Assembly: GCA_963710605.1 (NCBI GenBank)
Contig: CAVQBA010000004.1
Coordinates: 640,001-704,000, forward strand
Source of the DNA: an uncultured cyanobacterium
GTDB lineage: Bacteria > Cyanobacteriota > Cyanobacteriia > Cyanobacteriales > Cyanobacteriaceae
Direction: 5' to 3'
Length of the DNA stretch: 64,000 nt
Shown: piece by piece, positions 1 through 64,000 of the stretch
Position numbering within the stretch: the stretch's first letter is position 1
How the letters are laid out: every line of letters starts with the position of its first letter
Position numbers and translations under genes: made by a program
The notes under the pieces: model-generated
The model's database searches: none
Seen by the model: only the letters and a program-made list of their open reading frames with translations
Told to the model about the DNA's origin: nothing

Positions 1-2
1 TA

Positions 3-605
3 GTTGAATCGGGAAACCCTTATGCAAAATTGAAAAAATTTAAAAAGGAGAAACCAGCAGAAGCTGATCCTTTTAATGAAATAGAAAAAAACCTAATTAT
101 CTCAGCGTTTGAAAACAACAACAACTATTTTGCTAATTTTATTAAATTTTTATTTCTAACTGGATGCCGTCCAAGTGAAGCTTGTGGATTAAAGTGGAAA
201 AACATTGATTTATTAATAAAACATAGAATTAAATTCTGTGAAGTCGTGGTAAGTGGAGTTTGGCAAGAGGGGACGAAAACAGAACCTTATCGCTTTTTTC
301 CAGTTAATCAGCAATTAAGAGAATTGCTAGCTAATATTCAACGACCTGATGAATACGTATTTCATAGTAAAAAAGGTTTTGCGATCGATAATCATAATTT
401 TTTGAATCGAGAATGGAAACCATTGGTTAAAGAGTTGCCAATTAGGTATCGCTCTATCTATAGCGTTAGAGATACTTTTATAACCAATTGTCTTGAAAAA
501 GGAATTAAACCAAAACAGCTTAGTAAATGGGTAGGCAATAGCCCGGAAATTATTTGGAAGAATTATGCTGGCATCGTAGAGCAAAAAGAAGTCCCTAATT
601 TTTGA
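3..605 (+). CDS. Tyrosine recombinase/integrase, C-terminal catalytic part (5' end outside the window)
   Basis: Frame is open from nt 3. It carries LTGCRPSEA (box I Arg), YSVRDTF (variant HxxR), VGNS and WKNYA (catalytic Tyr), and lies next to a tRNA 3' end. Confidence 0.9.
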   Translation, partial: VESGNPYAKLKKFKKEKPAEADPFNEIEKNLIISAFENNNNYFANFIKFLFLTGCRPSEACGLKWKNIDLLIKHRIKFCEVVVSGVWQEGTKTEPYRFFPVNQQLRELLANIQRPDEYVFHSKKGFAIDNHNFLNREWKPLVKELPIRYRSIYSVRDTFITNCLEKGIKPKQLSKWVGNSPEIIWKNYAGIVEQKEVPNF

Positions 606-616
606 CCTAGAGTTTA

Positions 617-707
617 TTGATAAACAATTGATAAACAAAAAACAAAAGGCGAATGCCGTAAGCTTATTCTTTCGTTAAATATTAAGTAATTAACAATTGA
701 TAAACAA
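617..707 (+). repeat. Three direct copies of TTGATAAACAA, putative integrase arm-binding sites
   Basis: Exact 11-mers at 617-627, 628-638 and 697-707, between the integrase stop and the tRNA. Confidence 0.6.
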
Positions 708-712
708 ATAGT

Positions 713-741
713 TTTAAATGCCCATCTAACGGGCATTTAAA
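713..741. terminator. Hairpin between the convergent integrase and tRNA genes
   Basis: TTTAAATGCCC-atctaac-GGGCATTTAAA, a perfect 11-bp inverted repeat. Confidence 0.55.
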
Positions 742-797
742 CGAAAAACAAGCCCCTGAGCAAGAGCTTGTATATCTTTTAATTATTGCGTTTTAAA

Positions 798-869
798 TGG
801 CTGAAGCGAGATTTGAACTCGCGACCAAGAGCTTATGAGTCTCCTGCTCTACCACTGAGCTACCCAGCC
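798..869 (-). tRNA. trnM: tRNA-Met(CAT), probably the elongator
   Basis: Reverse complement GGCTGGGTAGCTCAGTGGTAGAGCAGGAGACTCATAAGCTCTTGGTCGCGAGTTCAAATCTCGCTTCAGCCA folds as a cloverleaf with CAT anticodon, G1-C72 pair and TTCAAAT T-loop. Confidence 0.92.
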
Positions 870-893
870 TTGTGTTTTATACCACGATTAAAT

Positions 894-922
894 ATTTTAA
901 CCAATATATTAAGTTCTGTCAA
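894..922 (-). promoter_or_regulatory. sigma70-type promoter of the tRNA
   Basis: Minus strand TTGACA-17 nt-TAAAAT, about 25 nt upstream of the tRNA 5' end. Confidence 0.75.
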
Positions 923-1038
923 GTAAAAACAAGATAATTAAGAAAAATATTTGCAGTCTCAGAGTAAATATTCAATAGTTGATAGCTAAATATCTCTAGC
1001 ATGAAACGATCGATCGTACAATTATCAATTATCAATTA

Positions 1039-1812
1039 TCAATTACCCTCGTACATTTGCCGATAACTTTCCATGGCATAAAAAATCAGGTTAGTATCGA
1101 CGATTATTTTATCGCTCAACCCTGGGTAGATACTAGTAATAGACTCAGACAATAACACAGCATCTCCTCCCGTCAAAATAACTTGGCTTTGAGGATATTT
1201 GTTTAACCAGTCTTGAGTAAATTCTTTGATTCCTGCCACAATCGTATGAATTACACCACTTTGAATCGCACAAGGAGTGTTGTTTGCCCAACGAGAAGAA
1301 ACACCTGTAATAATTTCGATTTCAGGCAAAGATGCAGTATTAAGAAAAAGACTTTGTAATTGTAATTTCACTCCGGGTAAAATCGCTCCACCAACTACTT
1401 TATTATTTTCATCCGCACCAGTTATAGTTAAAGCAGTGCCGCTGTCGATAACCAAAGAAGGAAAACCATACCGACAACCACTTCCCCATAAAGCTAAAAT
1501 TCGATCGATTCCCATCGTTGGGTAAACATTGTTTAAAGGAATCAAACAACTATCAATAATTCTTGTCTGTGGTAACGGTAAATATATTTTAGTTGCCGAA
1601 GGTACAACTGAAGCGATATAAAGAGGCACTTTAGCCCGTAAATAAGTTTTTAATTCTTCATCAACAACTTGAGGTAATTCATTTAAACTATTTACTTGAG
1701 AAGTATTCCATGTCTTTCTCAAATCATTGGCTTGAAAATAACTCCAATGTAGTCGAGAATTACCAATCATCAATCCTAGCCAGTAGTCTTTATTGATAAC
1801 GTTATCTAACAC
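1039..1812 (-). CDS. coaX: Type III pantothenate kinase
   Basis: MIGNSRLHW, ASVVP, MGIDR, VIDSGTALT, GGAILPG and LTGGD motifs. Confidence 0.92.
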   Translation of the reverse strand: MLDNVINKDYWLGLMIGNSRLHWSYFQANDLRKTWNTSQVNSLNELPQVVDEELKTYLRAKVPLYIASVVPSATKIYLPLPQTRIIDSCLIPLNNVYPTMGIDRILALWGSGCRYGFPSLVIDSGTALTITGADENNKVVGGAILPGVKLQLQSLFLNTASLPEIEIITGVSSRWANNTPCAIQSGVIHTIVAGIKEFTQDWLNKYPQSQVILTGGDAVLLSESITSIYPGLSDKIIVDTNLIFYAMESYRQMYEGN

Positions 1813-2685
1813 CTAATATAATTCCTAATAGTAAAATAAATCCAATCCAGACATTCTGACTAAATATCTGACCGTAATTGATTAATTCTTGATTCGGTAA
1901 CCTAATCGTAATGTATTGTCCAGACCAAAGAATAACAGCAATCATCCAAGTTAGACCAAAAAAGAAGTTAAGATAGTTTACCATCCCCAAATAAGCAAAT
2001 AAACCAGCAGTAAGAGCGAAAAACAAACCGACTGCTTCTCCTGCTAAATCATCAAAAAAGATTGCACTAGAGTTGATACCTAATTTGAGATCATCTTCTT
2101 TATCTGACATAGCATAAATAGTATCAAAACCCATAGTCCATGTAACAGTTGCCGCCCATAATACCCATGCGTTAGCAGTTAAATCGCCTGTTAAAGCACT
2201 CCAACTAATCAAAACCGCAAAACCCCAAGCCAAAGATAATACTAATTGAGGAACAGGAAAAAATCTTTTAGCTAGAGGATAACAAATAATAAAAGGTACT
2301 GCCATCACGCAAAGCCAAAAACTGAGAGGATTAAGATAAAGTGCTAAACCCCCAGCACATCCCAAGCTAATAAAAAAAACTATGATACCAACTCTAACTG
2401 ATAAAGCCCGACTTGCTAAAGGACGAGTTTTGGTTCTCGTTACCTGAGTATCTATGTTACGATCCCATAAGTCATTAATTACACATCCTGCAGCACTTGT
2501 AGCTAATGTACCTAAAATAATAATTCCCACTAAAACTAGTGGTGGATGTCCGTTTCCTGCTAAAAATATTGCCCATAATGCAGGAATCATTAAAATTAGT
2601 CTCCCTGCGGGTTTATCCCAACGTAATAGTTTGATAATACTCCATAATAATTCTTGAGTGTTTCGGCACGAGGCGAAGAAATCAT
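1802..2685 (-). CDS. plqA: 4-hydroxybenzoate solanesyltransferase (UbiA family); possible 1-nt frameshift near the start
   Basis: NDLWDRNID, RPLAS and DTIYAMSDKEDD motifs. The conserved LLRWDKPAGRLILM continues in frame upstream of 2590, but the nearest ATG (2685) is out of frame. Confidence 0.85.
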
Positions 2686-2878
2686 AATAGTTGATAGCCT
2701 AATAGTAGTTAAGAGTTAAGAGTTAGAGACGTTGCGGTACAATGTCTATGTTGCTATAATCAATTGAATTGTTTGTTACTCAATAGTGTATCAAATAAAC
2801 TATCTTCTTTTTTTTGTAGAGTAACGATCGATTGGTTAAGATATAGTTAGATTTACAATTAACTTGATTTTTTTTTCA

Positions 2879-3193
2879 ATGAAAAAGTTATCACTGTTTC
2901 GATCGTTAAAGATGTTTTATCGTCAAGAATCTGCCACGGCTTTTATCTTACTGATGGCGATTACTAATATTTTCATTGGTAGCTTTAATCAAAGTTGGAC
3001 GTTATTTTCTTTTAGTCTTTTAATGATGATAATTGCTCTTTTTCCTAAATGGCGAAAAAAACAAAAATTTAAACCTCTTCGACGCAAAAAACAGAGAGTT
3101 TCTTCTTACATTTCTCGTCAACCTGTTTATATTTCTCCTCGCACTCCCCTAACTCCATTACCGCCATTAAAAAGAAAGAGAGATTATCTTTAA
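2879..3193 (+). CDS. Small hypothetical membrane protein
   Basis: Two hydrophobic segments and a basic, Pro-rich tail. Confidence 0.65.
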   Translation: MKKLSLFRSLKMFYRQESATAFILLMAITNIFIGSFNQSWTLFSFSLLMMIIALFPKWRKKQKFKPLRRKKQRVSSYISRQPVYISPRTPLTPLPPLKRKRDYL

Positions 3194-3304
3194 ATAACAG
3201 ATAACAGATAAAAAGTATCCTCAACTATTAATTATTGATTATCAGTGACCGATCGATAATGATAAAATCAAATGATAGATTGAACAAAATTATAATCATC
3301 AACA

Positions 3305-3982
3305 GTGAGCAATCAGTTGTCAACATCTATTAATGTAAGTGAAAAAACCGAATATCAGGATAACTTAATCGATTGATTATTTATTGCTTTATTTTCGAGC
3401 AAAATGGCAAAAGCAGTCAATAAAAAAACTGATAAAAAAGGTTATCAAGGTTTCGTCGATTTATCTGAGCAAATAATGCAAGGGCGAAACGCTCAAGAGC
3501 AACAACAATTAGTCGCTGTTGTGTTAAAGTCTTTAGTACCTTCTCCTGTTTTATACTTTATCCGTACTTTCTTTTCGCCGACAAAATGGGTATGTGAATC
3601 TAATGCTTGGTTTGCCAGTATTTTATTTGAATGGTTAGTTGGAGAATCAGAAATTAACACTGTGGAAGTGATGGATGAAAATAATCAGCCTCATCAACAA
3701 GATAGTTGTGTGAAAATTAAAAAATGTCGTTATCTAGAAGAAAGTGGTTGTGTGGGGATGTGCATTAATATGTGTAAATTACCCACGCAAAAATTTTTTA
3801 CCGAATCTTTTGGTATTCCTCTAACTATGATTCCTGATTTTGAAGATTTTAGTTGCGAAATGATTTTTGGTCAAAATCCGCCTCCTCTTGATACTGAAGA
3901 AGCAAGTAACCAACCTTGTTTAAATCTGACTTGCCCTACTGCTAATCCGAATGATAAACCTTGTCATAAAATATACGAATAA
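3305..3982 (+). CDS. DUF4033 / D27-like (beta-carotene isomerase family) Fe-S protein, with an in-frame TGA at 3374
   Basis: KKCRYLEESGCVGMCINMCKLPTQKFF and FEDFSCEMIFGQ motifs. The upstream frame reads YQDNLID*LFIALFSSKMA. Confidence 0.8.
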
Positions 3983-4031
3983 CTACAAATAATTGACAAT
4001 AAATTTATTTCAAGTCAATTTAATTTAGATA

Positions 4032-4937
4032 ATGAAATTAGTTAAAAAATTTGTTCGTTGGTTGATTTTAGGTTTAACTGTTTTTTTGATACTCTATAAT
4101 TTACATCAAAATTGGCGATCGATCGAGCAAATAAAAATCACTAATTTTGTTTGGCAAATGTTTGCTTTAAGTATATTCTTCAATGCTTTAGCTCACACTT
4201 TTTCAGCATGGGTTTGGACATGGATTTTAAATTTATTTTCGACTAAATTACAGGGAATTGAAGCTATCTGTGTCTATTTAATTACCAATATCAGTAAATA
4301 TCTTCCCGGTAATGTTTGGCACTTTGTCGGACGTGTTAAAGCTCTTCAAAGTAAAGGTGATAGTTTAGCTACTGCTACAGTTGCCGTCATTATCGAGCCT
4401 TTATTAATGGCGATCGCCGCTTTATTGATTACAGTAATTAGTACGAGTTTTGGCACGATTAATTTTGACTCATTTAGCTTGATTTTTTTAGGACAAATTA
4501 CTTTAGTTTTGGGAAGTTTAATTGGGATACATCCTCGGATTATGAACCCGATTTTAAGTAAATTAGCTAAAGGAAAAGGAAGCGATAAGGCAACTAAATT
4601 AACTAAATATCCATTGCTTCCATTAATAGGAGAAACAATATTTTTACTATTAAGAGGAAGTGCTTTGATTATACTTTTAAACGCTTTTACGCCTGTAAAT
4701 ATAACTTTAATTCCTCAAGTTTTAACCGCATTTAGTTTTGCTTGGATGCTCGGTTTAATTGTACCGGGTGCACCCGGAGGAATGGGTGTTTTTGAAGCTA
4801 CCATCATCGCTACGGTGGATAATACCCTTTTTCCTCAGCAAATTATTTTAGTCGTAGTCGCCCTTTTCCGCATCAGCAGTATTCTAGCTGAGGTAATAAC
4901 TGCCTACATTGCTTTTATCGTGAATAAACGGAATTAA
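4032..4937 (+). CDS. UPF0104 / lysylphosphatidylglycerol-synthase TM-domain flippase-like protein
   Basis: KYLPGNVWHFVGR and PGAPGGMGVFE motifs; multiple TM helices. Confidence 0.8.
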   Translation: MKLVKKFVRWLILGLTVFLILYNLHQNWRSIEQIKITNFVWQMFALSIFFNALAHTFSAWVWTWILNLFSTKLQGIEAICVYLITNISKYLPGNVWHFVGRVKALQSKGDSLATATVAVIIEPLLMAIAALLITVISTSFGTINFDSFSLIFLGQITLVLGSLIGIHPRIMNPILSKLAKGKGSDKATKLTKYPLLPLIGETIFLLLRGSALIILLNAFTPVNITLIPQVLTAFSFAWMLGLIVPGAPGGMGVFEATIIATVDNTLFPQQIILVVVALFRISSILAEVITAYIAFIVNKRN

Positions 4938-4977
4938 ATAAAGGAGTCAAAAGGGCAAAGGGCAAAGGGCAAGGACG

Positions 4978-5105
4978 GGGCTGTTTCATTCTCGGAAGAA
5001 GAAAATAGCTAGAAGCTATTATTACTATACGATCGAGCAATTTAGTTACATTATATTTTTACGATTAGAAAAAAACTGCTATCCATTTACTGCTATTTCT
5101 TATAC
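4978..5105 (+). mobile_element. Partial MITE (left end GGGCTGTTTCA), homologous to 33223-33436
   Basis: Shares GGGCTGTTTCATT..GGAAGA..GAAAATAGCTAGAAGCTATTATTAC..ATACGATCGAG with the complete copy. No right terminal repeat was seen. Confidence 0.65.
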
Positions 5106-5207
5106 GTCTTTGACTCTTCCCCAATAATTGCTTCAAATAAGAATTCAAGAATACAGTTATGGATAAATTTTCGTTATCCTATAAAAAAAGTTTCTAATTT
5201 TTTGATT

Positions 5208-6272
5208 ATGCCCTCAGATAAACCTTTACAACGAAGACAAGTCTTACGCTTAGCTACCTTAGCCGCTGGTGCATCTTTATTTCCTTCAGCCTGTCGTGCT
5301 ATTGATTCAACGGTTTCTGATCAAGAAGTAATAGTGCAATCATCTTCTCCATTTTCTGCTTTAACACCGCCTCAAACAAGTAAAGTCGTAGTGGTTTATA
5401 ATGAAAATCGTTCCGCCGGGACTCGTCAAGCGTTAGATCTTTTACAACCTAATGAGTTGAAGGGAAAAACTGTTTTTCTTAAACCTAACTATAATACAGG
5501 AGATCAAGCTCCCGCCGCTACAGACAGTCAATTATTAGAAACCTTAATTCAAGAATTTCAAAGGGCTAAAGTAGGACAAATTACCATTGGCGATCGATCT
5601 GGAATGGCGGATACTCGCCAAGCAATGGAGAAAAAAGGCGTTTTTAAGTTAGCCGAAAAATATGGACTCTCAACTCTTGTCTTTGACGAGATGGAAGCTA
5701 AAAAATGGCAATATGTGGCGGCAGAAGGTACACACTGGAAAAAGGGGTTTGCTTTTGCTCGTCCTATTTTGGAGTCAGAGGCAATTATTAATACTTGTTG
5801 TTTAAAAACCCATCGATATGGAGGTCATTTTACCCTTTCTTTAAAAAATTCAGTCGGAATGGTGGCAAAATATGTACCAGGGGATTCTTTTAACTACATG
5901 GGAGATTTACATTCTTCTTCCTATCAACGTTTGATGATTGCAGAAATCAATCAAGCCTATCAACCCTCTTTAGTTCTTTTAGATGGAGTAGAAGCTTTTG
6001 TTAATGGGGGACCTGCAAAGGGTAAAAAAGTTCGTTCTAACGTTATTTTAGCTGGAACAGATCGAGTAGCAATCGATGTGGTAGCAATCGCCTTACTTCG
6101 TTCTTTAGGGACAACAAATCAGGTATCTAAAGGATCTGTTTGGGAATTAGAGCAAATCAAACGAGCTGTTGAATTAGGCTTAGGAATAAGTCAAAGTGAA
6201 CAAATTGAGTTTATTGTACCTGATGCAGAAAGTCAGGCTATCGTCGATCGGATTCGACCTTTGATCGTTTAA
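5208..6272 (+). CDS. DUF362 domain protein with a twin-arginine (Tat) signal, possible lipoprotein
   Basis: RRQVL...PSAC leader; VFLKPN, LKTH, TLSLKNSVG and DRVAID motifs. Confidence 0.8.
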   Translation: MPSDKPLQRRQVLRLATLAAGASLFPSACRAIDSTVSDQEVIVQSSSPFSALTPPQTSKVVVVYNENRSAGTRQALDLLQPNELKGKTVFLKPNYNTGDQAPAATDSQLLETLIQEFQRAKVGQITIGDRSGMADTRQAMEKKGVFKLAEKYGLSTLVFDEMEAKKWQYVAAEGTHWKKGFAFARPILESEAIINTCCLKTHRYGGHFTLSLKNSVGMVAKYVPGDSFNYMGDLHSSSYQRLMIAEINQAYQPSLVLLDGVEAFVNGGPAKGKKVRSNVILAGTDRVAIDVVAIALLRSLGTTNQVSKGSVWELEQIKRAVELGLGISQSEQIEFIVPDAESQAIVDRIRPLIV

Positions 6273-6388
6273 TTTAAGATGATTAGAAAATAAATATAAT
6301 CTCGAAGCATAGAACAAATATGAAGGATTAAAGTCCTTATTACGATCGCTAAGCCCTTCATTTACTACTGTCTTTTAATTATTAATTA

Positions 6389-7585
6389 TCAGGCTATACT
6401 TCCTCGTTTACGGGCTTCTTTATAGGAGATACCAACATTTTTGAGTCCAGCTTTGAGCATTTGATCTTCTAGTAAAGCAAAAAAGCGACTTCGATCGCTA
6501 CCCTTGACAACTGCTAAGTTATGTGCTTCTGCTAAAGCAACAGGATAACCAAAACCTTTATCAACTTGAGTTAAGGTGATACCAAGAGCTTGATTTAGTA
6601 GTTTTTCATCTTTTGCTACCCATTCAGGAAATTCAATCCGAGCAATTTCTGTACCCACATGAAGATAACAAAAATAAATATGTTGCCCTTCAGTATATAA
6701 ACTTAAAATACGAGAGTTACTCCGAAAAATAGCACTTCGTTGTCCGGGTTTCAACAAATTTGCTAATAACGTCACATCTTTGAGCGGTTGAACTTTTTGA
6801 CAAGGTGGTTTATCCATTTTATCACCACAAAAAGTAATACAATTAGGTTGCTCGTAAGTACAAGCAGGATAACGTAAAAAACTAACGGCTTCGATACTAC
6901 GAGAAGCACTAATATAGCCAATAATAGGAACATTGGTCGATCGTAATTGTTGCCAAGACTCTAGTACAGGGTTTAGAATAGTTTCTCTGGCTTCTAGGGC
7001 TAATGTTTCTAAAAACCAGTAAATTAACGAACCATCAGTCATGGCTAAATTAGGAATATCAAAATGTTCGCCTGGTGGATTCACCCACGTACAAGCCATT
7101 TCGGCTAAGACTTCAGCTTCAGCGACAGTACGCCGATAGCTCATCCATTCTTCGGTACGAATACCCCATTTACGAGAAACATATAAGTCTTCAGATTTAT
7201 AATATATTTCTGGTAAGGTATCTAATAACGGATACAAGTTTTGCCCATAATGCAACATGATTCGCCCAATATTGATTAAATAACAATAAGCAATTTCATG
7301 ATGAGAAGGGGCAATTTGTGAGCCATCAGCCGAAAAAACACTATGACTTGTTGTCACAGGTTGAATATCAATACAAGTAGAAATTGGTTCGATTGGTGTT
7401 GCCGCATTGAATATCGATCGATCGAGCCATTGGTTTTGTGCTTCAGTAAATTTATCTTGCTCTTTTTCTATCTCTTGAAATAAAGATTGAGCTAGTCTTA
7501 ATCTTTGCCCGCTAGCGACTATATCTTTTTGCATTTCTACACCAATATCAGGCATTTTTTTGGCTAGTTTAGATAAATCTAACAT
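6389..7585 (-). CDS. NurA-domain nuclease
   Basis: SADGSQ, MTDGSL and GYPVALAEAHNLAVV motifs. Confidence 0.85.
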   Translation of the reverse strand: MLDLSKLAKKMPDIGVEMQKDIVASGQRLRLAQSLFQEIEKEQDKFTEAQNQWLDRSIFNAATPIEPISTCIDIQPVTTSHSVFSADGSQIAPSHHEIAYCYLINIGRIMLHYGQNLYPLLDTLPEIYYKSEDLYVSRKWGIRTEEWMSYRRTVAEAEVLAEMACTWVNPPGEHFDIPNLAMTDGSLIYWFLETLALEARETILNPVLESWQQLRSTNVPIIGYISASRSIEAVSFLRYPACTYEQPNCITFCGDKMDKPPCQKVQPLKDVTLLANLLKPGQRSAIFRSNSRILSLYTEGQHIYFCYLHVGTEIARIEFPEWVAKDEKLLNQALGITLTQVDKGFGYPVALAEAHNLAVVKGSDRSRFFALLEDQMLKAGLKNVGISYKEARKRGSIA

Positions 7586-7735
7586 AATTATTCAATGTGT
7601 CTTATAACACAAAATATTATTTTTGAGACTGATTTTGTTTAATCGATAAATCCAAAATCTTTTATTAGTATAATTATACTGATTTATTATCTTGACGCAG
7701 AGATTGAATTTAAATAGCTAAATTGAAGATAAGGA

Positions 7736-8278
7736 TTAAATTGATTCGGTTTCGATCGAGCTGGAAAAATTAGGGATAAGATAAATTAAGCCAGAAATCA
7801 GAGTTAAGACTACAGCACACCAAAAGGAAATGATACCAAATGTTTCTAAACTAGGAATGGGAGCGATTAGACAAGAAATTGCTAATATTTGCGTAACTGT
7901 TTTAAGTTTACCCCAGATATTTGCTCCTGAAATTTCGGTTTGTTGATTTAACTCAGGATTAATTCTCCATCCAGCGATAACTATTTCTCTGACAATAATT
8001 AAAAATACTCCCCATGCAGGTATTTGTTGTCGTTCGATTAAAACAAGTAAAGGTGCAATTACCAAAATTTTATCAGTTAAAGGATCTAAAAATTTACCTA
8101 AAGCGGTGACTTGATTTAGTTTTCGGGCTAAATAACCATCTAACCAATCAGTTAAAGAGGCGATGATAAAAAGACTTAATGCCCACCATTGATAATTAGT
8201 TTGTGTTTGGTAAAGTAAATAGGTAATAGGAAATACTAGAATGATTCTACTGAAGGTGATTGTATTGGGGATATTCAT
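7736..8278 (-). CDS. pgsA: CDP-diacylglycerol--glycerol-3-phosphate 3-phosphatidyltransferase
   Basis: MNIPNTIT and TDWLDGYLARKLNQVTALGKFLDPLTDK motifs. Confidence 0.95.
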   Translation of the reverse strand: MNIPNTITFSRIILVFPITYLLYQTQTNYQWWALSLFIIASLTDWLDGYLARKLNQVTALGKFLDPLTDKILVIAPLLVLIERQQIPAWGVFLIIVREIVIAGWRINPELNQQTEISGANIWGKLKTVTQILAISCLIAPIPSLETFGIISFWCAVVLTLISGLIYLIPNFSSSIETESI

Positions 8279-8416
8279 TAATTAATAATTAATAACTTTG
8301 CCATCTGTTATAACAAATTATGAGCTAATGACTATTTAACTTAAGGAGGAAAAATTAGTTACTCATAGCAATTAGTGAGTCGGTATTTGACATTTATGAA
8401 TCTAAAGATGATAAAC

Positions 8417-8600
8417 CGCAGAGTACGCAGAGTACGCAGAGAAAGATGGAGGAGAAAAGAGTAATATAGAGGAGAAGAGAGTAATATAGAGGAGAAGAGA
8501 GGAATATAGAGGAGAAGAGAGTAATATAGAGGAGAAGAGTAAAGACAAATGAGAAAAAAGAAAAATAGAACAATATAAAGTATATAGAGGAGAAGAGAGA
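8417..8600 (+). repeat. Purine-rich tandem repeats: about 3x CGCAGAGTA and about 4.5x 20-bp GGAGAAGAGAGTAATATAGA
   Basis: Directly visible; the 20-bp units span 8451-8540. Confidence 0.9.
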
Positions 8601-8800
8601 AAAAGATTCACTTTCAATCAAAAATTTGGGTTGACAAAATCGATCGTAAATCAACTTACTGACGACTATATTAAGTTTCAATTTTAATTCGAGGCGTGAT
8701 TAGAACTTTCTGAAGATATTAATTAAATTTCATTTTGATTCTAATGTATTATTATAAAATTGAAATAGTATTGATTTCTCTACGCAAAAAAAAGTTGATT

Positions 8801-9896
8801 ATGGCTATTAAACGATCGTCTTCTACAGATAAATCTCAACGTTTACCATTACAAAGAAAGAGTAAATCAACTAAAAACAGTAATCTTTCTACTGATACCG
8901 TCGAAGACAAACAAATATTACAACCAACAGCCAATACCGAAGAAACGACGACAAACGAAGACAAAATTCGTCCCGATAATTTAAGCAATTACGTCGGACA
9001 AAAAGATTTAAAGGAATTGATGTTAATTGCTATTCAAGCCGCCCAACAAAGAAACGAGCCTTTAGATCATATCTTATTTTATGGTCCTCCAGGGTTAGGT
9101 AAAACTACCATGTCATTAATTTTAGCAGAGGAGATGAAGGTCAATTGTAAAATTACCGCCGCACCAGCATTAGAGCGTCCTCGTGATATTACAGGTTTGT
9201 TGGTGAGTTTGCAAGCAGGAGATATATTATTTATTGATGAAATCCACCGTTTGAATCGAGTTACCGAAGAGTTGCTTTACCCAGCGATGGAAGATAGACG
9301 CTTAGATATTACTATCGGTAAAGGGCAAGCCGCTAAAATAAGAACAATTCCTCTTGCTCCTTTTACCCTTATTGGTGCTACAACTAAAGTAGGTGCATTA
9401 AGTTCGCCTTTACGCGATCGTTTTGGCTTGATTCAAAGATTGAAATTTTATGATGTAGATGAATTGACACAAATCGTAATTACGATCGGCTCAAATTTTA
9501 AATTTAGAGATTACTGCAAATGGGGCAATAGAAATCGCTCGTCGCTCTAGAGGCACACCGAGAATTAGTAATCGTTTGTTACGAAGAGTTAGAGATTATA
9601 CTCAAGTTAAACAAAATAATACTTCAATTACTAAATCGATCGCTAATGATGCTTTAAATTTACATAATGTCGATCCTTTAGGGTTAGATTGGACAGATAG
9701 ACTGGTATTATCAACTATAATCGAAAACTTTAATGGTGGCCCAGTTGGTTTAGAAGCAATAGCGGCGGCGACAGGAGAAGATGCAAAAACGATCGAAGAA
9801 GTTTATGAGCCTTATCTATTACAAATTGGCTTTATTAATCGTACTCGTCGAGGTAGAATCGTCACCGAAAAAGCCTATCAACACTTAAATAATTAA
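8801..9896 (+). CDS. ruvB: Holliday junction helicase RuvB, split by a +1 frameshift at about 9479
   Basis: [16 protein letters not shown] and LRDRFG motifs. Removing one A from GTAATTACGATCG restores QIVLRSAQIL...[10 protein letters not shown] and joins the two ORFs. Confidence 0.93.
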
Positions 9897-9923
9897 CTTT
9901 TAACTTTTAACTTTTAACTTTTA

Positions 9924-12900
9924 ATGCACAGAATACAAGCAATGCCGGGGGGATGGAATCCTGATACAGAAGGAGTAATTATCATCGAACAAAACCCCGC
10001 CCCTATTATCTTCCTTACCAGTGCCGATACAGATATTCAAACGACTGCTTCTTGTTTAGAATTTTTACCCGCTGATTTTTCTGAGATTAGAGTTGTTAAT
10101 TTATTACAATTACAGCAAGAATTAACGATCGATACTTACGCTGAAGAGATATTAGCAAAAGCAGAAGTTATCGTATTAAGGTTATTAGGTGGTAGAAGTT
10201 ATTGGAGTTATGGTTTAGAAGTTTGTAAGGAGATAGTTAGTCAAAATAATGCTTCTTTATTTATTTTACCAGGTGACGATCGACCTGACCCCGAATTGTT
10301 AAGTAATTCTAATTTACCTTTACAGCAAGTTAATCAATTATGGCAATACTTCACTGAAGGTGGTGTCGATAATTTTACCAATGCTTTTAAATACATTAGT
10401 GATGTTTGTTTGCACACCAATTTGCAACCATTACCACCTCAATCTGTATCTCGTTTGGGTATTTATCCTACCGTAGGGGTTGAACAATGTTCAACCCTTG
10501 ATAAAACCTTGGAAAACAAAAGAATAACCCCCCCTAACCCCCCCTTCAAAGGTGGGGAAAAAATGTACAAGGGGAAAGAAATAGATGAGAAAAAGGAAAT
10601 ACAAACAGGGGAGAAAAATACAGGAAAAAAAGATGTCGCAATAATATTTTATCGATCGCATTTTCTCTCAGGAAATACCAAACCGATCGATGCTTTATTA
10701 ACAGCTTTAAAACAAGAAAATTTATCAGCTATTGCTATTTATGTATCATCCCTTAGAGAAGAAGATATCCAAAGACAATTAATTAAATTATTAGTAGAAT
10801 ACAAAACATATTTAATTCTCAATACCACTAGCTTTTCTGTTGCGAAGATAGGAGAAGAAGAAAATACAAAAATTTGGCAAACGATCGATGTACCCGTTTT
10901 GCAAGTTATCCTTAGTGGTAGTACTAAAGAATATTGGCAAGATAACTTTAATGGATTATCTCCTCGTGATGTTGCCATGAATGTCGCCTTACCTGAAGTT
11001 GATGGTAGGATTATTACTCGTGCAATTTCTTTTAAATCAGTAGCTAACCGACATCCACAATTAGAAACAGATGTTGTTATTTATCAGCCTGTTATCGATC
11101 GAGTTAATTATATTGCTCAATTAGCTAAAAATTGGGTAAGTTTAGCACAGAAAAAAAATACAGAAAAAAAAGTCGCTTTAATACTCGCAAATTATCCTAA
11201 TAAAGACGGTAGAATTGCTAACGGTGTGGGCTTAGATACACCCGCAAGTTGTATTAATATTTTGCAAGCTTTAGTTGAAAATAATTATATAGTTGATGAT
11301 ATTCCTAAGGACGGAGATGAGTTAATTTCTCTATTAACAAAAGGAGTAACAAATGATTTAGAAATGCAATCGCAACGACAAATTAATCAGTATTTATTTT
11401 TATCAGAATATCAAAACTATTTTAATAATTTACCATCACAAGTACAAGAAGCGATAATTAAAAGATGGGGAAAAATTAACGAGATAGATAAAAACGATCG
11501 AGATGAAAAAATAGACATTACTAATATTACTAGTAATGAATTATTAAACCAACATTTAACTTTAGTTGATAACTCTCCTGCTATCAAAGTATCAGGACAA
11601 CAATTAGGTAATATTTTTATTGGTATTCAACCATCTAGAGGATACGATTTAGATCCTACTTTAAATTATCATGCTCCCGATTTAGAACCAACTCATAATT
11701 ATTTAGCTTTTTATTATTGGTTAAAAGAAGTATTTAAAGCCGATGTTATTATTCACGTCGGTAAGCATGGAAATTTAGAATGGTTACCTGGTAAAAGTAT
11801 AGTTTTATCTCAAAATTGTTACCCAGAAATTACTTTGGGAACAATACCTAATTTTTATCCTTTTATTGTTAACGATCCAGGGGAAGGAAGTCAAGCAAAA
11901 AGAAGGGCGAATGCGGTAATTTTAGATCATTTAACTCCTCCTTTAACTCGTGCTGAATTATATAGTGAGTTATTAGAGTTAGAGGCTTTGATTGATGAAT
12001 ATTACCAAGCCCAAAGTTTGAACCCTATTCGTTTAAAGACTATCTCTCAACGTATTACCGATTTAGTAACTAAAACTAATTTACAACAAGATTTAGGTGT
12101 TGATGAAATAAATAACGATCGTTTAAATGAATTTTTAACTATAGCTGATGGTTATTTATGTGAGTTAAAAGAAGCACAAATTAGAGATGGTTTACATATT
12201 TTTGGTAATTGTCCTCAAGATAGACAATTAGTAGATTTAATAGTAGCTATCGCTCGTTTTAGTAGTTATAATAATCTTGGTTTAATTGATAGTATAGCTA
12301 AAGATTTATCTATAGATATAGACGATTATAAAGAAGAGTTAGGAAATAATTTATCAAAGGAAAAAAAAAAATATGTTTTACAGCAACTTAAATTAGTTTC
12401 TACAACTGAAGAAATAGATATCAATATTAGAATAAAAGGCGATGTAATTGAATATTTAGAAAGTATTGCCAGTGATTTAATTACCACATTAATTACCCAC
12501 CATACAACACATAATTTATACCGTAGGGGTGCAAGGTTTGCACCCAATACAAAAAATACACCCGATACGAAAAATGTACTTAATAAGGAAGACAAGGGCG
12601 TAAGCCTTACGCCCCTACAACAAATATCTAATGATGATTCAATTGTTTCCTGGCAACATACAAATAAACAACTCGAATGGATTAATAATCACTTATTACC
12701 CAATTTACAGAAAACCGATCGAGAAATCATCAACCTAATTCGAGGATTGAATGGTAAATTTGTCAGTAGTGGGGCATCGGGTGCACCAACAAGAGGTAGA
12801 AGCGATGTACTTCCTACAGGGCGTAACTTTTATTCTGTTGATATTCGATCGATTCCTACCGAAACATCATGGTCAGTAGGACAAAAAGCCGCCGAAGCAG

Positions 12901-14015
12901 TAATCGAAAGATATACCCAAGAAAATGGCGAATATCCTCGTACTCTAGCTATTTCTGTTTGGGGTACATCTACTATGCGTACGGGTGGAGATGACATCGC
13001 TCAAATTATGGCATTGATGGGAGTTAAACCAGTTTGGGATGGGGTTAGTCGTCGAGTTGTCGATTTTGAGGTTATTCCTATTTCTGCGTTAGGACGACCT
13101 CGTGTTGATGTGACTGTCAGAGTATCAGGCTTTTTTCGTGACGGATTTCCCAATCTACTTTCTTTATTATCAAAAATAGTGGACTTTTTGTCAACCTTAA
13201 CTGAAGAAAAAGAAAATAACCCTTTAGCAATGCAAGTGGAAAAAGAAAGCAACTACTGGTCAGAGCAAGGCTTACCAAAAAAAGAAGCAAGGGCGAAAGC
13301 TAGTTATCGTGTCTTTGGTTCAAAGCCGGGGGCTTATGGTGCGGGTTTACAAGGTTTAATTGAGTCGCAAAATTGGCATAGTGATGAGGATTTGGCAAGG
13401 GCTTATCTTCACTGGAGTAGTTATGCTTATGCTGGTAGTAAAGGAGTTGCTCAACCAGAGGTATTTGCCAAAAGATTAAAAGAATTACAAATTATTTTAC
13501 ATAATCAAGATAACCGAGAGCATGACATCCTCGATTCTGATGACTATTATCAATTTCAAGGAGGAATGACGGCGGCGGTAAGACATTTACAAGGAGAAAA
13601 TCCAACGGTTTATTTTGGTGATAATTCGCAACCGAGTAACCCAAAAGTAAGACAATTGCAAGAAGAAATAGCAAGGGTGTATCGTAGTCGTGTAATTAAT
13701 CCTAAGTGGATAGAAGGAGTAATGCGTCATGGGTATAAAGGTGCGTTTGAGATGAGTGCTACTGTCGATTATTTATTTGCTTATTCGGCAACGACTAAGG
13801 TTGTACCTGATTTCATGTATGAAGGGATTGTTGATAATTATTTGTTAAATGAAAAGGTACATGATTTTATCCAAGATAAGAATCCGTGGGCTTTACGAGA
13901 TATAGCTGAGCGTTTGATAGAAGCGAATCAGCGGGGGTTATGGAGTGGTGTTAGAGAAGGAGAAATCGATCGATTAAGAGCTATTTTACATGAGGCTGAG
14001 GGTACGATCGAATAA
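9924..14015 (+). CDS. cobN: Cobaltochelatase subunit CobN
   Basis: VALPEVDGRI, HVGKHGNLEWLPGK, LPTGRNFYSVD and NPKWIEG motifs. Confidence 0.96.
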   Translation: MHRIQAMPGGWNPDTEGVIIIEQNPAPIIFLTSADTDIQTTASCLEFLPADFSEIRVVNLLQLQQELTIDTYAEEILAKAEVIVLRLLGGRSYWSYGLEVCKEIVSQNNASLFILPGDDRPDPELLSNSNLPLQQVNQLWQYFTEGGVDNFTNAFKYISDVCLHTNLQPLPPQSVSRLGIYPTVGVEQCSTLDKTLENKRITPPNPPFKGGEKMYKGKEIDEKKEIQTGEKNTGKKDVAIIFYRSHFLSGNTKPIDALLTALKQENLSAIAIYVSSLREEDIQRQLIKLLVEYKTYLILNTTSFSVAKIGEEENTKIWQTIDVPVLQVILSGSTKEYWQDNFNGLSPRDVAMNVALPEVDGRIITRAISFKSVANRHPQLETDVVIYQPVIDRVNYIAQLAKNWVSLAQKKNTEKKVALILANYPNKDGRIANGVGLDTPASCINILQALVENNYIVDDIPKDGDELISLLTKGVTNDLEMQSQRQINQYLFLSEYQNYFNNLPSQVQEAIIKRWGKINEIDKNDRDEKIDITNITSNELLNQHLTLVDNSPAIKVSGQQLGNIFIGIQPSRGYDLDPTLNYHAPDLEPTHNYLAFYYWLKEVFKADVIIHVGKHGNLEWLPGKSIVLSQNCYPEITLGTIPNFYPFIVNDPGEGSQAKRRANAVILDHLTPPLTRAELYSELLELEALIDEYYQAQSLNPIRLKTISQRITDLVTKTNLQQDLGVDEINNDRLNEFLTIADGYLCELKEAQIRDGLHIFGNCPQDRQLVDLIVAIARFSSYNNLGLIDSIAKDLSIDIDDYKEELGNNLSKEKKKYVLQQLKLVSTTEEIDINIRIKGDVIEYLESIASDLITTLITHHTTHNLYRRGARFAPNTKNTPDTKNVLNKEDKGVSLTPLQQISNDDSIVSWQHTNKQLEWINNHLLPNLQKTDREIINLIRGLNGKFVSSGASGAPTRGRSDVLPTGRNFYSVDIRSIPTETSWSVGQKAAEAVIERYTQENGEYPRTLAISVWGTSTMRTGGDDIAQIMALMGVKPVWDGVSRRVVDFEVIPISALGRPRVDVTVRVSGFFRDGFPNLLSLLSKIVDFLSTLTEEKENNPLAMQVEKESNYWSEQGLPKKEARAKASYRVFGSKPGAYGAGLQGLIESQNWHSDEDLARAYLHWSSYAYAGSKGVAQPEVFAKRLKELQIILHNQDNREHDILDSDDYYQFQGGMTAAVRHLQGENPTVYFGDNSQPSNPKVRQLQEEIARVYRSRVINPKWIEGVMRHGYKGAFEMSATVDYLFAYSATTKVVPDFMYEGIVDNYLLNEKVHDFIQDKNPWALRDIAERLIEANQRGLWSGVREGEIDRLRAILHEAEGTIE
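10473..10557 (+). repeat. GTAG-REP hairpin plus a CCCCCTAACCCCCCTT..GGGG repeat inside cobN
   Basis: CCGTAGGGGTTGAACAATGTTCAACCC (10471-10497) is identical to intergenic 46421-46447. Confidence 0.85.
12523..12618. repeat. Inverted GTAG-REP doublet inside cobN
   Basis: GTAGGGGTGCAAGGTTTGCACCC ... GGGCGTAAGCCTTACGCCCCTAC. The first matches the reverse complement of intergenic 45208-45230. Confidence 0.85.
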
Positions 14016-14085
14016 TTTTGATGTAATTAAAATAATGATAATATGACGATCGAAATACGATAATCAAAAAAATAGATAAAAAATT

Positions 14086-14475
14086 ATGTCTCGCCTCGAT
14101 CTCTCTAAATGGTATTCTGGTTGTTGTCATTGTGGTGCAGTTCGTTTTCAAGTTAAGCTAACTAAATTTGAAGCGATTAAATGTAATTGCTCTATTTGTC
14201 GTAAAAAAAGTTATTTACATTTAATCGTACCGCCAAAAAATTTTCGCTTGCTCAAAGGGGAAGACTCTTTATCTACTTATAGCTTTAATACCAATACCGC
14301 CGTGCATAAATTTTGTCGTACTTGTGGTATTCATCCTTTTTATACACCTCGCTCTCATCCTGAAGATATAGATGTTAACGTTAATGTTTTAGATGAAGAT
14401 ATTACGGATGATTTAAATATTGTTGATTTTGATGGACAAAATTGGGAACAAGATGTAGAAAATATACGTGAATAA
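14086..14475 (+). CDS. GFA / CENP-V family Zn protein
   Basis: GCCHCGAVRF, CNCSICRKK and FCRTCGIHPF motifs. Confidence 0.9.
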   Translation: MSRLDLSKWYSGCCHCGAVRFQVKLTKFEAIKCNCSICRKKSYLHLIVPPKNFRLLKGEDSLSTYSFNTNTAVHKFCRTCGIHPFYTPRSHPEDIDVNVNVLDEDITDDLNIVDFDGQNWEQDVENIRE

Positions 14476-14576
14476 TTGACAATTGATAATTGACAATTGA
14501 TAATTGATTAAGTGTTAAATATTTGCTATTCATAAATAACTCTTAACTCTTGACTCTTAACTCTTAACTATACAAA

Positions 14577-15539
14577 TTGATTATTACTTTAAGCATTATT
14601 TGGTTAGCTTCTATTTTAGATTATATCTTAGGCGATCCTTGGGGCTGGATTCATCCCGTACAAGTGATGGGTTGGTTTATTAGTCGTTATACTGATTTTG
14701 TTACTAATAATCTCAATCGCAAAATCCTCAGAAAAATTGCAGGAGTATTTTTAGGTGTTGGCTTAATTGTTGGTAGTGGTTTTGTTAGTTGGTTGATTAT
14801 CTATTGGGCAACGCTAATTAATTTTTATCTGGGAATAATAATCCAAGTTATTTTACTCGCTAGTTGTTTTGCTGGTAGAAGTTTACGTCACGCCGCTGAA
14901 GATGTTTTGCAATATTTACCCGCAGAAGATTTAACTAAGGCACGCAATCGTTTAAGTTATTATGTCGGCAGAGATACCGATAAGTTATCTGTAACCGAAA
15001 TTTATCGTGCCATACTCGAAACCGTTACTGAAAATACCACTGATGGTGTAACCGCTCCTTTATTTTATACCTTAGTTGGTGCTTGTATTCCCGTTGTTGG
15101 TTGTGTGCCTGTAGCGATCGCTTATAAAGCCTCTAGTACACTTGATTCGATGGTTGGCTATAAAAGTGAGCCTTATACCGATATTGGTTGGTTTAGTGCC
15201 AAATTAGAAGACTATTTAACATGGTTGCCTTGTCGTTTGACTGTGTTGACATTAGCAATTCTCTCAGGAAATATATTTAAAAACTTACGATTATGCCGCA
15301 AGTATGCTGTTCAAGATCCTAGCCCGAATTCTGGTTGGAGTGAAAGTATCTATGCGGTGATTTTGGGCGTGCAATTAGGAGGAGTTAATTTTTATCGGGG
15401 CGAAAAAAAAATGAAGCCTTTGTTAGGTGAAGCGATTTATCCGATCGAAGAAAAAACGATCGTCTCTGCTTTATCTTTAACTCGTCGTTGCTTTCTCGTT
15501 TGGCTTAGTTGTTTTTCCCTTTTTGTTCTGATTAGATAA
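14577..15539 (+). CDS. cbiB: Adenosylcobinamide-phosphate synthase
   Basis: GDPWGWIHPV, VGRDT, ENTTDG, TLDSMVGY and SPNSGWSE motifs. Confidence 0.93.
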   Translation: MIITLSIIWLASILDYILGDPWGWIHPVQVMGWFISRYTDFVTNNLNRKILRKIAGVFLGVGLIVGSGFVSWLIIYWATLINFYLGIIIQVILLASCFAGRSLRHAAEDVLQYLPAEDLTKARNRLSYYVGRDTDKLSVTEIYRAILETVTENTTDGVTAPLFYTLVGACIPVVGCVPVAIAYKASSTLDSMVGYKSEPYTDIGWFSAKLEDYLTWLPCRLTVLTLAILSGNIFKNLRLCRKYAVQDPSPNSGWSESIYAVILGVQLGGVNFYRGEKKMKPLLGEAIYPIEEKTIVSALSLTRRCFLVWLSCFSLFVLIR

Positions 15540-15562
15540 ACAAACAACAATCGAAGTATCTC

Positions 15563-15587
15563 GTAGGGGCAGAATATTATTCTGCCC
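15563..15587 (+). repeat. GTAG-REP hairpin at the left edge of the NAD cassette
   Basis: GTAGGGGCAGAATATTATTCTGCCC; a near-identical reverse copy lies at 46365-46389. Confidence 0.85.
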
Positions 15588-15624
15588 TCAATTCTTGGTA
15601 TTTCATATGAATATCAACAACTAA

Positions 15625-15677
15625 TTGACAAATAAATGTCTTTGTGACATTATATGTTTAATGGCTAAGTGACATTA
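15625..15677 (+). promoter_or_regulatory. sigma70 promoter overlapped by two NrtR-type operators
   Basis: TTGACA (15625)-17 nt-CATTAT. Palindromes AATGTC-tttgt-GACATT (15635-15651) and AATGGC-taagt-GACATT (15660-15676) fit the GT-N7-AC core, the second with one mismatch. Confidence 0.8.
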
Positions 15678-15699
15678 TTAAAAAAGAGGATGATTAGCA

Positions 15700-16533
15700 A
15701 TGCCGATATTAATCAATCAAAAACCGATCGATACCTTGAAGTTTCCTGCGGGAGAAAGTCATGTGACTGTATCACCGAAGCAGATTACCCAGACAATTGA
15801 CATTGAAGCATTATTAGATAGTAACGATCGTATTATGGAATTGTTATTAACAATAGATGCTGTACGCCGTCTCAATCCAATTGCCAAAATTGAGCTGACA
15901 ATACCTTACTTTCCTTATGCCCGACAAGATCGAGTTTGTAACGCAGGAGAGGCTTTGAGTGTGAAGGTGATGGCGAATTTGATTAATAGTTTAAAATGCG
16001 ATCGAGTCACAATAATCGATCCTCATTCAGACGTTACCCCCGCCTTATTAAATAACTGCGATGTAATTACTCAAGCCGATATTATCGCTAAAAGTAACCT
16101 TGCAGGGCGAATCAAGGAAGAAAACTGGGCTTTAATTGCTCCCGATGCAGGTGCAGTCAAAAAGACTCAGCAAGTAGCCAAAAGTCTAGCTAGTGAAGAT
16201 TTTCTCCCCGATATTTTATACGCCGATAAAGTCAGGAATACGAAGACAGGTAAAATCACCCATACCAGATTTAAGGGTGAGGTAAACAAACGCAAAGTTT
16301 TAATTATCGATGATATTTGCGATGGTGGTAAAACTTTTATTGAATTAGCCAAGGTTTTACAAGCTAAAGGTGTAGAACAAATATATCTGTATATCACCCA
16401 TGGTATTTTTTCTTATGGTTTGGAAGTATTACAACCATATTTTCAAAAGATTTATTGTTATCACACTTTTTTGTCATCACCGCAACAAGACAGTGATTTT
16501 ATAACTATTCTCAAACCAACTATTAGCGATTAA
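15700..16533 (+). CDS. prs: Short, phage-like ribose-phosphate pyrophosphokinase homologue (candidate ADPR-PP synthetase)
   Basis: FPAGE, IPYFPYARQDR, DPHS, APDAGA, DDICDGGKTF and THGIFS motifs; 277 aa. Confidence 0.85.
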   Translation: MPILINQKPIDTLKFPAGESHVTVSPKQITQTIDIEALLDSNDRIMELLLTIDAVRRLNPIAKIELTIPYFPYARQDRVCNAGEALSVKVMANLINSLKCDRVTIIDPHSDVTPALLNNCDVITQADIIAKSNLAGRIKEENWALIAPDAGAVKKTQQVAKSLASEDFLPDILYADKVRNTKTGKITHTRFKGEVNKRKVLIIDDICDGGKTFIELAKVLQAKGVEQIYLYITHGIFSYGLEVLQPYFQKIYCYHTFLSSPQQDSDFITILKPTISD

Positions 16534-16591
16534 AAGACTAAAGTCTTTACTACAAAAATTATTAACTCTTAACTCTTAACTCTTAACTATT

Positions 16592-18064
16592 ATGAATCCC
16601 TTAACAGCGATCGATTTTTACAAAACTGACCATCGTCGTCAATATCCCGAAGGTACAACCCAAGTATATGCAAACTTTACTCCTCGTAGCGGTCGTTTGG
16701 CTAACGTAATCGATCGAGATGACATCAAAGTAGTATTCTTTGGATTGCAATATTTCATTAAAGATTTTTTAATTGATACTTGGAATCAAGAATTTTTTGA
16801 GCGAGATAAAACCAAAGTTGTCAGTCAGTATAAAAGAAGGATGGATACATCTTTAGGTGAAAATACGATCGATACCGCTCATATCGAAGCCTTACACGAT
16901 TTAGGTTATCTACCTCTCAAAATTAAAGCCTTACCAGAAGGAAGTAAAGTGCCGATGGGAGTGCCAGTTTTAACAGTCGTCAATACTCATCCTGATTTTT
17001 TCTGGCTAACTAACTATATCGAAACAATTATGTCTTGCTATTTATGGAAACCAATCACCTCAGCTACCACTGCCTTTGAATACAAAAAATTATTAACTAA
17101 ATACGCTAAACTGACAGGAACACCTTTAGATGTTGTTCAGTTTCAAGCCCATGATTTTTCCTTCCGAGGTTTATCTAGTTGGCAAGATGCGGCGATTAGT
17201 GGGGCGGCACATCTAACTTCTTTTTATGGCACGGATACCGTTAGTGCGATCGATTTATTAGAAGAATATTATGATATTGATGCTACCCAAGAATTGATTG
17301 GTGCATCAGTACCTGCCACCGAACATTCTGTTATGTGTATGGGTACATCTGAAGGAGAATTAGAGACATTTCGCCGTTTAATTGAAGATATTTATCCTCA
17401 TGGTATCGTCTCGATCGTTTCTGATACATGGGATTTTTGGCAGGTAATTACAGAATATCTAGTTTTATTAAAACAAAAAATTCTCGATCGTCAAGGAAAA
17501 GTTGTTATTCGTCCAGATAGTGGCAATCCTGTTAAAATTATTTGTGGTGATGATGATGCACCTATCGATACTCCTGAATATAAAGGGGCGGTTGAATGTT
17601 TGTGGGAGATTTTTGGAGGTACAAAAACCGAAACGGGATACAAAATGTTAGACTCTCACATTGGTTTAATTTACGGTGATTCAATTACATTGACTAGAGC
17701 AACAGAGATTTTACAAAAATTAAAAGCTAAAGGTTTTACTTCGGGTAATATTGTCTTTGGAGTTGGCTCTTATACTTATCAATATGTCACCCGTGACAAT
17801 TTTGGTTTTGCGGTTAAAGCCACTAGTGGTATCGTCAACCAAGAGCGTCGTGATATATTTAAAAATCCGAAAACGGGTAATGGTGAAAAAAAATCGGCTA
17901 GAGGTTTATTACGTGTCGAGAAAAAAGACGGTACTTTTGTTTTATACGAGCAACAAACACCAAACCAAGAAGCCCAAGGAGAATTAAAACCTATTTTTGT
18001 TGATAGTAAACTGGTTAAAACTCATAGTTTGACTGATATTCGTGCAAGAATAGTTAATAATTGA
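16592..18064 (+). CDS. nadV: Nicotinamide phosphoribosyltransferase homologue (candidate nicotinamide ADPR-transferase)
   Basis: DFYKTDHRRQYP, FFGLQY, HDFSFRG, SVPATEHS, SIVSDTWD, IRPDSG, YGDSIT, FGVGS and KKSARG motifs. Confidence 0.9.
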   Translation: MNPLTAIDFYKTDHRRQYPEGTTQVYANFTPRSGRLANVIDRDDIKVVFFGLQYFIKDFLIDTWNQEFFERDKTKVVSQYKRRMDTSLGENTIDTAHIEALHDLGYLPLKIKALPEGSKVPMGVPVLTVVNTHPDFFWLTNYIETIMSCYLWKPITSATTAFEYKKLLTKYAKLTGTPLDVVQFQAHDFSFRGLSSWQDAAISGAAHLTSFYGTDTVSAIDLLEEYYDIDATQELIGASVPATEHSVMCMGTSEGELETFRRLIEDIYPHGIVSIVSDTWDFWQVITEYLVLLKQKILDRQGKVVIRPDSGNPVKIICGDDDAPIDTPEYKGAVECLWEIFGGTKTETGYKMLDSHIGLIYGDSITLTRATEILQKLKAKGFTSGNIVFGVGSYTYQYVTRDNFGFAVKATSGIVNQERRDIFKNPKTGNGEKKSARGLLRVEKKDGTFVLYEQQTPNQEAQGELKPIFVDSKLVKTHSLTDIRARIVNN

Positions 18065-18126
18065 CAATTGATAAGAGTTTTATTATTTATTGCTAATTAC
18101 TAATTGCTAATTGCTAATTGTTTCTT

Positions 18127-18870
18127 ATGGATTGACAAACTTATAATTCAGAAAAAGAGTTTCTTAGTAATTATAATCCGAATATTTACGATCGTCCTAG
18201 TACATCAGTCGATACGGTTATATTTACTGTTTTTGATGGTGCGTTGCAAGTATTGTTAGTCAAACGAGACGATTATCCTTTTAAACATCAATGGGCGTTA
18301 GTTGGCGGTTTTATTGACCTTAAAAACGATCGTACTCTAGAAGATACAGCTAAAGGTAAATTAGCCGAAAAGACAGGGGTAGAAACTTCTTATCTAGAAC
18401 AATGTATGACGATCGGTAATAAAAATCGTGACCCTAGAGGATGGTCTGTTACTACAGTATATTTTGCTTTGTTGCCTTACGAACAAATTAAACTAAAAGC
18501 GGGTAAAGGTGCAGTTGACATTAAATGGTCGATCGTTACTGATAATAAAGTTATAGAAGATTTAGCTTTCGATCATAACCTCATTTTAGAGCAAGCGATC
18601 GATCGTTTACGTAACAAAGTACTTTACACCACTTTACCTGCTTATCTAATGCCCGAATTATTTACATTTAGAGATTTACAAACTGTCTATGAAATAATAC
18701 TCGATCGACAATTAGAAGTTAAGTCTTTTCGTCGTCGGATAGATAAAGCCAATATCCTTGAAGCAACTTCTCAAACTCGTCAGGATGCCAAACGCCCTGC
18801 AAAATTATATCGCTTGAAAGATAATGTTAATCCTTACTTCTTTTTAAGAAACCTCGAAGGAGCGATGTGA
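18127..18870 (+). CDS. nrtR: NrtR-family Nudix-wHTH repressor, with an in-frame TGA at codon 3
   Basis: RPSTSVDTVIFT, WALVGGF, degenerate Nudix box (AKGKLAEKTG), RDPRGW, LAFDH, FRRR and RPAKLY. The frame starts ATG GAT TGA CAA. Confidence 0.88.
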
Positions 18871-18888
18871 AATAATGGAGAATCGATC

Positions 18889-19032
18889 GTAGGGGTGCAA
18901 GCGGTGGAATCCCGCGTCGGCGTAAGACGCAAGGGAACGTCCACCAAGACAGGTTTGCACCCAAATGACTCTTTTAAATACGATCTCGACATAACCCTAT
19001 GATTAAAGGGTTGAATAATATTCAACCCCTAC
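18889..19032. repeat. Inverted GTAG-REP doublet; the first REP is interrupted by a 50-bp element
   Basis: GTAGGGGTGCAA[50 bp]AGGTTTGCACCC ... GGGTTGAATAATATTCAACCCCTAC. Confidence 0.85.
18901..18950. mobile_element. 50-bp GC-rich small dispersed element, copy 1
   Basis: 48/50 identical to 25801-25850, in unrelated flanks. Confidence 0.8.
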
Positions 19033-19289
19033 AGCGGAATTTGTATTGTAGTTTTGGTTTAGCCTCAGAAAATTCGATCGAATAAGTGATACACAAAATA
19101 AAGTACGAAACCTAACAACTAAATTTTAAAGATATAAATCGAATCTTTCTTCAATCTAAAACAGCTTTAACTTCAGCAAAAATATCTATTTTTCATTATT
19201 CTTTACGAACTACTAACTTTTTAGTTTTTGTTTTCTACTGTTAAAATAATATTAAGTTTTGTTAAGTAATTAAATAGATAATTTGAAGT

Positions 19290-19877
19290 ATGGGTAATCA
19301 AACTAAAGAATGGGAATGTTTAGAGAATATCTGGCAAGGAGGAGAAGAATTAGTTAATTTAGGATTACCTCACTCTCAACTTGCCCCTGCATGGCAAATA
19401 TTATTACTCGGAGATGGTTCGCCAACCAGACATTTGAGACTATTAACCAATGAAACGATCGAGGTTGATGTCATTGATATGTCACCTGTAGGAAATGATA
19501 ACGGTGATGCACCTTTTGATTTAACTATGGTACCAGGACCTAGATTAAGAAGACAAGTTTGGTTGCGTACTGCTAGTGGGCAAAGATTGGCTTATGCCGC
19601 TTCATGGTGGGAAGAAGCCCACGTGGATGAATATTTACAAAATCGCTCTTTACCTATCTGGAAAAGTTTAGCTGATTTACATACCGAATTATATCGAGAT
19701 GTACAAGCTATTTATTATGGTGAATCTAAAGCATTAGAAGCCGATTTTGGTGAAAAAGGACCATTCTGGGGCAGACACTATTTATTTTGGCACGATCGTA
19801 AACCTTTGACTTTAATTTATGAAGTTTTTTCTCCTTATCTACAAAAATACTTAGGCAAGATGAAGAATGAGGGATAA
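19290..19877 (+). CDS. ubiC: Chorismate pyruvate-lyase-like protein (DUF98, cyanobacterial UbiC type)
   Basis: LLLGDGSPTRHL, RRQVWL, LAYAASWW, WGRHY and IYEVFSP motifs. Confidence 0.85.
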   Translation: MGNQTKEWECLENIWQGGEELVNLGLPHSQLAPAWQILLLGDGSPTRHLRLLTNETIEVDVIDMSPVGNDNGDAPFDLTMVPGPRLRRQVWLRTASGQRLAYAASWWEEAHVDEYLQNRSLPIWKSLADLHTELYRDVQAIYYGESKALEADFGEKGPFWGRHYLFWHDRKPLTLIYEVFSPYLQKYLGKMKNEG

Positions 19878-20034
19878 AGGATGAGGGATGAAGTATTTGG
19901 GACATTTCCATGAAAAAAAGTACCAGCCTCATTTTGATTTTACCTCACCCCCAACCCCTCTCCTGCGAGGAGAAGGGAGTAAAAAAAACTTAAACTAATC
20001 GCTCTTGCTATTTTTATTAGTAGAAATCACCTTA

Positions 20035-20086
20035 TTCTTAATTATCAATTATCAATTATCAATTCTCAATTATCAATTCTCAATTC
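20035..20086. repeat. Heptamer tandem repeat (AATTATC/AATTCTC)n, one example of many intergenic STRR-like arrays
   Basis: Directly visible. Similar arrays include TTAACTY at 9894-9923 and 36700-36737, TTACTCC at 25780-25930, and GGAGAAT at 26815-26847. Confidence 0.85.
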
Positions 20087-20779
20087 TTATACATAGCCAT
20101 TTTGAGCTAAAAAATCGAGAGAAATATCTTCAGTTGCAGGTGAATTTTTACCCAAACGATGACTAACTAATCGATCGACATATTTACCCAAAATATCACT
20201 TTCAAGATTTACCCAATCTCCTATTTCTAGAGAAGCTAAATTAGTTTCTTGGTAAGTAACAGGAATAACAGCCACAGAAAACCAAGTAGCTTGTCGATCG
20301 ACTTCAGAGATAGTTAAACTGATACCATTAACCGAAATACTGCCTTTAGAAACTAAATAAGGAGCAAGATAATCTTCCCACTGAGATAAGAGCTTAGGTG
20401 GAGAGGTAAATTTTAATTCCCATGCTTTGGCAAGATTGACTGATTCAATTAAACAACCAATACCATCAACGTGTCCACTGACAAAATGTCCACCTATTTT
20501 ACTCCCAACTCTCAATGAAGTTTCTAAATTGACAGTTTTGTTTTGATTGATATTTTTACCTAAAATAGTCCGATTTAAAGTCTCAGGAGAAGCCGTTGCT
20601 ACAAAACCGCCTCGAATCATTCTTTCGACTGTCAGGCAAACACCATCAACAGCTACACTATCTCCTAAAGCTAAATCATGAGTAATCATCTGTTGACTTT
20701 CAGGCTCAATATCAATCGCAAACAAATCATTACCTAATGGCTTAACTTTACCAACTCCTTGAATCAAACCTGTAAACAT
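20087..20779 (-). CDS. ribE: Riboflavin synthase (alpha chain)
   Basis: MFTGLI, GDSVAVDGVCLTV and GGHFVSGHVD motifs. Confidence 0.95.
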   Translation of the reverse strand: MFTGLIQGVGKVKPLGNDLFAIDIEPESQQMITHDLALGDSVAVDGVCLTVERMIRGGFVATASPETLNRTILGKNINQNKTVNLETSLRVGSKIGGHFVSGHVDGIGCLIESVNLAKAWELKFTSPPKLLSQWEDYLAPYLVSKGSISVNGISLTISEVDRQATWFSVAVIPVTYQETNLASLEIGDWVNLESDILGKYVDRLVSHRLGKNSPATEDISLDFLAQNGYV

Positions 20780-20855
20780 AGATTAATAAATATATAGTGT
20801 GATTAACTTGATTAATAAATAAATAAACAAGAACAAAAATCTAACTTCTCAAATC

Positions 20856-23800
20856 TTAAATCTGTTCGTTATTATCAATCAATTCCTTAGCTGAGGTTAG
20901 CAATTCCTCCTCTAAATAAGGTTTGGTAAAATAAGCCTTTGCTCCTAAATCAGCTGCTATTTTACGATGTTTTTCGGCACCACGAGATGTCACCATCGCC
21001 ACAGGTAATTTAGACAATTCTTTATCTTGTTGCATTTTAGCTAATAATTCCAAACCATTCATTCTTGGCATTTCTATATCACATAGAAGTAAATTACAAG
21101 CTAAGCCATTAGATACTTTATCCCATGCTTCTTGTCCGTCTCTAGCTTGTTCGACTTGATAACCTGCTTTTTTGAATGTCATTGATAACATCTCTCTAAC
21201 TACCACTGAGTCATCGATAATTAAAACCATACGAGCGGTTTTAGGTTTGTTGTTTTTATTGACGGAAGAATTATGTAATGCTGAAGAATTATGTAATTTA
21301 TTAGCTCTCGGTTTTTGTGGTTTTTTAGTACTTCCTGCTAATAATACATCTCCATTAATCATTCTTTTTGCCGCATCAATTAAATCTCTTTCTACATAAG
21401 GTTTAACTAAATAAGCACAAGCCCCTAATTCAGCGGCAATTAATTGATGTTTCTGGGCACCACGAGAAGAGAGAATCGCAACAGGAATATTAGCTAAAGG
21501 TTCTTCTTTTTGCATATTTTGTAATAACTCTAAACCGTTCATTCTCGGCATTTCGATATCGCAAAATACTAAATCGCAAGGAAGCCCCGATCGTAGTTTT
21601 TGCCATGCTTCTTGTCCGTCTCTAGCTTGTTCGACTCGATATCCTGCTTTAGTAAAGCTCAAAGATAACATTTCTCTAACCGTGATTGAGTCATCAACGA
21701 TTAAGACGAAAGGTTGGTTATTGTCTATATCGTTAGTGAAGGAGTTACCAGAAAGATTTAGTGATTCTGGTAAGTTTAGGTTAGTATCTAAGCTGATATT
21801 ACCTTGAGCAATCTCAATTAATTCAATAACATCACCAATGGGCATCACAATCCCATCACTACGTACTGTAGCTCCCGAGATTCCTTTTGGTTTAGGTAAT
21901 GGCCCAGATATTTGTTTGATGACGATTTCTTCTTGCCCTAAAACTTGATCTACCTGAATGGCTAATAGATTGTTACCACCTCGTAAAATGATTATCGGGA
22001 CGGTTTCGTTTTCCGTATTACTGGTATAGACGATACTACGGGTAATTTGACGATTGTATCTTAATAAAGTACCTAAAGGGCGGAATGGTAATAGTTCGTT
22101 GTTCCAACTAATACATTTTTGTCCTTGGGCATTAACTTTAATTTCTTCAGCGGCAAAATCTTTAGTATCTTCGATCGCATCCATCGGAAAGGCGATTCTG
22201 GTATTATCATTCAGACAACATAAAGCTTTACCGACAGTAACTGTTAAAGGTAAACGAATCGTAAATGTACTTCCTTGCCCTAAAGTAGAGTCGATACTAA
22301 CGATGCCTCTAATTTCGTTTAATTTACTCCGAACAATATCTAAACCGACTCCTCTACCTGCATGACTATCTACTTTTTCTTTGGTGGTAAAACCGGCATT
22401 AAATAGAAAGTCGTAAATATCTTGACGTTTGAGGTGTTGAGCTTCAGTAGGAGTGACTAGTTTTCTCTGAATTGCTTTTTTCTTAATAACTTGCGGATCG
22501 ATACCCGCTCCATCATCAGAGACAGAGATTACGGTTTGTTGCCCTTGCAAAAAGGCTCTGACGGTGATTGTACCTTGGGCTGGTTTACCTAATGCTTCTC
22601 TTTCTTCAGGTAATTCTGTTCCGTGAGTAACTGAATTTTTTGTAAGTTGTAAAAGAGGATCCCAGATATGTTCTAAGATCATTTTATCGATTAAAACTTC
22701 TCTACCTTCAATTTTTAGTTGTACTTGTTTGTGATAACTTTCAGCTATTTTACGAATCGGTAAGGGTAAACGATCGGCATTTTGGGCAAACGGTACCATC
22801 CTCGATTTGTTAATCCCTTCTTGTAGTTGGGTTGTTACTTCTCGTAAATTACGACCTAATTGATCTGTTTCATCTACTAGAAACTGAATGTCTGAGGTTG
22901 ATTCTCGCACCTTAACAATTAATTCAATAATTTCTTGTGATAGTAAATGGAAACCTGTAAAACGATCGAGTTCTAATTCATCTAATTGAGGAGATTTATT
23001 TTTAAGATTAGTTTTAGTAATTTTATAAGGCTTATCCGAATTTTTATTAATACTCGTTATTTGATTTCTAGCTAACTGAGCTTGTACTGTCGCTTGATTA
23101 CGACGACGACTATCCATTAATGAGCCTTCTAGCAAACTTCTTTCGTACAAATCTTGCATCCGACTACTAACATCACTCAAATTTTGAACTTGACTGAGTA
23201 AATTATCTAAAAATTGTCTGAGTTTATCTTGATCTTCTTCTAAACGATTACGTCTAACAACCATTTCCCCAATTAAATTATTCAGGTTATCTAGTTGTTT
23301 GACAGGTACACGCATACTTTGCTCAAATACTCTACCAAGATTAGTAGTTTTGTTATTAGCATTTTTACCACGAGTATTCGGTTTCCATTTTGCCTGTGTT
23401 GCTGAGACATTTTCAGCTTGAGCGAGAAGTTTATCTAAGTCACTTAATGAAGACAAAGAAGCAAGCTCAGGTTTTTTTTCTTCAAATTGAGTTAAATTAT
23501 TTTCGATTTCGACACTTTCTACTATTTGCTCTAATTCTTGCCAATTAATCTGCGTTTGGTATTTAGAAGCCAAATTTAATAATTTATCTAATTCACTATT
23601 ATCTTCGTAATAGTTAATCTTTTCTTCTTCTTGTTGTGAAACCAGAGAATCTAATTCACCACGTAAATCTATTTCTAACCAAGAGCAAGAAGAAGCGAGT
23701 ATTTGTTCTAACTCAGTGAATTGATCATAATAAATAGTTTTATTATCTTTAAGATTAAACGGTTTAAGAATTTGGAATGTGCTTACACTACCTGTACTGG

Positions 23801-24890
23801 GAAAATTGTCTTCTATATCTAAATCATCTAAACTGTTAAGAATTTCTTCTAGTTCAAAATTATCCTCTTCATCTTCACTATTTTCTGAATCTCGCTCCTC
23901 AAAAGTAGAAGTGTTTTCCTGAGTTAAGGTAAAAAGATTATCAAAGTCATCTAATTGATCAACATCAAAGTTTTCTTGACTAATGGTGAGTTGAGAATTT
24001 TGCTCCGTCTCCATTGGGGAGTCTAAATCTAAGCTATCGAATAACTGATCAAATTGTTCATTTTCGTCAAATTCTTCTATTTCCACTGGTGAAGATTCAA
24101 TCACTTCTTCAAAAATTATTTCTGATTCATCTTGATTCCATTGATCTATATCTAACTCTTGACTAATTCGGCTATTTTCTAATAAATTTTCCAAAGCATC
24201 TGTTTCTTCATTTTTCTGATAACTATTGATTGCGGTATCTTGCTCTTGGATAAACACACCACTAATTTGTTCGTCATCATCTTCAAAATCATCATCTAGC
24301 CAATTTTCAAATAAATTATCTGTATCGTCTAACTCTAATGTTTCGTCTTCTGGAGTAACTTGTTCACCAAAATCAACACCTAAAGATTCTTCTGCGATTG
24401 AATTATTCGGCACTAAATCAGCTTTTTCCTGATTCGTTTCACCCCATAAGTCTGTATTTAATGTAGTGCTGGTAATTTGCTCTTGCTCTTCAATTGTTTC
24501 TTCTTCTGTAAAAATTGTTTGTATATCCATCAATCTCGCTCTAACTTGAGGAGCGAGTTTTTGTAGTTTGTTACTAGCACAAATAGAGTTAACATTATTT
24601 TGGATTAATTGTTCGCTAGCGGCTTTGATTTCTTTAATTATTAGTTTGGTTGTTGATTGAAAATCGTTTTTGGGTTCAACGATTGCTATTTTTGCCGTTT
24701 CCATCAAATCTACCCAACCAAAAAGGTTTTGTTTTTTCCCTTGAGCTGATAAATAGTCACAATGCCCCCTCAATTTTTCTCGATGACGACTACTATCACC
24801 TTGTTTGAGAATTTTTAACATTTCTCCTAAACGTAGAAGTGTCTGCTTATATAATTTTTGGACTTTTTGGGCTTGTTCGCTGGTAAACAT
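20856..24890 (-). CDS. CheA-like hybrid kinase (PilL-C type): acidic linker, dimerisation, HATPase, CheW and two REC domains
   Basis: MRVPVKQLDNLNNLIGEMVV, DDGAGID, GFTT, GRGVGLD and two VDDS/IDDS...CDIEMPRMNG REC domains. No Hpt AHSxKG motif was seen. Confidence 0.9.
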   Translation of the reverse strand: MFTSEQAQKVQKLYKQTLLRLGEMLKILKQGDSSRHREKLRGHCDYLSAQGKKQNLFGWVDLMETAKIAIVEPKNDFQSTTKLIIKEIKAASEQLIQNNVNSICASNKLQKLAPQVRARLMDIQTIFTEEETIEEQEQITSTTLNTDLWGETNQEKADLVPNNSIAEESLGVDFGEQVTPEDETLELDDTDNLFENWLDDDFEDDDEQISGVFIQEQDTAINSYQKNEETDALENLLENSRISQELDIDQWNQDESEIIFEEVIESSPVEIEEFDENEQFDQLFDSLDLDSPMETEQNSQLTISQENFDVDQLDDFDNLFTLTQENTSTFEERDSENSEDEEDNFELEEILNSLDDLDIEDNFPSTGSVSTFQILKPFNLKDNKTIYYDQFTELEQILASSCSWLEIDLRGELDSLVSQQEEEKINYYEDNSELDKLLNLASKYQTQINWQELEQIVESVEIENNLTQFEEKKPELASLSSLSDLDKLLAQAENVSATQAKWKPNTRGKNANNKTTNLGRVFEQSMRVPVKQLDNLNNLIGEMVVRRNRLEEDQDKLRQFLDNLLSQVQNLSDVSSRMQDLYERSLLEGSLMDSRRRNQATVQAQLARNQITSINKNSDKPYKITKTNLKNKSPQLDELELDRFTGFHLLSQEIIELIVKVRESTSDIQFLVDETDQLGRNLREVTTQLQEGINKSRMVPFAQNADRLPLPIRKIAESYHKQVQLKIEGREVLIDKMILEHIWDPLLQLTKNSVTHGTELPEEREALGKPAQGTITVRAFLQGQQTVISVSDDGAGIDPQVIKKKAIQRKLVTPTEAQHLKRQDIYDFLFNAGFTTKEKVDSHAGRGVGLDIVRSKLNEIRGIVSIDSTLGQGSTFTIRLPLTVTVGKALCCLNDNTRIAFPMDAIEDTKDFAAEEIKVNAQGQKCISWNNELLPFRPLGTLLRYNRQITRSIVYTSNTENETVPIIILRGGNNLLAIQVDQVLGQEEIVIKQISGPLPKPKGISGATVRSDGIVMPIGDVIELIEIAQGNISLDTNLNLPESLNLSGNSFTNDIDNNQPFVLIVDDSITVREMLSLSFTKAGYRVEQARDGQEAWQKLRSGLPCDLVFCDIEMPRMNGLELLQNMQKEEPLANIPVAILSSRGAQKHQLIAAELGACAYLVKPYVERDLIDAAKRMINGDVLLAGSTKKPQKPRANKLHNSSALHNSSVNKNNKPKTARMVLIIDDSVVVREMLSMTFKKAGYQVEQARDGQEAWDKVSNGLACNLLLCDIEMPRMNGLELLAKMQQDKELSKLPVAMVTSRGAEKHRKIAADLGAKAYFTKPYLEEELLTSAKELIDNNEQI

Positions 24891-25800
24891 AAACACTTAA
24901 AAAAATTGGTAAATTTTCACTTACAGTTTCAGTTAACAATTAGTCTGCTCGATCGACTTGCGAATAATGATTAATCAATCAATTAATCACCAACCTTTAT
25001 GATCAACTTAGAAGTTTCGCTTAATCGGTATTTTTTGAGAGAAAACAAAAAGTTCAAGTTAATGAATAGTTTGTTTAATTAAATTTAATCAATCATAATC
25101 AATAATTCTGCTTAAATCAGTCGGCAAGTACACATAATTTATTTTTTATTGGTCAAATACAATTTTTTAACTTACTTCTTTCTAGAAAACCATCAATTTA
25201 TTAATCTGAATTAAAGCAAGAAAAACAGCTAATTAGTTTTGTTTTGACATTTACTTTTTTCTTAGTATATGATTATTTAGGTAACTGAGGAAAAATAAAA
25301 ATCTAGATTAGGTGAAAGAATATATCGAACTTAATTTTAGTTTTGATTAACAATTAGTTGAGCTTCAAACAAAGGTTAGTTAGTTAACTGATTTTGATTT
25401 GATCACTTAGTTATATTTTCGATGATTGCGGATGAGTTCGTATCGAGTTGTGCAAAAATCGTCTTAGTTGTTTATGACTGATATTTACAACAATGCTCAG
25501 TATTTTTTTGTTTAGTATAACTCAATCATAGCTTTTTTTTAGTCATTAGTTGCTTATTTGTCAACTGTCTTTGTCAAAGTAACTAGTGTCTAGTAGTAAT
25601 AGCTTAGCTCACTACACTACACACGATCGATCGCCTCTAACACGACAAACGTTAACTACTTAGCCTTAGCAATTGATACCTAAGACGATCGATAATAACT
25701 ATCAGTCAAAAGGGCACTCGTGCAAGTTAGGTGTTAAAAGTTAAAAAAGGCACTCCATGCAAGAGTTGAATTCACTCATTCTCCTTACTCCTTACTCCTT

Positions 25801-25850
25801 GCGGTGGAAGCCCGCGTCGGCGTAAGACGCAAGGGAATGTCCACCAAGAC
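25801..25850. mobile_element. 50-bp GC-rich small dispersed element, copy 2, inside a (TTACTCC)n array
   Basis: Removing it restores the heptamer phase TTACTCCTT|ACTCCTT. Confidence 0.8.
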
Positions 25851-26017
25851 ACTCCTTACTCCTTACTCCTTACTTCTTACTCATTACTCCTTACTCCTTA
25901 CTCCTTACTTCTTACTCATTACTCATTACCCTTGATTTTTTGGTAACGATGAATTATCAATTGTTCATTGCTATACTATCAAAGGTTAAATATTAAATAT
26001 TAGGTAGGTTTTCAAGC

Positions 26018-26806
26018 ATGGAGATACGTAGTTTTTCTCACCTCGATACTCTCAATCAATATGTGGGTGCAAAACTATTAGCAGAATTTAAACAACATAC
26101 TCAGTCAATTCACTTTCTACCTACAGGAAATACTTATCTTGGTTGTTACAAAGTATTAATTGATTTAATTGAAAAGGATGAATCTCTTGATTTTTCTGAA
26201 CTTGTCTTGGTAAATCTAGATGAATATGTTGAAGAAGGTTATCCTCTTAATCTCAACGATACTCGATCGTTTGCTTATTATATGCAACCAATCATTAAAG
26301 TATTACAAAAACGTGGCTTTCGCCCAGAAAATCATTTATTTCCTTACTCTAAAAATGATCAAACTCCTTTTACTCCTTTCCAACAATTAACTAAATTTGA
26401 TAAATGGCTTCAACAAAAAGAATGTGAATGTGCTTCTGTTTTTCTCGGTTTAGGTCCTAAAAAATCACCTCATTTAGCTTTTTGCTCACCGGGATATACC
26501 CACAATTTTAAGCAATCTTGGCAGGATATCGGGGCATATGTAGGTCCTGTCGATCAAGCAACAAGAAACGCTAATACAGCTAATTACGGTATGGATAAAG
26601 AGAAAAATGTACCTTATTGGTCATGTACTATTTCTTCGGGTACATTATGGAAGATTGCACCAAAAAAAGTTTACTTAGTAGCTTATGGAGATAACAAAGA
26701 TATTTCGGTGATTAATGGTTTTTCAGATGTGGGTACAAATCCTGCTTCGGTATTACCTATTTTAGAACGTAGAGGAACATCGGTAGAGATTATTACCATT
26801 AAATGA
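26018..26806 (+). CDS. Divergent NagB/glucosamine-6-phosphate isomerase-fold protein
   Basis: LPTGNT, NLDEYV, SFAYYM, LGLG....HLAF..PG and PASVL motifs. Confidence 0.75.
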   Translation: MEIRSFSHLDTLNQYVGAKLLAEFKQHTQSIHFLPTGNTYLGCYKVLIDLIEKDESLDFSELVLVNLDEYVEEGYPLNLNDTRSFAYYMQPIIKVLQKRGFRPENHLFPYSKNDQTPFTPFQQLTKFDKWLQQKECECASVFLGLGPKKSPHLAFCSPGYTHNFKQSWQDIGAYVGPVDQATRNANTANYGMDKEKNVPYWSCTISSGTLWKIAPKKVYLVAYGDNKDISVINGFSDVGTNPASVLPILERRGTSVEIITIK

Positions 26807-26907
26807 GTAGGTATAAGAATGGAGAATGGAGAATGGAGAATGGAGAATAAATAACAAATAACTCTTAATTTTTAACTGTTAACTGTTCATTGTTCATTGT
26901 TCACTTT

Positions 26908-27363
26908 TTATGCGATCGTGGTTTTATTTTCTAAATAATCAGCTAATTGTCGATCGTGATCATGGGCTAAATTACCAACGGGTATATCTTCAACTTCAAA
27001 TGCTTTAACCTCCACTACTTCCATGGTGTCTGTTATTTTGATTGTGCCAGTAACTTCGATCGCAATTAAAATAGCAATAGAATGTAAACGTGGATCACGA
27101 TTAGGAGCAGAATAAACACCTACTAAACGTTTAATTTGTTGGAAATCTAAACCCGTTTCTTCTTTTAACTCTCTTTTTAAAGTCAAGGGAATATCTTCTC
27201 CCCAATCTACCATTCCTCCGGGTAAACTCCATTGTTGAGTATCCCTGCGATAAACCAAAACGATTTTACCATCAGGTAAAACAGGAATTAATGAAACTCC
27301 TAATACAGGATGGCGAAATATTACTTTTAATACCCCTGAAATGTATTGCCATTTTAACCACAT
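26908..27363 (-). CDS. NUDIX hydrolase
   Basis: LPGGMVDWGEDIPLTLKRELKEETGL Nudix box. Confidence 0.9.
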   Translation of the reverse strand: MWLKWQYISGVLKVIFRHPVLGVSLIPVLPDGKIVLVYRRDTQQWSLPGGMVDWGEDIPLTLKRELKEETGLDFQQIKRLVGVYSAPNRDPRLHSIAILIAIEVTGTIKITDTMEVVEVKAFEVEDIPVGNLAHDHDRQLADYLENKTTIA

Positions 27364-27697
27364 AAAAACTATTTAAGATTTTAAACCTGTATTTGTTTCT
27401 GTAAATATAAATACATCTTAAACCTTTTGTCAGCTAACGACTACTATTTGTTTGGCTGATTTCTAAATCATAAAAATACCAATGCGATTACCATAACTTT
27501 CTTCTCTTACGCTTGAGAGGGATTGGGGGTAAGGTAATAATGAGTAAGAAGTAATAATTAATCTCATACTTAAGTCGTTTAACTCATAGAGAGTAGCTTC
27601 GATCGAAGTTTGAATTAATACTTGTATAATTGAAATTAAAAATTAAATATCAAAAATATTAAAGATATCGGATAAACAATTTAAGAAGCTAATTAAA

Positions 27698-29416
27698 ATG
27701 AAGAATAACTTCTCTGAATTAGGAAAAGTAATTAACGATCGTTATCAAGTCATGGCGATGATAGGTAAAGGTGGTATGGGTATAACCTATCACGCTAAAG
27801 ATTTACAAACAAATACAAATGTTGCTCTTAAAAGTATTTCTTTAAAACAAGTTAATGACTGGAAACAAATTGAATTAATCGAAAGAGAAGCGAGTGTTTT
27901 ACAACAGTTAAATCATCCTGCTATTCCTCAGTATTTAGATTATTTTCAAGTTGATAAGGATAACGATCGCTTTTTTTATATTATCCAAGAATTAGTTGAA
28001 GGTAAATCTTTAGATAAATGGGTACAACAAGGATGGCGAATAGATGAACAAGAATTGAAAAATATTGCTAAGCAAATACTTAATATACTTATTTATTTAC
28101 ATCAACAAAAACCACCAATAATTCATCGAGATATTAAACCCCAAAATTTGATTAGAAACGAAGCAGGAAAAATATTTTTAGTTGATTTTGGTGCAGTACA
28201 AAACGCTTATTATAATACCATTGCTAAAGGTAGTACGATGGTTGGTACTTATGGTTATATGCCTTTAGAACAATCTTCAGGACAAGTAACTCCAGCTAGT
28301 GATTTATATAGTACTGGTGCTACTTTATTATACTTACTAACTCATCGATCGCCCTCGGAATTAGATGATGATAGTTTAAGCATAAATGTGGCAAAATGTC
28401 TAGAAAATAATAATCTTTCCCAAGGAATTATTAACTGGTTAGAAAAGATGTTAGAATCTGACGTTGACGATCGTTTTCAAACAGCAGAAGAAGCGTTATT
28501 AGTTTTAGATAAACCACATTTGATTAAAAAAGAGAAAAAGAACAGAAAAAACTTATTAAAAGGTTCGATCGCTATATTATTTTTAGGAGTTACAGGATTT
28601 TTTCTGACGAATAACTTAGTTGAAAATAGGTTGTTATATCTTTCTTATCTTGGCTATTATCCGCAAGAAGTATGTCCATTCACTCCAGAAAGCCCAACAA
28701 AAATATCAAACTTATTAAACGATGATAAAAACATACCTTTAGTAGTAAAAGTAGTCAATAAAAACCCCTCATGCTTCATTACTTTAGAGCGAAATAGTAA
28801 TCTTAAAATTATTAAATTATTAATAAAAAACGGGTTAGATATTAATACCAAAACTCAACCTCATGGTAAAGCATTACTTCATCAAGTAACAAACATAGAA
28901 ATAGCTAAACTACTAATTGAAAATGGTGCTGATGTTAATGTTAAAGATGATGATGGTAATACACCTCTTCATGATTCTCGGGATATTAAAATTAGCAAAT
29001 TACTAATCGAAAATGGTGCTAATGTTAATGCTAGAGATAGTAATGGTAATACTCTTCTTCATGATCCTCAAGATATTGCAATTATTAGATTACTAATCGA
29101 AAATGGTGCTAATGTTAATGCTCAAAATAATAATAGTGATACACCTCTTCATGATTCTCGGGATATTGAAATTAGCAAATTACTAATCGAAAACGGTGCT
29201 GATGTTAACGCTAGAAATCAGTATGGTAGTACTCCTCTTCATCATTCTTGGGATTTTGAAATTTCACAATTACTAGTAGAAAATGGTGCTGATATTAATA
29301 CTAAAAATAATCATGGTGATACTCCTTTTGATTCTAATTCTTTGAATCCTTGGGAGATAACGTTATGCACCATCCTGGCTATCTTTGGAATGTTGTTTGG
29401 TGAAACAAAGAAATGA
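27698..29416 (+). CDS. Ser/Thr protein kinase with a TM helix and ankyrin repeats
   Basis: GKGGMG, VALK, HRDIKPQN and DFG motifs; 30-aa repeats LLIENGAxVNxxxxxGxTPLH. Confidence 0.92.
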   Translation: MKNNFSELGKVINDRYQVMAMIGKGGMGITYHAKDLQTNTNVALKSISLKQVNDWKQIELIEREASVLQQLNHPAIPQYLDYFQVDKDNDRFFYIIQELVEGKSLDKWVQQGWRIDEQELKNIAKQILNILIYLHQQKPPIIHRDIKPQNLIRNEAGKIFLVDFGAVQNAYYNTIAKGSTMVGTYGYMPLEQSSGQVTPASDLYSTGATLLYLLTHRSPSELDDDSLSINVAKCLENNNLSQGIINWLEKMLESDVDDRFQTAEEALLVLDKPHLIKKEKKNRKNLLKGSIAILFLGVTGFFLTNNLVENRLLYLSYLGYYPQEVCPFTPESPTKISNLLNDDKNIPLVVKVVNKNPSCFITLERNSNLKIIKLLIKNGLDINTKTQPHGKALLHQVTNIEIAKLLIENGADVNVKDDDGNTPLHDSRDIKISKLLIENGANVNARDSNGNTLLHDPQDIAIIRLLIENGANVNAQNNNSDTPLHDSRDIEISKLLIENGADVNARNQYGSTPLHHSWDFEISQLLVENGADINTKNNHGDTPFDSNSLNPWEITLCTILAIFGMLFGETKK

Positions 29417-29574
29417 CTAATTGAAAACGGTGCTAATGTCAATGCTAAAAATAATCATGGTGATACTCCTGTTCAAACTTTTCTAAATATAAACAGAAAT
29501 AATCTTTTACGTCGAAATGAAGCTAAATAAATAATTTTTTTCATTATTAATATTCATTATTTTTATTATTTATT

Positions 29575-31059
29575 ATGAATAATTACCAATATAAATCACA
29601 AGATATAATTAACGATCGTTATCGTATTATTAAACAATTAGGAATAGGTAGTAGTGCGATTACTTATCAAGCAGAAGATTTACAAACTAATCAACAAGTA
29701 GCCATCAAAGTTTTATCTCTACAACAATTAGAAGATTGGAAAAAAATAGAATTATTTGAAAGAGAAGCTCACATATTATCAACTTTAAATCATCCTCAAA
29801 TTCCTCAGTATTTAGACTATTTTCAAATTGATAATAATAACGATCAATCTTTTTATTTAGTTCAACAATTAGCAAAAGGAAAATCTTTATTAACTTTAAT
29901 AGAAGAAGGATGGCAACCTAATGAAAATGAAGTTAAAAATATAGCTATTCAATTATTAGAAATATTAGTTTATTTACAACAACATAATCCGCCTGTATTC
30001 CATCGAGATATTAAACCAGAAAATATTATTTATCAACCAAATAAACAAGTATTTTTAGTCGATTTTGGTGGTGTACAACATAGTTTTTATCATAGTGTAA
30101 CAGCAAGTACGATCGTTGGAACTTACGGTTATATGTCACCAGAACAATTTAGAGGGAAAGCGAATACTACTACTGACTTGTATGGATTAGGAACAACATT
30201 AATCTTTTTATTAACAGGTAAACATCCTTCTTCTTTACCACAACAAAAACTTAAAGTTAAATTTAAAAATGAATTGAAAACTAATATTAATTCTGAGTTT
30301 TATAATTGGATTAATTTATTAATTAAACCTAACTATAAGAAAAGATTTACCAACGCTCAAATTGCTTTAAATACCTTACAAAATAAAGATTCGATCGATA
30401 ACTATATTACCTTAGAAAAGCCGATTAATACCTCTGTTTGTCTTAAAGAAGATAATCAACAACAACTAATTATTGATATTCCTCCTGCTTTGTTTTTCGA
30501 TCGTCCTAATATAGGAATTATTTTACTAACTATATCTTGGTTTTCTCTTTTATTCTTCTTGTTATATGCTATTGTCTCAACATTTAACTTTTTTATAAGT
30601 TATGTAATTGTCATAACTTATATTTTTTATTTACTTTGTAAACTCGTTTTAATTACAAAGGGGGAAGACAATGTACTTAAAAAAATAGGTAATTTTAGTA
30701 ATAAGCTAAAAATTCATCGATTAATATATATTAGATATTTGTTATTAGTTATTATTATGTTCTCATTAATATCTAATAAGATGACAATAACTTATAGTAT
30801 TTGGTTGTTTTATTTCTTCTTTCTTGCGGATGTTAAAATCGATATTGAAACTAATAATTTAAAGTTTTATCTTTTGAAAGACATATTCTTTAAGACACAT
30901 TTAAAAATCAAAAAAATACCAACAAACAAAGCAAAAATAGAAAATTATTCTTGGTTAAATATTTCAGCAATTGATATACAGGCAACAAAAATTGGTTATT
31001 TACTTACTACGGCAGAAAAAAATTGGTTGACAAGTGAAATTAATAATTTTCTTAACTAA
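29575..31059 (+). CDS. Ser/Thr protein kinase with C-terminal TM helices
   Basis: VAIK, HRDIKPEN, DFG and GTYGYMSPEQ motifs; hydrophobic C-terminus. Confidence 0.9.
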   Translation: MNNYQYKSQDIINDRYRIIKQLGIGSSAITYQAEDLQTNQQVAIKVLSLQQLEDWKKIELFEREAHILSTLNHPQIPQYLDYFQIDNNNDQSFYLVQQLAKGKSLLTLIEEGWQPNENEVKNIAIQLLEILVYLQQHNPPVFHRDIKPENIIYQPNKQVFLVDFGGVQHSFYHSVTASTIVGTYGYMSPEQFRGKANTTTDLYGLGTTLIFLLTGKHPSSLPQQKLKVKFKNELKTNINSEFYNWINLLIKPNYKKRFTNAQIALNTLQNKDSIDNYITLEKPINTSVCLKEDNQQQLIIDIPPALFFDRPNIGIILLTISWFSLLFFLLYAIVSTFNFFISYVIVITYIFYLLCKLVLITKGEDNVLKKIGNFSNKLKIHRLIYIRYLLLVIIMFSLISNKMTITYSIWLFYFFFLADVKIDIETNNLKFYLLKDIFFKTHLKIKKIPTNKAKIENYSWLNISAIDIQATKIGYLLTTAEKNWLTSEINNFLN

Positions 31060-31476
31060 AAAATATTATCATCGTAGCAAGATATAGTATTTGATTCTAA
31101 ATATATACTCATTTAAAATAATGATAAGATAATTTTCGGGTGAGATTTGAGTTTAATTTATTAAACGGTATCTATTAGCCTTGTAATTGATTACAAGGTG
31201 GGGCGAAAGTTCAAGTTTTAAATATAGTCTTAAACATTAAAATTGAGAGATAACGAAATAGGCTACCTCTTTTCTTACTTATAGCCGAATGAAGTTATAA
31301 TTACGCAAATTACAATCAATATCAAATGCAATGTGATTTATTTATTTAGCTGTAATTACTAATCAGAGGTTTGTTTGGCACTTCGTACGTATCGATCGTT
31401 ATTTTTAAGCAAAAAAAACTAGGGGTATGTATATATTTACCCCACAAAACATCAGACTAAAACTAGTCAAATATTT

Positions 31477-31761
31477 TTAAAACCCACCAGCAGTAGGAAT
31501 CAAACTACCTAAAATACCGGGTATTAACTGTAAAACGAAAATTGCGATAATTGCTGAGAGATCAATACCACCTAATGGGGGTATAATGTTACGGAAGATG
31601 TTGAGATAAGGATCAGTAACAGGTGCTAAGAAAGAAATTATTTTAGAAGCCCAGTCAGCAGTCTGAAACCAGCTTAATAAAATTCGGACAAAAATCAGTA
31701 CCAAATATAACTGAATAAAATTGGCAACTGTGCTGACGACTAAATATGCGATACTATTCAT
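31477..31761 (-). CDS. YggT/Ycf19 family membrane protein
   Basis: RILLSWF and TDPYLNIFRNIIPPLGGIDLS motifs. Confidence 0.9.
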   Translation of the reverse strand: MNSIAYLVVSTVANFIQLYLVLIFVRILLSWFQTADWASKIISFLAPVTDPYLNIFRNIIPPLGGIDLSAIIAIFVLQLIPGILGSLIPTAGGF

Positions 31762-31829
31762 TTGAGATATTTAAATTGCTCCACTAGATCTTGATTATTT
31801 CATCTTAACTGAATTTCTTAGTTTTTAGT

Positions 31830-32486
31830 CTAATTTTTCCGTTTAAGCCAAAACGACTGCATACCGACAGATTTTGCCCCCCAATAATCTTCTTTCAAGC
31901 TGTCTCCTATATACCATGCGTTTTCGGGTAAACAATTATGTTTTTTTAATGCCGTCAGAAATATTTTGGCTTCAGGTTTAGCAACACCCGTGAGAGAGGA
32001 AATAGTAATCGTTTTAAAATAAGATTTGAGATTCAGACTATCTAAAACTTGATATACACGAGTATCGAAATTAGAAATTAATCCCAATTGTATTCCTTGT
32101 TGTTGCCATTGATTCAAAACATCTATTGTTTCTTCATAGATATACCAAGGTTTACTAGTTTGAAAATAATCGTACAACTCTCTAAAAAAATCATGAAAAT
32201 CAGTAAACTGTTTTAAAACATTGGCTTTAGCAAAAGTACGATAAGCAATTTTTTTCCACCAAATATATTCTAATTTTCGGACAACTTCGTATTCAGTGCT
32301 ATCAAAAGCTAGAGGTGAAGATTCTTTGAATGATTCGTAAAAATATTGATTAATTAATTTAGCATCTGTTTCTACGCCATATTTACTAGCTAATTTACTG
32401 TAAATATACCCTACGCTATTTCTCACGCCAAAAATTGTACCAACTGCATCCAAGAAAATAACTTGAGGAGTATTATTGTTGTTCAT
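31830..32486 (-). CDS. HAD-IA family hydrolase
   Basis: FLDAVGT, ISNFD, AKPE and IGDSLKED motifs. Confidence 0.9.
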   Translation of the reverse strand: MNNNNTPQVIFLDAVGTIFGVRNSVGYIYSKLASKYGVETDAKLINQYFYESFKESSPLAFDSTEYEVVRKLEYIWWKKIAYRTFAKANVLKQFTDFHDFFRELYDYFQTSKPWYIYEETIDVLNQWQQQGIQLGLISNFDTRVYQVLDSLNLKSYFKTITISSLTGVAKPEAKIFLTALKKHNCLPENAWYIGDSLKEDYWGAKSVGMQSFWLKRKN

Positions 32487-32536
32487 TAATTATAAAGAGC
32501 GTTTTTAATTACTTACTAATATCTAATTTTAATTTA

Positions 32537-33094
32537 TTAGTTCAAATTAAGGAAAGGGCGTGCCAAAAAATAACTACAAACAGTTTTTGCATCAATCTCA
32601 TGACAACTAGTCTGAATTAATTCTTCAAACTCGGTAAAACTCATCAAAACAACTTCAATATCTTCATCTTCATCTTGAGTCGGAGGATTAGACAATTTTT
32701 CTAAGTCTTGAGCTAAAAATGCGTAAATATATTCATCGCAATAACCCGGTGCGAGAGGAAATTTACCTAAATTACGCCACTTACTCGCTTTATATCCTGT
32801 TTCTTCTTGTATTTCTCTTTTTATCGTAGTTTCTGGGTTTTCTCCTACTTCTAATGTACCCGCAGGAAATTCTAATAGTCGGCATTTAACGGCAAAACGA
32901 TATTGACGAACTAGGACTAATTTACCATCATTAGTAACAGGTACGGCTAATGCACCGCCGGGATGTCTGATACATTCCCATTCACCTATCGCACCATTCG
33001 GCAGTTTTAGTTTGTTTACTTCAAATTGAAATTTTCTTCCTTGAAAAAATAAACGAGAATTTAATACTTCAGGTAATTCGGGAATTTCTGACAT
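32537..33094 (-). CDS. NUDIX hydrolase (ADP-ribose pyrophosphatase-like)
   Basis: HPGG, RQYR, EFPAGTLEVGENPETTIKREIQEETGY, APG and DEDEDI motifs. Confidence 0.88.
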   Translation of the reverse strand: MSEIPELPEVLNSRLFFQGRKFQFEVNKLKLPNGAIGEWECIRHPGGALAVPVTNDGKLVLVRQYRFAVKCRLLEFPAGTLEVGENPETTIKREIQEETGYKASKWRNLGKFPLAPGYCDEYIYAFLAQDLEKLSNPPTQDEDEDIEVVLMSFTEFEELIQTSCHEIDAKTVCSYFLARPFLNLN

Positions 33095-33154
33095 TATTTG
33101 ATGAATAGTATTTATCGATCGATTTTTCTTTTTATTACTAATATTTTATAGTAT

Positions 33155-33496
33155 TATAGCAATTGTCATACTTCTAAAATACAGAACGTTCCCCCTAAAT
33201 CTCCGCCCCTTCTATCCACGGCAGGGCTGTTTCATTATCGGAAGAGAAAATAGCTATCTGCTATTATTACAATACGATCGAGTTTCATTCTAGAAAGCGA
33301 AAATAGCTAGAAGCTATTATTACAATACGATACAGCGATTTGGTAACATTGTCTTTTTACTATTATAAAAAAACGGCTAAATTTACGGCTATTTCTTAGT
33401 TGTAGGAATTACAAAGATAAGACTTGAAACAGCCCTACTTATGAAGAGGGACTTGCTAATTTTAACTGTATCTCATAAATTATGATAAACGCTATA
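33155..33496. mobile_element. TATAGC...GCTATA-ended MITE containing a second MITE
   Basis: Imperfect terminal inverted repeats TATAGCAATTGTCATA / TATGATAAACGCTATA; a related uninterrupted element lies at 34857-34965. Confidence 0.65.
33223..33436. mobile_element. MITE with 12-bp terminal inverted repeats AGGGCTGTTTCA/TGAAACAGCCCT
   Basis: Perfect terminal repeats, an internal duplication of about 50 bp, no ORF, and a partial second copy at 4978. Confidence 0.8.
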
Positions 33497-33517
33497 ATTA
33501 ACTATTCTTAATTTGAT

Positions 33518-34774
33518 TTAATTAATATTTTCTGGTGGTTTGGCTATAATAATATTAACTGGGTTTATCGGGTTAAAACGAGTCATATTACCGATCGATA
33601 TTGATTTATTTATTTGCACGTTCATAATATTATATTGCCATTTTTTATCTTTAAACCATTGTGAAGCGATCGCTAAATTTTCGAGAGTAGCCAAGGCAAT
33701 AACTACTTTTCCTTGATAATTTATTTTGGTTTCGATAATATCTAATAAAGTAACTATTTGCCCATTACTACCACCAATAAAAACTCGATCGACATTTGGT
33801 AACTGGTTAATCATTTTCTCGGCATAATCATTAATCACTTCAATGTTATTTACCTGAAAACGCTGACAATTTTGAGTAATTAATTTAGTACCTACTGTTG
33901 TTTTTTCAATGGCATAAATTTGACTATTTTGACTGATTCTAGCAATTTCAATCGAAACACTACCCGTACCCGCTCCTATATCCCAAACAACTTGATTACT
34001 ATTTAATTCTAGCTCTCCTAATATCAACAGTCTTATCTCACGTTTAGTAATTAATCCCGGTCGATCTTCAAAGGTATAAAATAGATTATCATCAATTCCT
34101 ACTAAAGGTAATTTAGCTAAATCGAATAAAGAAGAGTTACTGTCTTTTTTTTGTTTTAAAACTAGTAAATTAAGAGAAGATAAGTTATTAATATCAATAT
34201 CTTTTTCATCTGTAATTTTCGTTGTTTTTTCGGTTGTATCTCCCAAGTTTTCACATAACCAAAAATCGTAAATAATTGGTAATTTAAGTTGTTGATATAG
34301 TTGCCAAACTACTAAAGGATTATTTTGGGTATCTGTCAAAATTGCCATGACTTCTACTCCTTTTTTCCATTCACTAAGTAAACAATTAATATCTCTACCG
34401 TGAATACTAACAATTTTAGCTAACTGCCAAGGTATTTGTAATTTATTAAAAGCTAATTGTACTGAACTAAGATGAGGATAAAATTCTAGTTTGTCTGAGC
34501 TAAATTCAGTAGTTAATAATCTACCAATTCCAAAAAATAAAGGATCTCCTGTAGCTAAGATAACGATGTTTTTTTCTTGCTGAAGATACTTTTTAATTGT
34601 CTTGATTACTTCAGTTAGATTATTAATTTTTAATTTAATACCTTGATGTTCAGGAAAATAATTCAAATGTCGATCGCCACCTACTAATACATTAGCATTA
34701 TTCACGATCGATAACACCGAAGTTGTTAAACTTTTTTTTCCTTCTAAACCAATTCCGACAACATTTATCTTCAC
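33518..34774 (-). CDS. cbiET: Bifunctional precorrin-6Y methyltransferase/decarboxylase CbiE/CbiT (CobL)
   Basis: VVGIG, ATGDPLFFGIG, SIHGR, ITKREIR and WDIGAGTGSVSIE motifs. Confidence 0.92.
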   Translation of the reverse strand: MKINVVGIGLEGKKSLTTSVLSIVNNANVLVGGDRHLNYFPEHQGIKLKINNLTEVIKTIKKYLQQEKNIVILATGDPLFFGIGRLLTTEFSSDKLEFYPHLSSVQLAFNKLQIPWQLAKIVSIHGRDINCLLSEWKKGVEVMAILTDTQNNPLVVWQLYQQLKLPIIYDFWLCENLGDTTEKTTKITDEKDIDINNLSSLNLLVLKQKKDSNSSLFDLAKLPLVGIDDNLFYTFEDRPGLITKREIRLLILGELELNSNQVVWDIGAGTGSVSIEIARISQNSQIYAIEKTTVGTKLITQNCQRFQVNNIEVINDYAEKMINQLPNVDRVFIGGSNGQIVTLLDIIETKINYQGKVVIALATLENLAIASQWFKDKKWQYNIMNVQINKSISIGNMTRFNPINPVNIIIAKPPENIN

Positions 34775-34856
34775 GTCAATCTAGTCAATAGGTAGGTAGG
34801 GACGTTATATTATAACGTCTTTACGTTGTAAAGATTAGTTTTTTATTTAAAACTAC

Positions 34857-34965
34857 TATAGCGTTTCCCATCTTTATGAGGTACAGTTTATATTTGTAAG
34901 TCCCCCTTTACAAGGGGGATGAGTGGGGGATCGATATGTAATTCATAATACTAATAATTGCTATA
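34857..34965. mobile_element. Short TATAGC...GCTATA MITE with an internal TCCCCC..GGGGGA hairpin
   Basis: TATAGCGTTTCCCAT ... AATTGCTATA ends; similar to the reverse complement of 33155-33496. Confidence 0.6.
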
Positions 34966-35001
34966 TAAATACCACAGTAGCCAATAATTAATCATTGATA
35001 A

Positions 35002-35658
35002 TTAGTTACTTGACTTACGTTTAATCATCAATTGAATAAATCGTTGCCAATTTTGAAAATCTTGCTCGCTAGGATTAGTTTTCTGCCAAGCTAAACGATT
35101 AATAATATTTTCGTGCCAGTTATCCAAACGAGAATAAAATTTTAAACTAATTCCTAATCGACAAAAAAGAGGCACAGTTGCACCGACTACAATATCAGCT
35201 AAATTAAGTCGATCGCCACCAAAATAGATATTATCATGATCTAGCTGTCGATCGAGAAATTTAAAAATAGTTTCAATCTGCTTTACTTGCTCATCATTAA
35301 AAGGTACAACCGAAGCATTGGTAAAAGATATCAGTTTTGGCACTAATTCATTCACTGTTACCATTTGAATCATCTTCGTTTTTGCTCTTTCTTGAGCTGA
35401 AGATTCTGGGCATAAACTAACAAAATGGGAATATTTCTCTTCTAAATAATCAAGAATCGCTAAAGATTCAATTAATTTAAAACCATCATCAATAATTACA
35501 GGCACATGATGAAAAGGATTTAAAGCTAAAAAATCAGGTTTATTTTGCTCTCCTCGCAGATTAACTAATACAGATTCAAAAGGTATCTGTTTTTCTAATA
35601 AACTTAACCAGACACGACGAGAAATAGGAGAAAGAGGATGATAATAAAATGTCAACAT
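35002..35658 (-). CDS. Glutathione S-transferase
   Basis: SPISRRV, LNPFHHVPV, ESLAILDYL and LADI motifs. Confidence 0.92.
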   Translation of the reverse strand: MLTFYYHPLSPISRRVWLSLLEKQIPFESVLVNLRGEQNKPDFLALNPFHHVPVIIDDGFKLIESLAILDYLEEKYSHFVSLCPESSAQERAKTKMIQMVTVNELVPKLISFTNASVVPFNDEQVKQIETIFKFLDRQLDHDNIYFGGDRLNLADIVVGATVPLFCRLGISLKFYSRLDNWHENIINRLAWQKTNPSEQDFQNWQRFIQLMIKRKSSN

Positions 35659-35677
35659 AATTTTGGTGTTTGTTGGC

Positions 35678-35695
35678 GTTACAAAATGTTAGATA
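35678..35695. promoter_or_regulatory. Candidate HLR1 (RpaB) direct repeat
   Basis: GTTACAAA-AT-GTTAGATA in the divergent gst/usp gap. Confidence 0.45.
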
Positions 35696-35758
35696 TTAAT
35701 GTACCAAATAACTGTATTTTAAAAATAAAGGCTGTTATTTTCCATACTTTTATATAAT

Positions 35759-36601
35759 ATGTTAGATAAAATACTATACGCTGATTCTGGCAACGGTCAT
35801 ACTCAAGAAATGCTCAAGATTTTACTTGACTTACCTGCATTTCAAAAAAGTGAACTCAATATTTTGCACGTTATTCCGCCTCAAGCATCAGCCGATTCCT
35901 TAGCTCAAAAATGGGAAGAAGGAGGTCAAACACTTTCAGACATTGTCACAAATGTCAATCTTGATCCATCTAAAGTATCGACAATTTTAAAGCAAGGCGA
36001 TCCTAAACTCACAGTTTGTCAAACAGCAGAAGAAGTTAACGCTGACTTAATCTTAATGGGTTCGCGCGGTTTAAAGCGTTTAGAATCTTTCCTCGAAAAT
36101 TCGGTTAGTCAATATGTCTTTCAACTAAGTAATCGCCCCATGTTACTGGTTAAAGATGATATTTATGTTCGTAAAATCAAAAGAGTCATGTTAGCCTTAG
36201 ACAAATCAGAAGCGGCTAATTATGCTTTAGATTTAGCATTGTATTTGATGAGAGATTATCGTGAAGCTGAACTATATTTAGCTCGTGTTAACCCCGATAT
36301 GAGTTCAAATTTGGATTTATCAAGAGCGGAAATGGAAGATAATCCTGTTTTAGCACCCGCTTTACAAAAAGCAAAAAGAATGGGAATACCTACTAGATGT
36401 ATTGTTAAAGGTGGTAAACCCGCAAAACAAATTTGCCAGATAGCAGATGATTATAACATTGATTTATTATTGTTAGGCTCACCCGATCGTCGTCCTTCGA
36501 TTGCTAAAAGTTTAGTCGATCTCGATCGTTTAATTGGAACATCCTTATCTGATTATGTCAGAGTTAATGCTAATTGTCCCGTACTTTTAGTCCGCAAATA
36601 A
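35759..36601 (+). CDS. Tandem-domain universal stress protein
   Basis: GDPK, DLILMGSRG, SVSQYV and ANCPVLLVR motifs. Confidence 0.92.
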   Translation: MLDKILYADSGNGHTQEMLKILLDLPAFQKSELNILHVIPPQASADSLAQKWEEGGQTLSDIVTNVNLDPSKVSTILKQGDPKLTVCQTAEEVNADLILMGSRGLKRLESFLENSVSQYVFQLSNRPMLLVKDDIYVRKIKRVMLALDKSEAANYALDLALYLMRDYREAELYLARVNPDMSSNLDLSRAEMEDNPVLAPALQKAKRMGIPTRCIVKGGKPAKQICQIADDYNIDLLLLGSPDRRPSIAKSLVDLDRLIGTSLSDYVRVNANCPVLLVRK

Positions 36602-36739
36602 ACTTTGAACAATGAACAATAAACTCAATTGTTAATTCTCCTTACTCCAGATGTATTGTTTTGCAATATTAATTATTAATTATTAATTATTAATTACCGT
36701 TAACTCTTAACTCTTAACTTTTAACTTTTAACTTTAATT

Positions 36740-37339
36740 ATGGCTGTTGGCGATCGTTTTAATCGGTTTGTGGGTAAAACCCGTTTTGTTGTATCTCGTA
36801 TTTTTGTTCATTTACAAGGAGAAGAGGTATCACCATTATTAGGTATTTTAAATCAAAATGCTCGTACTGCGATCGATGCAGATGGTGAAATGGATGTGAT
36901 GGGAGAAAGTTTAGTCAATATTTGTCAGGGATTATTAGAATATCAAACTTATTGGCAAAGTGCGGCTAATGAAGGCGATGTCTTTTGGCAAGAAGCAGAT
37001 GCAGGAGATTATGTTGCTGAATTATTTACTGATTCATCTTCTCGTTATCTTTCTCAACCTGATTTGATACCAGAAAATGAAGATGACGAGACATTATCGA
37101 TCGGTGTAACTGATAATATTGTCGTGATGATAACGGTGGCTTTTACAGGAGAAATACCTGAAATTGAAACCGATTTGGCAGACGTTGAAAATTTAACGAA
37201 TGCCTTAAAAGCCCTGATTAGTATTCATTATAAACAAGAATATCGAGCGATCGCTATTCATTTTTCTCCCTCTCAATTAGGAGAAACTTTAACCAACGAA
37301 CAAACTATTCTCAATTTTGCTGAATTAATACCCGTATGA
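36740..37339 (+). CDS. Conserved cyanobacterial protein (DUF1517-like)
   Basis: RFVVSRIFVHL, YWQSAANEGDVFW and ELFTDS motifs. Confidence 0.7.
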   Translation: MAVGDRFNRFVGKTRFVVSRIFVHLQGEEVSPLLGILNQNARTAIDADGEMDVMGESLVNICQGLLEYQTYWQSAANEGDVFWQEADAGDYVAELFTDSSSRYLSQPDLIPENEDDETLSIGVTDNIVVMITVAFTGEIPEIETDLADVENLTNALKALISIHYKQEYRAIAIHFSPSQLGETLTNEQTILNFAELIPV

Positions 37340-37502
37340 TAATTAATAATTAATAATGAAATTATGATATTAGTAAACAAATTGTCATTATAAACTTTTA
37401 ATTATCTGTTTTTGATATTTCTTAATTGAAGTAAATCTTTTTCAGGTAAGAAGTACAATTGTGACTTGTCATTTAATCAGAGTGTCTTTAGTTTGACAAA
37501 CT

Positions 37503-37856
37503 CTATTTTGCTTGATTTGGTTCAAGTAAGCTAATTAAAGTTCCATCAGGAGAACGCATTGCGGCAACTTTACCAAAAGAAGGCTCTCTAACTCTTCCTT
37601 CTAAATCAGCCCCTAAAGATTTTAGTTTTTCGATCGATTCATAAACATTTTCGACGTGAAAACTCAAAATCGGAGCTGTTGCAGTTTGCCCATTTTCATC
37701 CGCACCATGAAGAGCAATCGTTGTTTCTCCTGCTTTTAATTCTGCCCATCCAGGGGTAGAAACTTTGACTTCTAAACCTAAACCCTCTTCATAAAATTTT
37801 ACTGTTGCAGGTATATCTTTTACCATCAACATTATGTGCTTAAATATTGCAGTCAT
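37503..37856 (-). CDS. VOC/glyoxalase family protein
   Basis: HIMLMVKDI, FYEEGLGL and SPDG motifs. Confidence 0.85.
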   Translation of the reverse strand: MTAIFKHIMLMVKDIPATVKFYEEGLGLEVKVSTPGWAELKAGETTIALHGADENGQTATAPILSFHVENVYESIEKLKSLGADLEGRVREPSFGKVAAMRSPDGTLISLLEPNQAK

Positions 37857-38098
37857 TTTGTTTATTTTATTTTTATTTTGATTGTCACGATGATTATTAC
37901 TATACTCGATCGGCAAAACTCACAGCAATATAGGTATTACGTTTATCCCATCTTTCGCATTTTGAAAATATAGTCTAAAAAACAATATTATTACTCATTA
38001 CTTAAACCCTAAGGGCTGGGTAATAATATCCGCAGAAAACCAATCGAGAGAAAATAAAAGTTAGAAGGAAAAAGAAAAATAATCAATCTATAATTTTA

Positions 38099-39556
38099 TT
38101 AATTATCAATTGTCAATTGTTTAACAGGTTTATTCAAGGATTTCAAATTTGGCTCAACTACTTCTTGATTGCCGACGACTAAAGTAACAATATCTTCAGG
38201 TTTCAAATCTGATTGAGCGACTCTGAGAATATCTTCTATTGTCGTATCTTTCACTTGTTTTTGATAATCAAAGATAAAGTCTTGAGGATAGTCGTAATAT
38301 TCATAAGTCATTAATCTAGATAAAGTTTGAGCAGGAGTCTGAAATTTGAAGACAAAAGAATTAAGAATAGAATCTTTGGCATAGTCTAATTCGGCTTCTG
38401 TGATATATTCAGTTTGTAACTTTTCAATTTCTGAAAGAGTAGATTGAATAAACTCAGCCGTAGTTTCACTTTTAGTTTGTCCACCTGCAACAAACATACC
38501 GGGATAATCAAAAGCAGGACTCCAAAATCCATAGACAGAATAAGCTAATCCTTGACGAGATCGGATATCATTGTACAAACGTCCGCCAAAGCCATTGAGA
38601 ACGCCATTAATCACACTCAATGTACTGTAGTTATCATCTTTTAATGTACCTCCTATATGACCCATTAAGATGTTACTTTGAGTCAATTGTGGTCGATCGA
38701 TTAAATAAATATCCTGCTTATTTACTTGCGTCGGTTGTGGTATTTGTTCAAAAGAAGGAAGAGGACTATCTACTTGCCAGTTAGCAAAATATTGATTGAT
38801 TAAAGACTTCATAGTTGCCGGCTCAAAATCACCTACAATACCTAACATCATATTTTCAGGGCGAATATATTGGCGGTAAAAATCAATTACATCAACACGT
38901 GTTATGTTATCAAGAGTCGAGTATTCGACTGTACGTGCATAGGGGCTATCATTACCATAAATTAACTTACCAAATTCTCGATTAGCTACATTTGAGGGGT
39001 TATCATTTCGACGGGCAATAGCACCTTTAAATTGTGTTTTAAGAAAAGCTAGTTTTTCTGGTTCAAATTGCGGTTGTTGTAAGATTTCGGCAAAAAGAGG
39101 AAAAATACTATCTAAATCATAACTAAGGGCAGAAAAACTAGCACTACCTGAAGATTGACTAATACTTGTTTCGATCGAAGCGGCTTTTAGTTCTAAAATA
39201 TCACTTAGTTCTTCTGGAGTATGTTTTTTCGTTCCACCTGTACGAATCAGATTACCAGTAATTTCGGCTAAACCAACTTGATTATTCGGTTCAAATCTAG
39301 AGCCAGTATTAATCACTGCATTAGCGCTAATTAAGGGTAAACGATGATCTTCTACCAAGTAAACTACAATCCCATTTTCGAGTTGATAACGATCGTATTC
39401 AGGTAACTGTATCCTTGGTAAAGGAGGATATTTTAAATCTTGATAGTTAGTCGTAATATCAGCAAAGGCAAAATTACGACTAGTAATAACTAGTAAGCAG
39501 ATAACTAAGCTTAGGGTTAATCCCCGAAAGATTTTAGTAATTATTTTTTTGAGCAT
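38099..39556 (-). CDS. M16 (pitrilysin) family protein, non-catalytic subunit type, with signal peptide
   Basis: LENGIVVYLVEDH and IRSRQGLAYSV motifs; no HxxEH. Confidence 0.85.
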   Translation of the reverse strand: MLKKIITKIFRGLTLSLVICLLVITSRNFAFADITTNYQDLKYPPLPRIQLPEYDRYQLENGIVVYLVEDHRLPLISANAVINTGSRFEPNNQVGLAEITGNLIRTGGTKKHTPEELSDILELKAASIETSISQSSGSASFSALSYDLDSIFPLFAEILQQPQFEPEKLAFLKTQFKGAIARRNDNPSNVANREFGKLIYGNDSPYARTVEYSTLDNITRVDVIDFYRQYIRPENMMLGIVGDFEPATMKSLINQYFANWQVDSPLPSFEQIPQPTQVNKQDIYLIDRPQLTQSNILMGHIGGTLKDDNYSTLSVINGVLNGFGGRLYNDIRSRQGLAYSVYGFWSPAFDYPGMFVAGGQTKSETTAEFIQSTLSEIEKLQTEYITEAELDYAKDSILNSFVFKFQTPAQTLSRLMTYEYYDYPQDFIFDYQKQVKDTTIEDILRVAQSDLKPEDIVTLVVGNQEVVEPNLKSLNKPVKQLTIDN

Positions 39557-39778
39557 ATATATTATATTTTGATTACCCCTTTTAATGTTTAGTTTAAAAG
39601 TTTTTGGGCTGTAAATAGAAAGTAAAATTAAGATACTGCTACTAGATTAGCTTACTTGATATAAGCTCTCAACCTATTTAACTTACTTTTTTTCTAATCA
39701 TAAAAAATATTGAAACTTTTGCAAGATTGCCTCAAGCCTAATTACTTTAACTTTTAACTCTTAACTCTTAACTTTTAA

Positions 39779-40330
39779 CTAAATAAAACTACCATCGGGC
39801 ATCATAACACCAGAAACGATCGCATTATCCCAAGAAATACCTTGAATTTTAGCGTCTTTCAAACAAGCACCTACTAGATAACTATTATCTAAATTAACAT
39901 TAGTCAAATTTGCTCCCGTCAAATCCGCATTGATTAAATTAACATAACTCAAATCCGCATCAGTTAAATTAGCATAAGACAAATCAACTTCTCGTAAAAA
40001 ACCTGAGCGTAAAATCACCTCGCACAAATTGGCCCGCTTTAAATTAGCTTCTCGTAAAGAAATTTTATACATTAATGCTCTAGCAAAATTAGCTTCAGTT
40101 AAATCAGTATAATCAAGATAAGCTTGAGTTAAATTGACCAATTCTAAATTAGCTTGAGAAAGACTTGCCTTATTGAGATTGATGTAGCTCAAATTAGCTT
40201 CAACTAAACTTGCTCTATTTAAATTAATTTCTTCTAATTTTATATTCTGCAAATCTTGTTGATATAGATCAACTTCGGTAAAATTTCGCTCTCCTCGACT
40301 GTATTGATCTATTAAATCCTCTTTTCTCAT
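39779..40330 (-). CDS. Pentapeptide repeat protein
   Basis: YSRGERNF followed by A(N/D)Lxx repeats and MPDG. Confidence 0.92.
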   Translation of the reverse strand: MRKEDLIDQYSRGERNFTEVDLYQQDLQNIKLEEINLNRASLVEANLSYINLNKASLSQANLELVNLTQAYLDYTDLTEANFARALMYKISLREANLKRANLCEVILRSGFLREVDLSYANLTDADLSYVNLINADLTGANLTNVNLDNSYLVGACLKDAKIQGISWDNAIVSGVMMPDGSFI

Positions 40331-40724
40331 ATGATACGTAATTAAGAACACAAAAATATTGAGTACATATACTTAAAGGTTAACGCTAGTTAATAATCTT
40401 AGTTTATTTCTTAAAAGAAATTTAAGTTATATTAAAAGAATATAAAAATCAAACTTACAGATACAGCAAGTACTAAAAAATACAGCCCATCAGAAACTAA
40501 TCAGACTAAATTAAAAGAATGAAGCTTAATCTTTAAAACTGGCAACTTATTTTTAATCCATAAATCATCTAATTGATTTAACCAAATCAAAATTAAATTA
40601 AAAGTTATCAAGGTATAGACTTCAATCAACAAAGATAAAACTTCTGAGTAAATTAACAATTTGCACTTCTGTTTTAAAACCAGTACCTAATAACTTTTAC
40701 TAATACTCCTGCGTTGAAAAAAAT

Positions 40725-42536
40725 ATGAAATTAGAAGTAACAAGAGAAAAGCTCATGGCAGACATCGCACTTTCAATACATCAGTCTTTGAATCTGGATG
40801 ATATTCTCAACCAAACAGTTACACAAATTAGAAAAGTATTAGAATTAGATCGAGTATTAGTGTATCGTTTTGAGCCAGATTGGAGTGGTATTATCGTCGC
40901 TGAGTCGGTTGTCTTTCCTTGTAATGCTGTCTTTGGCGAACAAATAAAAGACCCCTGTTTAAGTGAACATTTACGAGAACAATATTTTCATGGTAGGGTA
41001 CAAGTAGTTGAAGATATTTATACGGCTAATTTACATCCTTGTCATCTAGATGTTTTGGTTGCTTATCAAGTTAGAGCTAATTTAGTCATGGCGATCGTCA
41101 CAGAAGGTAAATTATGGGGCTTATTAATCGCTCAAAATTGCCATCAACCTCGTCGTTGGTTATTAAAAGAAATCGAATTTCTCAAACATATTTCGAGTCA
41201 TTTGGGTATGGCGATACATCAAACCCATTTACATCATAAGATGACTTGTTTTAATAATTATTTAGAAGTAAGAATTAAAGAGCGTACTGCTAAACTTCAA
41301 CGTAGTATTGAATTTGAACAATTAATTCGATCGTTGACTGAAAAAATTAGAGACACTCTTGATGAAGCAACTATTCTGCAAACTTTAACTCAAGAATTAG
41401 CACAGCTATTACAAATAAATCATTGCAAAATTGATCTTTATAATGCTGAACAATCCTCAACCCATATTGCTTATGAATATGCTCATAATGCTCCTGTTTG
41501 TAAAGGTGTGAACATAGAATTAGAACAGTTACCTAATTTTTATGCTCACCTTTTAAATAAAGAAACTTTACAGATAGTCGCAATCAAGCCAATTTTTTCT
41601 TCTGTCAATGAACGTTCAAACCGTCTTATTTGCCCTATTTTTGACGATCAAGGGGTTTTGGGTAATTTATGGCTAATTCGCTCTTATGACCAAATTTTTA
41701 ATGATTTAGAAGTTCGTTTCGTCGAACAATTAGCCACACAATGTGCGATCGCTATTCGTCAAGCAAGATTATATCAAGCTAGCCAAAAACAAGTTAAAGA
41801 ATTAGAAAAACTAAACAGTTTGAAGGATGATTTTTTAAAGACTATTTCTCATGAATTAAAAACTCCTATGAGTAGTATCATGGTGGGAATTCAAACCCTC
41901 AACAAAATAATTAAGGAAAAAGATAAATTATGGAATAGTCAGTCTATTTTCCAAAGAGTTTTTAACATTATTGAGCAATCGAGTCAACAGCAAAAACAGT
42001 TAGTCGATGATTTATTATCTTTGTGTTACTTAGATGCCCAAAAGGAAATCGTTGATTTAAAATCTATTAATATAGAACGATTTGCTAATATATTAATACA
42101 ACCTTTTGAGCAATATACCAAAAAGCAAGAACAAACATTAACAGTTCAAGTTTCTTCAGAGTTAGATGTATTTGAATCAGACCAAAATATCCTCAAAAGA
42201 ATTTTTACCGAATTGTTAAATAATGCTTGTAAATATACCCCTGCGAACGAAAATATTACTTTATCAGTTACCACCAATCAAAAAGAGAAAACGATTTTGT
42301 TTAAAGTAGCTAATTCAGGTGTAGAAATACCCGCAGAAGAAATACCCAAAATTTTTGATAAACTTTATCGTGTTCCGAATAATGATCCTTGGCGATATGG
42401 TGGAACGGGTTTAGGATTAACTTTAGTGAAAAAATTAGTCGAACTTTTACACGGAGAAATTACGGTTAGTAGTAGCGAGAATGTAACCAATTTTATGGTT
42501 GAGTTTCCCATTCACTTACCAACAAAAGATAGTTAA
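40725..42536 (+). CDS. GAF-GAF histidine kinase; GAF1 is a dual-Cys cyanobacteriochrome-type domain
   Basis: DRVLVYRF, IKDPCL, HPCH, SHELKTP, NNACKY and GGTGLGL motifs. Confidence 0.88.
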   Translation: MKLEVTREKLMADIALSIHQSLNLDDILNQTVTQIRKVLELDRVLVYRFEPDWSGIIVAESVVFPCNAVFGEQIKDPCLSEHLREQYFHGRVQVVEDIYTANLHPCHLDVLVAYQVRANLVMAIVTEGKLWGLLIAQNCHQPRRWLLKEIEFLKHISSHLGMAIHQTHLHHKMTCFNNYLEVRIKERTAKLQRSIEFEQLIRSLTEKIRDTLDEATILQTLTQELAQLLQINHCKIDLYNAEQSSTHIAYEYAHNAPVCKGVNIELEQLPNFYAHLLNKETLQIVAIKPIFSSVNERSNRLICPIFDDQGVLGNLWLIRSYDQIFNDLEVRFVEQLATQCAIAIRQARLYQASQKQVKELEKLNSLKDDFLKTISHELKTPMSSIMVGIQTLNKIIKEKDKLWNSQSIFQRVFNIIEQSSQQQKQLVDDLLSLCYLDAQKEIVDLKSINIERFANILIQPFEQYTKKQEQTLTVQVSSELDVFESDQNILKRIFTELLNNACKYTPANENITLSVTTNQKEKTILFKVANSGVEIPAEEIPKIFDKLYRVPNNDPWRYGGTGLGLTLVKKLVELLHGEITVSSSENVTNFMVEFPIHLPTKDS

Positions 42537-42696
42537 TCAATAATTAGTTATTCAATATAATGATTGATGCTTAGCTATTAGAATGTTTAATTATTAACTT
42601 TTTACTTTTTATTTTTACTTTAAACTTTAATAATCGCGATCGTATCTTAGTTGGTTCTAATACAATAAAAGAAGATATTAATTAAAAAAATAAATT

Positions 42697-43020
42697 ATGG
42701 ATAATAAAGATTGGTTCAAACAACTGTTAATGATCGGTGTAGGTACAACTTCTTTAGCCGCAGAGAAAATGAAAGAAGCTAGCGAGCAATTAGTCTCTGA
42801 AGGCAAATTAGATCCTGAACGAGCTAAAGGAATGGTTGATGAGTTAGTAGACAAAATACAATCTGAGCAAGGTGGTTTTCAATCACAAATGGAAAAACAA
42901 ATTAAAAATGTTTTACAAGATTTAGGTGTACCTCGTCAGTCGGAAATGGATGAACTTAGAGGTAGAATCGATCGACTCGAACGTCAGATTAGAGATTTAG
43001 AAAATAAACTGTGGCGTTGA
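42697..43020 (+). CDS. Phasin-family/coiled-coil conserved protein
   Basis: LMIGVGTTSLAAEK and LGVPRQSEMDELRGRIDRLE motifs. Confidence 0.75.
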   Translation: MDNKDWFKQLLMIGVGTTSLAAEKMKEASEQLVSEGKLDPERAKGMVDELVDKIQSEQGGFQSQMEKQIKNVLQDLGVPRQSEMDELRGRIDRLERQIRDLENKLWR

Positions 43021-43088
43021 AGCACAAAGAAATAATTGATAGTCGATACCTAAAAATTGCTCGATTATCAAGCTCACAAGTTATTTAA

Positions 43089-44135
43089 TTAAGGTTGATA
43101 GCCTGAAGAAACTTCAGAATTCGATTTTTGTTTTTCTTCTGCTTTTAAAAGATCTAATTCACTCCATACTCTTTGTAAAAGACGATCGCAACCTTTTTTT
43201 GTCACCGCCGAAATTAAAAAGACAGGATGATTAGTAATCGCTTCAAACTGATGGGCAATTTCTACTTGAGTTTGCTCATCAACTGAATCGATTTTATTTA
43301 AAGCCACAATTTGCGGTTTTTCGCTTAAACCATGACCATAAGCAATTAATTCACCTTGTATTGTTTCGTAATCAACTAAAGGGTCTTCGGCGTTAAGATT
43401 AACTAAATGTAAAAGCAAACGAGTACGTTCAATATGACGTAAAAAATCGTACCCCAAACCAACACCATCAGATGCCCCTTCAATCAACCCCGGAATATCA
43501 GCAAAAACTGTTCCGTCACCTGTCAATTTACGTACTACACCCAAGTTAGGTACTAAAGTTGTAAAAGGATAATCGGCAATTTTGGGTTTAGCAGAAGACA
43601 ATGAAGAAATCAAAGTTGATTTACCAGCATTCGGTAAGCCAATAATCCCAACTTCAGCGATTAGTTTTAATTCTAACCGTAACATTTTAGTCTCACCTTC
43701 TAACCCCGGCAAAGCGTATTCAGGCGCACGATTACTATTACTTAAAAAATGTTGATTTCCTAATCCGCCTTTACCACCTTCGGCTATTACCGTCGTATCA
43801 TCAGGATTAACTAAATCAGCAATCAAAGCGTCAGTTTCTAAATCATAAACTAAAGTACCGCAAGGAACTTCTAAAATTCGATCTTTTCCTGATGCACCTG
43901 TACGATTACTCGAACCACCTCTTTTACCATTTTCGGCTTTAAAAAGTCGAGCATAGCGAAAATCGAGTAATGTTTGTAAATTTTCTACTGCCTTAAAAAC
44001 GATCGAGCCACCTCTACCACCTTTACCACCTGATGGGCCACCTGCGGGGACATATTTTTCCCGACGAAAGGCAACCATTCCGTCTCCGCCATCGCCTGCC
44101 TTGACTTCTATTTTAACTTGATCTATAAATTGCAT
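43089..44135 (-). CDS. obgE: GTPase ObgE/CgtA
   Basis: MQFID, FRREKYVPAGGP, GLPNAGKST, YPFTT, DIPG and NKID motifs. Confidence 0.97.
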   Translation of the reverse strand: MQFIDQVKIEVKAGDGGDGMVAFRREKYVPAGGPSGGKGGRGGSIVFKAVENLQTLLDFRYARLFKAENGKRGGSSNRTGASGKDRILEVPCGTLVYDLETDALIADLVNPDDTTVIAEGGKGGLGNQHFLSNSNRAPEYALPGLEGETKMLRLELKLIAEVGIIGLPNAGKSTLISSLSSAKPKIADYPFTTLVPNLGVVRKLTGDGTVFADIPGLIEGASDGVGLGYDFLRHIERTRLLLHLVNLNAEDPLVDYETIQGELIAYGHGLSEKPQIVALNKIDSVDEQTQVEIAHQFEAITNHPVFLISAVTKKGCDRLLQRVWSELDLLKAEEKQKSNSEVSSGYQP

Positions 44136-44468
44136 AACCAAACCTAAAAGTTAAGAGTTAATAGTTAAGAGTTAAGAGTAAAACAACTAACAACTCTTAA
44201 TTTGATAGTTGAAAATTATTAATTTAATAAACTTGCACTAATCAAAAGGATAAATGATATTAATAACTAAAAATTGTTTTGTTATTTGTTAAGTGTTGAG
44301 TATTCTATCTTTATCTTTTTTAAACAATATAATTTTTTTCTAAAAAAAGAAAAAATCAAGACAGGAAGACAAACATTAATCATGTTAACTCAGCCGCATG
44401 CCTTCCGCCTTTGATGAATTTTTATATTTATTAATCGGTAATCAACATCGTTAGTAGATGATAAAAAA

Positions 44469-45077
44469 TTACGCTTTACGAGAATAGTACTCAATTACGA
44501 GTAGTTCATTAACTGTCAAAGCAATCCATTCTCTTTCAACAATACCGTTAACTTTACCAATCAAAGTATTTTTATCAAATTCTAAATGATTAGGAAGATT
44601 AGCAAGTCCGGGGTTTAATAAATTATTTTTAACTAACGCTTGTGATTTTTCTTTGTTTCTGACTGCAACCACATCACCAGGGCGACATTGGTAACTAGAA
44701 ATATCGACAACTCTATCGTTAACTACAATGTGTCTATGATTCACTAACTGACGTGCGGCTGGAACAGTCGGTGCCATACCTAAACGAAAAATAGTATTAT
44801 CTAAACGCATTTCCAATAGTTGTAATAATACTAAACCAGTCGAACCATTAACACGACGAGCTTTTTTAATATAACGAACTAACTGCTTTTCGCTAACACC
44901 GTAGTTGTAACGAAGTTTTTGCTTTTCTTCTAAACGAATAGCATACTCAGAACGTTTACGACGACTTTGTCCATGTTGTCCGGGCGGATATTGACGACGA
45001 GCGTTTTTACGAGTCAACCCAGGTAAATCACCCAAGCGACGCACTACCCTCAAACGAGGACCTGTATATCGAGCCAT
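44469..45077 (-). CDS. rpsD: 30S ribosomal protein S4
   Basis: [22 protein letters not shown] and IEYYSR motifs. Confidence 0.98.
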
Positions 45078-45309
45078 AACTTAAGATTTTCTCCTTAAAT
45101 AATGAGATTTATTTTATATTTATACCCAAATATACCATTTTACACCAAACTTCGATTTTTATCATTACCTCATCGATAATTTAACGATCGTAATGAGTCT
45201 TAATCATGGGTGCAAACCTTGCACCCCTACATTTAAAATTTTGACCAGTCAATTCTATTAATTTAATTCTCAATTCTCAATTCTCCCCGAATAATTGCAA
45301 AGCAAGAAT

Positions 45310-46179
45310 TCATCTCCATTCTCCATTATTTACGTAGCTTCGGTAAGTATTTTGTAATAACATGGTTACAGTCATTGGTCCTACTCCACCGGGGACAGGA
45401 GTGATGTAACTAGCGATCGATTTAACTTCTTCATAAGCTACATCACCAACTAAACGCCCTTTACCATTTTCAGTCGGAATACGGTTAATTCCCACATCAA
45501 TCACTACAGCTTCAGGTTTCACCATCTCGGCGGTAATCATTTCGGGTTTACCAACGGCGGCGATGAGAATATCTGCTTGTTGAGTAATTTGGGCTAAATT
45601 TTGACTGCGAGAATGAGCGATCGTTACTGTAGCATTTTTTTCGAGTAACATCAAAGCGATCGGTTTGCCAACTAAAATACTTCTACCGACAACTACCGCA
45701 TTTTTACCCTCGATCGGGATATTATATTCATTAAGTATTTCCATTACCCCCGCAGGAGTACAACTTCTTAAACCCTCTTCACCTCTAACTAATTTACCTA
45801 AATTTTCGGGATGAAGCCCATCAGCATCTTTATGAGGAGCAATTTTGTGTAACAAGGCAACTGAGTCAAAATGATCGGGTAAAGGTAATTGTACTAAAAT
45901 ACCATCGACGCGTGAATCGTTATTTAACTCCTCTATAACGGCTTGTAATTGCTCTTGAGTTGTCGAAGAAGGGAAATGTTGCCCAAAAGATGTCATCCCT
46001 ATTTTTTGACAGGCTTTTTCTTTATTTCTCACATATACAGCACTAGCTGGATTATCTCCTACCATCAAAACAGCTAACCCCGGTGGTCTTTTTTTAAGCG
46101 GTATTTGTTCGGCAATTTGTTCTTGTAAACGAGACTGAATTTTTTGGGCTAAACCTTTACCGTCTAAAATTTTTACCAT
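45310..46179 (-). CDS. folD: Methylenetetrahydrofolate dehydrogenase/cyclohydrolase
   Basis: [28 protein letters not shown] and [11 protein letters not shown] motifs. Confidence 0.97.
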
Positions 46180-46364
46180 GTCAATAATTGAAAACTAAAA
46201 TACAAATAAGATTGATTATATAACTCTAGTTGCTAGTTATTGATTTATCGCTCTTTAATGTTGGTGTAATGTGATTATTTCGATCGTTTATAACAAATTT
46301 CAAGCAATATCAAGAGCGGAATGATATTAAGAATAAAATGACGTTGAGAGCAGAATGATATTGA

Positions 46365-46447
46365 GGGCAGAATGATATTCTGCCCCTACGATTTAAAATT
46401 GGTTTAATTGTATTTATTTCCCGTAGGGGTTGAACAATGTTCAACCC
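46365..46447. repeat. Pair of GTAG-REP hairpins
   Basis: GGGCAGAATGATATTCTGCCCCTAC and GTAGGGGTTGAACAATGTTCAACCC. Confidence 0.85.
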
Positions 46448-46578
46448 GACAATCATTGTTCAACCCAATTAACCGAATTAACAATTACCAGTAAGTTAGC
46501 TCAGTCAAAAACAAAGCATTAGAAAAGAGAAGTTTTTTGTTAAACTAACTATTGGCATTGAGCAGGAGAAGAAAGACT

Positions 46579-47175
46579 ATTTTTACCCCACCACTAGCTC
46601 GACTAATCGAGCAACTACAAAAATTACCAGGTATCGGCCCTAAAAACGCTCAAAGACTAGCATTTCATATCATTAAACGATCGGATAGAGACACCGAAGA
46701 ATTAGCGTCGGCGATTATGGATGCTAAGAAAAAAGTCGGCTTTTGTCAACGTTGTTTTCATTTATCTGCTGAAGCTGTCTGTGAAATTTGTCGTAACCGC
46801 AATCGTCAGCAAGATACAATTTGTGTGGTTACGGATTCTAAAGACGTTGTTGCCTTAGAAAAAACCAGAGAATATCACGGGCTTTATCACGTTATTGGTG
46901 GTGTTATTTCGCCGATGGATGGAATCGGTCCTGAGCAACTTAATATTCAATCTCTGGTGCAAAGAGTAAGTAAAGAAGATATTGCTGAGGTAATTATTGC
47001 CATTAGCCCTAGTGTGGAAGGAGAGACAACGACGTTATATATCGGTCAATTATTAAAACCCTTTACACAGGTTACTCGGATTGCTTTTGGTTTACCGATG
47101 GGTGGAGATTTGGAATATGCTGATGAGGTTACTTTGGCTAGGGCATTAGAAGGAAGGAGAGCGATCGATAATTAA
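46579..47175 (+). CDS. recR: Recombination mediator RecR (probable ATT start)
   Basis: LPGIGPK, C4 zinc finger, YHVIGG, EGETT and LEYAD motifs; AGGAG at 46564. Confidence 0.95.
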
Positions 47176-47234
47176 GAATTGATATTAACAAAGCTACAGA
47201 ATCTTCAAATTAAAAAACGAGATAATTCACGCAC

Positions 47235-47594
47235 TTATAAATCTCTAGTGACATAATCTTGAAGAGATTCACACCGATCGATTGTATTACGGATAGTATC
47301 GGCAATTTCGGTAACAATGACTAAGTCATTACTAATCATTTCAGGTACATCTTCACCAATAAGTAATTTCCCCAAATTTTGTAAATTTGGTAAACCTTCT
47401 AAAAACAAAACTCTTTCAATAATTTTGTCCGCTTGTTTCATTAAATCGATCGAATATTTATATTCATACCCATTTAATGTATATAATCCCCAGCTTTTTG
47501 CCATTCTCGCATGGAGAAAAAATTGGTTGATTGCGGTTAGCTTCAATTTAAGAACGTTATTTAATTCTTGTCTGACTTGTTGTTGTCCTTGCAT
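47235..47594 (-). pseudogene. bfr: 3'-truncated bacterioferritin (BfrB-like)
   Basis: [13 protein letters not shown] and [13 protein letters not shown] motifs. The ORF stops at VTRDL (119 aa) with no helix-D sequence downstream. Confidence 0.8.
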
Positions 47595-47683
47595 ATCAAA
47601 ATAAAAATGATTCTTTTAATACTATATATGTTCTCTAGTGGTTTTTCACCAGATTTCAACCTAAATTAATTATAAAGCTATGT

Positions 47684-47698
47684 TGACAATTATTAGCA
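47684..47698. promoter_or_regulatory. Candidate Fur box between bfr and bfd
   Basis: TGACAAT-T-ATTAGCA, two mismatches to the 7-1-7 TGATAAT-N-ATTATCA consensus. Confidence 0.55.
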
Positions 47699-47744
47699 AT
47701 AATATCTATAATAATTGTAGATAAAAAATATGAGCCTGAAATTT

Positions 47745-47936
47745 ATGTACGTTTGTATTTGTAACGCAATCACCGAGAAAGATATTCATAATGCGGTAGG
47801 TGAAGGTATTAATTCGATTGAGAAATTATCAGAAACAACTTCTATTTCTAAGTGTTGTGGTTGTTGTACTGAGCATGCTTGTCAAGTAATCGCTCAAGCG
47901 TTAGGAAATAAAGGTTGCCCAAATAATCCTCTTTAA
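47745..47936 (+). CDS. bfd: Bacterioferritin-associated ferredoxin
   Basis: MYVCICNAITEKDI...CCGCC; divergent from bfr. Confidence 0.9.
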   Translation: MYVCICNAITEKDIHNAVGEGINSIEKLSETTSISKCCGCCTEHACQVIAQALGNKGCPNNPL

Positions 47937-47998
47937 TCAATTTAGATAAAATAGGTTTATTGATCAAATTAGATAAAATAATAACTAGTAGTTTTTAT

Positions 47999-48676
47999 TT
48001 AGTTGTTGCCATTTATTATCAATGACAACCAATCATTCATTTGTCGATATATTTGTTCTTGACGATCGTTTAATCCGTGATTGCTATTAAGCTCAATTAG
48101 ATTAGATTGTGGATTTTGTTGGGCATAAAGACGACTAGCAACAATCGGTACAGTCTCATCATGTGTACCGTGAAAAATTAAAGTAGGTATATGGTGGCGA
48201 ATCGTTGAATCGTTATATTTTTGCAAATCTTGCCAAAAAGTATAATTAAGTAATACTTGTTTTTGCTCTCCATAATGATAAACGGGTAGTTTTCCTGTTT
48301 GTTGCCATTGCAATAAACCTTGAGCTGGAATTTTACTCGACCAAGAATCCCAAAAATTTAATGCAGGTGCAAGTAAAATCAAAGCTTTAACTCGTTCGGG
48401 TAAATCATGAGCAATCCAATTAGCAGTTAAGCCTCCAAAACTTGAACCGATTAAGACAAATTGTTGATAGGGTTTTTGTGTAAGTATTTGTTTAACTTGA
48501 TTAATTTGCCTTGTCAAAGTAAGATTAGCAAAATCAGGTAGGTTGAAATCGATCGTATCAAGTTTGATACCTAATTGTTGATATTCTTGCTTAAAGTAAG
48601 CCGCTTTACGAGACAAAGGGCTAGAGGCAAGTCCGTGTAAATAAAGATATTGATAATTGGCTAAAGAGTTATCCAT
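47999..48676 (-). CDS. YqiA/YcfP-type alpha/beta hydrolase
   Basis: YLHGLASSP, GSSFGG and HGTHDETVP motifs. Confidence 0.88.
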   Translation of the reverse strand: MDNSLANYQYLYLHGLASSPLSRKAAYFKQEYQQLGIKLDTIDFNLPDFANLTLTRQINQVKQILTQKPYQQFVLIGSSFGGLTANWIAHDLPERVKALILLAPALNFWDSWSSKIPAQGLLQWQQTGKLPVYHYGEQKQVLLNYTFWQDLQKYNDSTIRHHIPTLIFHGTHDETVPIVASRLYAQQNPQSNLIELNSNHGLNDRQEQIYRQMNDWLSLIINGNN

Positions 48677-49080
48677 TAAAAAAGCTGGTGAAATTTGACA
48701 TTTATACTTTATATTATTAACGCATTAGAACACAGAGTAAGTAAGAATGGAGAATGAAGAATTCATCTTAACTTTCAATGAGATTGTTCGATCCTCTATT
48801 AGATTAGTCAGGATATAGATTAGGATAAAATAAGAAGTAAGAACTCTTTAAAAAAAGAATTTATAGTTTTATTAATCTTGTTAAAATTTTCTTTATTTAT
48901 CTAATGATCAATACTGGTAAATTAGAACAAGTATTAAAAATAAAAAACTTTTAATAGTCTGCCACTCAATCAATATGGCAATTAATAGAATCAATAATTA
49001 AAAAATTTTGCGACTCTAAATTTATCGTTAGAGAAAAATTAATCATTTATTACATCATAATAATACTCAATCAATAGTCT

Positions 49081-50325
49081 ATGCCTAATCAAACACAATG
49101 GATTAATGCGTTATCAACTAATGCTTCTTTGGAAAAAGCGATTGATGAAGTTACCCAAAAGATAAAAAATCAATTAACTACAACACCTAATTTAGGAATT
49201 ATTTTTATTTCTGCGGTTTTTGCTAGTGACTATCCTCGTCTGATGCCTCTGTTGTTAGATAAATTACCATTACCTTGTGTGATTGGTTGCGGCGGTGGTG
49301 GTATCGTGGGAATGAAAAACGACTATCAAGCGATCGAAATAGAGGCGACACCAGCTTTAAGTTTGACTGTTATGAGTTTACCTGATGTAGAAGTGATTCC
49401 CTTTCATGTAGTCGCTCAAGACTTACCTGATTTGGATAGTTCTCCTGATAAATGGTGCGATATGATAGGAGTGAAGATGGAACAATCTCCTAATTTTATT
49501 TTACTTTCTGATCCTTTTTCCGCCAAAATTAATGAATTACTAGAAGGTTTAGATTTTGCTTATCCTAGTGCGGTGAAAGTTGGTGGTTTAGCTAGTGCCA
49601 CAACAATGGGTGTAGGTAGTGGCTTATTTTATTTTGATGGTAATAATCAAGAATCGATGTTGGTAAATGAAGGTACAGTCGGGATTGCTTTTACAGGTAA
49701 TCTAACGATCGAATCTATTGTTGCTCAAGGTTGTCGCTCAATTGGTGAAACCTATCAAATTACCAAAGGAGAAAAAAACGTTATTCTGGAAATGACTGAT
49801 AATAAAGGTAAAACTGATACACCTTTAAATATGTTAAGAGAATTGATTAATAGTCTTAACCCTCAAGATCAAGATTTGGCTCAATATTCTTTGTTTTTAG
49901 GTATTGCTCGGGATGAATTCAAACTAGAATTAAAACAAGGTGATTTTTTGATGCGTAATTTAGTTGGTGTTGATCCTAAATTTGGTGCGATCGCAGTTGG
50001 AGATAAAATTAGATCAGGACAAAGAATTCGTTTTCATTTACGAGATGCTAAAGCCTCAGCCGACGACTTAGAAACGCTATTAACTAATCATTGCAACGAA
50101 ACCATAGATTCTAATTCAAACACGATCGGGGCATTAATTTTTTCTTGTTTAGGTAGAGGAGAAGGATTGTATGGTAAACCCAATTTTGATTCGCAGTTGT
50201 TTTTAGACTATATCAACGATATTAATCTAGCTGGTTTTTTCTGTAATGGTGAAATAGGTCCTGTCGCAGGTAGTACTTCTTTACACGGTTATACTTCGGT
50301 CTTTGGTATTTTTTCGCAAAACTAA
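49081..50325 (+). CDS. FIST-domain protein
   Basis: IGCGGGG, VGGLAS, VAQGC, FSCLGRG and GFFCNGEIGP motifs. Confidence 0.9.
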   Translation: MPNQTQWINALSTNASLEKAIDEVTQKIKNQLTTTPNLGIIFISAVFASDYPRLMPLLLDKLPLPCVIGCGGGGIVGMKNDYQAIEIEATPALSLTVMSLPDVEVIPFHVVAQDLPDLDSSPDKWCDMIGVKMEQSPNFILLSDPFSAKINELLEGLDFAYPSAVKVGGLASATTMGVGSGLFYFDGNNQESMLVNEGTVGIAFTGNLTIESIVAQGCRSIGETYQITKGEKNVILEMTDNKGKTDTPLNMLRELINSLNPQDQDLAQYSLFLGIARDEFKLELKQGDFLMRNLVGVDPKFGAIAVGDKIRSGQRIRFHLRDAKASADDLETLLTNHCNETIDSNSNTIGALIFSCLGRGEGLYGKPNFDSQLFLDYINDINLAGFFCNGEIGPVAGSTSLHGYTSVFGIFSQN

Positions 50326-50617
50326 AGTTTGAAATATCTTGTCCGATTTAATTTAGCTCTAAATTGAAGGTACAAGCTATTAGCTTTTAAAGATTATTAA
50401 TACTTACATTAAGTTTAAGTAGCTATTAGCTCTAGAATTAAAGCACAAAATCAGTTGACTCTTGACGATTAACCAGCTCTAACCCCTCTTTACCGAAGGA
50501 GGGAAACTAAAAAAAAATCAACGTTATAACTAATTTATTCATTACCATATTAATTAAAGTTAAGATAAAGACAGAGTAATTTTATTTTTCTGTTACATTT
50601 AATTTTAAAAAATCATT

Positions 50618-51370
50618 ATGCAATTAACATGGTTAGATAGCAATTCTTGGTTAATCGAGATAGCTGAGCTTCGTATTTTACTAGACCCCTGGCTCGTCGG
50701 TTCTTTAGTATTTAATAATTTAGATTGGTTATTAGAAGGGAAAAAAACAACTTCTCATCCAATACCTGAGAATATTGATTTTATTTTATTATCTCAAGGT
50801 TTAGAAGATCATGCCCATCCACCGACATTAGAAGTTTTAGATCATAATTTACCCGTTATCGCTTCAGTGAATGCGGCAAAAGTATGCAAGGATATGGGTT
50901 ATTCTGATGTCCGTGCGATCGATCATGGAGAGAGTTATGTGTTTGCCGATAAATTAGAAATAAAAGCTGTTAAAGGCTCTCGTGTTGGGCTAAATTTAGT
51001 TGAAAATGGCTATATCATCAAAGACTTAACTAGTAATGAATCTATTTATTATGAACCCCACGGTTTTCATGAGGCTAATTTAGAAAAACAAGATCCTGTC
51101 AAGGTAATTATCACTCCTTTAACTAGTATTAAAATACTAGCAGTGGCTCATGCAATCAAAGGGCAAGAATCAGCAGTCGAAGTTTGCCGTTGGTTACAAC
51201 CTGAGTATATTTTACCTACTGCTGGGGGCGGAGATGTTGAGTTTGAAGGAGTGTTAAATAAATTTTTAGTAAATGAGGGTACGATTGATCGTTTTCGAGA
51301 TTTATTACAGCAAGAAAATCTTAAGACAAAAGTAATCGAAACAAAGTCTTGGCAACCAGTAAGTATTTAA
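50618..51370 (+). CDS. MBL-fold metallo-hydrolase
   Basis: ILLDPWL, LSQGLEDHAH and YYEPHG motifs. Confidence 0.88.
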   Translation: MQLTWLDSNSWLIEIAELRILLDPWLVGSLVFNNLDWLLEGKKTTSHPIPENIDFILLSQGLEDHAHPPTLEVLDHNLPVIASVNAAKVCKDMGYSDVRAIDHGESYVFADKLEIKAVKGSRVGLNLVENGYIIKDLTSNESIYYEPHGFHEANLEKQDPVKVIITPLTSIKILAVAHAIKGQESAVEVCRWLQPEYILPTAGGGDVEFEGVLNKFLVNEGTIDRFRDLLQQENLKTKVIETKSWQPVSI

Positions 51371-52188
51371 GAGTTAAGAGTTAAGAGTTAATAGTTAAGA
51401 GTTATTTGTTAATTATCAACTTTCTTGCTATTTTGAAAAATTAATTGTATTTTTTAGAGAAAATAAAATGAATATATCTCTATGAATAGACAACAACAAA
51501 TAACGGTACGATCGTTAATTACTAAGTATGATAAAGGATTAAAAAAAACAATTTTTTGAGTCATATATAAATTTATTTCTAGTTAAAATAAACCAAATTA
51601 ACTTGTCTATTTATTTTGAAAAAGTATAAAGGTTGTTATGAAATTTAAACAGAAACTAACATATTTAATCTTAATAATTACGATTACATTTATTTGATCT
51701 TATTTTTATTTATCTTCTACTAGATTGGATTCTTTAGATAAATTTGTTGTTTTTATTTTCTCTTTTTTTTGCACTTGTTAGTCCGAGTTAGATCAGTATT
51801 TTTCTCTATCGAAGATATGATTTAACCATCCAAGGAAATCATAAAATAGTAAGTAAATTGATTAATACCAATATTGACAAGCAAGATAGTTATGGTAGAA
51901 CATTACTTCACATCGTGCGATCGTTTAACTGGTATTTTATCAAGTGTAACCAGTAAAATTGTCAAAATTTGTTCACAAATATCGTTAATTTATTCAGAAT
52001 CATCAAAAACTATTGTCATAATCTCTAAGAAAAGTTAGAATTTTTAACATAAAATATAAGGTTAAGGGGAAAATAAACTTATTTAAGCAAAGACTTAAAA
52101 AAAAATAAAACCCCTGAAAGTTATAATAGACTAGATATATTGCCAAATATAGCAAAAAAAATTAAATAAAATAGGAGGAGCGTATTCA

Positions 52189-53715
52189 ATGGGACTACCA
52201 TGGTATCGTGTACACACGGTCGTCATTAACGATCCCGGTCGTCTAATTGCTGTCCACTTAATGCACACAGCATTAGTAGCAGGTTGGGCTGGATCTATGG
52301 CTTTATATGAATTAGCTGTTTTTGATCCTAGCGACGCAGTTTTAAATCCCATGTGGAGACAAGGGATGTTCGTTTTACCTTTCATGTCTCGTTTAGGTGT
52401 CACAAGTTCTTGGGGTGGCTGGAGTGTCACTGGAGAAACTGGTATTGACCCCGGATTTTGGTCATTTGAAGGTGTAGCGATCGCGCACATCGTCTTATCT
52501 GGATTATTATTCTTAGCCGCAGTATGGCACTGGGTATATTGGGACTTAGACTTATTCACAGATCAACGTACAGGTGAACCAGCATTAGACTTACCTAAAA
52601 TGTTTGGTATTCATTTATTCCTTTCTGGATTACTCTGTTTCGGTTTTGGTGCATTCCACCTAACTGGATTATTTGGTCCTGGTATGTGGGTATCAGATGC
52701 TTACAGTCTGACAGGTCATGTACAACCCGTCGCACCAGAATGGGGTCCTGCTGGATTTAATCCGTTTAATCCCGGTGGTGTTGTAGCTCACCATATTGCC
52801 GCAGGTATCGTCGGAATTATTGCTGGTTTATTCCACCTTAGTGTTCGTCCACCCGAAAGACTATACAAAGCTTTACGGATGGGTAACATTGAAACTGTAC
52901 TTTCTAGTAGTATTGCCGCTGTTTTCTTCGCCGCATTTACCGTTGCAGGTACCATGTGGTATGGAAATGCAACGACTCCTGTTGAATTATTCGGACCTAC
53001 TCGTTATCAATGGGATGAAGGTTACTATCAAGAAGAAATTCAACGTCGTGTACAACAAAGTATCAATGGAGGAGCGACAGAAGCTCAAGCATGGGAAGCA
53101 ATTCCTGAAAAACTTGCCTTCTATGATTATGTCGGTAACAGCCCCGCTAAAGGTGGTTTATTCCGTACGGGTGCAATGGACAATGGTGATGGTATAGCCG
53201 AAGGTTGGTTAGGACACCCTACTTTTAAAGATAAAGAAGGACGTGAATTAAAAGTACGTCGTTTACCTAACTTCTTTGAAACATTCCCTGTTGTTTTAGA
53301 AGACGAAAACGGAGTTGTTCGTGGTGACATTCCTTTCCGTCGTGCTGAGTCTCAACTTAGTGTAGAACAAACTGGTATTACTGTTAGCTTCGCAGGTGGA
53401 GAATTAGATGGTCAAACATTTACTGACCCATTAGATGTTAAACGTTATGCTCGTAAAGCTCAAGGTGGTCAACCTTTTGAATTTGATACCGAAACCTTAA
53501 ATTCTGATGGTGTATTCCGTACTAGCACACGTGGTTGGTTTGCATTTGGTCATGCTTGTTTTGCATTATTGTTCTTCTTCGGTCATATCTGGCATGGTGC
53601 ACGTACATTATTCCGTGATGTATTCGCCGGTGTCGATCCAGACTTAGATCCAGAACAAGTAGAATGGGGTATGTTCCAAAAAGTTGGTGACAAATCTACC
53701 CGTACTACTTCTTAG
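52189..53715 (+). CDS. psbB: Photosystem II CP47
   Basis: [20 protein letters not shown]-terminus; 508 aa; AGGAGG SD. Confidence 0.99.
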
Positions 53716-53741
53716 TCTGCAAGTCTCTTGGTTTTGATTCA

Positions 53742-53781
53742 AAGGAAAGAGGCAGAGTTCGTTTTCTGCTTTTCTTTCCTT
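53742..53781 (+). terminator. Stem-loop between psbB and psbT
   Basis: AAGGAAAGAGGCAGA ... TCTGCTTTTCTTTCCTT. Confidence 0.65.
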
Positions 53782-53824
53782 GATTTAGTTCAATTAGCAA
53801 AATTTACAAAATAGAGGTAAAAAA

Positions 53825-53920
53825 ATGGAAAGTGTAGCTTATATTTTAATTTTAACTATGATGATCGCTGTTTTATTTGCGGCGGTAGCATTTCGTGAAC
53901 CCCCTAAAATTAATAAATAA
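53825..53920 (+). CDS. psbT: Photosystem II protein PsbT (not in the ORF track)
   Basis: MESVAYILILTMMIAVLFAAVAFREPPKINK, directly after psbB, with a GAGG SD. Confidence 0.96.
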   Translation: MESVAYILILTMMIAVLFAAVAFREPPKINK

Positions 53921-54360
53921 AGGGTATTACTAAACTTTTGTTTTACTGTAATACTTGATTTTAATTAATCAAAAAGTCTTTTTCATCTATCTTCATTAAA
54001 CTCATGATTTAGTAAGATAGTAAGGAAAGAGGCTTTTTTCTTTTTTATGATAACTGTTTAAAGTCTAAGAACAAACTAATTGAAGGTGAAGGTAGTCGAA
54101 AAACTAATTTGTTAATCTTTTAATTACTAATGATTAATTGTGTTATCGATACAGGGCTAATTTAAGCACGATCGTCTTGATAATAGTTAAAACTAAAACT
54201 ATACTCAAATATTGTAATTCAAATTTTAGGACAAAAAGTAAAACTTAAATTAATTTAGATGATGAAAGCCGATTTAATTAACCATACAAATAACTAATAG
54301 CTTATAGTTAAAATAACTAATTGCCGTTGATAGTTGCGATTAGTTCAAAAATCAAAAATT

Positions 54361-54856
54361 ATGCAATGTCCCTCATGTCACGTTAACAATACAAGAGTTT
54401 TAGAATCTCGTACTACCGAAAAAGGATACAGTGTACGTAGAAGACGAGAGTGTTTAAATTGTCATCATCGTTTTACTACTTATGAAAGAATCGAATTTGT
54501 GCCGATTAGAGTTGTCAAAAAAGACGGTAGCACGGAATCATTCGAATGAATCTAAAATTTTGAGAGGTATTGTTCGTGCCTGTGAAAAAACAGGAATTGA
54601 CTCGGAAAGGTTAAAGGCATTTGTCGATTCAATCGAATCAGAAATTGAAGAAAAATTTCCGCGTGAAATAACTAGTCAGCAAATAGGAGAATTAATCCTT
54701 ACCCAATTAAGTCATATTTCCCAAGTAGCCTATATTCGATTTGCTTCAGTTTACGGCAACTTTACTAGTGTGGATGATTTTGTGACAACATTAAAACAAT
54801 TAGAAAATAAACCATTACCTAATCCAATTCCAATTAATCATCAAACATCTGAGTAA
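54361..54856 (+). CDS. nrdR: Transcriptional repressor NrdR, split by a +1 frameshift at about 54545
   Basis: [15 protein letters not shown] and RFTTYE in one frame; RACEK and [10 protein letters not shown] in the next. Confidence 0.93.
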
Positions 54857-55233
54857 ATTAGAAATATTGCGTGACTATCATCTCTAACTTCTCAAAATTT
54901 GTTCAAATTCAGATTTTAATGTATGCTAATAATTCTGTATAATGATACTGTCAATCAGAAATTTTATTATTTTTGGTGTTAAAGTAGATAATTACCTATC
55001 AATTTATCAAAGCACTTTTATTATTAATGCTAGCAAAATATAACTTTAGTGGTTTTAGATTAGCTTAATATGAAAGAAAGTAGATTTTGTTTACTTTATA
55101 ACTTTATAGCTGGTAGAAATAATTAATTTTAAACTAATATCTATCTAAATCAATAAACTTTAATTACTTTTAAGTTTAGAGAGGAGGACGAAGAATTATC
55201 ACAATATTAACTGAAAAACAAATTGTAAAACAA

Positions 55234-56331
55234 ATGCCTATGGTCAATCAGACAGAAACCAAAAGTAACGGAGTTGGCTTTACTCATGAGGAGTTTGCCG
55301 CTCTTTTAGATCAGTATGACTATCACTTTAGTCCTGGTGACTTAGTTGCTGGAACAGTATTTAGTATCGAGCCTAAGGGCGCTCTGATTGATATAGGAGC
55401 GAAAACCGCCGCTTTTATTCCTGTAGCAGAATTATCAATTAACCGAGTTGATAACCCTGATGAAATTCTGCAAGCAAATGAAACCAGAGAATTTTTTATT
55501 CTGACTGATGAGAATGAAGATGGGCAACTAACTCTTTCTATTCGTCGAATTGAGTATATGCGTGCTTGGCAAAGAGTACGTCAATTACAAGAAGAAGATG
55601 CAACTGTTTATTCTAACGTTTTCGCAACTAATCGCGGTGGTGCGTTAGTTAGAGTTGAAGGTTTGAGAGGATTTATCCCTGGTTCTCATATTAGTGCTAA
55701 AGATACTAAAGAAGATTTTGTCGGTCAAGATTTACCTTTGAAATTTTTAGAAGTAGATGAAGAACGTAATCGTCTAGTCTTAAGTCATCGTCGTGCTTTA
55801 GTTGAACGTAAGATGAATGGTTTAGAAGTCGGACAAGTGGTAATAGGCTCTGTTCGTGGTATCAAACCTTATGGTGCATTTATCGATATTGGTGGTGTGA
55901 GCGGATTATTACATATATCCGAAATTTCTCACGATCATATTGATACACCTCATAGTGTGTTTAATGTCAATGATGAATTAAAAGTAATGATTATTGATTT
56001 AGATGCCGAAAGAGGACGTATTTCTCTTTCTACAAAGCAACTAGAGCCTGAACCAGGTGATATGCTCAAAAATCGTGATTTAGTTTTTGAGAAAGCTGAG
56101 GAGATGGCACAAAAATACAGAGAAAAATTACTGGCTGTAGATACTGAACAGACAGATAATTCTGAAGTTGTCACCGCAACAGATACAGAGGAAGAAGAAG
56201 AGGTAGCAGTAGTAACTGAAGCTACTGAAGAAAATTCCGATGTTGATGCAACTGATGGCGAAGTAGTCGAAACTGAAGCTTCTTCTGAAGAAGAAGAAGA
56301 ACAAGAAGAACTCACTACTTCTGTTGATTAA
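55234..56331 (+). CDS. rps1: 30S ribosomal protein S1
   Basis: Three S1 domains (GALIDIGAK, GFIPGSHIS, GLLHISEISH) and an acidic tail; psbB-psbT-nrdR-rps1 order. Confidence 0.96.
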   Translation: MPMVNQTETKSNGVGFTHEEFAALLDQYDYHFSPGDLVAGTVFSIEPKGALIDIGAKTAAFIPVAELSINRVDNPDEILQANETREFFILTDENEDGQLTLSIRRIEYMRAWQRVRQLQEEDATVYSNVFATNRGGALVRVEGLRGFIPGSHISAKDTKEDFVGQDLPLKFLEVDEERNRLVLSHRRALVERKMNGLEVGQVVIGSVRGIKPYGAFIDIGGVSGLLHISEISHDHIDTPHSVFNVNDELKVMIIDLDAERGRISLSTKQLEPEPGDMLKNRDLVFEKAEEMAQKYREKLLAVDTEQTDNSEVVTATDTEEEEEVAVVTEATEENSDVDATDGEVVETEASSEEEEEQEELTTSVD

Positions 56332-56416
56332 TTTAAGCTGATTTTAGTATTATTAAAGTAATATACTATCTTTACATAAATTTTTTGATATTTTCATTAT
56401 TTATATTTTGTTTTTG

Positions 56417-56449
56417 ACAAGGGTTCAATTTATTTGTCCCTTGTTTTTT
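56417..56449 (+). terminator. Intrinsic terminator after rps1
   Basis: ACAAGGG...CCCTTGT followed by a T-run. Confidence 0.6.
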
Positions 56450-56502
56450 CTGTAAACGAATTAATGATCATCAACTCAACACTTTTTCTTCTTGGGCTTG
56501 GG

Positions 56503-56766
56503 TTATCCTTGCCATATTTTGACTAATTCTACTTCTTTCTCATCACCTGGTTCAAAACGAATAGCTGTACCTGCCGGAATATTCAAACGCATATTAACTG
56601 TTTTTTCTCGGTCAAAAGTTAAAGCAAAATTTACTTTACTGAATGGAAAATGTGAACCTATTTGAATCGGACGATCGCCTGTATTAGCGACTAGTATCTG
56701 ACAAGTTTCTCTACCTTTATTTAATTCAATTGTTCCTTCTAAAGTGAAAATTTCTCCAGGGATCAT
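56503..56766 (-). CDS. ureB: Urease beta subunit (short, isolated)
   Basis: [17 protein letters not shown] and [15 protein letters not shown] motifs. Confidence 0.9.
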
Positions 56767-57013
56767 TTTTAACTCTCTACATATTAATTAATCAAATCAT
56801 ACTATAAACTTAGTTAGTTGCTCCTCAAGTTAGTGTTAAACAAATATCAAGAATTATTAAGCTTAATTGACAATTATCTACTTTTATAAATTTAAAACAA
56901 CTTAACTTAACCGAAAAATTGTTGCTCAATGGTTGTGAAATACCCTCATCTCAAGTGATAATTATAGATAACGAATAATTAGTTAGTTTTTCCTTATCAT
57001 ACAAAATATTATC

Positions 57014-57631
57014 ATGGAATTTTTTTCGTTAGAGCAAATTAAGGAATTAGCACACATTTATGGTTACTGGGCAGTTTTCGCAGGAATTACTTTAGAAAAT
57101 ACTGGCATACCTATTCCAGGAGAAACTATAACGATCGTTGGTGGATTTTTAGCAGGTAGTGGTGAGTTAGATTACAAATATGTTTTACTAGTTACTATTT
57201 TAGGTGCAGTTATAGGAGACAGTTGTGGTTACTTTATTGGACGTATTAGTGGTTGGGATTCATTTCTAAAAATTACTAAGTTTTTTCGTTTACCAGAAAA
57301 TAAAGTCCTGTTAGCCAAACAAAAGTTTATCGAAAATGCAGCTCAAGCGGTATTCTTTGGTCGTTTTATTACTTTACTAAGAATTTTTGCAGGACCGATT
57401 GCAGGGATAGTTAAGATGCCTTATACACAATTTTTGTTTTATAATTTTTTAGGTGCTACTGTTTGGGGTACTATTATCGTGACAGTAGCTTATTATGCAG
57501 GGAAATTTATCTCTTTAACTCAATTGGTTAATTTGGTTGGTCAATTTGGTTTTATTGCTCTAATTATAATTATCGGTTGGATTGTAATTCCTTGGGTATG
57601 GCAGTCTTCTCGTAAGAAAAAAACACCTTAA
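57014..57631 (+). CDS. DedA family membrane protein
   Basis: LENTGIPIPGE, GDSCGYFIGR and FFGRF motifs. Confidence 0.92.
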   Translation: MEFFSLEQIKELAHIYGYWAVFAGITLENTGIPIPGETITIVGGFLAGSGELDYKYVLLVTILGAVIGDSCGYFIGRISGWDSFLKITKFFRLPENKVLLAKQKFIENAAQAVFFGRFITLLRIFAGPIAGIVKMPYTQFLFYNFLGATVWGTIIVTVAYYAGKFISLTQLVNLVGQFGFIALIIIIGWIVIPWVWQSSRKKKTP

Positions 57632-57731
57632 AACAGTGAAAGACGAAGGAAGAAGAAGAAAGGATGAGGAAGCAAAGCACAGACACAAAGCTGTAAATTA
57701 AAGATTTATATTCTCAATTATTAAATATGTT

Positions 57732-60700
57732 TTATTTATGTAATAAATCAAAGGCTTGGAGAGTAGATAAAGGATGAGAAAAGAAATAACCTTGAGCGTA
57801 TCTACCTCCCATTTGCTGAATTAATTGTAACTGCATTTGTGTTTCAATACCTTCTACTACTATCTCTAATTCTAAGTCTTCTGCTAAAGAAAGAATACCT
57901 TTAATCATTTTGGCTTTGGTTGTATTAGTTTCGATGTCTTTAACAAAATAACGATCGACTTTTAAACCTTGAATTGGTAGTCGATGTAAATAACTCAAAT
58001 TGGAATAACCCGTGCCAAAATCATCAATCCATAATTGTATTTTTCGGTGAACTACTTCATTCAGGATTTCGACAACATAATCTTCTTGGAAGATAGAAGA
58101 ATTTTCGGTTAATTCTAATCGTAAATATTCAGGATTGACTTGTGTTTGGCTAATTATTTGATCTAATTTAGCGAGAAAATTCTCACTACTAAATTCTTGA
58201 CAAGAAAGATTAATGTTTAAAGTGGGTAAAATAAAAGGAGATAAATTATTGTCCAAAATACGATCGTGCCATTGTTTTAGTTGTTGGCATCCTTCTTTTA
58301 AAACCCAATAAGTCATTGGTACAATTAAACCTGTATCTTCAGCTAAACCAATAAAACAGTTAGGAGTTGTGAAGCCTAGTTGAGGATGATTCCAACGAAT
58401 CAAACTTTCAAATCCTTTAACATGATTATTATTAGCTAAATCGACTATCGGTTGATAATGAAGAACAAATTCATTTTCTTTTAATCCTTGTCGGATCTCG
58501 TTTTCAAGTTGCAAATTAGCTAAAGCTTCATTATGCATATCTCCTTGAAAAATTTGATAATAAGTTTTTCTTTGTGATTTTGCCTTATATAAAGCTGTAT
58601 CTGCACATTGCAATACTTCTGCGGCAGTTAAACGATTATACTCTTGAGGCTCAATACTGGAACTAAAAAAGATACCTATACTCACACCACAAAACAATTG
58701 ATGCTCTTTGATAGCAAAAGGTGGGCGAAAAGCTTTTTTGATATTTTCAACAATTTCAATAACATCTTTTATTTGTTCAATGTCATCAACCAGAATTGTA
58801 AATTCATCTCCTCCTAATCTAGCAAGTACATTATTTTCTTGGATACAAGTTTTAAGTCTTTCGCCGATCGCAACTAATAATAAATCGCCGATACTATGAC
58901 CTAAACTATCATTAACTGCTTTAAATCGATCGCAGTCAAGAAATAAAACACCAAACTGGTAATTAGGGTTTGAACCTTGTTTTAGTTTTTTTAAAGTACG
59001 ATTTAGATATTTAAGAAGTAAACGACGATTAGGCAAACTTGTTAGTTGATCGTAAAATGCTTGACGATGCAATTTACGTTGAGCTTTTTTGTAGTTAGTA
59101 ATATCTTCTACGGTACCTTCATAATAAAGTAAATCACCTTGATTATTTTTTACAGCCCGAGCATTTTCGCAAATCCAAATGATTTTCCCATCCTGACGAT
59201 AAACTTGAGATTCAAAACCAGTAATCGCTTCTTCTATTTTTAATAAATCGGTAAACTCTTGTCTTCTTTGGGGTTGAACGTATAAATTATTGGCAATATT
59301 ATTGACGCATTTAATTAATTGAGAAGGAGAATCATAACCGTATATCTTGACAAGAGCCTTATTCACTGATAAATAATGTCCTTCAACAGTAGTTTGAAAG
59401 ATACCTTCAACCGCATTATCAAAAAAGTTACGGTATCTATCTTCTGCTTGAGATAAAGCTTCTTCTAAACTTTTACGATCGCTTAGATCGGTGATGATAC
59501 CTTCTAATGCGGATAATTTTCCTTGAGAATCAAAAACACCTTTTCCTTTTTCCCATACCCATTTTTCTTGATTATCTTTAGTAAAAATACGGTATTCTAA
59601 ATAATAATAAGCATTTCTAGCTAAACTAGTTTTGATGGTACTTGATACTCTTTGTAAATCTAAAGGATGAATTATTTTCCGAAAATTTATTTTACCGTCT
59701 TTGAGTAACTCTTTTTTTGTATAACCAGTTAAAGATTGACAACCTTGAGTAAGATAATCAGATTTGTTTTGAGCTTGATAATTAATCCGAAAAAATATAC
59801 CTAAATTAGATTCAAAAATCGACGATAATTTTTGCTTGCTTTCATTTAATTGAGTTTCTATTTGTTTATGACAAAAAAGATGACCTAATTGATAGGCAAC
59901 AGTTTGTAACAAGCTGATGAAATCTTGGTTTTTAGGCAAAGATTGACGAGAGAAAAAGACTAAGACAGAAACAACTTCCCCTCGTGCCAAGACAGGAATA
60001 CCGAAAGCTGTTTTTAATCCACATTCCTCTACTAGTTTTCGCCGTAAAAATAATTCTTGTTGTGATAAATTACGAAACCAAACAGCTTCTTTTTTTGCCC
60101 AAACTTTTCCCGGTAAGCCTTCAGCGTAATGAAATGTATAATCAAAACTTAGTTGTTTGAAATCAGCTAAGGATAAATTGGTTTCACTTACATAATTTTC
60201 CAGGATCGGAAACCACGCTGTAAAATAGGTCAAGCTATTATTTTCCGTATCAGGTAACCATGCTTCGCCAAATTCCCAATTACCTATCGTACAAATTTTT
60301 TGTAATGTAGAAACGATTGCTGTTTCAAAATTAACAGCCGAAGAAACTATCTTAGTCAAATTTAGCAGTAAATATTCTTCGTCTTTAATACTTTTTTGTT
60401 CGGTTATATCAATTATCAATCCTTCTAAAAATAATAACTCTCCTTGTGGAGAATAAACTCCTTTACCCCTTTCCCAAACCCACTTAGTTTTTTGAGATTG
60501 ATGAACTATTCTATATTCTAAATTAAATTCTGTGTGTGATGCGATCGCTGCTTGAATTTCTGAATGCACTAGTTCTTGATCTTCTCTACAAATCAAACTA
60601 TTGTAATTAAGACGATTATTTTCGATGAAATCCCCAGCTTCATAACCAGTTAATTGCCAGCAATTTTCATTTATATAAGTCATTGTCCACTGTCGATCAT

Positions 60701-60776
60701 TACGACATTGATAAACTGTTGCTGGTAGATGATTTACTAAAGATATTAGTTTTGACGACTGAAGAGGTAAATTCAT
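57732..60776 (-). CDS. PAS-GAF-PAS-PAS-GGDEF-EAL c-di-GMP enzyme
   Basis: YDQLTSLPNR, RLGGDEF, FESLIRW, DDFGTGYS and EGIET motifs. Confidence 0.93.
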   Translation of the reverse strand: MNLPLQSSKLISLVNHLPATVYQCRNDRQWTMTYINENCWQLTGYEAGDFIENNRLNYNSLICREDQELVHSEIQAAIASHTEFNLEYRIVHQSQKTKWVWERGKGVYSPQGELLFLEGLIIDITEQKSIKDEEYLLLNLTKIVSSAVNFETAIVSTLQKICTIGNWEFGEAWLPDTENNSLTYFTAWFPILENYVSETNLSLADFKQLSFDYTFHYAEGLPGKVWAKKEAVWFRNLSQQELFLRRKLVEECGLKTAFGIPVLARGEVVSVLVFFSRQSLPKNQDFISLLQTVAYQLGHLFCHKQIETQLNESKQKLSSIFESNLGIFFRINYQAQNKSDYLTQGCQSLTGYTKKELLKDGKINFRKIIHPLDLQRVSSTIKTSLARNAYYYLEYRIFTKDNQEKWVWEKGKGVFDSQGKLSALEGIITDLSDRKSLEEALSQAEDRYRNFFDNAVEGIFQTTVEGHYLSVNKALVKIYGYDSPSQLIKCVNNIANNLYVQPQRRQEFTDLLKIEEAITGFESQVYRQDGKIIWICENARAVKNNQGDLLYYEGTVEDITNYKKAQRKLHRQAFYDQLTSLPNRRLLLKYLNRTLKKLKQGSNPNYQFGVLFLDCDRFKAVNDSLGHSIGDLLLVAIGERLKTCIQENNVLARLGGDEFTILVDDIEQIKDVIEIVENIKKAFRPPFAIKEHQLFCGVSIGIFFSSSIEPQEYNRLTAAEVLQCADTALYKAKSQRKTYYQIFQGDMHNEALANLQLENEIRQGLKENEFVLHYQPIVDLANNNHVKGFESLIRWNHPQLGFTTPNCFIGLAEDTGLIVPMTYWVLKEGCQQLKQWHDRILDNNLSPFILPTLNINLSCQEFSSENFLAKLDQIISQTQVNPEYLRLELTENSSIFQEDYVVEILNEVVHRKIQLWIDDFGTGYSNLSYLHRLPIQGLKVDRYFVKDIETNTTKAKMIKGILSLAEDLELEIVVEGIETQMQLQLIQQMGGRYAQGYFFSHPLSTLQAFDLLHK

Positions 60777-61779
60777 TAAAGCATTAGAAAATATTTGATT
60801 AAAAACAGTAATTAAAGTTTTTTAGGATTCTAAATAACAATTGACTATTACTAATTATCTATTTTAAATGTACCATAAATTTATAATTATGATCTAAATT
60901 TTAGCAACATAAACAAACTATTAAAAACAGGTTATCAAAAATAGGAGAGCTTGCTTTTTTAGCTGATAACTTTATTAAGCTGATAAAACATAGCTTAGTT
61001 ATTTTAAGCATTTTTTATCACCAAAATTAATTAAATTATTAACCAAATGATAAAGTTGTTCTTCATGACAGGTGAGCAACTCATAGCTATCTACTTTAGA
61101 AGCTATCAATTAGTATTTTTAAATAATATGTGAGTGAATAAGTAATTAAAGCTAATTATAGCTTCTAAATAGACAATTTGGATACAATTTAGTCAAAGCT
61201 AATAAATTTAATCTGCTCTAACCTAAGCAATTAATTAGTTTTTTTTAGTTACTTTTTCAAGATGCTTTTCTCATTAATCAAGTTTATTCATTTATTAATT
61301 TTTTTAAGCTACTTAATTATTTGGTCAATGACTATTTTGATTAGGAATTAACTAAATAAGTTTCATAATCTAAAAATCTAGTTTATTTTCTGATTAAAAG
61401 TATTTTTGCAACATATGATAATTAATTAAGTAAACAATGATACAAAAAAAATAAATATTTTTATATATAGCTCAAAAAGGCAAAAACTTTATTTTTAAGT
61501 TACTCAAAAATAAAGATATTATAAAGGGTAAAATCTGTAAACCAAAATGTTAAGCGTAAAAAATTGTCTAATTTTTATTTGAAATAATTATAATCATAGG
61601 GATAAGGGATATTCACTAATTCCTTGGTAATATACCAAAAAAAATATCCTCTGAGAGAAAATTTTGATAGATCTATCAGAAGATAATTAAATTAGATTGT
61701 GACAAACGTCAATAAACTAATTTTGTAAGTACATAGAGTAGTAATCTCTAACTCAACAAAAAATGGGAGATTTAACTGA

Positions 61780-63939
61780 TTATGATTGTGCTTCCTGACG
61801 AGCATTAGCCGCTTGTTCTGGGTGAATACCTAAACGAGTAAGATTCAAACGCCCTTTATTATCAAAACCACGTATTTTGACGACAATTTCATCATTAACA
61901 GTAACCTCATCTTCTACTTTACCAACACGATGTTCTGCTAACTGAGAGATATGAATCATACCTTCTTTACCCGGTAAAACTTCGACAAAAGCACCAATAT
62001 CGATGATACGGGTTACTTTACCTAAATAAACATCTCCTTCATTAAGTTTACGAGTCATGGTTTGGATAATGCGTTTTGCTTCTTGCGCACGTTCGGCTTG
62101 GGTTGCACAAATAACGACTGTACCATCATCATTAATATCAATTTTAGAACCTGTTTGCTCTGTAATCGCCTTGATTGTTTTACCACCTGGCCCTATCACT
62201 AAACCGATCATGTCAGGATCGATTTTGAGGGTAATCAAACGAGGTGCATAAGGAGACAATTCGGGTCGAGGCTCACTAATTGATTTAAGCATTTCTGCTA
62301 AAATGTGTAAACGAGCATCTTTAGCTTGATGGACTGCTTTAGCAATTACTTCTAAATTCAAACCCGTAATTTTCATATCCATTTGTAAAGCGGTGATACC
62401 AGTATCTGTACCTGCCACTTTAAAATCCATATCGCCTAAAAAGTCTTCTATTCCTTGGATATCAGTCAGGATACGAACTTCTTCACCTTCTTTTATTAGC
62501 CCCATTGCCGCTCCACTAACTGGTTTAACGATCGGTACTCCTGCATCCATTAAAGCTAAAGTAGAACCACAAACAGAACCCATTGAGGTAGAACCATTAG
62601 ATGACAACACTTCAGAAACTACACGTATTACGTAAGGAAATTCTTCTTGAGCAGGTAAAACAGGTGTAATTGCTCTTTCGGCTAACGCTCCATGTCCAAT
62701 TTCTCTACGTCCTGGTGAACGTAAGGGTTTGGTTTCACCCACAGAGTAAGCGGGAAAATTATAATGATGGAGATAACGTTTTTCCGAGTTAGGGTGCAAA
62801 TCGTCTCCTAAATCTTGAGCATCTCCTGATGTACCCAAAGTAGCGATCGATAAAACTTGAGTTAAACCTCTTTGGAATAAACCACAACCATGTACTCTAG
62901 GAGGTAATAAACCGACACGAGATTGGATTGGACGTACTTGATCTAGTTTTCTCCCATCAACTCTGACACCGTCTTCAACTATCTGACCTCGCATCAATTT
63001 TTTAGTCAGTTTTTTGAATAGATTAGAGACTAGTTTACCGTTTTGGCTAACAGCGACTTTAATTTCATCTTCTTCAGGTAAAGCTTCGATCGCTTCATTG
63101 ATATTAGTTGCCTTGATTTGATCTAGTGCTTGATCACGAGCTTTTTTATCTAAATCAAATTGAGAAAGAATTTTTTTAATATCTTCTGTTGATTTTTCGC
63201 TGATAAAATTGACAACAGCTTCATTTGGCTCTTCTTTTGGTTCTTCGGTTACCATTTCGATGCCCAATTCTTGAATTAGATCTTTTTGAGCTTTAATTAG
63301 TTCTAAGATCGCTTCATAACCAAATTCGATCGCTTCGATGATATCTTGTTCTGGTAATTGATTAGCACTAGCTTCTACCATCACTACCCCATCAGGAGTA
63401 CCAGCAATAACAATATCTAATTCTCCTTTATCCATTTCTCTGAAAGTCGGATTAATAATAAATTCATCATTAAGTAATCCTACTCTTACTGCCGCCATTG
63501 GTCCTGCGAAGGGAATCCCAGCAATTAAAGTTGCCACAGACGCACCTGTTACTGCTAATACATCAGGAGGTACATCTTCATCCATCGATAAAGTGGTAGC
63601 GACAATTTGAATATCGTCTCTAATCCATGAAGGGAATAAAGGACGTAAAGGACGATCGATTAAACGACTAGTTAGAGTAGCTTTTTCTGGAGGTCTTCCT
63701 TCTCTACGTAAAAAACCGCCAGGAATACGACCGACGGCATATAATTTTTCTTCATAATCTACTGTTAAGGGGAGAAAATCTATTCCTTCTCTTCCTTTAC
63801 TACGAGTTGCGGTTACAAATACTGCTGTATCTCCTGCTTGAATCAATACTGAACCGCCAGCTTGAGGTGCTAGTAATCCTACTTTAATTTTGATGTCTCT
63901 TCCTTCAAAAAAAGATATCGATTTATTATATTCTTCCAT
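61780..63939 (-). CDS. pnp: Polyribonucleotide nucleotidyltransferase
   Basis: [23 protein letters not shown] and DMDFKVAG motifs; KH and S1 domains. Confidence 0.98.
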
Positions 63940-64000
63940 TCAACTTTTCCTTATTCTTCACTTTTTATCTCTATACACTTATGTAATCCTAACATTTTGC

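Follow-up and report, generated by a model that had tools for sequence, protein, structure and literature searches.

The window, a stretch of 64,000 nucleotides from an uncultured cyanobacterium, contains three co-oriented open reading frames (ORFs), which are assigned by Pfam, NCBIfam and PHROGs to the Prs family (277 aa), the NAMPT/NAPRTase family (490 aa) and the regulator NrtR, the last called at 18244-18870 (208 aa from a TTG). The first two are referred to here as Adps-like and Namat-like (Table 1). These assignments agree with the earlier note, which had described such a trio with the loop DDICDGGKTF in its first protein and without an NMN adenylyltransferase; no adenylyltransferase gene, NadM and NadR-type included, is present among the ORFs of the unit. 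The two enzyme genes are separated by 58 nt, and CTAATTG-like heptamer repeats sit in the 62-bp spacer between the stop of the Namat-like gene and the nrtR ATG. Upstream of the unit lie cobN, a GFA-family gene and cbiB, and downstream a chorismate-lyase-like gene, a 230-aa ORF and a CheA-like hybrid kinase. Judged by eye from its sequence, the 230-aa ORF is a putative riboflavin synthase gene (ribE).

Table 1. Features of the three-gene unit and its control region (window coordinates)
Feature	Coordinates	Strand	Basis
Inverted repeat, arms of 9 bp GGGCAGAAT/ATTCTGCCC, loop of 3 nt	15567..15587	+	Sequence read directly
Promoter-like site	15625..15653	+	Best-scoring in promoter scan; TTGACA and spacing conserved
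Operator 1 (putative), palindrome AATGTC-N5-GACATT	15634..15652	.	Core GT-N7-AC; top genome-wide matrix match
Operator 2 (putative), AATGGC-N5-GACATT	15659..15677	.	Second genome-wide matrix match
Adps-like gene (Prs paralogue, 277 aa)	15700..16533	+	phrog_619 score, tree, PP loop, Lys177
Namat-like gene (NAMPT family, 490 aa)	16592..18064	+	9W5X match, tree, SCH motif
Heptamer repeats (CTAATTG-like, about 4 copies)	18088..18120	.	Sequence read directly
nrtR (247 codons, in-frame TGA at codon 3)	18127..18870	+	Nudix and NrtR_WHD, 3gz5 match

Control region and regulator

The inverted repeat begins 28 nt past the cbiB stop and may be the cbiB terminator, which would insulate the unit from upstream transcription. 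It was not flagged by the terminator scan because no T-run follows, and the call is therefore weak. Position 15625, given in the earlier note as the start of the unit, is the beginning of a -35 hexamer (TTGACA, 15625-15630), followed by a 17-nt spacer and a TG-extended -10 (CATTAT, 15648-15653). With 10 of 12 positions matched, this site ranks best among the 12 promoter-like sites in 15400-19400. Since 14.8 such sites are expected from shuffled sequence, i.e. there is no excess, the promoter call rests on the conserved hexamer and spacing, both of which are kept in six related cyanobacterial loci; L109 and L110 read TTGTCA.

Operator 1 occupies the promoter spacer, overlaps the -10 and contains the published NrtR core GT-N7-AC; its position is occupied in seven related loci. 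Operator 2 follows 25 bp downstream, immediately past the -10, and its counterpart in relatives is the perfect palindrome ATGGC-N5-GCCAT. When a matrix trained on the sites of six relatives only, with the window left out, was scanned against the 3.93 Mb genome, operator 1 ranked first (21.4 bits) and operator 2 second (19.6 bits), followed by a site of 17.0 bits. The sequence AATGTC-N5-GACATT occurs at nine sites genome-wide when one mismatch is allowed, two of them in tandem in the promoter of the unit. At loci of other phyla, outside the training set, the best site of the locus lies at most 200 bp upstream of the Adps-like gene in 22 of 63 cases. A palindromic operator of about 21 bp with this core preceding the operon is a published hallmark of NrtR regulation, and gel-shift assays have demonstrated tandem NrtR sites at the prs-nadV operon of Shewanella (PMC2330246; here and below, in the part of that paper available). 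By their sequence, two tandem palindromes of NrtR type cover the predicted promoter.

The nrtR product combines a Nudix domain (PF00293) with NrtR_WHD (PF21906) and matches the NrtR structure 3gz5 over its full length (206.6 bits); the NCBIfam NrtR equivalog NF050029 scores 239.3 bits, under its cut-off of 400. The 208-aa ORF is a truncated call of a 247-codon gene, because the reading frame, with NrtR-like sequence, continues upstream as far as 18136 and codon 3 (18133-18135) is a TGA at a position through which relatives read. The ATG at 18127 lies where relatives start, the N-terminus aligns with relatives beginning MTKE.. or MEEK..YNSE, and the TTG at 18244 is the first canonical start past the TGA. 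The NrtR sensor may thus be dead in this strain, or the codon-3 base may be an error. The assembly holds at least one frameshift in an essential gene, which bears on the second possibility. Should the TGA be genuine, expression of the operon is probably constitutive in this strain. By analogy with its homologues, an intact NrtR of this locus would be relieved of DNA binding by ADP-ribose. Such relief has been demonstrated only with the proteins of Shewanella and Synechocystis: ADP-ribose frees NrtR from the prs-nadV operator in vitro, and PRPP, ribose-phosphate, NMN and nicotinamide have no effect (PMC2330246).

The Prs and NAMPT paralogues

The Adps-like protein scores 298.6 bits against phrog_619 compared to 160.4 bits against the general Prs model TIGR01251 (cut-off 113), and it stays far under the cut-offs of all equivalog-level Prs models (90-139 bits compared to 296-536). 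In the tree, 29 Adps-like proteins, including the phage Adps and the window protein, are split from six housekeeping Prs with an SH-aLRT of 100. The protein is 37.9% identical to ICP1 Adps, which has been validated by LC-MS and by structures (PMC13586617) and whose published residue numbering agreed with the fetched sequence at 19/19 positions. At twelve of these 19 positions the window protein has the ICP1 residue, among them K185, D212-D213-I214-C215-D216 and F221. The PP loop, which in ICP1 is remodelled at Cys215-Ser220 after Asp212-Asp213-Ile214, reads DDICDGGKTF in the window and DDICDGAASF in ICP1, compared to DDMIDTAGTL in housekeeping Prs. Lys177 aligns with the ICP1 catalytic Lys185 on the beta-hairpin, which has the Adps-type form K.R[DN]..TG.I and is longer than in housekeeping Prs. 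Furthermore, the C-terminal alpha11-alpha12 module of Prs is missing, the alignment stopping before the ...LGETIWRIHEDSSVSIMF module, and the length is 277 aa compared to 315-340 aa. The loop, the longer hairpin and the lost module set the protein apart from the genome's own and four other housekeeping Prs. The ICP1 adenine contacts Phe18, Arg87 and Phe92 correspond to Phe15, Arg75 and Cys80, so that one of the three differs; Cys occupies the Phe92 column in most of the bacterial relatives shown. Four donor-site residues differ as well (V195T, C197T, A219K and F223E). At the sequence level, nearly all published Adps hallmarks are present, and the protein is predicted to catalyse the conversion of ADP-ribose and ATP into ADPR-PP and AMP.

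In a phmmer search, the Namat-like protein matches 9W5X/9W5W, the SPbetaL1 Namat structures (data availability, PMC12774641), with 549.8 bits, compared to about 239 bits for human NAMPT and 200.7 bits for 7yqo. A branch of length 1.71 (SH-aLRT 100) sets off the Namat clade from Nampt/NadV. Inside this clade fall the window protein, 25 NrtR-linked bacterial homologues, the Acinetobacter prs-nadV-nrtR locus, L111 and L112 (cyanobacterial phylum, about 45% identity) and 5/5 phage NARP1 Namats; outside it are three Adps-less phage Nampts, seven cyanobacterial NadV (about 35% identity) and L113. The SCH motif GSYTYQYVTRD at residues 392-402 is the same as in ICP1 and follows the published signature GS-X-Phi-X-Phi-X-Phi-TRD with aromatic X (PMC12774641), whereas the Nampt-type controls read GGGLLQ..RD in these columns. 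The SCL loop of Namat is longer than in Nampt and carries a stacking Arg, Lys or Tyr; here, the loop PRSGRLANVIDRDD exceeds the Nampt-type ESRGGK in length, and Arg35 aligns with the stacking Arg40 of SPbetaL1. Furthermore, the protein carries HDFS.RG and IYGDSI, for which the Nampt-type counterparts are HDFG and IQGDGV. Mapping by hand on a pairwise alignment with SPbetaL1 Namat showed 18/20 NAD+-contact residues to be identical; the remaining two are conservative exchanges (F392 to Y, A362 to S). In the clamp, R40, F392 and Y396 become R35, Y394 and Y398, and the catalytic core F189, D215 and R306 becomes F189, D215 and R307. All published Namat specificity hallmarks are thus present in the sequence, and the enzyme is predicted to form NAD+ and PPi from ADPR-PP and nicotinamide; as a Namat, it would prefer ADPR-PP to PRPP.

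By sequence and tree placement, both enzymes belong to the NARP1 clades rather than to housekeeping Prs or classical NadV. The Adps/Namat identity proposed in the earlier note, for which clustering with canonical Prs/NadV had been set beforehand as a refutation, is thereby supported.

Distribution and interpretation

The Adps-Namat-NrtR trio is widespread in bacteria. Among 80 related bacterial loci, 70 have an Adps-like gene within 4 kb, 58 have NrtR and 57 have both, and DDICDGG.TF is found in all 70 loci with an Adps-like gene; they include an Acinetobacter locus with the prs-nadV-nrtR arrangement known since 2008. A housekeeping Prs is retained in 5/5 carriers checked. Three genera of the window's family retain the trio, and the surrounding genes are not conserved between genera; relatives of genus g4 have both enzyme genes but lack an nrtR within 6 kb. 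In the same family, no NadM or NadR-type gene was found in four Namat-type carriers, whereas in the sole genome with a classical NadV (G005) a true NadM-Nudix gene immediately precedes it. Four close homologues were found in 301 cyanobacterial genomes. The cassette of operator, two enzymes and regulator thus occurs patchily among cyanobacteria, and its counterparts in other phyla are almost as similar; as judged from these comparisons, its spread was most likely horizontal.

The genome has a separate housekeeping prs, as the earlier note had suggested checking, and the nadM or nadD included in the same check was not found in the assembly, nor was a NadR-type gene. Given an assembly completeness of 84.88% and a nadD in each of the 20 relatives searched, this organism may have a nadD gene. 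The note had also seen survival of the cell's own defence NADases as a possible purpose. This defence-related role is unsupported, because searches of the assembly turned up no SIR2_2 and no TIR_2.

The unit is probably a NARP1-type operon for NAD+ reconstitution that is encoded on the chromosome and has an ADP-ribose switch of its own. NrtR dimers on the two tandem palindromes, over the -10 and the likely transcription start, would keep the operon off. Upon cleavage of NAD+, free ADP-ribose would bind the Nudix-like domain of NrtR, which would then leave the DNA. Adps would transfer pyrophosphate from ATP to the distal ribose of ADP-ribose, and Namat would join the resulting ADPR-PP with nicotinamide directly to NAD+, skipping the NMN adenylyltransferase step. 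The repression, the induction by ADP-ribose and both enzyme reactions are predictions. The trees, the hallmarks and the operators over the promoter-like site support the cellular system under an ADP-ribose sensor that the earlier note had envisaged.

The reading of Rodionov 2008, in which the Prs paralogue feeds PRPP to NadV (Nampt) for NMN synthesis and an adenylyltransferase encoded elsewhere completes NAD+, seems unlikely here. General family models are matched (TIGR01251, and NF006629 with 595.5 bits), Namat keeps PRPP-dependent NMN synthesis in vitro, an Acinetobacter NadV from this clade is regarded simply as a NAMPT orthologue in the available part of PMC8892085, and the adenylyltransferase could be the nadD discussed above. 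However, the columns that distinguish Namat from Nampt are all NARP1-type and those that distinguish Adps from Prs nearly all, the equivalog-level Prs models fail by a wide margin, and the four family carriers without NadM contrast with the classical-NadV genome, in which NadM is adjacent. Moreover, the inducer of NrtR is ADP-ribose and none of the other compounds listed above, which fits a substrate-induced ADPR pathway better, and the 2008 authors themselves found a dedicated Prs 'quite unexpected' (PMC2330246). It is improbable, too, that the pair runs from ADPR-PP to NAD+ and from PRPP to NMN according to substrate supply, combining general salvage with ADP-ribose recycling. SPbetaL1 Namat does accept both substrates in vitro, and the Namat-like gene may be the only route for nicotinamide, as it is the sole NAPRTase-family gene in the assembly and pncB was not found. 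In Adps, however, the remodelled PP loop holds the ATP donor at the site that in Prs takes up the 5-phosphate of ribose-5-phosphate (PMC13586617), which argues against PRPP synthesis by the Prs paralogue, and NMN would still require an adenylyltransferase.

A prophage or mobile-element remnant, or an anti-defence gene pair carried as cargo, is very improbable as an alternative to a cellular system. NARP1 is mainly a phage pathway, with homologues of the second enzyme in 2044 phage records and of the first in 1572, and both the patchiness in cyanobacteria and the unconserved neighbourhoods would suit such an origin. Yet about 6 kb on either side of the trio are free of phage or mobility genes and hold cobalamin, putative riboflavin and signalling genes instead, and the G+C of the unit (0.34-0.38) is near that of its flanks. 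The bacterial proteins form a sub-clade of their own, with 60-77% mutual identity, and their identity to true phage records does not exceed 57%. In addition, the pair goes together with a cellular transcription factor and the operators of that factor and, as noted, the trio persists across three genera.

Beyond the NARP1-type operon in this strain, the NrtR-Adps-Namat cassette and its operators may, on balance, make up an NAD+ repair regulon that is complete in itself, responds to its own substrate as inducer and has passed by horizontal transfer between at least six phyla. In that case, what textbooks describe as 'prs-nadV nicotinamide salvage' in Acinetobacter, Shewanella and many other bacteria would be direct ADP-ribose-to-NAD+ recycling, which would answer the 2008 question why NadV has its own Prs. 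A repressor knock-out in this strain would leave the pathway permanently on.

Relation to known systems

The Synechocystis nadM-nadV operon, which is under NrtR as is predicted for the unit in the window, and phage NARP2 (Nampt and Nmnat, KVP40) also perform nicotinamide salvage with a NAMPT-family enzyme. However, they proceed via PRPP and NMN and need an adenylyltransferase, which the route proposed for the window does not, and their signature columns are Nampt-type (GGGLLQ, ESRGGK, HDFG and IQGDGV).

Phage NARP1 (SPbetaL1, Bas63, Fado and ICP1; Osterman et al., bioRxiv 10.1101/2024.02.11.579819; PMC12774641; PMC13586617) shares with the window the enzyme clades, the gene order, the SCH motif, the SCL arginine, the PP loop, the catalytic lysine and the loss of the Prs C-terminal module. 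Identity to ICP1 is 38% for Adps, with one adenine contact changed (F92 to C), and 53% for Namat. In contrast to the phage systems, the window's pair is chromosomal and comes with a repressor and operators; phage NARP1 is a counter-defence system, whereas nothing in the window points to such a role. Closer in setting is the chromosomal Adps and Namat pair of Paenibacillus foliorum, which makes NAD+ from ADPR and nicotinamide and neutralises an NADase system in E. coli (PMC12774641). Its proteins are 54% and 72% identical to those of SPbetaL1 and thus far nearer the phage genes than the window's clade is. AntiDefenseFinder has likewise reported NARP1 matches in non-mobile bacterial DNA (bioRxiv 10.1101/2024.08.21.608784).

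The NrtR-regulated prs-nadV systems of 2008 (PMC2330246) have the same three genes, which the window carries in the Acinetobacter order, with tandem operators before the Prs paralogue, a second housekeeping prs elsewhere and ADP-ribose as effector, as proposed for the window. The second enzyme of the Acinetobacter locus (L125) is 64% identical to that of the window, and the two loci share a clade in both trees. They differ in that nrtR of the window has an early stop, and the pair was interpreted in 2008 as a source of PRPP and a Nampt, while the window is read as NARP1-type. The entries covered from Table 1 of the 2008 paper include no cyanobacterial example of the prs-nadV type; those for cyanobacteria are nadM-nadV, pncB-nadD-nrtR-nadE and nadA.

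Bacterial chromosomal NARP1 (2024 and 2026 papers), with one biochemically validated example (PMC12774641; bioRxiv 10.1101/2024.02.11.579819; bioRxiv 10.1101/2024.08.21.608784), and NrtR control of prs-nadV (2008) are thus already in print. NrtR or Nudix is not mentioned in the main texts of PMC12774641 (0 occurrences) and bioRxiv 10.1101/2024.08.21.608784, and the literature search found no paper joining chromosomal NARP1 with NrtR control of prs-nadV. Taken together, the trio in the window is a well-supported further example of an already described bacterial gene trio.

Operon layout and the two enzymes

The three genes hold up, on clades, motifs and operators, as a chromosomal NARP1-type operon with the gene of an ADP-ribose-sensing repressor, a cyanobacterial member of a widespread and known operon type; from these features we infer both the chemistry of the enzymes and their regulation. 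The co-oriented unit described in the earlier note, encoding a Prs homologue with the loop DDICDGGKTF (residues 204-213), a NAMPT homologue and NrtR, is recovered by the ORF listing and by Pfam alike. It lies downstream of cobN, a GFA-family gene and cbiB, and is followed by a chorismate-lyase-like gene (Rv2949c family), a 230-aa ORF that by eye we take to be riboflavin synthase, and the gene of a large CheA-like protein. The G+C content of the unit (0.34-0.38) is similar to that of the flanks, no phage or mobility genes are in view around the operon, and the neighbouring genes vary from genus to genus. Terminator and promoter scans of the operon region gave no excess over chance. Short tandem heptamer-like repeats (CTAATTG, ACTCCTT and TTGAGAA types) occupy a number of intergenic spacers in this assembly, including one in the operon and those upstream of nadA (contig C6, about 528050-528200) and nadE (contig C4).

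Features of the operon region, in window coordinates
Feature	Position	Strand	Description
First operator palindrome	15634-15652		
Second operator palindrome	15659-15677		
Prs-like ORF	15700-16533	+	277 aa; Pfam Pribosyltran_N/Pribosyltran/Pribosyl_synth
NAMPT-like ORF	16592-18064	+	490 aa; Pfam NAPRTase + NAMPT_N
Heptamer-like repeats	18088-18120		
nrtR from the ATG used by relatives	18127-18870	+	codons 1-3 (ATG GAT TGA) at 18127-18135
nrtR ORF as called	18244-18870	+	208 aa, TTG start; Pfam NUDIX + NrtR_WHD

The second enzyme is, judged from its sequence, of the Namat type. In a PDB sequence search it scores 549.8 bits to 9W5X/9W5W, the SPbetaL1 Namat according to the depositors' paper (PMC12774641), 470.2 bits to 9ke8, about 239 to human NAMPT and 200.7 to 7yqo. 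The adenine of ADPR-PP is described as bound by a "selectivity clamp" consisting of a helix motif (SCH; GS-X-Phi-X-Phi-X-Phi-TRD, with X aromatic) and a loop (SCL) (PMC12774641). The corresponding SCH of the window protein is GSYTYQYVTRD, with Arg35 aligned to the stacking Arg40 of SPbetaL1, and of the 20 NAD+ contacts of SPbetaL1 Namat, mapped by hand on the PDB-search alignment, 18 are identical and two conservative. In SPbetaL1 Namat the R40A/F392G exchange, at the positions of window Arg35 and Tyr394, is reported to abolish NAD+ synthesis while NMN is still made. An alignment with controls separates the two types cleanly at four places: the NARP1 type has the SCH GS[YF]TY.Y.TRD, the SCL PRS.[RK] with a long loop, HDFS.RG and IYGDSI, whereas the Nampt type has GGGLLQ..RD, ESRGGK, HDFG.RG and IQGDGV. 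The window protein is of the NARP1 type at all four.

The first enzyme likewise belongs, by sequence, to the Adps type. It matches phrog_619 with 298.6 bits against 160.4 for the broad model TIGR01251, and all equivalog-level Prs models stay far under their cut-offs. The Adps of Vibrio phage ICP1 has been solved and assayed (PMC13586617); its residues were mapped on an ICP1 sequence from the phage collection in which all 19 named residues stand at their published positions. With 37.9% identity to ICP1 Adps, the window protein keeps 12 of the 19, including the catalytic Lys185 (window Lys177) and Asp212-Asp213-Ile214-Cys215-Asp216; differences are Phe92 to Cys, Val195 to Thr, Cys197 to Thr, Ala219 to Lys and Phe223 to Glu. 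Compared to five housekeeping Prs, including that of this genome, it shows the Adps pattern: a PP loop of DDICDGG.TF instead of DDM.DT.GT, a longer beta-hairpin and an absent C-terminal module. The PDB sequence search for an Adps structure gave an ordinary Prs as top chain (88.9 bits), and the Adps entries of PMC13586617 were not among the matches.

Against its own reading, the earlier note had set a clustering with canonical Prs and NadV. Instead, both enzymes fall into NARP1 clades, with support 100 in each tree (quick IQ-TREE, SH-aLRT only). In the Namat tree (44 sequences), a branch of length 1.71 sets the window protein, its bacterial relatives and the phage NARP1 Namats (5 of 5) apart from seven cyanobacterial NadV and from three phage Nampts lacking an Adps partner. 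The phage rows come from ICP1, a Felixounavirus (the genus of Bas63) and Staphylococcus, Bacillus and Mycobacterium phages; the related Schizotequatrovirus Va3 stands in for KVP40, and SPbetaL1, which was not within the best 40 phage matches, is not in the tree. In the Adps tree, six housekeeping Prs stand apart from 29 Adps-like proteins. The sub-clades agree between the two trees, so both genes are inherited as a pair. Because of long branches in four phage rows, the order of phage and bacterial sub-clades within the NARP1 clade is unsettled.

In two genomes of the same phylum as the window, G092 (locus L111) and G036 (locus L112), the NAMPT-family protein is of a third kind (44-45% identity), with the hybrid motif GGILRN[YH]-SRD plus IYGDGM, and takes a basal position in the NARP1 clade; the L112 gene adjoins an Adps-like gene with a DDICDGGGTF loop. 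The Namat of Escherichia phage REP10 (L104:2459-4240) has 593 aa and, like several Felixounavirus matches, aligns in two pieces, pointing to an insertion absent from the bacterial proteins. In Vibrio phage ICP1 isolate 2017_Dha_N (L022:3880-5276), two short "hypothetical" ORFs lie downstream of Adps in place of the single Namat gene of other ICP1 isolates, suggesting a possible split of this gene.

Operators and the repressor gene

A promoter-like TTGACA/CATTAT site precedes the first gene, together with two palindromes 25 bp apart, the first of which reads AATGTC-N5-GACATT and contains the published core GT-N7-AC. This arrangement is kept in seven related cyanobacterial loci. Only nine sites in the genome fit AATGTC-N5-GACATT with at most one mismatch, two of them in this promoter. 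An operator matrix built from six of the seven related loci, with the window left out, gives the window sites its two highest scores in 3.93 Mb, 21.4 and 19.6 bits, and the remaining matches reach at most 17 bits (next, 17.0). Of 63 untrained loci, 22 have their best site overall no more than 200 bp ahead of the Adps-like gene, and 21 of these sites score at least 14 bits; they occur in Proteobacteria, Bdellovibrionota, Actinomycetota and Melainabacteria, and none of the Bacteroidota loci match the matrix. The regions upstream of nadA and nadE show no operator-like site by eye. As the window nrtR is furthermore the sole nrtR in the assembly, the regulon appears to comprise this one operon, as was reported for Shewanella. 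Two Adps-Namat pairs of genus g4 (L138 in G004 and L110 in G009) keep two operator-like promoter sites with no nrtR within 6 kb; their regulator may be encoded elsewhere or lost.

One local feature of the operon is that the repressor is probably inactivated in the window strain. Read from 18136, the nrtR frame gives a full-length match to the NrtR structure 3gz5 (206.6 bits), and codon 3 is an in-frame TGA exactly where relatives, with N-termini MTKE... or MEEK...YNSE, read through. The next canonical start, the TTG of the called ORF, would drop the first strand of the Nudix fold. Either the TGA is genuine and knocks out the repressor, or the base is wrong. The assembly does carry errors: a frameshift close to the 3' end breaks the essential housekeeping prs in two (after ...ATHAVFS; contig C7:126229-127150, minus strand), suggesting indel errors that would also explain the low completeness score. 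No sequencing run and no RNA data holder are listed among public reads.

NAD metabolism and distribution

The assembly contains nadA and nadE, and the window gene is its sole NAPRTase-family gene, so that there is no pncB. Of the separate housekeeping genes that the earlier note called for, prs is present in its frameshifted form, whereas nadD and nadM, as well as coaD, were not found with PF01467, TIGR00482 and tblastn using same-genus probes in an assembly that is 84.88% complete. A gap in the assembly explains this most simply: nadD and coaD, unlinked and both essential, are missing together, and nadD is present in 20 of 20 relatives searched. The housekeeping Prs is kept in all five carriers checked. 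No NadM was found in four Namat-type carriers, and in G005, of the same family, a classical NadV (34% identity) lies directly behind a true NadM-Nudix (644.9 bits). The earlier proposal of a cellular recovery operon of the NARP1 type stands, but its link to the cell's own defence NADases found no support, as the two families searched, SIR2_2 and TIR_2, were not found in the assembly.

Relatives of the second enzyme number 303 in named genomes. The best 80 of these (60-76% identity) belong to Cyanobacteria, Melainabacteria, Alpha-, Beta- and Gammaproteobacteria, Bdellovibrionota, Bacteroidota, Actinomycetota and Verrucomicrobiota. Among these 80, which were picked by likeness to the window protein and do not give frequencies for bacteria at large, an Adps-like gene lies within 4 kb in 70, always with DDICDGG.TF (70/70), NrtR is found in 58 and both in 57; the commonest order is that of the window, Adps, Namat, NrtR (27 loci). 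A record from the phage collection (L125; CAKLQF020000015.1, "Acinetobacter phage MD-2021a") is plainly a bacterial chromosome (fepC, AraC regulator, tauE, metH-like) and carries prsA_2-nadV; the 255-aa Nudix protein encoded with them, labelled a bifunctional NMN adenylyltransferase in the record, is probably NrtR, judging from its place and length.

The other local feature is a patchy, likely horizontal inheritance. Of 301 genomes sampled from the phylum, 14 encode a NAMPT-family protein at all, and the close type is limited to four, that of the window included; within the family the close type occurs in 9 of 20 genomes (genera g4 3/3, g6 5/7, g1 1/2, g2 0/5 and g3 0/2). Proteins from other phyla (72-74%) are almost as similar as those of the same family (75-77%), which argues for horizontal spread.

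Predicted function and comparison with known systems

In the proposed mechanism, ADP-ribose would induce the enzyme pair by which it is consumed, and NAD+ would be restored in two steps for one ATP without an adenylyltransferase. If this chemistry is true, NAD+ cleavage products are not waste in these bacteria. It would also suggest that wrong names have been given to many genes annotated as nicotinate/nicotinamide phosphoribosyltransferase or ribose-phosphate pyrophosphokinase; proteins of NARP1 and classical types alike match NCBIfam NF006629 and TIGR01251.

Joining NrtR to NARP1 is a small idea, as both halves are already published. NARP1 has been noted in some bacterial genomes outside prophages, with housekeeping or regulatory roles proposed (Osterman et al. 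preprint), and as enriched in non-mobile bacterial DNA, with 469 Acinetobacter hits (AntiDefenseFinder preprint), and a Paenibacillus foliorum pair makes NAD+ (PMC12774641). A full-text search, supplements excluded, found no text joining NrtR with NARP1, the sole co-mention treating them apart; nor did full-text search find any linking nadV to ADPR-PP. The other half is the description of prs-nadV operons under NrtR, which is released by ADP-ribose, with a dedicated Prs that was called unexpected (Rodionov et al. 2008). An Acinetobacter locus of this type falls within the clade of the window, and the predicted chemistry would give a simple reason for that second Prs. It would likewise support the notion that the counter-defence pathway of phages was taken over from cellular housekeeping, and in cyanobacteria it would add a third layout of NAD salvage beside pncB-nadD and nadM-nadV.
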